This document shows, piece by piece, positions 1 through 64,000 of a stretch of DNA of 64,000 nt. The stretch covers positions 36,332,001 through 36,396,000 of the forward strand of contig OZ024746.1 of the NCBI GenBank assembly GCA_964016885.1, in the 5' to 3' direction. Position numbers and translations under genes: made by a program. The DNA comes from Eledone cirrhosa (Eukaryota). A model generated the notes under the pieces. It made no database searches and was not told the origin of the DNA. It was given only the letters and a program-made list of their open reading frames with translations. Position 1 is the stretch's first letter; every line of letters begins with the position of its first letter.

Positions 1-34
<34 letters not shown>

Positions 35-37
<3 letters not shown>

Positions 38-891
38 TCATTTAATTTATTGATTTATTGATATTTTATTTGAGTGACCCGAATCTTCCTGGTCGTTCTT
101 TTTCGGCTGTACGCGTGATTTTAGGCATGACCTCTATGTGTTGGTATTTTAACGATAGTTATAGCTCTGATTTATTCAGATTATTGAGCCCTCTGCCACA
201 CATATCGGATAATGTTTATCGTTAATTCGTAAGCTGTTTTTTCCGATTCTCGATTATTCTACTATATTTAGCTCTAGACCTTAGCTATTGACCAGTTAAT
301 TTTATTGATTATTTTTTGTCGATCTTATTGACTGATGAATAGCTCCTGTTTATTTTAACACGTCTGTTGAGCACTCTGATTCGATATGTGATATTTTGTA
401 TCCTTACATGATTTGCACATCACCGACATTTTTCGCTAATGTAGAGGTTATCTCCCTTGCTGGGTACCATGTGCGTTTCTGGCTAAGGGTCTTCTATTCA
501 TTGTCGGACGGAATTCCCGTTGAGAAAGCTCTTCCTCGTCCCCCCTTCTCTAGAAGTCTGATATATTTTTTATGTGGGCTGATAGTGATTGGAATAAGGA
601 ATTGCAGAAACCCAAGAAGCTAGATTTAACTTCCTTCTAGCGGGTCCGGGTGAGTTTTTTACATTCATATAATTTTTTGATTTATTGATATTTTATTTGA
701 GTGACCCGAATCTTCCTGGTCGTTCTTTTTTGGCTGTACGGGTGATTTTAGGCATGACCTCTATGTGTTGGTATTTTAACGATAGTTATAGCTCTGATTT
801 ATCCAAATTATTGAGCCCTCTGCCACACACATCGGATATTGTTTATCGTTAATTCGTAAGCTGTTTTTCCGATCCTCGATTATTCTACTAT
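35..891 (+). repeat. 627-bp-period partial tandem repeat (about 1.4 units) between (TA)n tracts; hammerhead-bearing retrozyme/Penelope-pLTR-like family A
   Basis: Segment 35-268 recurs at about 663-891 (TGAGTGACCC at 71 and 698). Flanked by (TA)n. A diverged partial copy lies at 15034-15296. Confidence 0.85.
516..650 (+). ncRNA. Putative type I hammerhead ribozyme, U3-A8 core variant (family A)
   Basis: CCCG-TTGAGAA-(long stem II, A/GC...GC/A)-GAAA-CCC...GCTAGA/TCTAGC...GGG-TC-CGGG. Stem I is CCCG/CGGG, stem III is ACCC/GGGT, and the GUC triplet ends at 646. Confidence 0.6.
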
Positions 892-898
892 ATATGTT

Positions 899-954
<56 letters not shown>

Positions 955-1001
955 GGAGAGTATTGAAGTTTGCTTGAAGCATTGTGGAATAATAAGATAT
1001 C

Positions 1002-1206
1002 TTTTCTTTAGGTCGTTTTCGAAGCCTTATCAATGCAGATGGGTAATTCTCCGGTAACAAGATCCGGTGGTGAAGAGAGATATATAAGTGAATGTAGAAT
1101 GGATCTCATTCTACATTCACTTACATCTCTCTCTTCACCACCGGATCTTGTTACCGGAGAATTAACCATCTGCATTGTTGAGGCTTCCAAAACGACGTAA
1201 AGAAAA
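1002..1206. repeat. Near-perfect 205-bp palindrome (about 100-bp arms, 5-nt loop GATCT)
   Basis: 1002-1101 is the reverse complement of 1107-1206 with few mismatches. Lies between TA-rich tracts. Confidence 0.95.
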
Positions 1207-1223
1207 TTTATATTTATATATAT

Positions 1224-1254
<31 letters not shown>

Positions 1255-1487
1255 AATGAAAGTTAGAGTTAATAACTCTTACTTAAACCCTGTAATCAGT
1301 AAGCTCAAAGTATAAATACCGAGCATTATAATAATAATATATATGTAGTAAGAAAGACAGTAAATCGTGTGTCTAATATTAATAGGGTTGAAAGACCACA
1401 TTTGTTTGAAATATTTAACCATGAAGCAGACAGAATTGTAAAATAAAATAAAATTATATTATACAAACCGCCTCAATAACAATTATA

Positions 1488-1562
1488 TCTCTCGGACAGA
1501 TTAATCTGTTTCGCCCTGAGTGTGTTTGCAACAGATAATCCATGGGCATCATCAGCGAGAGA
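1488..1562 (-). ncRNA. Type I hammerhead ribozyme, canonical core
   Basis: Minus strand reads TCTCTCG-CTGATGA-T-GCCC(27 nt)GGGC-GAAA-CAGATTAATCTG-TC-CGAGAGA: 7-bp stem I, 4-bp stem II, palindromic stem III, GUC triplet. Confidence 0.92.
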
Positions 1563-1959
1563 ATCTGATTAAATGCGACAAACACCTAGTACCAACGTTC
1601 ACACAGAAAAAATTAATTCATCACCTCGTGTGCCGTAAGTCAAAAGTGGTATGAGTGTATTGGGTAGAAAGAACAGTCCAACTCACGCAAATTAATAAGC
1701 TCACCTCTTGAGGGAGCCGACATATAAATGAAAGTTAGAGTTATTAACTCTTACGGAAACCCTGTAATCAGTAAGCTCAAAGTATAAATACCGAGCATTA
1801 TAATAATAATATATATGTAGTAAGAAAGACAGTAAATCGTGTGTCTAATATTACTAGGGTTGAAAGACCACATTTGTTTGAAATATTTAACCATGAAGCA
1901 GACAGAATGATAAAATAAAATAAAATTATATTATACAAACCGCCTCAATAACAATTATA

Positions 1960-2034
1960 TCTCTCGGAGAGATTAATCTGTTTCGCCCTGAGTGTGTTTG
2001 CAACAGATATTCCATGGGCGTCATCAGCGAGAGA
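1960..2034 (-). ncRNA. Type I hammerhead ribozyme, second unit (G16.2>C substitution)
   Basis: Same fold as 1488-1562, but the triplet is CUC, which breaks the 15.2-16.2 pair. Confidence 0.8.
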
Positions 2035-2971
2035 ATCTGATTAAATGCGACAAACACCTAGTACCAACGTTCAAACAGAAAAATGAATTCATCACCTCGT
2101 GTGCAGTAAGTCAGAAGTGCTATGAGTGTATTGGTTAGAAACAACAGTCCAAGACACGCAACTTAATAAGCTCACCTCTTGAGGTGAGCCGAAATATAAA
2201 TGAAAGTTAGAGTTAATAACTATTACTGAAACCCTGTAATCAGTAAGCTCAAAGTATAAATACCGAGCATTATAATAATAATATATATGTAGTAAGAAAC
2301 ACAGTAAATCGTGTGTCATATATTACTAGGGTTGAAAGACCACATTTGTTTGAAATATTATATATATATATATACCTTCTCACAAGAACACCAAATATTT
2401 TCGAAAATAAATTTTTTTATCATGTCATTTTGCGTTTTAGCATTTTTAGCGTTTTTTTCATATCCTTATACAAAAAGATATTAATTTCCATATATAAATG
2501 TATTTATATATATATACCGATGAAGTGAGAAAGAGTGAGAAAGAAAGAGGCTTCTGTGAATAAATATTAGTGACATATTCTTGCCATTCATCTCCAGAAG
2601 TTCCAGTTATCAGCATCGACTTCACGGAGAATATATTATCTCTTGGTACAATGAACATGTATTATTGTCCAAGGCTCGATATCGACACTCGTATTACGAT
2701 GGTAATCGATAGAAGTAAACTGCACTAAAGAACATTTGTGTGAAATGAAACATTCATTTAAAGAGTGTTTCTGACATACCATTTTACAGTGAATCTACGT
2801 GAGAATTACTTTAAAAAGACACGCGACTAGAATTTACAACCTTTTTCTATAAGTCTATTTAATTGATCAAATTGTTGGGATGTTGATTCGGAAAAATGGT
2901 GAGGTATTTTATTTATATTTGTTCGTATATTTTATATATATACAGGAAAAGCTTTCATTATTTAATCTTCA

Positions 2972-3090
2972 CTGAGTTCAAATCCCGCCAAGGTTAACTT
3001 TGCCTTACATCCTTACGGGTTCGATAAAATAAAGTACCAGTAATGTACTGGATTATTATTGCTGGCGTTGTGCCAAAAGTAGAAACAATT
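2972..3090 (+). mobile_element. tRNA-derived Meta-domain SINE, 5' truncated
   Basis: B box GAGTTCAAATCC, then GCCTTACATCCTTACGGGTTCGATAAAATAAAGTACCAG and tail GTAGAAACAATT. Confidence 0.85.
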
Positions 3091-3120
3091 GTTTAATCTT
3101 CACGCAAACCATGCACTGCT

Positions 3121-3156
<36 letters not shown>

Positions 3157-4748
3157 TGTGGTTGGGGGTGGGGGTGAGTGTGCCTGGACAAGTGCGAATG
3201 TGTGTGTGTGTGTGCGTGGTGGGGGTGTGAGTGTGTATGCCAGATCAACGAGGGCGTTGTTATCTGATGATATGAATTAGCATTTGTTTATGTTTCGTAA
3301 TTGCCATGCATGCTTTGCTAAATGCCACTTTTCGAATTCAACACAACATCTGTGAATCATTCAGCTACAAGGTTAATTTAATTATTTTGTATTAAATGAC
3401 ACACTCTAGTTTCCATTCACAATACAACATATAATTCTAGCATTTGCAAATAGAATTTTTCTTAAAATATATACTAAACTTATTTGAAGCTATACTTTTT
3501 CAAGAATCTTCACTCCCTCTCTTCTCCCCATTCACTCTTTCTCATTCTCGCTCTTTCCTCTATAAAATCACTTTTGTATTCATACTTGTTATTAAAGTTC
3601 GAGCAGCATGTATTAGGTAACATTCTCTGTTCTAGACGAGATGTTTTATCATATTTCAAACATGGTGAACAACTATACTCAATGTGTATTGACAGAATAT
3701 CAGGAAAATAGCAGAAATATGATATTCTCTGAGGATTACAATGCTCTATGTATGACTATTTGTGATATATACATACAAACACGTATATATACTTAAATAA
3801 TTGCAGACACATATATAAATATACGCATAAATTTGCTATTTATGTTGGGAGACGTGCGCTAGTAACCGAAGTGTCGGATAAAGTATCTCAATAAATAAGG
3901 AGTATTCGACAAGGACTGCACGAAAATCTGTAAATATATACACATATCTTATTTTAGGGTATGTGAACAAGCCAGAAATACGAATTAACCCATAAAATTA
4001 AAAAGAACAATATATTTAATAGATTTTCGGATCTTAGTTGACCTTCACCAGAAAACATCTTAGGAAATGAGTAACTGGTAGTTATATATAACCATTCGCT
4101 GTTACTGTTATTCTGAAAGAAGCGTACTAATTTTGACATAATTAGCACCCATGTTGGTAATTAATTAAAATATTTCGTGAAAAATATGCTTACTGCTGAA
4201 GTGTAACTTTATATCTGTATAAACACGGCATAATAACAGAGACTGTACTGATGTATATCAATATATACACGTATCTAATTTAGAGGTATACAAACATAAT
4301 GTCTAGTAAATATGGCCCTATAGGCGGAAATAAACTCACAGGATGACGGACGAGTGGTGGAACATCAAATTTAAATAACCAGGCACCACTCATAGAAAAG
4401 CTCAGAAATGCCGTGTGAGATCTTGATGAAATAATTTACATTTTTCTCGTTTATATCTTTTAATTGTTTGTGAGCAATATATAAATTTCGTACATAAGGC
4501 TTATTTCATAGCAAAATAGTAAGTTTCGCTGATATTTGTCATATATCTAATTAGACACACTAGTAATTAGAGGGCACCGACTCTCAACTATATTTACTCT
4601 ATAGTATCCCAAGGATCGAATACCCTGCTGAATAATTGTCTTACTAGTGTAAGACTGAAATAACCATGTCTCCTTCTCACTCGCTCTATGTCTCTATCTC
4701 TCTCTCCCACTTAATCTCTCTATATCTCCCCTCTCTCTCTCTCTCTGT

Positions 4749-4814
<66 letters not shown>

Positions 4815-4924
4815 GAATCAGTATTGATTCAGTTTGAATCTGGAAGTGGCTGTTCAAGCTGCAAGGGCTCAGCTGTTGGGTTCTGAATCTTTATAACATA
4901 AATATAGAATATTAGTCTACGACT

Positions 4925-5190
4925 TCATTTATACCATAAACGTGGTTTGCATTTGCGTGTAATTGTTTTCACTGGTCCAAATAATTACGTATTATCTTCG
5001 ATTTTTTCCGTTCTTTGCCAGGGAACGTTTCCACAAACCAAACTATCGTATTCCTGTCTTCCTTCGGTTGCAACGCTTTTCAAAATATTTATTTCTGCGT
5101 TCACAGATTGATTTTTTTAGTTTCAGAAGATCCCGTTAAGGGTGAAAGCAGCGATTATTTGCTTAAACTTTAAACTGTTATTTTAATAAA
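4925..5190 (+). repeat. Interspersed repeat family E ending in a hammerhead-like fold with CAGAAGA core, then AATAAA
   Basis: Homologous to 13800-14050(-), 44742-44801(+) and 46430-46621(+). Each ends against a microsatellite. Confidence 0.8.
5103..5178 (+). ncRNA. Hammerhead-like RNA, atypical U4>A core (family E)
   Basis: ACAG..AGTTT-CAGAAGA-T-CCC-GTTAA-GGG-T-GAAA-GCA...TGC-TT-AAACT..CTGT. All three stems form. Confidence 0.5.
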
Positions 5191-5193
5191 TTA

Positions 5194-5277
<84 letters not shown>

Positions 5278-5431
5278 GTGTGCGTGTTTGTGCGTGTGTG
5301 TGTATGTGTGTGTGTGTGTGTTATGTGTATGTTTTTGTATGTGTGTTAGTGAGTGCTTGAATTAGAATACGAGGCTGAATTAACGTGTATGTACAGTTGC
5401 TCTTGGGAATCATTAATTATATATATATACA

Positions 5432-5718
<287 letters not shown>

Positions 5719-5729
5719 GAAAAAGTATG

Positions 5730-5826
5730 ACCCCGACGGCAGAGCTCAAGCCGATTCGACGGCTATTTGTGAACTAAATTGGAATTTTTAGCCTGGTGAA
5801 TAAACAGCCGACAATTTCAAGGGGGT
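5730..5826 (-). ncRNA. Degenerate hammerhead (family C, left arm)
   Basis: Reverse complement of 7605-7701 with core changes (TTGAAAT, GAAT). Confidence 0.45.
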
Positions 5827-7604
5827 ATTTCCTTATATGGGAAGATTGTAGTTGTCAACAGGATTGGTTAACATTTGTTGTAAACGCAAATAAGTCTATC
5901 AGGGCATTTGATGGTAGGTAGGGGTGGCTAAACATGCCTGTAGAACAATAGGGGATTGAGTGGAGCGGAGAGGCGTTGAAAGTGATATGTATACAGAGAA
6001 TTTCTAAGGATAGTGAATGAAGTGGAGGAAGGAGGTTATAGAATAGGTAAATCGAATGAGAGTAGGAGACAATAAAAGATAATAGAAAGAAATAAAAAAA
6101 AAATATAAAATTAGATAGTGAGAAATTAATTAAAAAAATCACAATGCTATCTTACAATTACATGTTAATAAGTTGAGAATAGAAACAATTGTAGAAATTG
6201 AGTAGTACCAGTACTGATACAGAATTAAATGGGTTTAACACGTCTGCTATAAGTTGTTAGTAAAACGTGTTCAGCCAATTCTATCTTAAAATTCCAGGAT
6301 TGCGGAAACTGATGCTCCAGAGGCCCGATGGGCGGCATCGGGGTAGGCGAAGGGGAAAAGCAGACGAGGAAGGAAATAGGGGGCGGAAGGAAGTGATAGG
6401 ATGAGACAGGTGGAAGAAGAAGACAAAGAGTAAAAGAAAAGAGATACACGTACCTAGGTAAGCTTGGGTTTCCCCTAACTTATTCGCCAAGTAGGTGGCA
6501 TCAGCCCTTGTCTATTCACCCGGGTCGTTATGGGGTTTGAGGGCGAGGTAAGTCCTACGCAATCTGTGTTTTCCTGCGGGTACCAGTTCCTCTTTCTTGA
6601 TCAGGAATTGGTCCTTCGAAACATCATTTGTAATGTTTCCTCCGATAATAAGTTACACGGATAGCGTCCTCCCGTGTAAGAGTTTGCTTTGGAAAGTAAC
6701 CTAAAATCTCACTTGGAGCTTACTGTCCAAAGCTAACTCTTACACGGGAGGACGCCGTCCGTGAAAATTATGCTCGGATGAAACATTACAAATGCTGTTT
6801 TCGAAGGACCAACTCCTAAACAAGAAAAAGGAACTGGTAACCGCATGCAAACACAGATTGCGTATGACTTACCTCGCCCTCAAACCCCATAACGACCCGG
6901 GTGGGTAGACAAGTACTGATACCCCCCCCCCCCCTACTTGGTGAATATGTTAGGGGAAACCCCGGCTTACCTAAGTAGATGTATCTCTTTTCTTTTCTTT
7001 TCCTCTTTGTCTTCTTCTTCCCCTTGTCTCATCCTATCACTTCCTTCCAGCCCATATTTTCTCACTCGTCTGCTTTTCCCCTTCGCCTACCCTGATGCAG
7101 CCCATCGGGCCTCTATAGCATCAGTTCCCCACCCCTGTAATTTTAAGATAGATTTGGCTTAACACGTTTTACTAACTACTTATAGCCGACGTGTTAAACC
7201 CATTTAATTCTGTATCAGTTCTGGTACTACTCAATTTCTACAGTTTTTTTCTATTCTCAACTTATTAACGTGTAATTTTAAGATAGCATTGTGATTTTTT
7301 TAAATTAATTTCTCACTATCTAATTTTATTATTTTTTTAATTTCTTTCTATTATCTTTTATTTCTCCTACTCTCATTCGATTTACCTATTCTATAACGTC
7401 CCTCCTCCACTTCATTCACTATCCTTAGAATCTGCTTTATACATATCACTTTCAACGCTTCACCGCTCGACTCACTCCACTATAGTTCTACAGGCAAGTT
7501 CAGCCACCCCTACTTCCCACCAAATGTCATGATAGACTTATTTGTGTTTACAACAAATTTTACAACTACAATTTTACAACTACAATCTTCCCATATAAGG
7601 AAGT

Positions 7605-7701
7605 ACCCCTTTGAAAAGTTCGGCTATTTATTCACCAGGCTAAACATTCTAATTTAGTCCAGAAAAAGCCGCCGAAACGGCTTGAGCTTTGCCGTCGGGG
7701 T
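7605..7701 (+). ncRNA. Putative type I hammerhead ribozyme, U3-A8 core variant (family C)
   Basis: ACCCC(T)-TTGAAAA-G-TT-CGGCT...AGCCG-C-C-GAAA-CGGC-TTGAGCTTT-GCCG-TC-GGGGT. GUC ends at 7696. Position is 3' of a GIY-YIG remnant, as expected for Penelope pLTR ribozymes. Confidence 0.75.
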
Positions 7702-8393
7702 CATACTTTTTCCTATTTCCCACTCTACTAACCTAAGTATTGAGTACTCTGGTGCGTTATGGACCATCTGGTTCCTTACCACAATTCCTTTGTTATATAT
7801 TTATATACGTATATTTATATATGTATATTTATATATGTATATTTATATATGTATATTTATATATATGCATCTATATATATATTAAATATACATATAAACA
7901 TATTGATATTTCCTAATTTTTTAACCATTCTAATGAGGCGAAATATCTAGAAATTTTCTAAAGATAAACATCTTGGAACATAACCAGAAATTCAAACATT
8001 TGCTATCGCTTCAATAAATTGACTTTGGTATTTTCATCAATGTGATACAATTCAAATAAAAGATGGTAACTGCTTAATGATGTGAAAATCGCCAGACGAG
8101 ATCGAAGACGTGTTGTCGAAGGAGTTAACCGAAGATGATATTCGACATTTACGCAACTCAATGTCCCATGAATATCACCAAGAAATCGAATTATCTTTGT
8201 AAACAGTTTACTTTAGTAGATGCGTGTTTGCATATATTTATGTCTAAATATATGTCAATGTAGGCATACTTACATAGTCATAACTAAACACACTTACATA
8301 CTCACATATACAAGCACACATATCCCCCATATATATATATATATTTGTATATATATATATATACATACATATATATTTATATACATATATATG

Positions 8394-8424
<31 letters not shown>

Positions 8425-8449
8425 ACGAGGCAGAGAGAGAGGCATAAGA

Positions 8450-8613
<164 letters not shown>

Positions 8614-8779
8614 CATGTGTGTGGTTTTGAATTTGTGTATCATCATTGACAGTATGGTAGTATTGGTTGTACGGTAAAGAAACGCAGATCATTTGGGAAA
8701 TTTTCCATAATTGCAAATGAAGATATTTGTTATGCATATATGTATGTTTGTATGTACGTATGTGTGTATGTACGTATGA

Positions 8780-9418
8780 GTGTGTGTATACATGTATGTA
8801 TGTACGAACTTATAAATATACATTGTGCGATTGTGTGTGTGTGTGATTGCGGGGCTTACGTATATGTGTTGTGCATCTTTTTTTTGCATAAGAAACCTCA
8901 ACTTCACAACTACATATAACATTAAACTACCCCATCAAAATGTATTTACATTATTAAACCTACATTTTTTTTTAGACAAGCTTTATGGAAGTGAATGGTG
9001 ATCACCTTGTTTTAGTTGATTATATCTTCTCATCCTGCTTGAATGCCTGATGTTCTTCGCCTACTGGAGGTCTCGGCACAACCTATATTGATGTATTTTT
9101 TCAGTTCTCAAGTAAATGTTTCATAAGTTTCTAATATTGCTTATGTCCGAAAAAGCAATTGAGCCATTTCAATTGATTATATTTCAGAAATGTCAACCAT
9201 ATAAAATATAATTCAGACGGAATGCCGCTAGAAATAATTTGCTTCATAGAAAACAATATACATTCTACAATATTATTTCTGGTTTATGTCATAAACTGTG
9301 TATACGAATTGACAAAAACATGATGCACATTACATATATGTAAGCCCCGAAAACACACACACAATCGCACACTTTATATTTATACATCCGTACGTACATA
9401 CATGCATACACAGACACC
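8780..9418. repeat. ~100-bp diverged inverted repeat pair (8780-8880 / 9323-9418)
   Basis: GCGGGGCTTACGTATATGTGTTGTGCATC versus GATGCACATTACATATATGTAAGCCCCG, with flanking homology. Confidence 0.75.
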
Positions 9419-9521
9419 GCATGTTATACATGTTCTATAATTTTCAGTAGCAACAAAAGGAAAGTTATTTGATTTTCGTGCTTATTTAATTGCGAAGTCT
9501 AGAAATGAAAAAAATGGAAAC

Positions 9522-9677
9522 ACTTTTGGCACAAGGCTAGCAATTACCCCAGTGCCCTTTTGGAAATTCATGTTATCGACTCCGTAAGGATGAAAAACAA
9601 AGTTCACCTCGGCGGGATAGGAGCTCAAAATGTAAAGGACTATAACTCTTCGCTGCAATGCATGGCGTCTGACGGTC
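9522..9677 (-). mobile_element. tRNA-derived Meta-domain SINE, diverged
   Basis: Reverse complement of the SINE (TTATCGACTCCGTAAGGATGAAA, CCTCGGCGGGAT). Confidence 0.8.
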
Positions 9678-10110
9678 CATAAATGAAACAATGCTATAAC
9701 ACGCCAGAAAAAATTGTGAAATACGGCAACTACAGAAATAACACAATTGAGGTTTGTCGCATTCACTCATTCTGCCTCTCTGACGAGTTTAACAAATGGT
9801 GGATGTTACCACATTCTGTTGGATAGACAGTATTGTAAATGTATTACACCAAGGAAGAGTGGTAGAGAAATGTTGAGAATACCAATTAATATCGGATGGC
9901 ACAACCTAGCGATGGACCAGGCAAACTCCTTCGTTGATATGATTAATTGTAATAGGTAGAGTTCCCAGGATGTCGGAAGTTACTAAATACACACACAAAC
10001 ATACATACACACACATACGCACACACACACACACAACCAAACACACACTAACACACATACACACACAACACACACGCATACATACGTATATTACAAGTTT
10101 TTGTCGCCCT

Positions 10111-10144
<34 letters not shown>

Positions 10145-11093
10145 AGGGCGACAAATTAAAAGTTTATATCTCGCCCTAGCAGAGCTGATACAAAAATGTA
10201 AGTATGCACACGCACACACACACACACACCCACGCCCCCACACACCCACATGCACACCCACACCCACACACACACACACATGTGCACACATATATATATA
10301 CTTACACACATGTGTACGTATGGGTTATATCGAACATTAAGAATAATGTTCGATTCGTTTCAAGCTGCGCCATGCCGGTGACTGATCATCATCTGTGTGT
10401 AATTAAAATACACAGTATCTAAATGCAAATTAAACCCAATGAGTGAGGGCAAAATATAGTAAGAAAACATACTCCAAATACCTGAAAAGGATGTTGAACA
10501 TGATTGTTTTGTATTTATTGTTTTTGCGGACACGTGTTTTTGTGCTTCTGGAACTTATATGATTGAGTGAACGAAATTTGCGAACAAGACTGAGTTAATA
10601 CTATAACATGTTTATACATGAGTGTTTACTTACGTGTTCATTCGAGGATCTCTGTTCTTCTATATATGTATAGAATTAGTAAGAATATTTGGTTTATTTG
10701 TATTTCTATATAACTCTAAATAAAGAGAAGTTTACGTGTGCACGTTTGCGTATGATAATCTATGCAAAAGTTTATAGGATAATATGTTTTGTTGAAAAAT
10801 GTACTTGTATATTCACCTTCTAATGGATTTGTGTGTAAATGCATAGTGTTAGTTCAAACAACCGCAACAAATTCTGGAAAAAGATGCATTATACATTCCT
10901 TTATAATGGTTTCCATAATTCATGGTTTTCAGCTCCCATTATCTTTTTTTAAATGATAAATAAGATGTGGATTCTCACATACATATGCATTGAAACACAC
11001 ACACACAAGTGGAAACGTACATTGACACGCACATACATATGCACAGTACATATATAAGCACATACACACACGCACACGCACATACTCTCACAG

Positions 11094-11136
<43 letters not shown>

Positions 11137-11879
11137 GGTGTGTGTGCACAGGCGTGTGTGTGTCTGTATGCACGCGCGTGTGTGAGTGTGTTTGTGTTTG
11201 CTTATGCATGTGCATATAATTTAGCACACATTAGGAACATGATATGGTCAGGTATATGGAAATGCTTCACATATAATCGTCAGAAATCGCGGAGAAACAT
11301 ATTCCGAAGGGGGATCTGCTAATAAATACGAAATTACTTTTTTTATTTAGGCAATTATTGTGTTGTTCAGCTGAAGCACGTTATAGATATATGAAAGTTG
11401 CTAATCTAATTATAGAAACGATTTTCCCATTTACAATCATCTATAAACAAAGCTATGGGGTGTATACAGAATAAAGTAGTGATCAGAAAAGAAGGAGTAA
11501 TAAATAAATTCTAAGCATAATGAATATGAAATATCAACCACGAGACCAAAAGTGAAAATTTGACACCCAGCAAAAAAAAAACAAAAAAAAAACAGCCAAT
11601 GAAAATTAAGTATAAAATTAAATGATACCTAGTCTTCTCGCTAAGCATAAAAAAAAGAACAAAAGCAGTTGAACATATATTTTGTTATAGCCATTTGCTG
11701 TGGCAATTATATCTCAAATGTGTTTTTTCAATCGATTCCCATAGATATATGAATGCCCTGATAATGTTTAGAAGATCATGTACAAAAAAGTTTGATTTGC
11801 TCTGAAGGCAATATTATTTCAATAATATACTCACATGAGGTAATATTTATGATCACATTTATAAATAAATACACTACCC

Positions 11880-11939
<60 letters not shown>

Positions 11940-13799
11940 GTGTTAGTGGGTGTGTGTATGTGTGTGTGTGTGTGCTTGTATGCAAATGTACATGTGGGTG
12001 CGTCTGTATTTGAGCATAGACTATAAGTAGCCGATATAGCATAAATATACATTTATACATATATACGTATTTCAAATGTAAGCTAAAACGAAGGTGAGAA
12101 AATTAAACCGATTTTCAATTCTAGACGGGCTTCCATTAAAAGCTAAGTTTATTATTCGGTCAAGAACTACATACTTGAGGCTCTACTATATTATATCACA
12201 GATAGTTTCATTTTGAATTGAGCATTCTAATTCACTTATTATTAGGAACCTGAATACACATCCTCCATCACTGATGGATTAAATGTAGTTATATTCTCAA
12301 CGGGAAACGTCAATGTACCTGTTGGTAGTGACTATATAACATTGAAAGGAGTCATTTGAATGAACAGTTATCCTGATGTAATTTTTAATGTAGAGGCGTT
12401 ATTAGAATTCTGTTGCCTCTTTATTAAGAACACACTCTTCCAGCACAAATACGTCCATAAATACACTAGATATATCGGAAATAGTAGACACAAATGAATT
12501 TTTCTTGTCTATTATTTGTTCGATTCTGTATTGGTTGTACTTCTTAAGTGAGAGACTAACCTGTTAACTAGTCAGCATCTAGTTATCTACAGTATGAGAC
12601 TCTATACATCTCGAAAGAAAAATAAAAGGATGAAGGTCTAGCTCGTCCTACATCATAAATTTGGAAGTGCTTGCAGTTAAGGAAACCAGGAACATGTATG
12701 CTGATAATAAAGCATCCACATTTGTGGAGCTATCTCAGCAAACTGAGGACGTTAAAACTGGACGTAAACTGTTAAACTCATCATTTCATTTGTTGTTTAG
12801 GAAATATTGCGGGCGAACGCGGTTTAGTGTGGTGCCGAGAGATTTCAGGACGCCTTCGTGCATTGGAGTGATCTAAGATGCCATCTAAGCAAAGAAGAAG
12901 GCTTACACAAGTTGACTTGTAAATAAGCCCTCCTTCTTGCAATTTCGGTACAATCAATTGCGAAAAGTAGCAGCGAAATGAAATAAGGCGTCCAAATATA
13001 AGACCGTTGAGGTTAAACTGGAATTCGATTTCAGATGAGCGAATAATATGATCTGGCAGACCCTCGGTCGACCTCGTAATTCGAACTCTTTCTCTTCCGC
13101 CTGCTAACAAAAATGGGTTTGAAGATCTCTCGTCAGAGGGGTGTATGCTTGCGAGATGGAGAGAATACTTTCCTTTACATTTTCTTTAATATTGTAGCAT
13201 TGAAGGAATATACCTTTCATTGTATCATTCTTTGTAGTGTTACCGAGGCATTTGTAATGTTATTTATGTATATATTTAAAATATATTTATTATGTTATTC
13301 TACTGTAAATTTATTTATATGCTCTTGTTTATATTTTCATTCTCACTACTCTCAACAATCTATAAAATTACATACATATTGCAACTCTCTCTATATATAT
13401 ATATCACACACACACATATACATATACATCTAAAGAGAGAAGGGGAGATGTAGAAAGAGAGATTGAGATAGGTCGTTATACAGAGAGAGGTACAAGATAA
13501 TCAGATAGAGAGACAGAGAGAATGGCGACGAATGCTGGTTCACACACACACACACACACAGACACATACATATATAAAGAGAGAGAAAGAGAGAGAGAGA
13601 TAGTGGGATAGAGATATATAGATAGAGAAAGAGAGAGAGAGAGAGATAGAGAGACAGAGAGAGAGATAGAGATCTGCGCGTTCTTTATTGTTCTCCATTC
13701 TGTACAGGAAGAGAGAGAGGGGGTATGAGTGTGAGAGAGAGAGACACACAGTGAGAGAGAGGGTATGAGAAAAAGGGAGAGGGGTTGAGAAAGAAAGAA

Positions 13800-14050
13800 A
13801 GTTTAAGCAAAGAATCGCTGCTTTCAACATTAATGGGATCTTCTGAAACTAAAGAATTTAATCTGTTAACGTAGAATTAAATATTTCGAGAAACGTTGCA
13901 ACCGAAGGAAAACAGGAAGACGATATTTTGGTTCGTGAAGACGTTCCCTGGTAATGACGGAAAAAAAGCGAGGACAAAACGTTGTTATGTGGACCGAGAA
14001 GAACAATTTCCTTCAAAGACAAGACCAAGTGTATGGTGTAAATGGAGTCG
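13800..14050 (-). repeat. Family E copy with CAGAAGA hammerhead-like 3' end
   Basis: Reverse complement of 4925-5170. GGGATCTTCTGAAACT at about 13835-13850. Confidence 0.8.
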
Positions 14051-14138
14051 TTAAAAGAACCGAATGATTTCCAGCTCCGGAGTTTAAGAATGATGTAAAG
14101 AAAATTATTAACGAAAAGACAGAGGTTATTAAAATAGG

Positions 14139-14249
14139 TGTTTCTACTTTTGGTGCAAGGCCAGCAATTAACTAGTACATTACTGGTACTTTATTTTATC
14201 GACCCCATAAGGATGAAACGCAAAGTTAACCTCGACGGTATTTTAAATT
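14139..14249 (-). mobile_element. tRNA-derived SINE, 3' half
   Basis: CTGGTACTTTATTTTATCGACCCCATAAGGATGAAA. Confidence 0.85.
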
Positions 14250-14399
14250 TGCCTTAAACAAGTAAAAGTAAATAGTGAAGATTTAGGCCAGTACATGCGT
14301 ATGCGGCGACGGACATACATATACAGATACATAAGCACACACAAATACACACGCACATGCACCCACGCGCGTGTGTAAACCTCATGTATTTCTACAGTA

Positions 14400-14805
14400 T
14401 TTTCACCAAACTTAAGACATAGGTTACTTATGTACTCCGGATGGTCATGAGCATTTTCATTTTTCCAGATATTGATTATAGGGCCTCCAGGCAGATAACG
14501 CCCTTTAACGAATTCCTTGGAGTCGATTGAAGCACTGCAGTGCAATGCAACAACACCCCATAACTTCTGGAGTTCACAACCGATTTTCACAAAACTTGAC
14601 GCATGGGCTACGTTTGTTCTACAGATAAATCTGAACTCTCATAATTGGCACGTATTGAGTAGGGGACTCCTGGTGGCAGGATCCCCCTTTGGAAAAAGCC
14701 GATGATTTCGTAAAAGTATAGTTTTCGAAGCACCACTGAAGTATTGACATAAATGGTATACATAACAGCTATTTAATACCCGAGCAACGCCGGGTACCTC
14801 AGCTA

Positions 14806-14806
<1 letters not shown>
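14400..14806 (+). mobile_element. Non-autonomous Helitron-like element (3' end; 5' boundary uncertain)
   Basis: Terminal hairpin TACCCGAGCAACGCCGGGTA followed by CTAG|T at 14803-14807. Internal AACCGATTTTCACAAAACTT motif. Confidence 0.6.
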
Positions 14807-14871
<65 letters not shown>

Positions 14872-14873
<2 letters not shown>

Positions 14874-14969
14874 CGAAGGAAATGTGGTAAGGAACCAGGT
14901 GGACCGTTTTTTTAGTCCAGAATTAGCCGTCGAAACGGCTTGAGCTCAGCTGTCGGGGTCTTACTGGTT

Positions 14970-14972
<3 letters not shown>
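14872..14972. mobile_element. Miniature inverted derivative of family C pLTR in (TA)n
   Basis: Left part is the reverse complement of 7760-7795. Right part matches the 3' half of the family C hammerhead region (7655-7715). Confidence 0.75.
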
Positions 14973-15017
<45 letters not shown>

Positions 15018-15033
15018 AGCGGACAGTACCAGT

Positions 15034-15296
15034 CGCAGAAACCCAAATACTAGATTTTACCAACCTTTCAGGTGTCCGGGTAAATTTTCAATCACAGATT
15101 TTTTATTGTTTGACCCGAATTACTTGGTTGTTTCTTTGGCTATGCGGATGTTTTGTTTAACCATCATCTCAGTGTGTTTGGCCTTTAACGTATGTTGTAG
15201 CTCTGATTGATCTGAATCATCGAACGCTTGCCACACATCTCGGAAGTTGTTTTTCGTTAATTCCTAAGCTGAAATACGATTCTCGCTAAATTATTA
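15034..15296 (+). repeat. Diverged partial copy of family A
   Basis: Aligns to 604-890 and retains GCAGAAACCC and GTCCGGGT. Confidence 0.7.
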
Positions 15297-15375
15297 ATAT
15301 ATATATATATATAGTGGAATCCTGGTGGGTCATATTCATAGTAGTAGTGCTCTCAGTCCATGGGACGTATTTGTT

Positions 15376-15494
15376 AGAAGTAGTTCCCCACAACAGTTAG
15401 TTCACCATATCGAGAACAAATGTTTCACCTTATTCGGATTGAGCATCCGAATAAGGGGAAACATTTGTTCTCGTGAACTAACTATTGTGCAACT

Positions 15495-15500
<6 letters not shown>
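15376..15500. repeat. ~125-bp hairpin/palindrome
   Basis: CGAGAACAAATGTTTCACCTTATTCGGAT-TGAGC-ATCCGAATAAGGGGAAACATTTGTTCTCG plus outer arms. Confidence 0.9.
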
Positions 15501-15550
<50 letters not shown>

Positions 15551-15559
15551 CTCTCTCTA

Positions 15560-15716
<157 letters not shown>

Positions 15717-16388
15717 ATAAGGAAGCATTGCCCCAAGAAATATAAAACGTCGGTGTGTAGAGATTATGAATTTATTTGGTTTGACACATGTTTCTGTATC
15801 TAATATAAATTGTCTACATATGCTGAATAAGATGCAATACTTAATTATTTACTACAGAGAAATGAAATTTTCGTTTAAGAATATGTAAATAAGTTAAAAA
15901 TACCATAAATTACCAGTGTGATAGAAGCGGTGAGAGGATGTTGGAGTAAAGAGATTCACACTACCAATCTGTGTTCTCTGATGTGGAACAATTATTCTGT
16001 GATCATTGTTATAGGTGAAGGTTTTGATGTTTACCATATATGAGGGTAGACAATGTATAACGAGAGGGACAGGGAAATATATGGTAGAGGTTACGAGAAG
16101 GCGAGTGGGGGTTAGGAGAAATGGAATTTAAAAAATTAGATTGTTTTGCGTATACTGAATCCATTGGGGGTGAAATGTTAAAATTCCACAACGATGGTAT
16201 CAAATAGGATTTACTAAAACCAAGGTATTAGGGAGCGAATCTAGTTCTATTTCAGTTTGTCATCGACGATTTTAGAAGCTTGTGTTTGCAATAAAGAATC
16301 CTCTCCTGCCAGGAATTTAGAAGGGGCTTTCCGATCACTATTTCAATTTCTCTCTCTCTACACACACACATACACGCACACACATATT

Positions 16389-16483
<95 letters not shown>

Positions 16484-16505
16484 ATATATAGTGTATATAT
16501 GTATA

Positions 16506-16601
<96 letters not shown>

Positions 16602-16974
16602 TGTATATATATATATATATTGTTATACTTGGGGTGGGTCATATTGTTGTAATAATATTGCCAGAATTAATAACAGAACACTCACTGTTCGGTTGGTTTA
16701 CGCTTCTGTATCTTTTATATCAGTTAATTTATTCGGTCGACAATGTTTACCATTGACTGACCAACGGTCAAAAATACAGATATAATATAGACACAAACAC
16801 ATATATATAGTCTAACAAAGTTCTTTCGTTGCACATCTGCAACATCGTCAGTGGTGCTATTATGTTTCCCCCTATTTTACTGTATGCCTACGCCATCTTT
16901 ATTTAATATGTTTATTTATTTATTTTTGTCTCCTTCTCTGTGCATGCTTGTGCGTGTGTGTATAGTGTTTGATG

Positions 16975-17043
<69 letters not shown>

Positions 17044-17109
17044 AAGATTTTAGTCTTCAATTTTAGTCTTCAATTTTATTATTATTACTATATATATATA
17101 TATATATAT

Positions 17110-18640
17110 GATGAGTGCTGCTTAAAATCACCCTACAGACGTCCCTATAGCGAGTCAATTTCCTGGACGGTACCCTCAACCTGGAAAATGATATGTACTA
17201 ACCATAGCCGAAACAAACGGCAACATAGACTACATCCACCGCCGCTATAACCATCCTAGAAGCATCACCAATAACCTGCTTTAAAAGATTTCCGTTTGTC
17301 CGCTAATGAACATATGTTCGATGAACCCGCGCCTTATTACAATCAGGCCCTCAGCCAAGCGGCTTTCGGGGAGGAAATCTACTTTTATCCAGCCTCCCCT
17401 AGCGGAAGCAGCAGATGACGCCACCACTCACGCCACGTCACGTGGTTCAACCCTCCCCACAATGCCGAGATTGCAACACCAATCGGGAAAATCTTCTTTA
17501 GAATCCTCGAAAAAAATTCCCACTACAACATCGCTACCACAATATAATCAACAAAAACACTATCAAACTCTCTTACAGCACCACACCCGACTTCGTACAA
17601 AACATCGCCTCCTCAAACAACAAGAGAGTCATCTCCTTTGGAAGAAACAACCTAGACATTAGTAGGAGAGCCGACCTGGAGGTGTAACTGTCCCGATAGA
17701 TCTGCGTGGCCCATCAACAACAGATGCCGAGAACGTAACGTGATCTACCAATGCGACGTGAGGACAGAAAACTCCAACAAAGCCTATATAGTATTAACCG
17801 CTCGTGACTTTAAGACCCGTCTCTACCAACACCGACATACGTTCTGAAACCCGGCCCGGCGACATGACACTACACTTTCGAGCCACATATGGGTCCTCCA
17901 AGTTAATAACATCACATACCATCTTACTTGGAGCTTACTCTCCAAGGCTAACACCTACAAGGGAAGACGCCGGTCGTGTAACTTATGCCCGGAGGAAACA
18001 ATACAAATGCTGTTTACGACCAACTCCTAAACAAATAAGACGAACTTGTAACCGCATGTAAACACCGATTGCGTAGACATACCTTGCCCTCAAACCCCTC
18101 TTGATCCGGGTGGGTAGACAATGGCTGTAACATCCTTCTTTTCCACACTTGCCGAACAAAATAGGGGAAACCCCGGCATAGATAAGTAGATGTAATTCTT
18201 TTCTTGTTTCCCCTTATCTCCTCTTCCAATTCCGTCCACTCCCTCTCCTCTCCATTTTCCTTCTTCCTATTTTGCTTACCCTGAGACAGCCCATCGGGCT
18301 TTTGTAGCCTCATCACCCCCACCCCCTTAAATTGTATATAGCATTAGCCGAAAACGCAATACCAGCTGACGCAATACCAGCTAAAATTATAGCAGCTGCC
18401 TTCATTGATCTACAGGCATGTTGACTCACCCACCACCAGGAAATATTTAATTATGTTTACAAGAAATTTTGACCAATCCTTTTGACAACAACAATTTTCA
18501 AAATGAATGATTATCGCACGTCCATATATGGAATTACCCCTTGAAAAGTTTGGCTACTTACTACCACTCTAAACATCTAATTTGGTCCAGAAATAGCCGT
18601 CGACACGGCCTGAGATGCGCAGTCGGGGTCTTGAACATTT
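17110..18640 (+). mobile_element. Penelope-like retroelement 3' fragment (RT C-terminus/linker, GIY-YIG endonuclease, pLTR), pseudogenised
   Basis: Translation with stops gives RLS.N..FD...PYYNQAL..SGF, VTWFNPPHN, C.CP...PINNRC..RNVIYQCDV, KAYI.LT..DFKTRLYQH, CNLCPEE, LLN...ELV.ACKHR. The 3' UTR is homologous to 6720-7712. Confidence 0.85.
18536..18629 (+). ncRNA. Family C hammerhead homolog in diverged Penelope copy (U3-A8 core, GAAA>GACA)
   Basis: ACCCC-TTGAAAA-G-TT-TGGCTA...TAGCCG-T-C-GACA-CGGC...GCAG-TC-GGGGT. Confidence 0.6.
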
Positions 18641-18705
18641 ATATATATATATATTATTTAGTCTTCACATTTATATATATTATTTAATCTTCACATATAT
18701 TATAT

Positions 18706-18744
<39 letters not shown>

Positions 18745-18777
18745 TATATATACACCAATATATATGTATATATATAT

Positions 18778-18836
<59 letters not shown>

Positions 18837-18840
18837 AATA

Positions 18841-18905
<65 letters not shown>

Positions 18906-20633
18906 TCATATATATTGGTGTGTATATGGATATGTATATTTGATAGGAGTGCTTAAACAAAATATATGTCTTTAGATTTTAAATCAAAAGTATGGTGCAA
19001 ATAACTACTATTGTTTAAACATTATGTTGAGTTTCACACCAGACTGCTTCACTTAACATTGATACGATCTTCATAGGGCATCATTGGACTGAAGTGTAAT
19101 ATATGTGTGAGGAAATGTTTTGAAGAAAATGTTTTTATAACACACACTCAAATGAACCAATCGACAGTAAAACTGTTGACAGAGATTCATTAGAAAATCT
19201 ACGCAATAACAATCGTATGAAACATGCAAACACCTCATCACCTTTCAGTAGAAATATAAATGTAGCATGGAACTGATGCAACACGGTCGTTAAATAATAA
19301 TAATAAAACAAGAAGAAACATATATTTAGATAGAATAATATGTAAAAACAATGTAATTGAATAAACAAAAATTAAATTATTTTAGCTAAAATGTAGAATG
19401 GTATTCCCAATTCAGAAGTTCGTAACATTCGTGATATTAGAAAGAAGCTTCATTTAACACGTACTGTCACGTAAATATAAATCTCACATTTATAATTTTG
19501 TTTCAATATAACATGTTTTTCTTCTCGTTAAAATGTACTTTTTTTTTAGATGAGTTAGTGGGTGCGTGCGATTATGGAGATATTTCAATATGTAAAACAG
19601 AAAGTTACTTTCATACACGGTGTACATTCAAAAGTATCTAGAATGTAGAAAGTAACAGAAATAGATATTCACCCCTGTTACATAACAGACATAATTTAAA
19701 TATCTGATGTTTTCTTATTTTATCGTTACTTACACTTGGAGCAATTATGATCCAGATAGTTATAAGCACATTGATATAAGACATCGAAAATTCATTAAGC
19801 AACATATTTTTGATGGCGTGGATTGTAATTTGATTGCGATTTTAATGCTATTTATGAGAGACCAAGCAATTGTATGTAGGTCTAAATACATGTAATATTT
19901 GAGAGTTCAGGAATCTAGGATCATACAAGTTCTTATATATGCATACGGTCATATATATAATCATAATATTAATTAGAGTAAGTTTTACTCATTTGCTAGA
20001 TATTCTTTCGTTCAATGCAGATCTCTTACATAGTTACAGTTTTATTTACAAACGAAATAATTTAAGGATTTAAGGTATTTAATAGGTGATAATTGTTTCT
20101 ACTCATGTTATGCTGCATTTAGAAAATCATTTTATTTAATGATTTACCATTCATGAGTATAGACCTTGGGTGTCAATTATTAATGCTGACCGACAACAAA
20201 TGGAACGCAGACATATTTATATGTTACGGTAAGAACATCTACCATTTTGAAAACTGCGAATATTGAACATATGCTGACTGACGACATATCGTACGCTACA
20301 AAATTGTAATATTGTATTGATTTTAAAACTAGTGATATCACCACCACCACCACCACCAACATGTCGAATATTTTAGACATCTAAATATGTCTTCAAACTT
20401 TCGCAATAAAGGATATCAAGACAACGTATGATTGTTTTTTGACGGAGATACTAATAACGAAAAAAAAAGCAAGTATTATTGGCATGTTCATTGGAATTCT
20501 ATAAAGAAATGTAACTGCAAACAACAAATGTTTTGATGTATTGATAAAATGGAATATATGATCTTGTAAGAATTTGTGACAAATGTATTGATATGAATGT
20601 TCATATATTGACGTGTATATCTATAACTTTCTC

Positions 20634-20727
<94 letters not shown>

Positions 20728-20822
20728 GGTCTCTTCCTCTCTCTGTATATATTTATTTTAAATAAATATATATATATATGCATATATACATATATATATA
20801 TGTATATAAATGTATATACATA

Positions 20823-20917
<95 letters not shown>

Positions 20918-21308
20918 AAAGGTTATCATAAACATAAAATTAAAGATATATATATGTTGCAACTCTTCACTTTTAAGCTCAATGAAGAATTAATAAATTA
21001 AAATCAAAAAATCAGAGCATTATATCATAAATCATGTCTATAGAATCATCAGATATTAAAATATATACTATTTCTTCTTCTAATTAGCATAATTAACCAT
21101 ATACAAAATCAAATCTAGCACGCTTTAAGAATAATTTTCTTATGGGGAAATCTCCGACAAACAATTGATCGTAGCCTCTTCGCGGCAGGCCCGTTCCATT
21201 ATTTATTCAACATTTCGGCAGCATGCAGAATCCGACCGAGTATACCATCAACCGCACACAATTAGTAGTACAATTAAACTTAGAACAAATGCGCACATAC
21301 CGTAATTA

Positions 21309-21387
21309 TATCTCTACCATGGTTTCTTCCTTATTTAGGACATCCAAATAATATGAATTATCCAGAGTTAGGATTCGTCAGGAGATA
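21309..21387 (-). ncRNA. Putative type I hammerhead ribozyme (family D)
   Basis: Minus strand reads TATCTC-CTGACGA-A-TCCT...AGGA-A-GAAA-CCATGG-TA-GAGATA: 6-bp stem I, palindromic stem III ACCATGGT, GUA triplet. Confidence 0.75.
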
Positions 21388-22347
21388 AACTCAAAATCAG
21401 ACATTTAGTTTTTCTAACCGATCGCGCCAAATTTAGATTCAAAAATGGCTAAAATCGCTATGTAGCTGTGTACCAGCCAGAGAGAAAGCGTGTGATTGGT
21501 TGCTTACGGCTGGTAGGCTTGCTGCTAGAAAGCGCAGCCATATATCGCCAAATTTAATCTCAACCAATTGGGAGATTATTAAATATAAAGGTTATCATAT
21601 ACATACAATTAAAGATATATATATGATGCAACTGTTCACTTTTAAGCTCAATGAAGAATTAATAAATTAAAATCAAAAAATCAGAGCATTATATCATAAA
21701 TCATGTCTATAGAATCATCAGATATTAAAATATATACTATTTATTCTTCTAATTAGCATAATTAACCATATACAAAATCAAATCTAGCACGCTTTAAGAA
21801 TAAATTTTCTTATGGGTAAATCTCCGACAAACAATTGATCGTAGCCTCTTCTGCATGCTGCCGAAATGTTGGATAAATAATGGAACGGGGCTGCCGCGAA
21901 GAGGCTACGATCAATTGTTTGTCGGAGATTTACCAATAAGAACATTTATTCTTAAAGCGTGCTAGATTCGATTTTGTATATTGTTAATTATGCTAATTAG
22001 AAGAAGAAATAGTATATATTTTAATATCTGATGATTTATGATATAATGCTCTGAATTTTTTATTTTAATTTATTAATTCTTCACTGAGCTTAAAAGTGAA
22101 CAGTTGCAACATATATATATCTTTAATTTTATGTATATGATAACCTTTATATTTAATAATCTCCCAATTGGTTGAGATTAAATTTGGCGATATATGGCTG
22201 CGCTTCCTAGCAGCAAGCCTACCCGCCGTAAGCAACCAATCACACGCTTTTTCTCTGGCTGGTACACAGCTACATAGCGATTTTAGCCATTTTTGAATCT
22301 AAATTTGGCGCGATCGGTTAGAAAAACTAAATGTCTGATTTTGAGTT

Positions 22348-22426
22348 TATCTCCTGAAGAATCCTAACTCTGGATAATTCATATTATTTGGATGTCCTAA
22401 ATAAGGAAGAAACCATGGTAGATATA
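22348..22426 (+). ncRNA. Putative type I hammerhead ribozyme (family D, inverted copy)
   Basis: TATCTC-CTGAAGA-A-TCCT...AGGA-A-GAAA-CCATGG-TA-GATATA. Variable N7 differs from the other copy; one stem I mismatch. Confidence 0.7.
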
Positions 22427-22708
22427 TAATTACGGTATGTGCTCATTTCTTCTAAGTTTAATTTTACTACTAATTGTGTGTGGTTGATGGTATACTTGGT
22501 CGGATTCTTCATGCTGCCGAAATGTTGGATAAATAATGGAACGGGGCTGCCGCGAAGAGGCTGCGATCAATTGTTTGTCGGAGATTTCCCCATAAGAAAA
22601 ATAATTCTTAAAGCGTGCTAGATTTGATTTTGTATATGGTTAATTATGCTAATTAGAAGAAGAAATAGTATATATTTTAATATCTGATGATTCTATAGAC
22701 ATGATTTA

Positions 22709-22866
<158 letters not shown>

Positions 22867-23951
22867 GCGTGTGTGGGCGTGTGAGTTTGTGTGAATACAA
22901 ATATATACGTGATGTGGTGATCCAGATGCCCAATAGATGCATTTGGGAATTAACATGCATCTCATTTAATTCTCCTGCTTTAAACCTACTAACTTTCAAC
23001 CTGATTTCTTTTTTTTTCAGTTATGATTAAATAAAATTCCTCATGTTGAACAACTCGAATATCTGTTCCATACGATATGGATGTTTGCCTATTTTTTGGA
23101 AACGTTTTCGCTACCATAATCATAATCCTCATTATAGTTATCATCAACATCATTATCATTATATTCATCTTCATCAACACCATCTTGTTATAATCATCAT
23201 TTTCATCATCATCATCATCAAATCATATCCGTCTTCGTCACTGTCTTCGTCATTATCATTATCATACTTTTTTTGTATTTGAAGAAGTCCATGATGCATT
23301 ACCATAATTGAAAAAGCAACGTTAATATTTTGAGGTCGGATCTTTACTTCGCAGAGAATGTCATAATACGGTTCCTCAAATTAAATTGAAAAGAAATATT
23401 TGATTACAGAGGAATGTTATGTTTTAAGATATGTGGGAATGAGGGTGGAAGTGACAAAAATAGTACCTTAACAATTTACAGCGGCTGTTGTAGCAGTAAA
23501 ATTCTCAAAATTGTGTGTGTATTGCTCTATTCCAATTTTGTGCTTCCTGATATTTAAATCGGTTTTTTTCTTGATAACTATTTGTATTTTAAAGTGGTCA
23601 AAGTGCTTCACTCATTGCCCTCAAGAAGGGATACCCAACGATTTGATTTTAACTAGAGGTGACACGACAGACCAGTGAGAAACATCATGTCACGTGACAT
23701 CGCCTAGGACTGGAGTCCAAATTTTGAAAATAACGTTCTGTTCCACTCACAGCACTATCAGTAACACCATTACATGCATAACGAATTTGACTACCGTCGA
23801 CGAAATTATAACACTAGAAATTTCTGATTTTACGAGCGTCCACACCACCACAAAAAAAAAAAGCTAAAATAAAATGAACGCAGCAAAAAATAACAGCACT
23901 AATAGAAATACTACCACTATCTCACTCGTTATCATTATTACAACCAACAAT

Positions 23952-24140
23952 CGGTGGATTGGCAGTATTGGTAGAGTGTCGGATGCCATGCTTTGACGTA
24001 TAGTGTCACGGCCCTTGCCATTCTGAGTTCAAATCCCGCCGAGGTTAACTTTGCCTTTCATCCTTACGGGGTCGATAAAATAAAGTACCAGTAATACACT
24101 GGGTCATTGCTGGCCTTGTGCCTAACGTAGAAACAATTAT
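23952..24140 (+). mobile_element. tRNA-derived Meta-domain SINE with 18-bp TSD
   Basis: Full consensus. ATTATTACAACCAACAAT at 23934-23951 and 24136-24153. Confidence 0.92.
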
Positions 24141-24159
24141 TACAACCAACAATTCCAGC

Positions 24160-26915
24160 AACGGAACAACAAAAGGCACGGACATAGGCAAACATGTAAA
24201 GTGTAACAGCAGTGAAAAAAAAAAGAAAGATTCAGCAACAAAAGTAAAAATTAATAGTATATATGGACGCTTGACGTTTTACTCCAAAATTCCAGGGGAA
24301 ACCAGACAACAATCCTACGCACCACTGAAGGGAGGTAAACTTATTCTGGTGGCAAAATATTGTGGCTAGAGATTGGTAAACTTCAGAATGACACAAGCGT
24401 CACCCATAATAATTATTTATTGGCTAGTGTCAGCTGCGCTAGTGGGTATTGTTGGGATCACCCATATTTTAGATGTGAGAACAATGAAGGTGAAGAAGTG
24501 GTCAAGATGTGTGGGGAAAAATCTGCATCCACGCAAATCAAGGAATATTGAGGACATCCCCGACAAACTACACTGTGGATGGTAACGAGCCAGGTAACAC
24601 AAAGACACGTAATGGATATTTGCCTAAGAAGGAATCCCGGCCACATCTCCTTCCTAAGCTAATTATCATACTGGCAATAAAACAAACCTCAACGTCCAAA
24701 ATATGAACACAAAACTCAACACCATTGGCAACAACAGATATAGAAACTGTAGCAGAAGCTACACGTGCTAAAATATTGCAATCGGAAGACATGATGTTCC
24801 TCGTCTTTGCACTTTTCGAACATGGAATGCAGCCAAGTGGAGGCGTGGCACATTGTCAATAAAGAAAAATGTCAGAATACAAGATTTCTCCTCAATAAAG
24901 ATAAATAACGCATCAGAAACATTGGACACACAAAACCAACACCAAGCTTCTCATTACCGACCTATCGACCAACACCAAATTCAACACTAGCTCTCTAAAT
25001 TCCTGAACCACCATAGACAACACTGCATAAAATAAAGACAAGAAAAGCAAAATCCCTAACGCGAAAATATTCTTATCTACACCAAAAAGAAGAACGACAA
25101 CATACACCAATTCAACAAACACAAACAGCACAAATTCCACAGCTACCAATGCAAACAATCAGAAACTAATGTACCATTAAATATACAACACTGCAATAAG
25201 GGAAACTGGTTGGTTTCATCATTCTTAAAATGAATAGACAGCCCACACATAATACATATCACACATGAATCACACAGTAAAATGAAAGCACGTTCCCTAA
25301 TGAATTTGAGGTCTTCCGCGCCTCATTATCCAAATAGATATACTCCGACATCCATGTGGCGTTGCCATCAACTGTCCGTGAAGAAGGATCATCATTCCTT
25401 CTTCCACATAAACATTTCACTTTCCGATCTCATTATCTAACAAGGCCTCACTCACGATGAGATGTATAAATGTACATACTCTGGTGCCGTATTGGAAGCC
25501 GGCTCGCTTGCTCAAATTTCTAAGGTCAATAAGCATGACATCCATTAATGTCCTCAGGTGCTGAATAGACAGACAGCCTTAGTTACCCATAGTCTGGTTT
25601 TATCCATATCCCGGGGTCAATAACAACTGGGAGGAGATGACATGCATATTAATTGCGCTTACAGATAAATGGATGCACGGGTAGATATCTCTGAATAGAA
25701 GGATATAAGTAAATACGTGTAAATCAACACCACCATACATTAATACTTGGGCATCGAACAGTTCTCCATACTTTGTCTCATACTATTGCAGCGCCTATAC
25801 ACCTTGCAGAAAAGACTCGTTTGTAAAATAAAGTGGTCGATGTGTTTGCAACCATCTGCCCACAGACGGCTCAGTATATCATCACTATTGATGCACAGAT
25901 TTGCACTGAGGCTACGGCATGTGCAACATTCATGTGTGGTAAACACTATTAACCGCCCTATTCAGCTGCATCATTCTACAGTTCAGGTCTTTTATTTAGC
26001 TGTACTAAAATGTAGATTGAAAATCGAATCAACACGCCAGCCATCTGGTAAATTGTCAGCCGGTCATATCTGGAACATATCGGACGCTAGAGCTTTCACG
26101 GTAGTGACCTAAAGAGACTGTTCATGGGAGAAATTCTCGCTGTTGAGCAAAATGAACTAACAGCACTTTTAAGGGAAACGTTCGTCCAGGAAGCTAAAAA
26201 GAATATCCTGAAATGTCCGGGCTTGCAGTTCTAACTGGAAACACTGCCGGTACAGGAGAATATCAACCTTGACCTCTATAGTGTCAGACTACTCTGATAT
26301 AGGAGAACAATAATGAAGCTCTACTGCAAGCATTTATCTTCTGTGTACGCACGACTGACGAATGGAATTTGCTGACCAACTATTGTCACATCCAGGACAA
26401 ATGTTGTGTGTCAGCTGTCTCTATCTTGATCATCACCCCGCCATTGACGTTTGACAGATGACGGCAGGCACGTGGGCTACTTATGTTTTCCACAAAATAT
26501 TCTAGGTGTTATACGCGGCAGAAAGGACTGATAAATGTCTCACTTCTCTCCGGTGAAACATTATCGAAAATTTCTATCTGATAAAGTAGGTTATAGAGGA
26601 GTTAAACTACTACCGGCTCTTGCTTCAAGCTAATAAAATGTAGCATGAATGAAAGATGTGAATGGATCCACCCTGATCATTCGGCCGAAGTCTGCAATAG
26701 GTAGAGGGAAAATGTGGGTTTCCTTAAGTATTGTTCGGGAATACGGTTCCTGAATTTCTTTAGGTGTTGCTCCCCTAAACTGGAGTACCGCCCATCTCAA
26801 AATATAGACGGTTGCTATATTCTCTTTCCTTATGCGTATATTTCTAAATCACCGCTGTCCCGATTTATTGTTTCTCGTCATATATTCTGTCTCTTTGCCA
26901 ATAAAACATTATTAT
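24160..26915 (+). mobile_element. Old, degraded L1/Tx1-like LINE related to the element at 28267
   Basis: ORF1 remnants YGRL..Y....GETRQQSYAPLK and WLVSAAL...IEDIPD match the ORF1 at 29130-29450. 26210-26260 resembles the KSLAWQCYR.ALPVRD coding region at 33095-33145. Ends in AATAAA + (ATT)n. Confidence 0.55.
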
Positions 26916-26992
26916 TGCTTGTGTTTTTCCTCTTCTTTCGTTTTGTTTCCATTTATACCGAGTGTTTTCCCATATTATTAATATTATTTGTA

Positions 26993-28245
26993 TTCTTTGA
27001 GTCTCAGTCATTTAACTGGAAAGTTTGTTGAAATGAATATCAAGCCGCTACCTGCAGCTTCAGAAGTGTTCCAAAAAGCGAGGCTGGACTAATCTTCTTT
27101 AACCATCCTGGGAAACTCTTTGAGATAGTACCTAGAGCGCCTATGACAATCGGGACGACCTTGACTTCATGACAGTTCCAAATCCTTTTTACCTCTCACT
27201 TTAAGTCCTGGTATCGGTTAATTTTCTCCCTCTCCTCTTCTTGCACTCTCGTGTCAAATGGGCAGGCTACATCTACAATCAGTCACGATCTTTTTTCCTT
27301 GTTCAAAACCACCTATTGTGTTCTAATTTTTTGTCCGTCTGTATCCTAAAATCCCATAGCACCTTCACCTGATCGTTTTCTATCACCGACTCTGGCTTAT
27401 GGTCATACCACTTCTCAGAAAGTGGTAAATTGTTTACTTTGCATAGGTGCCAGTGGATCACCCTGCCCATCGCCTCATGTCTCCAGCCTTTATAGTGAGT
27501 CTGGGCTAGGTGTTTACACTCCGATACAATGTGAGCCACAGTCTCCTCTCTCTCTCCACAAATGATACGCAATGGGCTAGCCTCCTCCTTGTAAATATGG
27601 TGTTTCACCCACTTCGTTCTGAGGGTCTGCTCTTGCATAATCATTTCTTCTGTAACCTCTTTCAGGTCTCCTCTTTTTAACCAGTTCCATGTCTGTGGAT
27701 CTCTAAATTCAGTTTTCTCAAAAAATGTACTATGAAGGGATTTTTCATGAAGGTTGCTCTTCCTCCTTGTTGTTATTTCCTCCTTGGACATCCCCGGGTG
27801 TATTGTCTTCTCCTTCAGTACAATTTTGAGCATTGGCTCCCTACTGTCAGTCACGTATTTGTGCAGGTTGTTTTTTCTCCATCTGAACACAGTCCTCTAT
27901 ACTGATAAGACCTCTTCCAACTTCAGATCTCTTTAAGTAGAGTTTATCGACATCACTCCTCTTGTGGAACATGTTGTAGATAGTCAATAGCTTCCTAGTA
28001 TTCCTATCCATTTATTTTTGTTCAGCAACATTCCATTTCAGAATTCCTGCATTGTACCTAATAATAGACACAGCTCGGGAATGTACTGCACTTATGACAT
28101 TCCTACTATTTAGATGTGATTTTAATATGCTCCTTACTCTCCTAATGTACTCAGATCTTATCAATTCCTTCATTTTTTTTGTTCTTGATATCATCTGCCT
28201 CCAGAACACCTAAATATTTGTATCCTTCTTCAGTGTCAATTTCCT
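26993..28245 (-). mobile_element. R4/Dong-type RLE LINE, 5'-truncated degraded copy 1
   Basis: ORFs 27303-27890 and 28012-28209 are highly similar to the C-terminal half of 35678-38143. Shared 3' UTR. (TTA)n at both ends. Confidence 0.9.
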
Positions 28246-28794
28246 TTTATTATTATTATTATTATTGGTTATCATTACAAAACGGCGGTAACTACGGCAG
28301 AGTAAGTTGGTTGAATATTTTATGAGTTAGCGAAAGTTCTAATAATATATCTTTACATCGGTGTGTAGTTAAAGAACCCCTCTATCAAAGGAGGTGGTTG
28401 TTTTAACTGTATCTCGCGCCCTTGAGGGCTAAATTTGCTTTTATTTACAATCATAACCCCAACATTATTTTTTTTAAATGGCGGCCAAAGAAAATTGTCC
28501 ACAGGGAGGAACAGCGAGTTGTTCAGAGGGTGCAACAGCCAGTTCCACCCAATCACAAGGCAAAGTAAAAAAACAAGAGAAATAGCAGCAGCAGCGACAG
28601 TGACATTGATAATGATATCAGCAACAGCTGTCACTGGAACTGTAGTAGCAGTAGTGAACATTATAACGAAAGATTTCCTGCGTTAGAGAAATCAAACACC
28701 ACTACCATCCCAATAACAACAATAACAACAACAACAACAACAAGCACAAATAACCCAAAGAACAACAACTATAACAGCAGCAAGACAGAGGAAA

Positions 28795-29853
28795 ATGAAA
28801 CCAACAAAAACAGCGGCGACGGCAACAAAGACAAAACTTGTGTCGTTTCAACACAAATTAAAACAAACATCTTTCGCGAAAGCGACCAACAAGTTTAAGC
28901 AAATAAACATCACTAACGAAGAGATAAAACAAGCAAAGCTCTTGGTAAAAAAAACCGGACACAGAGTATGTCTCACCCGCCCAGCTGAGATAATAATAAA
29001 CAAAATGTTGTGTTCGGTGAGTTATCGCACGATCGGAACAAAATCCAGGCGAGTTGAACGGGCAACGGAGTCACAAATCCAAAGAGCTATGGGTGCCCTC
29101 TGTGCACAGAAAACATATATAGCCCGGGTATCGAGATATGGCACTGTGGATGTGTTCTTCGCTACACCACAGGAAGCCAGAGGACACTCCATTGCACCAC
29201 TCCGCAGCGACGAAATCACAATGATGCCCACATATTGAGGCCAGAGAGTCGTGAGGGTTCGTGTAGGCCAGTTTCTACCCTCAGTGGAGATGGCGTGGTT
29301 GACGGCAGCCGTCCTCGCTGACGTTGAAGATTCAACAACCATATTCAACGTCATATGAATAAAACAGGAAAATTGGACAGGGTCGGGGATGGAGCTAATC
29401 ATCCAAGCAAACCACGAAAGCGTTGAGGACATCCCCGATGTAATAGAGCTGGACGACGGCAGCCATCTACCCGGAACTGTCGAAGGTAGGCGCCGAAGGT
29501 GTCATAGATGCGGTGACAAGACGCACCTTAAGGCATTCTGTCCAAAAATTACCAAAACAGGCACGCGCCCAACTCTTCTCCCCACGCCGTGCCCCGCAAC
29601 TGGAGTAGACAAATAAACAAAGAACACAGTGGCAGAAGAGAAATCACCATCCCCAACAACAAAAACACCATCTCTTCCACCACCCACAAAACCAATGGAA
29701 AGCATACCCCTTCCTGATATAGTCAAATCGGACAAGGAGTACGATGAGGCCGAAGTGTGGAGAACTATTCAAACAAAAAAAAGGAAGAACTCCCCCCACC
29801 CCCAAACACAAATAAAAAAAGAGGAAGAAAGAACCTTAAAAAAAAGAAAATGA
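28795..29853 (+). pseudogene. LINE ORF1 (gag-like) with zinc knuckle, in-frame stops
   Basis: Same-frame ORFs 28795-29238, 29389-29616 and 29629-29853. Contains CHRCGDKTHLKAFC. Confidence 0.8.
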
Positions 29854-30390
29854 AAACTACCCCAGCCCCTCCACAACCACCAGCATCCACAACCCACACC
29901 ACCTACACCATCACCACCACCACTACCAATACCACAACCACCACCGCCGCCACCACCACCACCACCTCCACCCTTACCATCTATCCCATCGTCACCTCCA
30001 ACAACACGACAGCAAACACAGAAAACACCAACACCCAAACAGCAGACGCAATACACAGCCATAGACACAGACAACACAAAGCTTTTAATTACATTCAACA
30101 CCACACCAACATCACAGAAACAAACTACGGACAAACCACCAAAACTGCACCCCCCCACACACATAAAAATAATAGAAATTACACAAACAAATTACATAAC
30201 CTTAAAAAATGTTCCTCACATAAATTGGAGACCACCGAGGGACATCACCAAAAGAATATTCACGGATATTCTCGTGGAGAAAGCCACCAATGGTCGGAGG
30301 GATGGATCACCCACCTCCTTCCAAAAGAAGAGCCACAGGTAATTGTGTGTACCTCTCCCCTCTCACTCGTTTTCTCCTATCCTGGCCAAC

Positions 30391-33300
30391 ATGGCTAGTC
30401 TAAGAATAGGTAGCATAAATGTACGTGGCCTGAGTCGTCTTGGAAGCAGGGGCACCTGCTGAACGATCTCAGGTCACTAAACATAGATGTGGTGGCCATC
30501 AGTGAGACCAGAATCTCCGAGGCACGGGCCTTCGCACCGATCTTCGGCGGCTACGATGTGTACGCATCTCCCAGCCGCCCTGAATCGGGGGGAGGAGTTG
30601 CTGTGCTTTTTCGGAGAGGTTTGGATCTCGCCATACGGTCCATCTTCCTGGACCCAGAAGGTAAGTTGGTTAAGATAGGGGAGGAGGGTGCAAGAGCCTC
30701 ACCAACATGCTCAGACGTTTTGAACTGTCTGTCACGTACTGATTGGACTTCCCGAATGTGCCAATATGGACTTGGACAAACCGCATAGGGTCATCCAGAT
30801 CATATCTAGATAGAGTATTTGGTAGGGAAATAGATAGGTCTAGCATAGTCTGTCCAAAATTCAAGATAGTCAGGTACATGCACCACAAATTCCTGATCGG
30901 TGTGGTTGACTTAGATAGGCTTCATATACAAGGACCCGGCTACTGGAAGGTAAACGCGTCATTACCAGCGCGCAAGGCCTACAGAGACCGTATTAGCGAA
31001 CTAGTTAAGCGGGCGTTGACGGGGCCACCGTCACCAACAATGGTGGTTTGCTCTGAAAGGAGCGATTAGAACAGAGCCCATTAGGTTTAGTAACGCTTTA
31101 GAAATAGAGAAAAATAGAGCAGAGGGAGAACTAGTTAGAAAATTAGACGAGGCGCTTAGCAAAGGCATCGCGACCGACGTGCTTGCGGCGAAATTGGCCC
31201 TTGAACAATTCTTCAATGCAAAGCACGAAGGCTGCGTTGTCAGAGTTAAGGTGCATGCTCTCAGACACGAGGAGACGAAAGCCGTTCAATTGACCCGAGT
31301 GGCGGGGGTGCGTCGTGGCAATAAAGCCTCGATCCGGTCTTTGATTGACCACGACGCGCGCATGCTACTCGATCCCGGGCAAATGTGTGAAGCTTTTCAG
31401 CGACACTTCGCTCAGCTGTTCGGAGGCAACGGCAGGCCGGATCGAGGGATGGACTTTAGTGTCTACCTCGACGGGCTGCCGCGGCTCTCGACCACTGAGG
31501 CGGAGTGTTGCGAAAAGCCGATAACAGCAGCTGAAGTACCGGGGCTATGACTGGCTGCACAAGGCGTAAAACGCCTGGTTTGGCTGTCTGCCCTATGAAC
31601 TTTACGTACAGATGCCAGACTTGTTCGGAGGCCTCTTGGCGGACGTCTACAGCAACTGGCAACAGAACGGGAGGATTCCCAGCTCTGTGAGCCGAGGAGC
31701 TGTGGAGCTGCTGAGAAAAGATCCGAACAAGGGGGATAACATAGATAATTCCAGGCCCATAACTCTGCTGAAGAAAGAGTTCAAGATTTTGGCCAAGGTG
31801 CTAGCAAAGAGGTTGGTGCTTCTCGTTGGTGGTCTGGTGGGAGAGGCGCAGACATGCGCCATTCCCGACAGATCCATCCACGACAACCTCCACCTCATGC
31901 GATACATCGTAGAGAGATAGGGAACCTTGCACGGGTGGGTCCTTGATCAATTTAGATCAGTTGAAAGCTTTCGATAGGGTCGACCATCGTTACATAGCGG
32001 CAGTCCTGAGGGCGGCTGGCTTTGGGCCCTTCTTCAGAGGCTGGATCGCTGCCATGCACAACGACATCTGCTCTGTGGTGAGAGCGAACGGCCACCTTTC
32101 GGAACCGTTCAACATCATTCGCTCGGTCCACCATTGATGTCGCATCTCGTCCCTCTTGTACGTATCGACTCTCGAGACATTACTGCACAGACTGGAGGCG
32201 TTGACGGGGATCCCGTGCAAACTAGGATGCGGAAGATCCGTGTCAGCATATGCGGACGATGTCACCGTAGTGGTGTCGAACGCCAAACACATCGTGGTGA
32301 TCGGCACTGCACTAAGAGAATACGAAGCGGTGACAGGAGCAATGATCAACCAGGAAAAGTCAGTGGGTCTACAGCTCGGCACCTGGAGAGGCACGTCCAT
32401 GCCGTCCAACAGCGTCGTCGGGCGCTGTTCGAACGGACTGGTTAAATTGCTAGGGGTCTGGTTCGGTCCGTACCTCCAGACGGACAAAAACTGGGACGAG
32501 GTGACGAGCCCAGAAATGGGCGGAGAGGGAGCTATCCCTGAAAGGTTGAGTGGAGGTTGCTAATGCGTAGATCGCGTCCCTCATCTACTACCGCCTGACC
32601 GTCGTACCTTGTCCTAAGCCCCGCCTGACTGCGCTGGAGCGTTTGTTCTTTCGTTTGTTGGGGAAAGGACACGCTCCGATTGTCAGGCTTTCCATCTGCT
32701 GTCAGCACCCGCCACGTGGAGGTCTGGGCCTGCCGTGGATGATGATGCGCAGACACGCGCTTAGGCTACGGCATCTCCACTTCTTCCTCGACGGTGATTA
32801 GGTTTGGTCGCCGTTTGCTAGACACGTCTTTCCCCAGCTCGTCTCCTTGACGGTGCTGCAGTCCTGGGTCAAGCAAAGACCGAGACGGTGCGCTTGGAGA
32901 CTGGAATGTCTTCAGGCGCTCACGGCCCTCGACCAATCGGGCAATGTGATCGGTAGAAACTCCACCTTGGCGTTCTATAGAGGATTAGTGGAGGGGAAGA
33001 GCGACGACGTACTTGGGGAAACTAGGCGTCGAGGAAAATCAACTAGCCAATCTCTTCGGAAGAACTTTCGGGCCGGGGCTTATGGAGAACTTCCAGAAAT
33101 CCCTGGCCTGGCAGTGCTACCGAAGAGCTTTGCCAGTTCGGGATAAACCCTACAGGCATTGAGATGCCGTCAGCCGGGAATGTCCGAGATGCGCGCAGGG
33201 CGCCGAAACCGTCCTGCACGCACTCGTCCAGTGTCCGAGCATTGTGGGTTTATGTCCTAACACCTGCTGTCGCGTGTAGGACGGATCCAGCTATCAGCTG

Positions 33301-33590
33301 AGTACATCGTGAGGATTGCTCCGCTCTCTTCTTTTAGCCGGGAAGAGCAGGCAGTTTTTATCTGTCTGGTGGCCATGGCGAAAGAGATAGTATGGTGGAC
33401 ACGTTTGAAAGGGCTGAAGACGAGCACTTACCTCTTCGGTGATGCTGTGAGTAACCTTTTCAAATTTCATTTCAAAAGGAAAATCAGGGTAGAGAGGGAA
33501 GTGCTCTCTTCCCAGCATTTTGTTGAAAGATGGGTGAGAGAGGCAAGAATGGCCCGAGTGAATGGGCTTACTCTGAGTATGTGTCTGTAA
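30391..33590 (+). pseudogene. LINE ORF2 (APE endonuclease + reverse transcriptase), frameshifted
   Basis: MASLRIGSINVRGL, VVAISET, SYLDRVF, GPGYWKVN, RPITLL...KILAKVLA.RL, DQLKAFDRVDH, AYADD, VKLLGVWF, CPRC....ETVLHALVQCP. Confidence 0.9.
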
Positions 33591-33873
33591 ATTAAAGGTG
33601 GAAAACTGGAGAGGGCACTTGCCTTTGTGGTCAGGATCACTGTGGCTTTTTAATGGGCTTTCTTTCACGTATGTCCCTCGGAGTGTCTCCCCCGATGTGG
33701 GGAATGTGTCATTGTTATTTTTTGAACATCCTATGTTTTTGTTTTTTTAGACGCAGAAATGCCCATGTGTACCGTCCTGTATTGTCCTGTACTGTCTTAA
33801 TGTCTACTTTATGTAAACCCTTGTGGTTAATAAAGAAAGTATTATTATAATGATAATTATTATTATTATTGTT

Positions 33874-34960
33874 ATTCTCTGAGTCTCAGTCATTGATGTC
33901 AGTTAACTGGAAAGTTTGTTGAAATAAATATCAAGCCACTACCTGCATCCTCAGATATTCAGGACGTATCGGAGAGTTCTTGCTGTTCCCAGCAAGCATG
34001 CCTTTTGAAGCATTGCAAAAAGCGTGAATGGGCCAATTTTCTTTAACCAACCCTGGAAACATTTTGAGATAGTACATAATGCGCCTATGACAATCGGGAC
34101 AACTTTGACTTCATGGCAGTTCCAAATCCTTTTTACCTCCCACTTTAAGTCCTAGTATCGGTTAATTTTCTCCGTCTCCTTTTCTTGCACTCTCGTGTCG
34201 AATGGGCAGGCCACAACCACAATCAGGCACGATCTTTTTCCTTGTCCACTACCACGAGGTCAGGTCTATTGTGTTGCAGTTTCTTGTCCGTCTGTATCCT
34301 AAAATACCACAGCACCTTCACCTGATCGTTTTCTATCACCAACTCTGTCTTATGCTCATACCACTTCTCAGAATGTGGTAAATTGTTTACTTTGCATAGG
34401 TGCCAGTGGATCACCCTTCCCATCACATCATGTCTCAAGCCCTTATAGTGAGTCTGGACTAGGTATTTACACTCGGATACAATGTGATCCACAGTCTCCT
34501 CTCTCTCTCCACAGATCCTGCACAGTGGGCTAGCCTCCTCCTTGTAAATATGGTGTTTCAACCACTTTGTTTTGAGGGCCTGCTCTAGCGCAGTCATTAA
34601 CATTCCTTCTGTAGCCTTGTTAAGGTCTCCTCTTTTCAACCAGTTCCATGTCTGTGGATCTCTGAATTCAGTTTTCTCAACGAAGGTACTATGAAGGGAT
34701 TTTTCCTGAAGGCTGCTCTTTCTCCTTGTTGTTATTTCCTCCTTGGACATCCCCTGGTCTATTGTCCTCTCCTTCAGTACAGTTCTGAGCATTGGCTCCT
34801 TACTATCAGTCACGTATTTGTGTAGGTTATTTTTCTCCCTCTGAACTCAGTCCTCTATGCTGATAAGACTCTTGTCCGTCTGTATCCTAAAATACCACAG
34901 CACCTTCACCTGATCGTTTTCTATCACCGACTCTGGCTTATGCGCATACCACTTCTCAGA
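33874..34960 (-). mobile_element. R4/Dong-type LINE copy 2 (3' part) with internal ~90-bp duplication
   Basis: ORF 34223-34813 has CRICGEREETVDHIVSEC and NRPDLVVVD. 34870-34960 duplicates 34283-34372. Confidence 0.9.
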
Positions 34961-35455
34961 AATGAGAAATGACATTATAAAGCTTGAGTTTCTACTGAAT
35001 GGGACACTAAAAAACATAGACACTAAAAATAGACTGGAAATAAAGTACAAAACTAGGAAGAAAAAGCTAAATATTATCATAGAGGAACTGAATCAACGCA
35101 TTGTAGCAAAGAGTGCAAAGATTAGGCGATACCAGAGCAGAGTCAGCCAGTATAGACAGAACCGCATGTTTGACAACAGCCAGAAGATGCTGTTTGGACA
35201 GCTTGAAGGAAAAGAAAGAAGCAACGACTTGATCCCTGAGGCGGAACAAACTAAAACAATATGGAGAGGAATATGGGAGCAGGATGTTAAACATAATGAC
35301 CAGGCAGTGTGGATTGAGACAGTACAGGCACACCAACAAACTGATTTGAGTATCACAGTTGAAACTCTTAAGGGGCAGGCCAAAAAACTAACCAACTGGA
35401 AATCACCAGGCCCAGATGGTGTGCAGGGGTATTGGATTAAAAATATAGCATCCCT
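34961..35455 (+). mobile_element. Inverted R4/Dong fragment (pre-RT region)
   Basis: ORF 34962-35507 matches residues around KSPGPDGVQGYWIK of the minus-strand element at 37770-38270. Confidence 0.9.
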
Positions 35456-35461
35456 CCCCAT

Positions 35462-35540
35462 CCGTCATGTATGGTCCTGTACTGTCCGCAATGTCTACTT
35501 TATGTAAACCCTTGTGGTTAATAAAGAAAGTATTATTATA
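35462..35540 (+). mobile_element. Short 3'-tail fragment of the L1/Tx1-like element
   Basis: AATGTCTACTTTATGTAAACCCTTGTGGTTAATAAAGAAAGTATTATTAT is identical to 33799-33848. Confidence 0.9.
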
Positions 35541-35558
35541 ATAATAATAATAATAATA

Positions 35559-35591
<33 letters not shown>

Positions 35592-35600
35592 GTTATTGTT
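35531..35600. repeat. (TAA)n/(TTA)n microsatellite at a tail-to-tail LINE junction
   Basis: Directly visible. Confidence 0.95.
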
Positions 35601-38600
35601 ATTCCTTGAATCTCAGTCATTGATGTTGGTTAACTGGAAAGTCCGTTGGATTGAATATCAAGCCACTACCTGCAGCCTCAGATATTCAGGACGTATCGGA
35701 GGGTTCTTGCCGTTCCAAGCAAGCATGCTTTTTGAAGCGTTCCAAAAAGCGTGAAGGGGCCGATTTTCTTTAACCATCCCTGGAAACCTTTGGAGATAGT
35801 CCCCAGTGCGCCTATGACAATCGGGATCACTTTGACTTCATGGCAGTTCCAAATCCTTTTCACCTCCCACTTTAGGTCCTGGTATCGGTTAATTTTCTCC
35901 CTCTCCTTCTCTTGCACTCTCGTGTCGAACGGGCAGGCCACATCCACAATCAGGCACGATCTTTTTTCTTTGTCCACAACCACAAGGTCAGGTCTATTGT
36001 GTTCCAGTTTTTTGTCCGTCTGTATCCTAAAATCCCACAGCACCTTCACCTGACTGTTCTCCATCACCGCCTCTGGCTTATGCTCATACCATTTCTCAGA
36101 ATGTGGTAGATTGTTTACTTTGCACAGGTGCCAGTGGATCACCCTGCCCATCACATCGTGTCTCCAGCCCTTATAGTGGGTCTGGGCTAGGTGTTTACAC
36201 TCGGACACAATGTGAGCCACAGTCTCCTCTCTCTCTCCACAGATCCTGCACAGTGGGCTAGCCTCCTCCTTGTAGATATGGTGCTTCAACCACTTCGTTT
36301 TGAGGGCCTGCTCCTGCGCAGCCATTAGCATTCCTTCTTTAGCCTTTTTGAGGTCTCCTCTTCTCAACCAGTTCCATGTCTGTGGATCTCTAAATTCAGT
36401 TTTCTCAAAGAAGGTACTATGAAGGGATTTTCCCTTAAGGCTGCTCTTCCTCCTTGATGTTATTTCCTCCTTGGATATCCCCTGGCCTACTGTCCCCTCC
36501 TTCAGTACAGCTCTGAGCATTGGCTCCTTACTATAGGTCACGTATTTGTATAGGTTGTTTTTCTCCATCTGAACACAGTCCTCTATGCTGATAAGACCTC
36601 TTCCACCCTCAGATCTCCTTAGGTAGAGTCTATCGACATCACTCCTCTTGTGGAACATGTTGTAGATAGTCAATAGCTTCCTAGTCTTCCTATCCATTTC
36701 TTTTTGTTCAGCAACATTCCATCTCAGAATTCCCGCACTGTACCTAATAATAGACACAGCTCGGGAATTTACTGCGCTTCTGGCATTTCTGCTGTTCAGA
36801 TGTGACTTCAATACGCTCCTTACTCTTCGAATGTATTCAGTTCTTAACAATTCCTTCATTTTTTTGTTCTTTATGCCATCAGCCTCCAGAACGCCCAAAT
36901 ACTTGTATCCTTCCTCAGAGTCAATTTCCTTTATCATCTCACGTGTTGGTATCTGGATCCCGTTACTTCTGCTCAACCTACCCCTCCTCATCACAATGAC
37001 TCCACATTTACCAATACCAAACTGCATACATATATCACTGCTGAAAATACGGACAGTGTCAACAAGGACATCCAACTCCTTCTCACTTTTCCCGAAGAGC
37101 TTAAGATCGTCCATGAAGAGGAGGTGATTGATGGTAAGCTCTCCCCTTCCCAACTTGTATCCTGCTCTCACTTTTCGCAGCATAATGGTCAAGGGGATCA
37201 GGGCAAGGACAAACAACAGAGGGGACAGGCTATCTCCCTGGAAGATACCTCTCTTGATCTTCACGCTTCCCAAGGGTACTCCAGTTGATGTCAACTCTGT
37301 CTCCCAGGACCCCATACTCCTGCCCAGCAACTGTCTGATGTTATCTGCCACCCTGAAGATCTCCAGGCTTTTGGTGATCCAGGAATGAGGCACCATGTCA
37401 AATGCCTTTCTGTAGTCTATCCATCCCATGGCAAGATCAGTGTGTCTCCTCCTGCAATTCCCCATTACCATCTTATCAATAAGCAACTGGTCCTTTGTAC
37501 CACGTGACTTCTTTCGGCATCCTTTCTGTTCGTCCGGCAACAAGTTGTTTGTGTGGAGGTGATGGTAGATTTCCTCAGACACAATGCTCGTCAACAGTTT
37601 CCACATTACGGGCAGACATGTGATAGGTCTATAGTTGGTAACATCATTACCCTTGATTCGGTCTTTCATTATCAGAACTGTGGTACCTTTTGTCAACCAC
37701 TCAGGCACCTCACCCGACACCAAGCAGTCATTGAACATGGCCGTCAGCTTCGGGTGGAGGGATGTTAAATGTTTAATCCAATACCCCTGCACACCATCTG
37801 GGCCTGGTGATTTCCAGTTGGTTAGTTTTTTGGCTTGCCCCTTAAGAGTTTCAACTGTGATACACAAATCAGTCTGTTGCTGTGCCTGCTCACCGATCTC
37901 CCTCTGTACTGTCTCAATCCACCCTGCCTGGGCATTGTGTCTAACATCCTGCTCCCATATTCCTCTCCAGAATGTTTTAGCTTGTTCCGCCCCAGGGATC
38001 AAGTCGTTGCCTCTTTCTTTCCCCTCAAGCTGTCCAAACAGCATATTCTGGTTGTTGTCGGACATGCGGTTCTGTTTATACTGACTGACTCTGTTCTCGT
38101 ATCGCCTGATTTTGGCACTCTTTGCTACAATGCGTTGCTTCAATTCCTCTATGATAATATTTAGCTTTTTACTCCTAGTTTTGTATTTTATTTCCAGTCT
38201 ATTTTAAGTGCCTATGTTTTTTAGTGTCCCATTCAGTAGTGACTCAAGCTTTCCTATGTCATTTCTCATTTCCTCGATTTGCCCACTCAGTCGCTTCTTC
38301 CACCACGGCTCTGCTCTTTCTTGTCTGTTGTTTCCTCTCGCTTTTATACCAAGTAGTTTCCTCACCGTATTTGCTGTTGCTCTGAGGATATTGTTGCACT
38401 GGTGAAGGCTCCTCGCCTCAAGGTATGGGATGACTTTGTTTACCTTAGCTGTTGTTTCTTTTAACTTTTTCCTGTCTACAAATCTTAGGTTCATAGGTCT
38501 CCCACTATCATTGTTCAACTCATCTACCACTAAATTTAGGATGTCAACCGAATCTTGTCCTAGCCCGTCAGCATTCATCTCCTCAGTGGCCGTATCTCTG

Positions 38601-39200
38601 TTCCAGGTATTATTTATCTCAGTATTCAGATCATTGTCTGCTTCGGGTGGTTCCTCCGTTCTCAGGACCTCCTCACCTTCATTTCCCGCCGGCTCGCTTG
38701 TCTGGCATACTACACCCGCCATCTCCAAGCCATTCTCTCTGCTCAGTTCCTCCAGTTCCAGCTCGTTTATCCACCCATTAGTTCTTATTACCCGAGCCTG
38801 CCCGGCCAATTTTTGTTCATCTAATTTAAATAAACCAATCTCGTTCCAGATGTTATGCATCCGTCTCCTGTAGCCCCTCTCCTTGGGGTTACTTTTCAGG
38901 TAGCATTGCATAACAGTTCTATTCAATTCTTTCGTCCAGTTGGTTCTGGCCCCTTTCCTTCTTCTTCTTCCTCCAACATCAGCAGTATTTGGTTGACAGT
39001 CAGGTTCCTGCTGCTGAGCCAGGGGGCACCTGTTGGGTGAGAGTCTGTCACATGACGTTCTAGTCTCCATTTCACCGTTATTCGAACTGTTTATGTTCGA
39101 TATTTAAACACTCTTATCGAGGATTGGCGAATGTATGTTTACATAGCCATCTGTGGGTCCGCCATCCCACTTGGCCCTTGTGTGGCATTATCACCACGCT
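35601..39200 (-). mobile_element. R4/Dong-type RLE LINE, near full-length copy 3
   Basis: Single reading frame 39070 to 35678, short 3' UTR, (TAA)n tail. The 5' boundary is approximate. Confidence 0.92.
35678..39070 (-). pseudogene. R4/Dong polyprotein (RT + CCHC finger + restriction-like endonuclease), ~1130 codons with one premature TAA at 38204-38206
   Basis: SPGPDG, YRPITCL, IDYRKAFD, GIFQGDSLSP, LFMDD, YKYLG, CRICGEREETVAHIVSEC, RH, RPD...D.ACP....EK..KY. ORFs 38204-39070 and 35678-38143 are in the same frame. Confidence 0.93.
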
Positions 39201-39644
39201 GTATACGGACACACATAAACAAACAAACACACGGGCAGAAAGGGCCCCAAAAATGAATAAGCATAAGTTTCATTGTAATGTAGTATTCGAATGTCTGACT
39301 TAGTTTTTGTTTTTTAAGTTTTACTTTTTCCCCCCTCTTCTCTGTCCGTCCGCCTGCTTCTCTCTTCATTCTTATTTTCTTTACGTTTTTGGGGTGTCTT
39401 TTTTTGTTTTTGTTTTTCTCTGTTTGTTTTTCTCGTTTTTTTGCTGTTGTTGCTGTGCTGCTTTTGTTGTTTGTTTTTTCTTTTTTCTTTTGAGTCTATC
39501 TATATATGTTGATGCCTTCCTCTTTGTTAGTAGTAGGAATTCTATAATGTGGAAGTGGCAGCCAGCAGAGACTGGCGGCGTTGGCGATACTGAGACAGTG
39601 GTGGTGGTGATGTCGATACCGAGGCAGTGGTGGCGGTGATGCGA

Positions 39645-40292
39645 CCGTATTACTGTAGTGATGGTGCTGTAGCGGTGGCAGCAGCAGTGAAGGAGTCAAG
39701 GGGTGGTGGCGGCGGTGATGGGATAGTGGTGGTAATGATGGCCGTAGTGAGCGGTGGCGGTGAAGGTGAAAATGCTGTTGTGTTTAGTGTACACAGATGA
39801 TGGGGTGGGTGGTGTATCTAGTTTCTGGTGTTGGTGAGTTTCGCTGTCCTATATAGTGTAGCCAGAGGAGAGGAGGGGGGGGGGGGTTCTTCTTCTTCCA
39901 TTTATAGCCATTTTATTATTTTTTTTTTGGATATACAGTGTACAATACAAAGTTGAATATTTGAATATTTGAGCCGTATTACTGTAGTGATGGTGCTGTA
40001 GCGGTGGCAGCAGCAGTGAAGGAGTCAAGGGGTGGTGGCGGCGGTGATGGGATAGTGGTGGTAATGATGGCCATAGTGAGCGATGGCGGTGAAGGTGAAA
40101 ATGCTGTTGTGTTTAGTGTACACAGATGATGGGGTGGGTGGTGTATCTAGTTTCTGGTGTTGGTGAGTTTAGCTGTCCTATATAGTGTAGCCAGAGGAGA
40201 GGAGGGGGGGGTTCTTCTTCTTCCATTTATAGCCATTTTTTGGGGGGATATACAGTGTACAATACAAAGTTGAATATTTGAATATTTGAGCC
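39645..40292. repeat. 329-bp direct tandem duplication
   Basis: CCGTATTACTGTAGTGATGG begins at 39645 and 39974. The copies differ mainly in homopolymer lengths. Confidence 0.93.
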
Positions 40293-40482
40293 TTATAACA
40301 ATATATTTTGGGTCCGAATTTTTTTGGGGCTCAAGCCGGGTGCTTTACGTAGCATTTGTACTAAGAGTTGTTATTTCACAAATGATTTAAATATGTTAAA
40401 AATTCAAAACTTACGGGAGCGATTTCATGACCTCCGTCACCTCGTGCGTCTTCTTCCCTTCTTCTTCTTCTTCTTCTTCTTC

Positions 40483-40520
<38 letters not shown>

Positions 40521-41378
40521 GCAGTTTCGTCTATAATGGTGCGTATGAACTAAATTACTAAAAGCTTTGCTCGTTAAAACTCATTTGACAAGATTTCTTA
40601 GAAACGAATGAAAGATTTTCAAAATCATTGACCTTTAATCCAGTCGATGAGATCAAAGACGTGCCAATTCGCATTTAGTAGCCTAAGCTACTGATCTGCA
40701 TCGAATGAATCATTAGGACTTGAGCTTAATAACGACCAAATGATCGACTTTATCTTGTTGCGGTTGCGTTTTCCTAGCTAACTTGATATAATTATTGAAA
40801 GGGATAGATTTTCGATCTCACTACACATATTCTGTTAATGTAATTACATATAAAAGGACGTATATAAAATAGCAATTACCATTAACTATTTCTTTTAAAC
40901 ATTTCATTCTGCACATAAGCGTAAAGAAAATAGCCTATGCACTCTTAAACTATGAACTAATACGGATTTATGGCCTCCGCCATGTTGGGGCTTTGCTCAT
41001 ACACATACATATTTGTGTTATTAAACTGAAGCTAAAATCACTTCATAAATGTGTAATGATAGAAACGTGTTATTTCAGGGATCAAATTGTGAAGTTAACA
41101 CAATTTCAGTTAAATGAACGGAGGAATTAATGCCGTTTTCATTCCTGCGATTGGGATAAGATAGTGAAGAATAAATTAAGACAGCATCTTTCTGGAACCC
41201 CATTGTATATTCAGATAAAGTCTACAGCGTCACCTTTGATATGTTTCGATTTACTTTTATTCACGTCTACTATAATTAAGCAACACAGTTAATACTTGTT
41301 ATAACGTTATAGGCTTACTCAGCATGATTCAATATAAGAAGTTACAGTAAACTTACCTCAATTGCCTCGAGGTTCTTA

Positions 41379-41426
<48 letters not shown>

Positions 41427-41427
<1 letters not shown>

Positions 41428-42310
41428 GAGGTGTGTCAAAAAAGTTCCAGGACTGAACTGACAAAAGATTTATTCCAAACCCAAACTTCACACTAAGAGG
41501 TTTCTCCTTCAAAGTAATCTCCCTGGAGTATGTAAATATAATCTTAGCTCTCTACAGCGATCAAACGTTTTTCTACATAGTTTTATATATACATCCTCTG
41601 TTTCAGGTCGTCAAGCAATGAGCACAAAGCAACGAACATGCTTGAAGTTTCTGGTACGGTTGGGGAAAAATCCGTCAGAAGCACTGGGATTGCTGCAGCA
41701 AGTGTATGGGGATGAGACGATGTGACGCTCACGTGTTTTTGAGTGGTGCAAGATGATCCCATGTTCGGAAGGCCCTCAACAACCAAGACTGAGGTCTACG
41801 TTAAGCAGGTCAGGCAGATGGTGCGTAGCGATCGTCGGCTGACTGTTCAAATGATGGCAAATGAGCTGGGCATGAATCGGGACAGCGTCTGGAAGATTCT
41901 CACTGAAGATTTGGACATGCGAAAAGTCTGCGCGGAGATGGTGCCAAAACTGCTGAACGATGACCAGAAGGGTCGACGCATGCAACTGTGCCAGGACATC
42001 CTCGAGCGTCTTGAAACCGAACCAGACTTGCTAGGAACAGTCATCACCGGTGATGTCATGGATCTTCGAGTACGACCCGGAGGGGAACCGTTTTGAAGAC
42101 GTGGACGACATCAAAAAAGCCGTGACGACGGAACTGCGGAGAATTCCGGAAGAATCCTTCTAGGAGTGCATGCAAGCGTGGTAGAAAAGGATGGAAAAGT
42201 GCATTAGACTCCTGAGGGATTATTTTGAAGTAGAAAACTCTTAGTGTGAAGTTTGGGTTTGAAATAAATCTTTCGTGACATTAGTCCTGGAACTTTTCTG
42301 ACACACCTCG
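41427..42310 (+). mobile_element. Internally deleted mariner transposon with 103-bp inverted ends
   Basis: 41427-41529 and 42208-42310 are inverted. Inserted in (TA)n. Transposase remnant GRP, DRR.T, RKVCAEMVPKLL, VITGD, joined directly to the C-terminal F.DV..IK...GDYFE. Confidence 0.93.
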
Positions 42311-42527
42311 TCTATATATATATATTTAATAAAATATTATTTATGACTGTTTATTTATTATCAAAACTCTTCTGTCACACATTCTTTGATCTCATCAATC
42401 ACTAATTTAGTGTGGGACAGAAAAAGAAGTAATTCTAAATAGTCACTGAGGAACTCACAGAATGTGTGAGGGATGAGCTTTGACAATATATAAACAACCA
42501 TCCGGTTATTAAGCGAACAAACAGAAA

Positions 42528-43577
42528 TCTACATATATAAAGTAGTAGTTCCTATCTGTTTGTTAATTTGTTTGTTTGTTCACGTACTCCTCCTATGGTT
42601 TTGGAGATAGACATCTATAACTATATATATTCTGAAACTACATTGCCCTGGGTACTTGGATAAGTATATTTCATTTTAATCAAAAAGTTTCCTGGGGGCA
42701 CAAACCCCGTGGAAACCTTTTCCCTTCGATTTATATGAAATTTAAACCAGACGTAAACAACAAGATATGACGCATATTCACGAAACCACAGCAAATTTCA
42801 ATACTATTGAGACACCCTAATGGGGTTTAAGCACCCTATAGTGAAAAGTTTGTCCAATAAATGGAACAAGATGTGTTGTAACAAGATTTCATGAGAACGT
42901 GATTGAAGCAACCATTATATTCGGGGCTTACAACGGTCTAGCTCTTCTCATTCCGAGGATTCCACTCATGCCAAGTGATAGTGAGTTGCCTTTTACATTT
43001 AAGAGGCTGCAGTTCTCAGTGAGGTCATGCTTTGCCATGAGCATCATTAAGAATCAAGGTCAAACTTTCAAAACTATTGGTATAGATCTGACAAACCCAT
43101 GTTTCAGCCATGGCATGTTTTATGTGACTGTTTCAAAGACTGGAACTTCCAAAAATGTCTACAATTCAGCCAATCAAAGAAAGACAAGAAATGTTGTTTA
43201 CCCTGAAGTTCTTCATTAAGACAAAGTATGAAATATATGTTCATGTATTTATTAAGTTAAAAAATAAATAATTAAACTTTGAATTTCTAATTTGAAAATA
43301 ATGCTTTACACAAAAATGAAATGATCAAATATTGAATTGCTATTTTGCAAAAAATGTTTTACAAGAAACAAAATAAGAATAAGATTTAATAATGTCATTT
43401 TGATTTGATATATTACAAAAAATAATGTTTTCCAATTGTTCATGCATTACATTTTACATTGAGTAATATTGAAATGCAGAGTTATTCTCCATAAATGATG
43501 TCACTGATGTAAAATCAATCATGATTTTCTTACAAACAAATGTGTGAAACGCAGCAAGGCGTGGGTAATTCGGCTAG
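42528..43577 (+). mobile_element. Non-autonomous Helitron retaining the PIF1-helicase C-terminus
   Basis: A|TC start, (TTTG)n near the 5' end, subterminal hairpin ACGC..GCGT, CTAG|T end. Internal helicase fragment. Confidence 0.88.
42899..43219 (+). pseudogene. Helitron RepHel helicase C-terminal fragment
   Basis: IPRIPLMP...PFTFKRLQF.VR.CFAMSI.K.QGQT...GIDL..PCFSHG.FYV.VS...T.NVVYPEVL. Confidence 0.92.
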
Positions 43578-43681
43578 TTTATTATAAACTGAAATAAAAA
43601 CCAACAGGTGCTTGTTTTTTATTGACACAATGACCCTCTGAAGTTGTGATATATATGTCACACACATAACTTATTATTATA

Positions 43682-43866
43682 TGGAGTGGCAGTATCGGTA
43701 GAGGATCGGACGCCATGCTTTCCAGCATAGTTACGTCCCTTTACGATCTGAGTTCAAATCCCGCCGAGGTTGACTTTGCCTTTCATCCTTACGGGGTCGA
43801 TAAAATAAAGTACCAGTAATGCACTGGGTAATTGCTGGCCTTGTGCCTAAAGTAGAAACAATTATT
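43682..43866 (+). mobile_element. tRNA-derived Meta-domain SINE
   Basis: Near-consensus copy. Confidence 0.9.
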
Positions 43867-44306
43867 ACTCTCAGCTATAATTTACCGATTTATTGAACGC
43901 TTTGTACCAGCCACAGAAGATTTTACTTACTATTGTTGTTATTATTTTCTCCGAGCATTTATAATTAATTAATTAATTGATTGATTGATTATTCATTGTC
44001 TGTTGATAACCTAGTTGAGAGCTTATTTTCGAGGCTGTGAATAAATTTCTTTGTTCATACTTTTGAATTTGCCCGCCAAAGCCTGGATGTTATAAAGCAT
44101 CCTCTTGTCCTGAGAAAGAACACGGGACTCCCCTGCCAAGATTACTGCTACAATAGTTGGCATAAGCCACGCAGATGGAAAACGGAACTAACGGCCCTTT
44201 CAGAAAGGGATATCCTCATTCAACATTAGGATAAACAACTGGCTTGCATGTTACGCAAAGTGAAGTGTAGATTTCGGATTCCTAGAATCCAATCGAATAT
44301 ATTTAT

Positions 44307-44476
44307 ATAATTGTTTCTACTTTTGGCACAATGCCAGCAATTACCCAGTGCATTACTGGTACTTTATTGTATCGACCCCGTAAGGATGGAAGGCAATGTT
44401 AACCACGGCGTGATTTGAACTCAGATCATAAAGGAAGGTAACTCTACCCTTACTCTACCGATACTGTCTATCCACT
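44307..44476 (-). mobile_element. tRNA-derived Meta-domain SINE
   Basis: Reverse complement of the consensus with an internal deletion. Confidence 0.88.
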
Positions 44477-44741
44477 ATATAATTGATATCAATGAGGTGC
44501 GAGTTCATCTTTAACATGTTTTTATTTTCGTTGTATTGTTGTTACTATGAGCTATAATTTATCGATGTATCGATAGCTCTTCATCTCTTCATTGAGAGCT
44601 TTGTGTCAGCCTCAGAAGATTGATTTCGAAAGATGCTACTTGCTGTTGCAAGTAGGATTTTACTCATACATATATTTAACTCATTTTACTCATACATATA
44701 TATGTATATATACATATATATACATATATATGTATGAGAAT

Positions 44742-44801
44742 ATCCCGTTAAGGGTGAAAGCAGCTATTCTTTGCTTAAACTTTAATCTGTTATTTTAATA
44801 A
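44742..44801 (+). repeat. Family E 3'-terminal fragment
   Basis: ATCCCGTTAAGGGTGAAAGCAGC...TGCTTAAACTTTAATCTGTTATTTTAATAAA. Confidence 0.85.
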
Positions 44802-44805
44802 AGAA

Positions 44806-44857
<52 letters not shown>

Positions 44858-44869
44858 GTATATATACAC

Positions 44870-44935
<66 letters not shown>

Positions 44936-44947
44936 GTATATATACAC

Positions 44948-45015
<68 letters not shown>

Positions 45016-45083
45016 TCTCCTGAGCGTGAATTTAATAAACATTTATTGTACTGCCTCTCTGTTCTGTCCCTGTCCAATTTTAC

Positions 45084-45140
<57 letters not shown>

Positions 45141-45142
<2 letters not shown>

Positions 45143-45323
45143 CGAAGGAAATGTGGTAAGGTACCAGGTGGACCATAACGCACCAAAGTACTCAATACTT
45201 AGGGTAGTAGAGTGGGTAATAGGAACGAGTAGGACCCCGACGGCTAATTGTGGACTAAATTAGTCTGTAGTCCAGAATTAGCCGTCGAAACGGCTTGAGC
45301 TCAGCTGTCGATGTCCTACTCGT

Positions 45324-45330
<7 letters not shown>
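45141..45330. mobile_element. Miniature fold-back derivative of family C pLTR in (TA)n
   Basis: 45141-45260 is the reverse complement of the family C 3' end (7655-7795 with a deletion). 45268-45330 is the sense 3' half of the hammerhead. Confidence 0.8.
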
Positions 45331-45383
<53 letters not shown>

Positions 45384-46429
45384 ATGTGTGTGTGTGTGTG
45401 TAAGGGGGGGGGGGGGGGGTGTACGTGTGTGTATGTATATATATATATACATATATATGTATATATATATACGCATATATATGTGTGTGTGTGTATATAC
45501 TTATAGTTATATACACACTTGCGTGAGAACATACGCACGCACAACCATATTTTTAATGGATAGGCATACAGAGAGATAGAGAATGGGTGAGAAAGGTAGA
45601 GAGAGTTATGTTGAGATATGAACTGAAATACGATCGAAATAATAACATTAACAAGTGTAAGCTGTACCTATGTAATGTTATTTAGCTATTTCTGATAACA
45701 TCAACACTGTGGCTTCAGAACCTATCTAAACATTTCACTATTATATCTATGTTATAACATGATTAACACCTCATAATTTCTCTCTCTCACTCTCTCTCGT
45801 TCTCTTTCTCTCTTTTTTTCTCACTCTCTCTTTGCTTGTATACATATTGTATATACAGAACACATCTACCATATTCCAGGACAGCCTCACGATGTTCAGG
45901 TGATAAGGCATCTTAAATATATCACGTTATTCCATCTAAAATTAATGTTGCCACCAAAACACAAAATATCCTTTAACTGTTGCTGAGTTATCAGCACTAT
46001 CACGTGACCTGAACCAGCCGCTTTAGACCTGTGAAAGCGTGGCCACCCCACTACAATTCTCCGTTTGGCGCTTGACATGAAACAGCTGCTATGAGGTGAC
46101 GTCTCATTCTACATTATCACAATAATGCTATCTTCTTTCAATTCTAGTGCAACCTATATATATATATTAGAGTTAAAACAGAAAACAAAAATAAAAAACA
46201 AAAAAAAAACTTATTTGCATAGGTAAGTATATATTACCTGTATGTTTTGTGAAGGTACGTATACTTTCTCGTACGTATATTTGATTGTATATGTTAGGGC
46301 ATATATTTGTTATATATTCTGGTACATATGCTTTTGGTTATGTGTATACGAGAGTTTTGCGTCTGTGTGAGTATGCGGGTTCGTACGTATGTTGGGTGTG
46401 TGTATATGTGTACTTCATGTTTTGGTTGA

Positions 46430-46762
<333 letters not shown>

Positions 46763-49010
46763 AGGGAGATTGAATTTTACCAACTTAGGATTGAGTTTGG
46801 GAATATGTTACACTGTAATTACGTCAACCATAAATATTCCACCCTGATATTGCTAATAATATATATATTCCATCCATTATTAATCTGGGCCAATTTGTTG
46901 AAGCATAAAATCATATTAAATACAGATACTGTAGTTTGTTATAAAAGGGTTAATGGCTATATTGTTTTATAAAGTTATCAAGTCAAATTATATTGCATTA
47001 TTGATATATCAAAACTAAATTGTCACTAAATATCCTTTGGTGTACAGATTTCAATATTATTTCTGTTTAAGAGGTCAAAGTAAATCAAGAAAAGGAAAAA
47101 TGAAAATATTTCTGTTATGTACTTGCTTGTCTTTTAACTTGAAACAAAATGTAAATATCTTATGTATCTCTGACGTGTGAATTAAATAAATATATAGACA
47201 ATAGGAAGAAGGATAATATAGATAGGGCACGAATCAGATTTTCGGATACGTTCTGGGAACAAGTTACTTAAGGGTTGAATTAATTTATTGTTTTAAAATA
47301 TATAACATGGTCAAAACTGACTGAATAATCATATAAGCAAATACGCAAAACTAATCAAGAAGTACTTTCCTTAGGTGCAACAAATCCAGGTTCATATTAA
47401 CAAGGGTAAAATCTTATATAAATAATTGTAAATTTGAGTCGGATTACTCAACAGCAGAAATAATCAGCTCTACTCTGTATAATTGACATAATTATTAGAA
47501 CCATAATTCATAACTATAAACACCAATATTACGAAATACTAAATTGATTTACAAGGTTAAATTTGATTTTGCTATATAGGAATTACCTTCGTTATATACA
47601 ACCACTGTATTCATGTAGACATTTTTCAGTCATATTTAGTGTAAATCGATAAAAATATAAAAATATATGGACATAGTCATATTTGATAAACAACATTGAA
47701 ACGTTTAGTGATAATATATATTTTGATAGTAAGGAAAATGTCTCAGATATAATATGTATTAATGATATGGACTAACAATACTACACGATAATTTATTTTA
47801 TCAAATGCCTGTAGAATGATGATTATGGTTGATGTCGGCAAGATTGAATACACAGGGTTTAAAAGACGAAAATGATTAACTCAGCTATAAATTATTTAAC
47901 ATCTCTGTCAATTCATGTCCATGTGACAAATACAGTCGCAGTAATCGCAGATTATATCGATCTGCAGTAGTTGATTGGTACGTATTTTAACGATTACAGA
48001 AGCATGAAAGGCAAAGCCGACATCGGGGCATTAAACTTGTCAGCGTAAAAAGACACTGCTAACTACAGGAAGGCGTTTCCTACAACACATTATAGATTCT
48101 ACACCACTCTCAACGTATTGGTAATAATATAGATGGAAACGATACAGCTGGCACAAGATATGATTCATGCCGTCATTATGAGAGATGATCAATTAACAAA
48201 TCTCCTCTTATCCTATCATTAAGCATTTAGTAGAAAGAGAGTTAATTGTTCTCACTGTATTAAAACCAGGCTTCTGACTATATAAAATAAATCATGATTA
48301 TTAATATAAGATAACTCGACATTAAAATCATCAGCATCGTATTCGTTATCACCATATTTATCAGCCGCGCTCTATCATATGCAGAGCCATCATCATCTTC
48401 AATGTCACCATCACAATCATCATCATCACCGTCATCGTCAGCGTCATAAATTGTTTTCATCAGCGTCGGACTAAAGTGGCGGATTTTATGTTTTATCCTC
48501 GATCGATTAGACGTAGCAAACCAAGTATCATTCAAACCACAAGAAGCAGAATATAATCAGAGTTACACTAATTGATCAAATGCCTGCTTATTCGGAACCC
48601 AGCTATACTATGCCGATGATAAACTTCATCATCAGCATCATCATCATCATCATCATCACCATCACCATCACCATCATCGTAATCATCATCGTCATTACAA
48701 TCTTCTTCGTGATTATTATCACCATCATTCGCAGCATCATCATCAGCAGCGATATCAGAAACCCTATTAATATCATCGTCAAAATGAAGAAATTAAGGAG
48801 TAAATACCGCCTATTGTTTTAACATTTCCACGAGTTCACCAATCAAGTTGTACATGGAAATCAAACCCAAACAATGTCAACATTAGAGAATAAAAAATTA
48901 TATTTTATGACCGAAGATAATCATATACGCCTTAAATCCGAATCGAATATGTCAAAAGACCGACTCATTTCTTGAATATTTCGAAAGTTATTTTGAAATT
49001 AATCCACATA

Positions 49011-49420
49011 CGATGTACACTCAAGATGTTTTGAGACTTTTGTCTGAGAGATATTTATTATGCTCAGTTGAAATCAACACTCTAGTCTCCATCAGTCTAG
49101 GATCCCCCAAATTAAATGCTCTTGGAGTACCACTAAAATCGCCACTGGAAGGCCCCCTTGTAGTTTTCCGAAGTTTATTTCTTCAGAGCGCTTGACCCAG
49201 CCTCCTTCATCACCGTATTCTCAAAGCAAATACTCTTGGGATTCTCCTTAGACTTCGACATCCAGATGTCGTATGGGGTTAATCCTGAACTATAGGGTGG
49301 ATGAGGGACAATCACAATCCCTATATAGGGCAACGTAGTTTGTCATTAGTATGGAGATGTGAAGGAGGGGGCATTGTCTTGATGAACGTACCACTGGCCA
49401 AACATGATAAATTATGGTTT
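49011..49420 (-). mobile_element. Old mariner transposase remnant (3' part)
   Basis: Minus strand gives GQWYVHQDNAP and VPHPPYSSGLTPYDIW, matching the mariner HDNA and HPPYSPDLAP.D motifs. Possible TIR TA|CGATGTACACTCAAG at 49009. Confidence 0.7.
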
Positions 49421-49886
49421 CTTACGACGGAAATATATGAACTGCATGGATATTGATTAGATTGAGATAAAAGAATCGAATAGGTAAAAAATGTGTTTAG
49501 ATCACATACCGTTTAGTTAATTCATAATGGGACAGGCGTTTGGACTTGTTTTGGGAAAGTTTGATGGATGTCATGAAAATAATTAAGAAATCGTAAGTGC
49601 CTTATCTGTAATTTGTGCAGATCGATAAAAGTTATATGTTTCACTGTTAAATAAATAAATGTGTGTGGGTGGAGGGATAGAGAGACAGGAACAGAGAGAC
49701 AAGAATTGACAGATGGAAATATATATATATATAGCGAGAGAGAGAATAGAGGGAGCAATTAAGTAATGTTTGTTTTTCACATCTAATGGTTGTAAAATAA
49801 TGTATGATGAAGTATACGTTACTTGGCAATAACAACTAATAATAATAAAGTGATAATTGAAATACAACTAAGACACCGATTGCGTA

Positions 49887-49981
49887 GAAGAAGAAGAAGA
49901 AGAAGAAGAAGAAGAAGAAGAAGAAGAAGAAGAAGAAGAAGAAGAAGAAGAAGAAGAAGAAGAAGAAGAAGAAGAAGAAGA
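49887..49981. repeat. (AGA)n microsatellite
   Basis: Directly visible. Confidence 0.97.
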
Positions 49982-51334
49982 CCTTCCCATATGTTAGCAG
50001 TTACGCATACGTAGTAATTTAATTTGATATACTAAATTATTTAGTATTGAGAGAATATATGAGGAAAACGTAATTTCATTTGTGTAATGAAATATGAATA
50101 TGGAAGATGGACTGTTGCGTAGATGGAGCAAAAGTGTGAAATATTTGTTATGGAGATATGTAAGCGTGAAATGACAAAATGAAAATGAAAATTATAAAGA
50201 AATTAATTAAGAGATCACAACCTATATAACATAGCATTTGATACAAGGATCAATGAGGCATTACAAGTAAGAGAAAAATAATATTTTTTATTTAATCTTA
50301 GATTTCATTTTTACATTTTTTCTGCAATGATTTTGTTTAGATAAAAAATAATGAAGCTCAATAAATCCTAAGGCTGATCGTCTATGATAGAGTTTTAATT
50401 TAAGTCTACATAAGTTGATATAAACATTGAAAAAACTTTATTGTAAAATCAGCATTATTCCTGAAAGCGTACAAGGGGAATGAATTTAGAATGTAAATGA
50501 TTAACATTTTTTAATATATTTAAAATATATTTGGAGGTTTAAAATTCCAAATAAAATCTATTATGGTTCGTGTCAAATATATGGAATTGTTTTGTCATGA
50601 CATCTCTTCAAAGAACTGTCAACCGGTAATTACTGTTTACAGTTGCAAAAAGATGAAAGCATGTTTGTATTTAGTTAATTTGATTTAACATTTGCTATTT
50701 AATACATTCTAGGATTTAGCTAGGGGAATTATATAAAAATAAAATAGAATGTTAAATAAGAAACCAAATAACTCTTCATATACAATTACTATTAAGAATA
50801 ACATTTAAATATGTGAACAAGGTTTTGGATGATTGGAATTTTGCAATTTTAGATATGTGAAGGCTAGAAACACATGCCTATATTAAACGGAAGTTAAAGT
50901 AAAATAATGTTTACTTCATGGAAGGGCATTACTCCTTATATTAGAATGGTTATTCCGTCTTTGTTAGGATATGTTTAAGCGATTGAAGAAATGGCATAAT
51001 TTTTAAGTGAATTCTGAAAAAAGAAAGGAATAAATACGGTTAATGCTGTCTAGCGGTTAAACACAGAAGGGATAATCACTTATATTCTAGGGTTTTATTT
51101 CAGTTAAAATGTCATGTCTTAAATAAACCGTTTAGTTTGTATTTAAAATTCCATTTTTCTACCCACTAGGAATAGAATATTGTGCCAACTATTGTTGACA
51201 TATTATTAATCCGGTATATGTGTTTTAGTGTATTATGAAGAGGAAAACATGTAACTTTAGATCTCTTAAACTCGTCCAGTGGGCTGTACATCATAAACGT
51301 AAAGACTTGTAACGAACGTCCTGTGTATATAAGT

Positions 51335-51512
51335 CGGCAGTATCGATAGAGGGTCGGACGCTATGCTTCCCAGCATAGTTAAGTCCCTTTACGGTCTGAG
51401 TTCAAATCCCGTCGAAGTTAACTTTAATTTCCATCCTTACGGGGTCGATAAAATAAAGAACCAGTAATGCACCGGGTATTTGCTGTCCTTGTGCCAACGG
51501 TAGAAACAATTA
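51335..51512 (+). mobile_element. tRNA-derived Meta-domain SINE
   Basis: A and B boxes, Meta domain and tail. Confidence 0.88.
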
Positions 51513-52962
51513 TAATGTCCACATCTCTCAGTTGATTAGAATATTATCATCATCATCATCAACCATAATCATCATCGTTACCGTTATCATCATTTAATCA
51601 AACACCTCCTTTCTAATGTACAACAATCTTCAGTAGTAGTGGCATCATTTTAAACACAACCATCATTTATACAAAAAATATTATCAATATTGTTTCTTTT
51701 CTTTTTCCTCATATTGCTTTCATTTGTATTAGTAGTAATCTTGCTATAGTTATTGTTGCTATAGGTTCTTGTGTTCTTTATATAATTTGTTATTTATTTT
51801 CTTTCCGAATTGAAATATTTTTCGGTTGATTGTCAATTTAAAACATTGTAAAATATTTGTTTTTATATGAATTTAAATGTAACATTATTCCCATAATGCA
51901 GTAGGTGAAAATATATATTTGCTTTTACCATCAATATTATCGCCACCATCATGCAACGCCCCATTAAAAACATCATCATCTTAATCATTATCTCTATCAA
52001 CATCATCGTCGCCCCGCTTCTCGACGTCGTTGTCATCATCATTATCACCATCTTCAACAACAGTATCATAATAATCATCATTTATATCATTCTGAAAAAA
52101 GCCAGAAGCTTCATTATCTGTACCTGATTATTATGATTACGTGCAGTAGCAGTAATACTTTGTAGTAGTAGTAGTAGTAGTAGTGGTAGTAGTAGTAGTA
52201 GTATTTAGTAGTAGTAGTATTAATATGAAAAATGTTTGAAGTTAATGTAACTTCTGGTGATGATGATGAATAATCAATTGATGCTGTTAACGCTAATGCT
52301 AGTGACTCTAAGGATGGTGTTGTCGGGAGGGGAACGATAGATAAAACCTGGATGTCCGTGGTTGTTCTTATTTTAGTTCGATTTGCCTCTAGCATTTATA
52401 TTTTAGCTTCTTGTTTACATTACGCTTTCAATAAGATATTTCTTTTTGTTGTGTTTATCTTAAATTTTAAATTTTATTTTCAGTTGTCGCCTATTTTTTT
52501 ATTACTTTCATCGTTATTTTTATTGAACTTTTTACCTTTTATTTATAATTTTAAACATTCTCCAGCAATATTTATCTGTTTACAGAGTGTGTTCACACGT
52601 CCACGCCGATGCTCCATCTTATCAATAATTCAGCATATTTCTGTCAAAAGCGTTAGACATTCGTTGAACAGATATTTTTTTAATTATTATTTCTAAGTCT
52701 TCTTTTCTTCGATTTATACCCTTAACGCATTTTATTCTGACTGTTGTAATTGCTGCCATAGTTACAAAATATGGGAATGTGTATATACATGTGAATTCGT
52801 TCCTGTGTATATACGTGTACTTGATCACGATTCTGTTTTCTTTATTTATTTGGAGCCGAATCTACTTTACTACACAAACTTTCTGTCACTCAATTTATAA
52901 TCTTCTCCTTCAAATTCGTCTTGGTATTATTGATCTAAGTTAATTTTCTTTACCGTGTTTCG

Positions 52963-53041
<79 letters not shown>

Positions 53042-54399
53042 GCACACATAGAAACAGACACACTCACTCAGACACTCATCCACAAAAAACGTATATATAT
53101 GTATATATATAAATACATGCGCGTGTTTGTTCCTGTGTGTGTGTTTATGTGGATATGTTTCTTTACCCTTAATTTTATTTATCTTATGTTTTTAAAAGAG
53201 AGATATTTTAGATTTAACGTGTTTAATTCATGATTTGTCAGATGAAATACTTAATTATTTCATTTTTTCTATATTCTAATGTAGGCATTTCCATTTTCTT
53301 TAGTCCCATATTTAATTTAGCTTTCCGGATTAAACGTTTTACAATATATTGCTTATTAATGCCACCGTTTATCAGGCAACATACACATTTTATGGTTGTG
53401 ATTTCACATTTCTTTGAAATAAGCAATCTCGTAGTGTACACTGTCTATTAATGCTTTTATAAATACCTGCCTAAATATCAAACATAAAAACCTATATCTG
53501 GGCATGAAACCTGTTAGAATCTGCAGCCATATAACTTTCATACAGTAAGTTCGTAAGGACAGACAATTTGATTATGAATTCGGAAACATGCTTCTCGTTC
53601 AAGACCACCTGTGCCTCAGGCTGTGCTTTATTATAATTTCTTCGAAGTATAGCAATAAATAAAGCGTATCGTAATAAAGGTGAAACATACAACAGCATGA
53701 ATTTATTTAACATTGATCCGCTTAGAATGTAATTTATATTGAACTAATAAAACATAATGTCGATTATTATTTTAAATTCAAAGATAAACGTTTGCATTTC
53801 ATCAAATCTGACGCAAACTTTCTGAATTTATATTGGTTCTTATGATTTATCAGGTTTAACAACTTTGTACAACTTGTCATATCAACATTCACTTTGGGAA
53901 GGTTACCATTTCTCGTAGATTTTGCTGTCGTTTCCACCAAAGAGGATAATGGGCTCAATACCTCGTTGTGCGTTATGCGTACATAATATCGCGTTGTAGA
54001 TATATCTGAGTCATTGTAATGCGACCATGCTGTAAGGCAAACATTGTGTTTTGCTCTATCATATTAGTCACCGAAATTATATATTTATTTAGCCAGTGCT
54101 GCAGATTTGCAAAGCCTTGGACTTTTTAACAGAATGGGTCTGTATATATATACAATCTTTCTTTAAAAGGTTAAATGTGGCTCTTCTACATACTTGTATG
54201 TCCTTAGGCTTGTTGTATTTCTGCACTACTACACGATATTATTATTCATGACTACACGATAGTTTTGACTTCAGTTACATTGTACTAATTCAGGTCGGTT
54301 AAATAATTGTTTCCCTCCAGATAAGTAGGGTAATGTTTAATGGGCGTGAGGGATGTGATATGTATGGACGTTGTTTACTCAAGCTGTCGTTGTTAATAA

Positions 54400-54960
54400 T
54401 ATTGTCTTTGTAGAGTGTCGAACGCCGAGTGGAAGACAGAATAGTTCCTCGAGTTGAGGTTCGCATATCATTACTGCTGTTGCTGGGAAGGGGGGCTTAT
54501 TGCTTAACCTTGCTATGACTTTTTCCAGTTGGCAGACGTAGAGTATGAACATCGCAGAGAGCTTCTAATTAAGAGTTTGTGTTACCAATATGGCGGTGGA
54601 AATTGTTTATCTAATAATCTAAGTAAAGTAGTGGGTAATGTAGTCTTAACTAAGAGATTATCTGAAAGATTATAGCGGAGGTATGACCTTGTGAGGGATT
54701 TTCTGGGTGGCTTTCCAGCTAGAGAACTTTTCGACAGTTACCAGTTACTTCATATCCTATGATCCCCAAATCTATGTTCGTGGAGGTAATATTTCCACAT
54801 GGATTACGACGGAGTGTACAAGGCGTTTTCCTCATAGTTACGTGTGCTTTCTGCTATTGGTGATGATTTTCTCGTTCAACTGTTTTATTAGTAATGTTTT
54901 CTATTCCATCCTCATAACCAGCTTTTGTCAGTGCCGCATTTTCGTAGTCCACTTGTGCAT
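54400..54960 (-). mobile_element. Possible highly degraded Penelope GIY-YIG region
   Basis: Minus strand YVCQLEKVIA and LNSR.EL resemble C.LC..EK..I and LN.R.EL. Weak similarity. Confidence 0.35.
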
Positions 54961-55039
54961 TAACTGAATACATGTTTGATGATAATTTATACGGAATTAA
55001 TCTGAGAGTTTTTGGAACATTTTACTATACTCGAAGATT

Positions 55040-55800
55040 TAATATGAACCGCGTTAAATGGAAAGCATTCTATTTCAAATCAGAAAGAACAATGCTAAAC
55101 CACAACCAGATTTATGGGAGTATTAATAATTTTCGATTTAAATCCTATAAGATTCCACATAATGCACATCTATAGGCCTCCGAAACAGATCTAATGGATT
55201 TGGCCAGCAACATTAAATCTGACATTCGGTGACACTGAAGTAAATTCCAGCAAATTCTCCAGTTAATTATGGACAGACTTTGCAAAGCGGAAGGAATAAT
55301 CATTCGATCTGACAAAAAGGCATAATCTACTCCCTTGACATAACTACGTATGGAAGCTTTATTGTTAAGTAATTAAAAAAGCGAGTGTACAATCTACCAT
55401 TAGTAATATCAACAATGAGTTACTAGCTACAGTAAATAGATTAGGTCTAGCTGACCAAACGGAACCATTCTAGCCTAGACAACCAATAATTGTTTTACTT
55501 TAAAATATCATACCGTTAACTTCTAATGCAACATGTCTATAAGACAGGTCAATCTAAATCATACATATAACGTCTTTGTAATAGTTTACTTGTTAGAATA
55601 TTAATTCAAATAAGAAATGGATTATCAATGAAATTCTGGAGCAATACTCATTAGGTAATTGACTTGGTTAGTAAGACAGAGGACAAACAAGCATCCAACT
55701 TTATACAGTTTCACATTGACGGCTGTTATTCATCTAATTTACCTGTTCTTCTGAACCAGGCCCTTGCTTTAGTTATTGCCAACTCCAGCTTATATAATAA
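55040..55800 (+). mobile_element. Degraded Penelope-like reverse transcriptase N-terminal remnant
   Basis: Collinear frameshifted motifs E.DL.DLASNIK, SKFQQ, RSDK...IY, FTLKYH..NF, W.NT..VI, FIQFHIDGCYSS, LLNQAL, matching the Penelope pattern ADKT.N.Y / FITLKDHK.NF / FIQFDI..FYPSI. Confidence 0.65.
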
Positions 55801-56547
55801 ATCTTACACGGATCTGTGATACAATGTATTAAAGAGGAATAAAATATAATGTGGTATGACTTCGTTTTGCTTGAACACTAATGTGCAGTACATGTACGTT
55901 TTATTGTATATTTGTTGCTAAATAACTGCTTATAATTTGTATGAATATAATTTCTTATACTTCATAGTCAACGTGCAACGAAAATATATTCCGGAACTAT
56001 GTAACTTGTTTCAAAGTTTTATTTCTGAGAATAGTTGTGTTTTCTCTGTTCATACTTGTAGCGATGATTGACGTGAGTGAACACGTATTGACATCTTTAG
56101 ATATCTCCCTTCTTTAAGTGAGAAATAGACAGCTTTTGTCGATTGGTTTGGCCCGTCGACAAATATTCCAAATGTATCAACAAAGTTAAAGAAAAATCCG
56201 TCTTAGAGGTTGGCATAATAGAGCAGGTGGCATCGCTAAGAAACTCCGTCTATATATGTTATCAGCTTCACTGAATATATCACAAGCAAAATTATTTGTT
56301 CGATTATTAAACTGCGTTCCATGAAGTATATACCAGAAACATATGTCACAAACACATCGACACAACAATACGTAATGTAACACTGTGTAATACTGTGTAA
56401 TACTGTGTAACACGGTGTAATACTGACTTGGGAAAGGGAAATAAACATGGAAGTGGCATAATTATATATGGGAACATATACGTTACAATATTAAAACAGT
56501 GACAAAAATCTAATCAAAGCAAAAAATCAATATTATTACAATAGAAG

Positions 56548-56740
56548 GGGTTGGATTGGCAGTATCGGTAGATGGTCGGACGCCCCATTCTTTGACGCAT
56601 AGAATTACGGCCCTTGCTATTCTGATTTCAAATCCCGCCGAGGTTAACTTTGCCTTTCATCCTTACGGGGTCGATAAAATAAAGTACTAGTAATGCACTG
56701 GGTATTTGCTGGTCTTGTGCCAAACGTATAAACAATTATT
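56548..56740 (+). mobile_element. tRNA-derived Meta-domain SINE with 15-bp TSD
   Basis: ATTATTACAATAGAA at 56532-56546 and 56735-56749. Confidence 0.92.
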
Positions 56741-57869
56741 ACAATAGAATGTGTAATAATGCCCCGAACACGAAGAGAAATAATACCAAAAATATATAGA
56801 ACAATATGAGAGTATGCAAAACTTCAAAAAGAAGTTACAATATCAATGTTAAAAATAAAAACATAAGATCCACAATAAAAGTCAGATAACAGTGACAATA
56901 ACAAATATACAAACACATGTTACATGTATAAGGAAGATGTCATACTACGGACTCAACATATGTATAACATGTAAATTTCTATTTCGCACATTCACAGCCT
57001 TGTGAAATGGCCAATTCAAAGACATGGCAAAACTTCATCTCACTTGATTGAGGCAGATTTTCTGTCGTTTCTTATGTAAGGGATGCCATCCAATGGTCAC
57101 CTGTCCATCGTCTACTAGAATAATTGTGCATAGATGGCACAGCATGTTGTGGCCATTGATAGATATACATAAATTTAAAGGTGAGATGGATATAAATGTT
57201 CATATACGCCAAAATATTATCGTCGAAGTTTGTCAGGCCAATCAATTTCGAAGCCCATCTTCTTGACAGATATGCATCCTAGGGCCGAGTGAAGACCGGA
57301 CCACACCTAGCCAGGTAATCAGAATGATCTCAGGCCTTTAGTGCGCAAATATAATCCAGCAATGCATTTGGTGGAAATAGCACTCGAGCGGGCTAAAAAA
57401 ACCGAGTCGTGGCTAATTACGGAGATGCTCATTGAGGAAATGTACATGTAGCACGTAATTAACTGGATAATCTGTGCAGGAGTACATTCGATCCAGTGAC
57501 TATAGATATCATCCTAAACCCACTGATCTGCATTTCTACCGGAAAGTATTGCCTATTCGAAAGTAACGCCATGTGAATAGGAATTTTGCTAGTTCTTGTG
57601 ATGACATTATTCTGCATGCGTTCGTACATTGTTAACATGGAGTTTTGTAAAACATCTGTGTAAGACAGACCTAGCGTTTCGCAGATTCCATTACAATTAT
57701 CCCACCACCAACACATTCGTGACTCGGCGGAAAAATCAGTGAAGCCGCCTCCCTTCATTGTGTTATGTGCTAATGTGCAATTCTTTTTATTATCCTCCAT
57801 TTTACATATGTAATTATTTTTATTTGCGCCTATATTAGAATGCATTATTATAATTAGTATTAATAGTGT

Positions 57870-58285
57870 CGTAGATTGGCCTTATTGGTAAACATCATAC
57901 TTTGTAGCATAGAGTTATGTTTTGAGTTCAAATCCCGCCTAGGTTAGCTTTGCCTTTCATCCTCACGGGGTCGATAAAATAAAGTACCAGTTACCTTCTG
58001 GTCTTGATTTAATCAACTTTCCCCTTCCGCAAAATCTGGCCTTGTGCCTAAATAAGAAACTATCATTATTATAATTAGGGTGTTGTATTGACAGTATCTC
58101 AAGAGCGCGAGGCACTATTCATTACGTCAATAGCTACGGCCTTTAAATCATGTCAGTGTTAGCTTTGCCTTTAATTATAACGTTATCTATAAAATAGCGT
58201 ACCAGTAAAGTACTATGGTCGATTTAATTGACTTTCCCTTCCTCGACAACCGGTAGGAATGTGCCTTAATCATACACGATTATTA
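57870..58285 (+). mobile_element. Two tandem older SINE copies with a longer 3' part
   Basis: B box and Meta domain at 57922-57990, then GATTTAATCAACTTTCCCC insert. A second, more decayed copy at 58080-58285. Confidence 0.7.
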
Positions 58286-58829
58286 TTGATCTTGTACTTC
58301 TATTCTCTGTAAATCAGCACCTCCCCTTGTTTGTTTTGTATTTCGTTAATCACGATTCCTCCAAAACGTTGTTGCTCAGTAGGCAATACAAGTCATTACA
58401 ACTTCATGTTTGTAGTAGTAATACATTTATAATTACTTCATGAATTCTTCATTAAAATCATTAAACAAATATTGACGCTTCCTTTCGATTTATTTCGTGA
58501 TGTGTATTGATTGTAAAATGCTAATAGTATTTTTACATTTAATTTTAGAAGTACACTCACTATGTGAAAACAAATACTGATTGCATAAATGATGTTTTTG
58601 AAAGATAATCTTTTTTATTGACTTACTATTTTCGTGACAAGTGTTTGCATGTTAGTCAGCTGTACAATTCTCCTCTTTATTTCATTGTGGTTTGATCGTG
58701 TTTACCACCTGTTCTTTTGTGTTAAATCGTTTATATATATTTTTATTATTTATATGGAACTCTGAAAATTACATGTTCATTCAGTATCCTGCATTTAGTG
58801 TTCCTATTTTTCTCTTTATTATTACAGGT

Positions 58830-59014
58830 CGGTGAATTGGCAGTATCGGTAGAGGGTCGGACATGCTTTCCAGCATAGTTACGTCCCCTTACGACCTGAG
58901 TTCAACTCCTCCGGAGGTTAACTTTGCCTTTCATCCTTACGCGATCGATAAAATAAAGTACCAGGAACGTACTGGATAATTTCTGACCTTGTGCCAAATG
59001 TAGAAACAATTATT
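58830..59014 (+). mobile_element. tRNA-derived Meta-domain SINE with 12-bp TSD
   Basis: ATTATTACAGGT at 58818-58829 and 59009-59020. Confidence 0.9.
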
Positions 59015-61861
59015 ACAGGTTAATGGCATCTGGAGTTTATCATTTATGTACATATTGGATTATATCTATACAACCGTTCATGCGTATCGAGGAAGTTGAA
59101 ATTTAACGGGAATAATCATGATTGAAAATGGGTTAAACCTAATAAATCTGGTCAATTTATTATAATATTCAAGGCGAATAAATAGGTTCAAGTTTACCAG
59201 TGCTACAAGATGTATCGAAATATAGGCCAGATACTTAATGTTAACAATGATGAAATACAATATCTTTTATTCAGAAATTATTCAGAAATACTAGTAATTC
59301 TGTTTAGTAAACGTGAGAATATCTATTCTAAGGCATAGTCTGTAAATTATTTGGTATATGCATTGTTGTGTATGGTTCTTATTAAGATAGACATATAAAT
59401 CAGGCGATCAAAGTATTTTTAATTAAAACATATATTGGGGTAAGCATGATAGCGTTTTGTTATATCTATATGAAATTTACAACATTTCTGAACGTTGCTT
59501 TATAGAAAATACTCTAAACAATATAATGTACTATCAGCTGGCCGAAACTCTATATTATTTTAATGTTCTGATTCATAAAAAAAATATAAATTAATTGGAA
59601 ATATAATGCGCATCAGGAACTTATACCAATAACTTTGGCCATCTTATTTCGATGCCGATCCGAAGGACGTATCGTATTCGATGACCTATATGCGTGTGGT
59701 TTTTAAACAGCACATCGTTTGAAAATAATGGACCGTTTTTCAGCAATTATATTTGAATTGATACAGTTGAATTGATAGATTTGCATATTACAAAAACAAA
59801 AATCAACAAGTTTGAAAGAGATACCTTTTAATGCCAATGGATGCGAGGAGCAAATCCTCTGGATTGGACTATTAGCTCTATGAGATATGTTAGATATGTT
59901 CACAAACCCGATTGGAGGATTGATGACTTATCCACAAATATAATTATTGCATGCTATTCATCGTAGTGTGAATTGATAATAAAGTGTTTTTGATTTCCAC
60001 TGATACCAATGAATCAAATTTGAACTTTAAATAAGGACAAACTTTAATAGTTGGCTGCTCCTTTTAGTGCAGCTTGTTTTGAACCATTTTATAGAATCGG
60101 GGTTTTAGGCGGCAAATATAATAGACATCTATTAGAACATCTTGTCCTATCAAGTGTCTAATCTTTCTTGAACGCTATCCATATTAGGCCTTGAAAGGAC
60201 TTCTTAAGAAGCTACATCTCTGGTTCTGTATTTTGTACTGATGTGGGCTTTAGAGAGCAGTCTCAGTGTTTATATACTACAGCATGTTATTTTGTTTCAC
60301 GGGTAGTCATCATGTTTATTTGCTCGCAAAATCCTGTATGCAGAAAACTCTGTATTGACTTGGGAGCTGAGATACTGATATGTGGTTTGGCTGTAACAGA
60401 TATTTTCATTGCTATCATTAGTTTCTGTCGACCTTTGTCAGGGAGTATCTCCACATCGTGTAGCTGTATCGAAATTCGTACGAATATAAGACGTAGAAAT
60501 AATGATTCATATAGTGACTAAATCTACAACAGCCATGAAATAAGATATAAAGCAAGATTTATTGCTATCATTAATTCTGTACATATAATTCCAATGGGAA
60601 GACAATTGCCCATGTTTCTGAATGTGAGCAAAGAATGGTTACATAACAAAGAACTGCAAGGTTTTCTGTGTTATGCCTAATTCTAATTTAAATAGTAATT
60701 TACAACGAAATTGCATTAATCAAATATACTTTCTGAAGTAGCCAGAACAGGAGGGTGGTATTCTTGACAACCCTATTATTTAGTCATATATTCTACAGGT
60801 ATATAGGCATCTATAACGTTCATAACACCGTCCTTATTTTGGAATTTACATTTATTATCACATTAGGAATATGTTAATGTTTTCATATGAAATGCAGCTT
60901 GGGAGATAAAAACATGTATTCTTAGAGTATAAACATTAACCTTCCAGACATCAGTTATTCATACAAAATCCCTAATAATATCAGTTATCGACACTAACTA
61001 CATGCAGTTACATCTAACTATAGCATAGATATTGAAGAAGAAATATTAACAGATATACTGCTATGAACATCTCCCTTGAGAACAAGGAACACAGACATCT
61101 TGAAAGAACAGTAAAACTATTAAAGTACTGGATTAACGGAAATATCCCTTGTAATCAATAAACAGAAAATATATGACAATATTTCGTCAATAGTGGAAAT
61201 ATATCATGAGAATAAAATTTGGTAAGAACGCCATATTAACTAATGCTCACTCACGTTTGTTTCTTATGAGACAATAAACACACATGTACATACAATCTCT
61301 TATAGATATTTTGAGTTTCACTGTTATTGCTGTTAGACATGTGATTACAGTTTAATATGTTTCAATCGTTTCCATTCCGTGGTTTTCTGTGTTAGCATGT
61401 ACGAAATATGTAACTGATTAGTTCAATATCACGGTTATGTGTCTGGTCATTCCATATAACAGTGGTAACTTGCTTTTAAATTATTTCATTTAACTTCATG
61501 CATTCTCTAACATATTTCAACAGTACGCAATGAGTTGGATGATAAAGAAATTTACAATTGCATGTAAATAGTATTTAAGATTCACGATTTTAATATACTG
61601 AAACACAAGCAAACAAAATGATTTGAGAAAGAGGGAAAGAATAGCAATGATTGCTGTACATAGACAACGCCGGGGTTAGCTTTGCCTTTCATTTATAAGG
61701 GGTCAATGAAATAAATTACCAGTAACATAGTGGAGTCGATTTACACGACTTCCCCCTCTTAATCACCGTGTAACATATATTTGCTTCCCGGTTCTAAGTG
61801 TCATCTCCTGGTTTGTTATATCCCATTATTATAAAAAAACACTATTATTTAATCAGAAGTT

Positions 61862-62051
61862 GGTGGTGGATTGGCAGTATCGGTAGAGGGTCGGACGCCA
61901 TGCTTTCCAGCATAGTTACGTCCCTTTACGATCTGAGTTCAAATCCCGCCGAGGTTAACTTTGCCTTTCATCTTTACGGGGTCGATAAAATAAAGTACCA
62001 GTAATGAACTGGATAATTGCTGGCCTTGTGCCTAAAGTAGAAACAATTATT
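61862..62051 (+). mobile_element. tRNA-derived Meta-domain SINE with 18-bp TSD
   Basis: ATTATTTAATCAGAAGTT at 61844-61861 and 62046-62063. Confidence 0.93.
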
Positions 62052-62240
62052 TAATCAGAAGTTTGGGTTTGTGGTCAGGAGTTTAATATTACTTAATTTT
62101 CATATTTTTCAAGAATAAACACATTTTTTTTAATTTATCAGTTCATGTAATTAAATCAACAGAGAATTTATTTTATTACACAAGCTGATCAAAAGCAAAC
62201 AAGTAAAAACAAATAACACTTCTAAAGTAACTTATACACG

Positions 62241-63340
62241 TCAGAAATTACAGGATTTCCTGGATTTGCGGTTGTAGTCCAGGTCGTATTGCCGCACTAG
62301 CCCCCAGATATAGTCCCCCATCATGTTTTCATTGTATTGGCCCTGGTACCTCCGCTCTATCTCTTTCACATCTTGGTGGAATCGTTCGCCTTCTTCTTCT
62401 GAGTAGGCGCCCATATTGTCTTTGAATGTTTCCAGGTGAGCGTCCAGCATATGGAGTTTAAGCGACATCCTGCATCCCATGGCGCCAAAAGCTTTTATCA
62501 GATCCTGCACCAGTTGCGGGTAGTTTTCAGCTCTGTAGTTGCCCAGGAAATCCTTAACAACTGCCTTGAAACAGTTCCATGCTGTTCTCTCAATCCTATT
62601 GAGCTTATTGGAGAACTCGGTAGACACAAACACCTTCTTTATCTCAGGTCCAACAAAAGTTCCACCTTTAATTTTGGCCTCAGATAACTTGGGGAAGAAC
62701 TCAAGAAGGTACTAAAAAGCAGCTGATTCTTTGTTGAGAGCCTTTATAAACTGCTTCATCAACCCCAACGTAATGTGCAGTGGTGGCATGAACACAATCC
62801 TGACATTAACCAGTGGCTCTCACATGACGTTCCGGGTCCCAACTACAAATTCTGTTCGCTGCTCCCACTTCTTTCTGTTATAGTGGGCAGAGGTGGCTCT
62901 GCTGTCCCAAAGGCAGAGGAAGCATTGGAATTTGATAAATCATCCTTGGAGTCCAAGCAGGAAAGCCACCATCTCGAAGTCTCCAATGATTTCCTAATTG
63001 TACTGGTTGTATTGCAGAGTTTCCAAGAGGACTTTCACACTGTAGTAATCTTCCTTCAGGCAGACTGAATGGGGCTAGGGGCAGTGTCGGGAACTTGCTC
63101 CCAGTGTGGAGGTGAAAAGCCTTCAAACTTTTGGTGGAGCTGTCTATAAATAGCCCCCCCCCCACCCCTCCTTGGGCACAAATGGCACCCCAATAACGTC
63201 AAACAGTCCAGGTACGTCATGGCAGAAGCAAAGGCCATCCCTAAGAGCGTAAAAGCCTGAGAAAGGTTCGTGTCGACTTGTCTGACTTGTCACCTCCACT
63301 TCCTCCTTGACCAAGTGCCACTGCTTCATCCTGGAGACGA
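62241..63340 (-). pseudogene. Chapaev3-like (CMC) DDE transposase remnant
   Basis: LFIDSS.KSLKA, MPPLHITLGLMKQFIKAL, AKIK.G.FVGP.I, FLGN.RA.NY, MSLKLH.L..HL..F, SEE.GERFHQD...E.RYQG. Frameshifted upstream of about 62900. Confidence 0.8.
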
Positions 63341-64000
63341 ATGCTTAAAACACAACTTACCCTTTATTCAGGATGCGAAAATCCAGTATTAATAACTCTC
63401 TTTAATCCACTTTTTAACAATTTTATACTTTATTGCACTTTTATTATCTTCTTCGGGTATTACTCTTTATTTTATACGTCTACCTCTGTGCCTTTTGACC
63501 GTCAATTCTGCTCGTAAAATTTTTCCAGAGGTGAGAAAGGCTCCCCATCTACAAATTATTGAATACTCCAACCACAATTATACATTTCGTAATGTACCCT
63601 CAACGTAGATAGATCCCCTAGACAGAGACCTAGAGGCTTTAAGATAAACATGAAGTACCTGGTCCATAAATCCTAAACAGAAAACATTGATAAAGATGAA
63701 CTTATTAGTCACATGTTGAAGGTGGTGTGATTAGGGAGAGTGATTAGATGAAAGTCGTTTTTTTCAGTAAATATCAAGCTATAGAAAAATCTAATTCGGG
63801 TGTAAATATTATTTACAGTAAAAATGCGGTCAGGAGTGTTTACAACCACCCTGCTATCGGGGTAGCATTAATCTAGACAAGGTTGTCAAATTGAAACTAT
63901 AATACTGCATTCCTAGATGTACTATACGTGATAAGACACGGGGAAATGATTGTCGATTGGATGGCTTACTTGGCGGAGGCTGATTGATTCCCATACGTAA

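Follow-up and report, generated by a model that had tools for sequence, protein, structure and literature searches.

Near the 3' end of an abundant retroelement of Eledone cirrhosa lies a type I hammerhead fold that carries A in place of U at position 4 of its catalytic core. We analyzed a stretch of 64,000 nt, referred to below as the window (contig OZ024746.1 of assembly GCA_964016885.1, positions 36,332,001 to 36,396,000 of the forward strand), from this 3.0-Gb genome. Judged by its sequence, the motif is a genuine hammerhead in the pseudo-LTR position of a Penelope-like element. Hammerheads of this kind are already known; the candidate novelty is a Hydra-clade hammerhead with a long-fixed U4A change. 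Through this old substitution the hammerhead is probably, if by no means certainly, crippled and slow or dependent on protein, its fold being kept as an RNA structure used by the RT-endonuclease. The family offers a natural experiment on the role of hammerheads in Penelope-like elements: a fixed core change across a long and very successful lineage, together with rare back-mutants, a broken-stem subfamily, a decayed sister family and canonical relatives in one genome.

Hammerhead fold and host element

The CAGAAGA core stands at 5124-5130 (+), and again at 13845 (-) and 46555 (+), where the preliminary description had placed it. Read from the sequence, the layout of stems, bulge and CUU triplet within 5103-5178 also agrees with that description (Table 1). 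The other two copies are less regular than it had supposed: stem III contains a mismatch in the copy at 46555, and the copy at 13845 retains the core, but its stem II is broken and its distal stem has no 3' arm. Besides these three there is a fourth copy, interrupted within the core.

Table 1. Features of the element and its motif in the window
Position	Strand	Feature	Remarks
4906..5191	+	Copy of element 3' end, 5'-truncated, ending in microsatellite, no tail	86% identical to full element in L055
5020..5021	+	AG acceptor of 766-nt intron	~100 nt before core
5103..5111	+	Distal stem I, 5' arm	Pairs with 5170-5178 except for a mismatch at 5174; across 10 copies, 91% of cells paired
5112..5118	+	Bulge, 7 nt	From sequence
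5119..5123	+	Proximal stem I, 5' arm	Pairs with 5165-5169; invariant in 10/10 aligned copies
5124..5131	+	Core C3-A4-G5-A6-A7-G8-A9 and extra U	A4 at 5125 instead of canonical U; center of inversion hotspot
5132..5146	+	Stem II (3 bp, 5-nt loop), flanking U, G12-A13-A14	Arms 5132-5134/5140-5142; GAA 5144-5146
5147..5164	+	Stem III (4 bp, 9-nt loop)	Arms 5147-5150/5160-5163; CUU ends at 5164
5165..5190	+	Stem I 3' arms; AATAAA followed by TA repeats, the first of two 3' ends of the element	AATAAA 5185-5190
13798..14051	-	Copy of subfamily B (minor), A4 and broken stem II	181 exact copies
44737..44802	+	Fourth copy; 5' truncation falls within core	From sequence
46209..46622	+	Copy with intron donor (GT 46223), internal deletion, acceptor (AG 46451) and motif core 46555	

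The letters of a type I hammerhead are present at C3, G5, A6, G8, A9, G12-A14, A15.1-U16.1 and H17; U4 of the CUGA turn is absent. U5131 and U5143 flank stem II, and cleavage would be predicted after U5164, the equivalent of U17. In the three stems round the junction 93.5% of 201 cells are paired, compared with 20-54% in slid controls. A relaxed hammerhead descriptor matched at 5124 and at one further place in the window, and 77 control loci gave no match on their reverse strands. No Rfam hammerhead model matched in the window or at 5060-5200, and energy minimization prefers another structure to the hammerhead fold (z about -0.7 to -1.0; -12.3 for the hammerhead versus -15.1 kcal/mol in the young consensus). 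Neither folding programs nor Rfam lend support; the argument for a hammerhead draws on the letters of the core, on the three stems and on context.

The preliminary description had not recognized the motif as the hammerhead of a Penelope-like element. By its protein motifs, and with published Hydra sequences compared by eye, the carrier is a Hydra-clade Penelope-like retroelement with RT and GIY-YIG. Longer copies have about 1 kb of non-coding sequence upstream of the motif, then an ORF with RT and GIY-YIG motifs. Locus L055 holds a whole 3.3-kb unit, in which the ORF consists of a 647-aa frame and a frameshifted end and contains YRDD and VYKC..YIG. The protein has CWR at the place of RWK, DKT, CNCRNRVDC (the CxCX5C linker), CDLC (CxxC) and CKH (CxH), and lacks CCHH. 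Pfam assigned no family to three pieces of the ORF, and 619 homologues were found among 8,000 scored candidates. The element is distinct from the published Hydra-1_Obim, from which both protein and motif differ on comparison by eye. Its copies are inserted in (TA)n; most are 5'-truncated, and many form a pair with a second copy in inverted orientation. Four motif copies in 400 kb taken at random suggest some 30,000 in all. A non-LTR retrozyme, built of short non-coding tandem units with a hammerhead, was excluded as the carrier because the motif ends a 3.3-kb coding element.

A short interspersed repeat with copies at 5430-5620 and 14140-14260 (-) of the window occurs in many loci, at times inside the Penelope-like element (L015, L016, L028).

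Position 4 and constraint on the fold

Exact matches to a 33-letter pattern with position 4 left free number 14,817 genome-wide; A occupies that position in 14,687 (99.1%), T in 47, and C or G in 83, which places U4 copies at the ordinary mutation level. The older subfamilies have the same state. When chosen by motif pattern they have A4 in 62 of 67 (N7 is A in 51, U in 13 and G in 3, and loop 2 is variable); among 30 old copies chosen by upstream sequence only, with the motif ignored, A4 is found in 29 (16 with A and 11 with U at N7). A4 is thus the family state and not the decay of single copies, as proposed earlier from three copies. In contigs of three sequencing runs no other letter stood at position 4 among the matches listed, which adds no support as the runs may derive from the source sample. 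A first metagenome scan found nothing, and no U4A hammerhead was found in searches of an open-access library, the main text of Perreault 2011 and the text of Roberts 2023 included. A supposed U4 sister subfamily (912 matches) was rejected, as 16 of 20 fetched loci proved to be inversion junctions reading CTG on one strand.

The old and young consensus sequences differ at 7 of 51 motif sites, six of them in loops 2 and 3 and one a CpG decay. Upstream, 30-38% of sites differ: 87 of 230, with 41 of 136 in the stretch closer to the motif. Core and stems account for 0-1 differences in 37 sites and the loops for 6 in 14, and N7 varies. At the upstream rate, the probability of one change or fewer in the 37 core and stem sites is 3e-5, and loops differ from core and stems with a Fisher p of 0.001; the 45 nt adjoining the motif upstream, distal stem included, show only 6 differences in 43, so the contrast is partly regional and these statistics are weakened. 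Changes between subfamilies avoid the core and stems and fall in the loops, which supports constraint on the fold.

Unchanged G8, G12 and other core letters between subfamilies, combined with a free N7, are the pattern of a working hammerhead and argue against a crippled one. A natural U4A hammerhead could work as a monomer, cutting after U17, if the long distal stem I, a contact between loop 2 and the bulge, or the element's own protein offset the loss of U4; we consider this possible but unlikely. The stable 4-bp stem III and the 9-bp distal stem fit a working ribozyme, and so does the 15.2-16.2 pair, which is G-C here and C-G in 47 of 48 distinct clade motifs, a single swap on both sides. 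Other core variants can remain active in vivo, as described in the text of PMC3088659. In Anolis, the account in PMC11167929 has the hammerhead cutting only with protein, so by analogy cleavage of a U4A variant might be rescued. The clade itself points the other way: 77 related metagenome loci gave a motif in 54 cases, 48 of them distinct, and U4 is present in 46 (the other two resemble chance matches), as it is in all 25 Hydra families of the table in Craig et al. 2021 (PMC8557442). U4 is known to contact the phosphate that links A6 to N7, a published mutational scan describes weak activity for CUGA-turn mutants, single or double, other than the C3-G8 swap, and the natural U4C variant is described as much slower, though still viable (PMC3088659); by analogy, low activity would be predicted for U4A. 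Back-mutated U4 copies show no sign of spread (47 versus 83 with C or G), and neither ends nor a junction excess mark the cut site (see below). Moreover, CUU is a poor hammerhead cleavage triplet.

Young copies lie about 3.6% from their own consensus, and the stem covariation to which the preliminary description had looked was not seen within the family, no pair having changed on both sides in 10 aligned copies. Such uniformity could reflect recent spread of a dead relic free of selection, A4 having arisen in one master copy and hitchhiked with it. Both subfamily B and the sister family have spread despite broken folds, and in Anolis Poseidon core mutants are described as leaving insertion in vitro unaffected (PMC11167929), cleavage thus being dispensable there. 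A relic is nevertheless improbable, because the counts given above place the differences in loops rather than in core and stems between lineages that are 30-38% apart upstream.

In the consensus of subfamily B, stem II has lost two of its three pairs, and at least 181 exact copies exist; the fold is therefore not strictly needed for spread. Many subfamily B copies (L076-L104) turn into unrelated pyrimidine-rich sequence directly after proximal stem I, which suggests a composite element with independent spread.

A tree was computed from 53 rows, made up of 30 metagenome loci out of the 77, pieces from the genome itself with 150 residues or more, and two database proteins. In it the A4 family groups with a second abundant family, its sister, and with P0001 (support 98/88). 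The sister protein is 50% identical to that of the A4 family. The sister motif runs from CAGAA into GAAA and through a stem whose loop is 9 nt long to GUC, and has neither G8-A9 nor stem II. In an unselected sample in which both arms of a pair were counted, 71 of 141 sister alignments start within -11..+2 of CAGAA. The two motifs are probably homologous, given their position and local likeness; if so, U4A predates the split of the families and the 15.2-16.2 swap came later. The window contains a broken ORF and 3' end of the sister family at 17127-18640 (+) and copies of its motif at 7465-7826, 5715-5966 (-), 14911-14974 and 45269-45329, most of them truncated or inverted at CAGAA.

3' ends, inversion junctions and a possible role of the motif

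The loci examined contain 102 distinct intact 3' ends: 59 at AATAAA followed by TA repeats, 38 with a tail of about 87 nt, and 5 others. With 38 copies extending into the tail and none of the classed ends at the cut site, the proposal that the motif or AATAAA defines the 3' end is not supported. AATAAA is most likely one RT start rather than a ribozyme-set signal, because the two ends of Anolis Poseidon are two RT start sites.

In its 3' non-coding region the element contains a GT..AG intron of 766 nt (L055 4531-5296) that is skipped in one DNA contig, from one of three runs of one sample. Locus L063 near 4052 has the exact spliced joint, so at least one precisely intron-less copy resides in the genome. 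It is very improbable that A4 is kept as part of an A4-G5 3' splice acceptor behind a pyrimidine run, use of which would remove half of the ribozyme: the preceding 20 nt resemble a branch point, pyrimidine tract and CAG in the old and young consensus and the element does have a spliceosomal intron, but the sole spliced joint seen has its acceptor some 100 nt farther upstream, no joint to the A4-G5 AG occurs in the loci examined or among the 15 listed of 47 joints, and the conserved stems would go unexplained.

Symmetric, head-to-head inversion junctions are concentrated at position 4, with 534 centered there genome-wide; the predicted cut site has 6. At a perfect palindrome of 8 bp some 50 nt upstream the count was 5, a figure that will be too low as the search pattern spans homopolymer runs; the cut site and this palindrome were the two control sites. 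With neither a junction excess nor any classed end at the cut site, the genome shows no footprint of cleavage, and for Anolis Poseidon, too, the account in PMC11167929 has no reads ending at the cut site. The surroundings of position 4 form a 7-nt palindrome with one central mismatch, whatever letter stands there. This microhomology permits a joint at position 4 but would not on its own account for junctions a hundredfold more numerous than at the control palindrome. The excess may stem from microhomology at a cDNA length that is common. The junctions at position 4 and the starts of sister family alignments point to cDNA synthesis that ends at the 5' edge of the RNA element, and the excess hints at a structural role in copying.

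On one strand, inversion junctions at position 4 (L106-L124; 534 places) yield a canonical-looking CUGAAGA. Motif searches would score them as canonical hammerheads, though stem I is gone.

If the hammerhead is crippled, slow or protein-dependent and its fold serves the RT-endonuclease, as we favor, insertion could proceed as follows. The RT-endonuclease would nick (TA)n, and cDNA would start downstream of the motif at either of two sites, a mode demonstrated in another Penelope-like element. Synthesis would often stall after passing the three-way junction, and two opposing cDNAs would join via the 7-nt near-palindrome round position 4. Once a tandem transcript is spliced, some 155 nt would separate the motif from the start codon that follows it. 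Fast cutting there would strip off the cap, and weak cleavage may therefore be tolerated or even favored. Hammerheads in viral 5'-UTRs are described as driving translation, for which cleavage is required (PMC13725137); by analogy, a role in translation is a further possibility for a motif ahead of the ORF. More tentatively, a single U4A change before the families split may have turned the ribozyme from a knife into a landmark, catalysis decaying (fully in the sister family) and the fold marking the site of RT stop and cDNA joining. This conversion, which we regard as doubtful, would if true explain the inverted structures typical of Penelope insertions.

If the motif cuts, it is an exception to the hammerhead core rule at a position where a pyrimidine was considered necessary, and families of this kind escape motif searches. 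A motif that fails to cut would be direct evidence of a non-catalytic role, testable via the junction hotspot.

Comparison with known hammerheads

Canonical relatives occur in the same genome. Another Hydra family (L286 near 5820, L279 near 970) has a hammerhead with U4, U.U and a 2-bp stem II, and is a natural control for experiments; weaker U4 Hydra motifs lie downstream of L064 and L294. A further Hydra family (L056 6690-6740) has a 3' end with hammerhead core fragments only. The window also contains, at 1231-2359 (-), a tandem repeat of about 470-490 nt with units 96% alike, each with a canonical CUGAUGA type I hammerhead and a palindromic stem III (cores at 1555 and about 2026); it looks like a non-LTR retrozyme.

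The Hydra hammerheads tabulated by Craig et al. 2021 (PMC8557442) resemble the present motif in being type I and near the 3' end and in their extra U's, (TA)n targets and protein motifs. The U.U at the base of stem II, which the preliminary description had set apart as a feature of the family, is not a new trait: U stands on both sides of stem II in 14 of the 25 published families and U.U in 24 of the 48 metagenome motifs, so it is ordinary in the clade. A U at the cut site is found in 10 of the 25. What is unusual, as far as these motifs reveal, is A4, the swapped G15.2-C16.2 pair, the long distal stem I of 9 bp and loop III, which has 9 nt here and 1-3 nt in the tabulated families.

The minimal Penelope-like hammerheads of Cervera and de la Pena 2014 (PMC4209133) share the pseudo-LTR site and an extra nucleotide after A9. 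The text of that study describes low activity in vitro, a need for dimers, retention of U4 and a U3-A8 core variant. In contrast, stem III is of monomer size here and the G10.1-C11.1 pair is absent. The core variants of Perreault et al. 2011 (PMC3088659) have in common with ours a single change in the CUGA turn; the natural variants U4C and A6C are slow cutters, and the main text does not name U4A.

Anolis Poseidon PAc, as presented by Frangieh et al. 2024 (PMC11167929), shares two 3' ends, an optional tail, AT-rich targets and a hammerhead set off from the element end. PAc belongs to the Poseidon clade and has a canonical core in a hammerhead that overlaps the ORF start, whereas the present element combines a tail of about 87 nt with a motif upstream of the ORF.

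Follow-up and report, generated by a model that had tools for sequence, protein, structure and literature searches.

The hammerhead motif in the window

In passages of PMC8557442, the function of hammerhead ribozymes in Penelope-like elements (PLEs) is called unclear, and the locus described here raises the question of whether such an element depends on its ribozyme for copying. The locus lies in a window of 64,000 nucleotides from Eledone cirrhosa (contig OZ024746.1), which is the whole stretch of DNA analysed. Our preferred reading, to which we assign a probability of roughly 0.55, is that the ribozyme cuts the RNA of its element only occasionally, that most new copies are reverse-transcribed from uncut RNA, and that cleavage is dispensable.

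The sequence at 7605-7701 was confirmed as a real hammerhead motif of type I, in which the core, stems II and III, the GAAA and C17 could all be located. Positions such as -41 or +1 are counted from the predicted cut site.

7605..7610, + strand: 5' strand of stem I, ACCCCT (sequence read)
7611..7618, + strand: core U3 U4 G5 A6 N7 A8 A9 and G10.1 (TTGAAAA at 7611-7617, G10.1 at 7618)
7621..7673, + strand: long stem II with inner hairpin (CGGCT 7621-7625 / AGCCG 7667-7671; C11.1 at 7673)
7650..7662, + strand: loop II zone (-35 to -48) that holds most 5' ends of insertions in the family (A at 7656 is -41, in TTAGTC)
7674..7696, + strand: GAAA, stem III, loop III, U16.1 and C17 (predicted cut after 7696)
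7697..7701, + strand: 3' strand of stem I, GGGGT (sequence read)

Stem III has 5 bp (ACGGC/GCCGT, 7677-7681 / 7691-7695, with the GAAA at 7674-7677) and a loop of 9 nt, and the 3-8 pair is a Watson-Crick U3-A8 at 7611/7616. As far as sequence can tell, the original prediction was right about the Penelope-like pLTR setting, the U3-A8 core and the predicted cut after C7696, and the full stems II and III that it described are present in the window sequence. Two of its quoted strings apply in part: the core TTGAAAA is there, but the junction given as ACCCC-TTGAAAA reads ACCCC-T-TTGAAAA, with an extra T at 7610 (a U.G wobble at 2.1), and the hairpin AGCCGT-CGAA-ACGGCT is the form found in the family, whereas the window has AGCCGC (7672 changed). 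An Rfam scan gave no hammerhead family among the 150 matches listed of 206 (E up to 10).

The window copy of this type I hammerhead has decayed. It departs from the family majority at 7666, 7672 and 7689, its loop III reads GAGCTT versus the palindrome GAGCTC in the family, and its predicted fold is weak (probabilities of 0.61 for stem II and 0.23 for stem III); the corresponding predictions for four intact U3-A8 copies are 0.98-1.00 and 0.90-0.99. G12 A13 A14, A15.1-U16.1, H17 and G10.1-C11.1 are all present in the window copy, and each position is kept in 71-77 of 78 copies that we collected via the endonuclease, the UTR or the ORF start. The hammerhead is part of a fold-back insertion, and an older copy lies further along the window:

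5715..6702, - strand: left, inverted arm of the fold-back (-974 to +20)
6697..7800, + strand: right arm of the fold-back, -994 to +104, which holds the endonuclease C-terminus, the 3' UTR, the hammerhead and the tail and matches a family copy at 91.5%
6699..6908, + strand: broken remnant of the GIY-YIG endonuclease C-terminus (CxxC..E..N..CxH) and ORF stop (frame 2; matches the open frames of other copies)
7716..7800, + strand: tail between the preferred 3' ends +19/20 and about +104, the putative start sites of reverse transcription
17122..18630, + strand: older copy of another subfamily, with ORF C-terminal remnant (CxCX5C linker, GIY-YIG), 3' UTR and broken hammerhead at 18536-18629

A TA-rich repeat follows the tail at 7716-7800, and TA-rich repeats flank both arms. 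The closest copy to the window hammerhead is in the inverted arm (5727-5826, - strand), which the original prediction had missed; its core is damaged (UUGAAAUU, GAAU). The copy at 18536 had been put forward as a diverged Penelope copy that keeps the core, the stem II arms and GTC-GGGGT. It does keep TTGAAAA and GTCGGGGT; however, GACA replaces GAAA at 18602-18605 and stem III is broken (predicted probability 0.00), and the copy is another subfamily of the same family rather than an independent lineage. In both the 5727 and the 18536 copies, the set of G12-A14, A15.1-U16.1, H17 and G10.1-C11.1 is incomplete.

The host element

Based on protein motifs compared by eye with the published clade definition and alignment, the host appears to be a Hydra-clade PLE. 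The near-full copy L411 contains RLRWR, SDKT, YRDDG, CNCPDRSTC, VIY..YIG and CxxC..CKH. RLRWR and SDKT, also found in copy L002, correspond to the RWK motif and to the DKT in place of DKG that define the clade; CNCPDRSTC corresponds to its CxCX5C linker, and VIY..YIG with CNLC..E..N..CKH to its C-terminal GIY-YIG with CxxC and CxH. Copies also show insertion into (TA)n, an inverted truncated copy and a one-sided tail. According to parts of Craig et al. 2021 (PMC8557442), Hydra-clade PLEs, including Hydra-1_Obim, share the RWK-like and DKT motifs, the CxCX5C linker, the CxxC/CxH around E and N, the C-terminal GIY-YIG, (TA)n targets, inverted truncated copies and a hammerhead ~100 nt from the 3' end. 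The Hydra hammerheads listed in File S2 of that paper are all CUGA-N-GA with loops III of 1-3 nt and none has U3-A8, unlike the octopus element; the ribozyme of Hydra-1_oBim likewise differs from the one here. An assignment as Neptune-like, with a CCHH motif, was rejected, as the L411 motifs fit the Hydra clade defined in passages of PMC8557442.

The unit is ~3.1 kb long, its tail is ~85 nt, and the ORF starts ~190 nt downstream of the cut site. Pfam searches of three ORF fragments gave no relevant hit, and a search for homologues among longer proteins returned none, which is weak evidence. Further motifs resembling hammerheads, which combine a canonical CUGANGA core with a short palindromic stem III, were seen at L023, L145 and L176 (one family), L225 and L254; they probably come from other PLE families.

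Distribution of the U3-A8 core

The 19-mer core pattern has 2,612 exact matches in the genome versus 0 for a reversed control. Of the 78 copies, which were found without the ribozyme as query, 74 carry U3, 76 carry A8, and in 59 the core is intact throughout; N7 is the sole free core position (53 A, 19 C, 3 T, 2 G and 1 gap). UUGAUAAG is found as well in the diverged sister family D, where loop II is different. These observations agree with a model of a constitutive monomeric hammerhead with a fixed compensatory core and a selected off-switch hairpin, as originally proposed. The double change is not fixed, however: 521 of the 2,612 core matches (20%) carry C3, nearly all with A8 (CUGAGAAG). 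Among the first 100 C3 matches listed, counted by eye, 92 are CTGAGAAG, 6 are other C3.A8 and 2 are C3-G8, and 98 of the 100 keep A8. Positions 3 and 8 of the CUGAGAA branch do not form a Watson-Crick pair. This C3.A8 mismatched branch is prolific; in 203 sampled arms, no tail type is more frequent than the one found only with CUGAGAA (5/5 full copies), which 44 of them carry.

Exchanges at positions 3 and 8 were reportedly described by Przybilski and Hammann in 2007. U3-A8 had been presented as unusual for this lineage, a view contradicted by published passages on PLE hammerheads (PMC4209133) and on others (PMC3088659): Cervera and de la Pena 2014 give about 1,300 U3-A8 motifs from S. mansoni Cercyon elements in the former, and Perreault et al. 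give natural U3-A8 cores in the latter. As described in parts of PMC4209133, the Cercyon minimal hammerheads share with the motif here type I, the PLE pLTR, U3-A8, a long helix II, a short helix I, G10.1-C11.1 and a palindromic helix III region. The motif here differs in its stem III of 5 bp with a 9-nt loop, in a loop II of ~35 nt with an inner hairpin, in lacking an additional nucleotide behind A9 (U3-A8 register), and in its Hydra host clade.

Three helices, open at stem I, have 92.5% of cells paired. Covariation consists of three double changes; each is in stem II and separates family C, to which the window copy belongs, from family D. Stems I and III have none. The stem II changes are one split between two families and not independent events. 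Loop II differs wholly between the two families.

Because a tree of the endonuclease region was without the C3 and D groups, we used the UTR and loop II, leaving out the core (69 of 122 qualifying rows). In this tree, a grade of CUGAGAA copies encloses a UUGAGAA/UUGAUAA clade (100/100). With 41 chosen rows, monophyly was rejected for the C3 group and also for the family C U3 group, in a test for which the groups had been named after the first tree, with a long root branch and with template switching that could blur the tree. U3-A8 clades flank the C3 grade, so the pair has been kept or regained.

It is conceivable that CUGAGAAG is itself an active new core, with a C3-G7 pair in a shifted register (N7 missing, an extra A before G10.1), and that the branch never lost catalysis, but we judge this very improbable. 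G7 is present in 92 of the first 100 C3 matches listed, N7 changes only in the U3 clades of the tree, and an extra nucleotide between 9 and 10.1 is often found in PLE hammerheads according to passages of PMC4209133. Yet a single origin of G7 would produce the same linkage, CUGAGAA copies are predicted to misfold, and we found no active N7-deleted core in the limited literature covered.

Predicted folding of monomers, dimers and an alternative hairpin

The original prediction held that full stems II and III should allow the ribozyme to work as a monomer. Structure prediction is in line with this for intact U3-A8 copies, which would fold stems II and III alone (0.90-0.99); the median probability of stem III is 0.98, 0.90 and 0.99 in groups of n=29, 29 and 9. 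A monomer is not the only form available, however. The GAGCUC palindrome of loop III is kept in families C and D, so dimers could still form, and cofolding gave -27 to -31 kcal/mol for the dimer versus -12 to -14 for two hairpins (-23.3 for the window copy, with GAGCUU). Compared with the minimal PLE hammerhead, in which helix III is absent or has 1-2 bp, stem III here is longer (5 bp, with a 9-nt loop); the palindromic helix III or loop 3 that permits dimers is present as GAGCUC. PLE hammerhead dimers were reportedly described by Lunse, Weinberg and Breaker. In these models, monomer and dimer modes both appear open to U3-A8 copies. Median stem III probability in the C3.A8 branch is 0.05-0.37, a predicted inactive fold.

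The hairpin AGCCGT-CGAA-ACGGCT, which sequesters the GAAA, had been proposed as an off-switch. It arises because CGGCU and GCCGUC are each present twice, and it can form (91% of cells paired); in RNAs beginning at -41 its predicted probability is 0.93, 0.51, 0.20 and 0.52. Its status as a selected switch is not supported: none of its 6 pairs has a double change, versus 3 in stem II, the closing pair is lost in 6/21 rows, and it is rare in the predicted folds of intact U3-A8 copies. U3-A8 copies with G10.1-U give it a median probability of 0.00-0.01, and the hairpin exceeds 0.5 in 9/67 intact U3-A8 copies versus 14/18 CUGAGAA copies; it dominates only in the latter and in some truncated RNAs.

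The ribozyme contains two GCCGTC repeats, and deletions between them recur (L148, L151, L216 and window 45238-45263).

Ends of insertions across the genome

Exact matches in the genome number 49,562 for the 3' half of the ribozyme (control 0) and 14,527 plus 13,111 for the tail anchor. The whole 5' core is present in 8 of 80 sampled 3'-half matches (60 regions), a sample that leaves out four further core-bearing matches among those listed. The 19-fold ratio of 3' halves to 5' cores overstates the excess because the 5' core pattern misses the G-C-U variant. Most of the remaining sampled 3'-half matches are 150-250 bp fold-backs in (TA)n with arms head-to-head. In two public runs from one sample, of a kind not stated and possibly the source of the assembly, depth rises by a ~40-fold step toward the 3' half; loose ends in these runs, which may not be independent of the assembly, fall at -47 to -40 (L002 1560-1568), +20 and +100.

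Arms have their 3' ends at +19/20 or about +104, in either case beyond the cut site. We analysed 5' ends in arms sampled from the first 42 Mb of one contig, with ends set by X-drop extension of local alignments. They fall at -35 to -48 in 65/100 short arms and 71/130 tail arms, the latter from a sample that over-represents one of two pattern classes (in-zone stops 49/100 and 22/30), and in 136/154 of the arms that reach the zone; only 1 short arm and 4 tail arms end at -49 to -100, and 4 and 9 end beyond. With 85 nt between the two start sites, the stop is not determined by length. Among 30 arms bearing the ORF start, 19 reach -35 and only 2 of those stop by -48 (Fisher p=4e-12).

The position of these ends is difficult to reconcile with the constitutive monomer of the original prediction. 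Both 3' ends lie past the cut and the majority of arms run across it; efficient cis cleavage would not permit this. Together with the conserved loop III palindrome, the C3 copies and the lack of double changes in the hairpin, this leaves that model quite improbable.

The stop at -35 to -48 arises most likely because the RNA begins there, whether at a start site or after cleavage of the apical loop. A transcription start site within loop II has, in our estimate, slightly less than an even chance, and a nuclease cut is unlikely. TTAGT/TCAGT, conserved between the two families at -43 to -39, resembles an initiator. At L356, L359, L364 and L371, the sequence in front of arms starting at -40 to -42 comes from inside the ORF and has its end at +297 to +542, and these junctions suggest template jumps. 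An RNA starting at -41 should have yielded many full-length copies that begin there; only 2/19 do, which counts against it. Many arms reach -44 to -46, and an untemplated cap G is not enriched before A(-41), where by eye we counted 8 G, 10 C, 5 A and 77 T in 100 arms (6 G, 4 C, 3 A and 22 T in family D). An internal promoter is described for D. virilis Penelope in passages of PMC2377424. Splicing was ruled out as the cause of the stop zone, because the arms retain the AG and have no common upstream exon.

That the stop is a roadblock is a tentative possibility, less than even but real. In its wider form, in which the fold is mainly a structure for protein binding and for initiating reverse transcription, the loop II stop reflects a bound protein or tertiary contact, the +1 ends mark a pause and cleavage is vestigial, we regard it as rather unlikely. 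The stop zone coincides with the 3' arm and loop of the inner hairpin, long arms rarely stop in the zone, there is no clear cap G, the prolific C3.A8 branch is predicted to fold inactively, and the hammerhead of PAc, a Poseidon element of Anolis, is protein-dependent and dispensable in vitro according to passages of PMC11167929. A scaffold alone would not lead us to expect the conservation of the core and GAAA-GUC between families C and D despite their wholly diverged loop II, nor U3-A8 clades on both sides of the C3 grade; and the ORF-internal sequence that precedes arms at -40 to -44 (L250 and the four loci above) is what jumps from RNA ends predict.

L250 (G000:C1:27009432-27010413) is a tandem array of a ~257 bp unit, -44 to about +215, which is retrozyme-like and without the 5' core. 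As described in parts of 10.64898/2026.07.22.740005, non-LTR retrozymes resemble the short insertions here as small non-autonomous PLE-derived sequences with hammerhead parts; however, they are tandem units with a whole hammerhead each, whereas the short insertions here are inverted pairs with the 3' half only.

A peak of insertion ends at the predicted cut site

Among 205 tail arms, 65 have an end no more than 15 nt from the cut site, and the modal end is +1 (8/65, p=0.0014 against a uniform null that ignores microhomology), in a sample enriched via a filter pattern and with 40 loci hand-picked as truncated or doubtful. Fifteen of the 65 end at -1 to +2, and three of the eight +1 arms abut TA repeats directly. 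The signal is weaker in a less filtered set, with 7/130 arms at -1 to +2 (p=0.034). This peak, smaller than the pile of ends in loop II, falls on the very nucleotide predicted for the cut. It suggests that some cleavage occurs in vivo, as far as genomic ends can report it, and counts against the scaffold; a pause of reverse transcription at the foot of stem III could also produce it. Two of the eight +1 arms carry the tail type of the CUGAGAA branch, as an active shifted-register core would predict, but trans cutting by a U3-A8 core would explain them too.

A model of copying mostly from uncut RNA

Most insertions stop inside the ribozyme and the mismatched branch is prolific, from which we infer that cutting is likely occasional and not needed for jumping. 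In the sequence of events that we favour, modelled by analogy on PAc of Anolis, the element protein would nick (TA)n DNA and prime reverse transcription internally at +19 or +104. Most events would copy just 60-150 nt, stopping at -35 to -48, with two such cDNAs then combining to form a mini fold-back. In a minority of cases the template would have been cut at GUC, giving arms that begin GGGGUC, and long copies would come from tandem read-through or circular RNA, passing the stop zone. Because priming is downstream of the cut site, cleavage would be unneeded for insertion and the C3.A8 branch could keep spreading; for the same reason, cut RNA would yield only +1 arms, and long copies would need uncut, tandem or circular RNA.

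PAc offers the closest comparison in several of these respects. As reported in passages of PMC11167929, its reverse transcription starts at two internal sites, hammerhead mutants leave insertion in vitro unaffected, the hammerhead cleaves only with protein, and no RNA ends were found at the cut site. The element here shares with PAc the two internal start sites that define the tail, AT-rich targets, the extension of both strands, and a hammerhead that precedes the start sites and that, in PAc, is not required for insertion in vitro. PAc has C3-G8 and an ORF that starts in stem II, whereas the ORF here begins ~190 nt past the cut site; a stop zone inside the ribozyme is seen here, and none is described in those passages on PAc.

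A more elaborate version of events is doubtful in our view. Here the transcript would start inside its own ribozyme with the 3' half parked in AGCCGU-CGAA-ACGGCU, and would be cut by the core of the 3' pLTR or by a second RNA, closing a unit-length circle; strong-stop cDNAs from 5'-proximal priming would have seeded tens of thousands of mini fold-backs, and the core would have moved between U3-A8 states via a long-lived CUGAGAAG, maybe a new active register.

A hammerhead in the PLE pLTR, U3-A8, inverted truncated copies and tails are already known. What appears to be new is the excess of 3' halves with 5' ends piled in loop II, the prolific C3.A8 branch, the genomic peak at +1, and U3-A8 with long loops in the Hydra clade; in the literature covered, which included few subscription papers, we found no stop zone inside loop II, prolific C3.A8 PLE lineage, genomic peak at a hammerhead cut site, or long-loop U3-A8 in this clade. 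The family constitutes a large natural data set on PLE hammerhead function: its tens of thousands of insertions are a fossil record of the starts and stops of reverse transcription, including the peak at the predicted cut site, it displays a natural path through a 3-8 mismatch, and near-identical subfamilies with UUGANAAG and CUGAGAAG cores allow a side-by-side assay.

Further copies and repeats in the window

Two mini fold-backs of the family lie elsewhere in the window:

14865..14974, no strand assigned: piece of tail (-) with an attached arm that spans -44 to +20 (+), without the 5' core
45134..45329, no strand assigned: tail arm (-) to -48 with an internal deletion, plus an arm from -42 to +20 (+)

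Other repeated or coding-like sequences were also noted. Open frames of 841 and 299 aa occupy 35678-38203 and 38204-39103 (- strand), with related pieces at 27063-27581 and 34007-34534. A 472-bp tandem unit is present in three copies at 1250-2493, and 21132-22603 is an inverted repeat with 573-nt arms that are 97% complementary and 326 nt apart. A dispersed repeat of ~185 nt, SINE-like by size and spread, occurs at 2972, 23957, 43682, 51330, 56556, 58830 and 61867.
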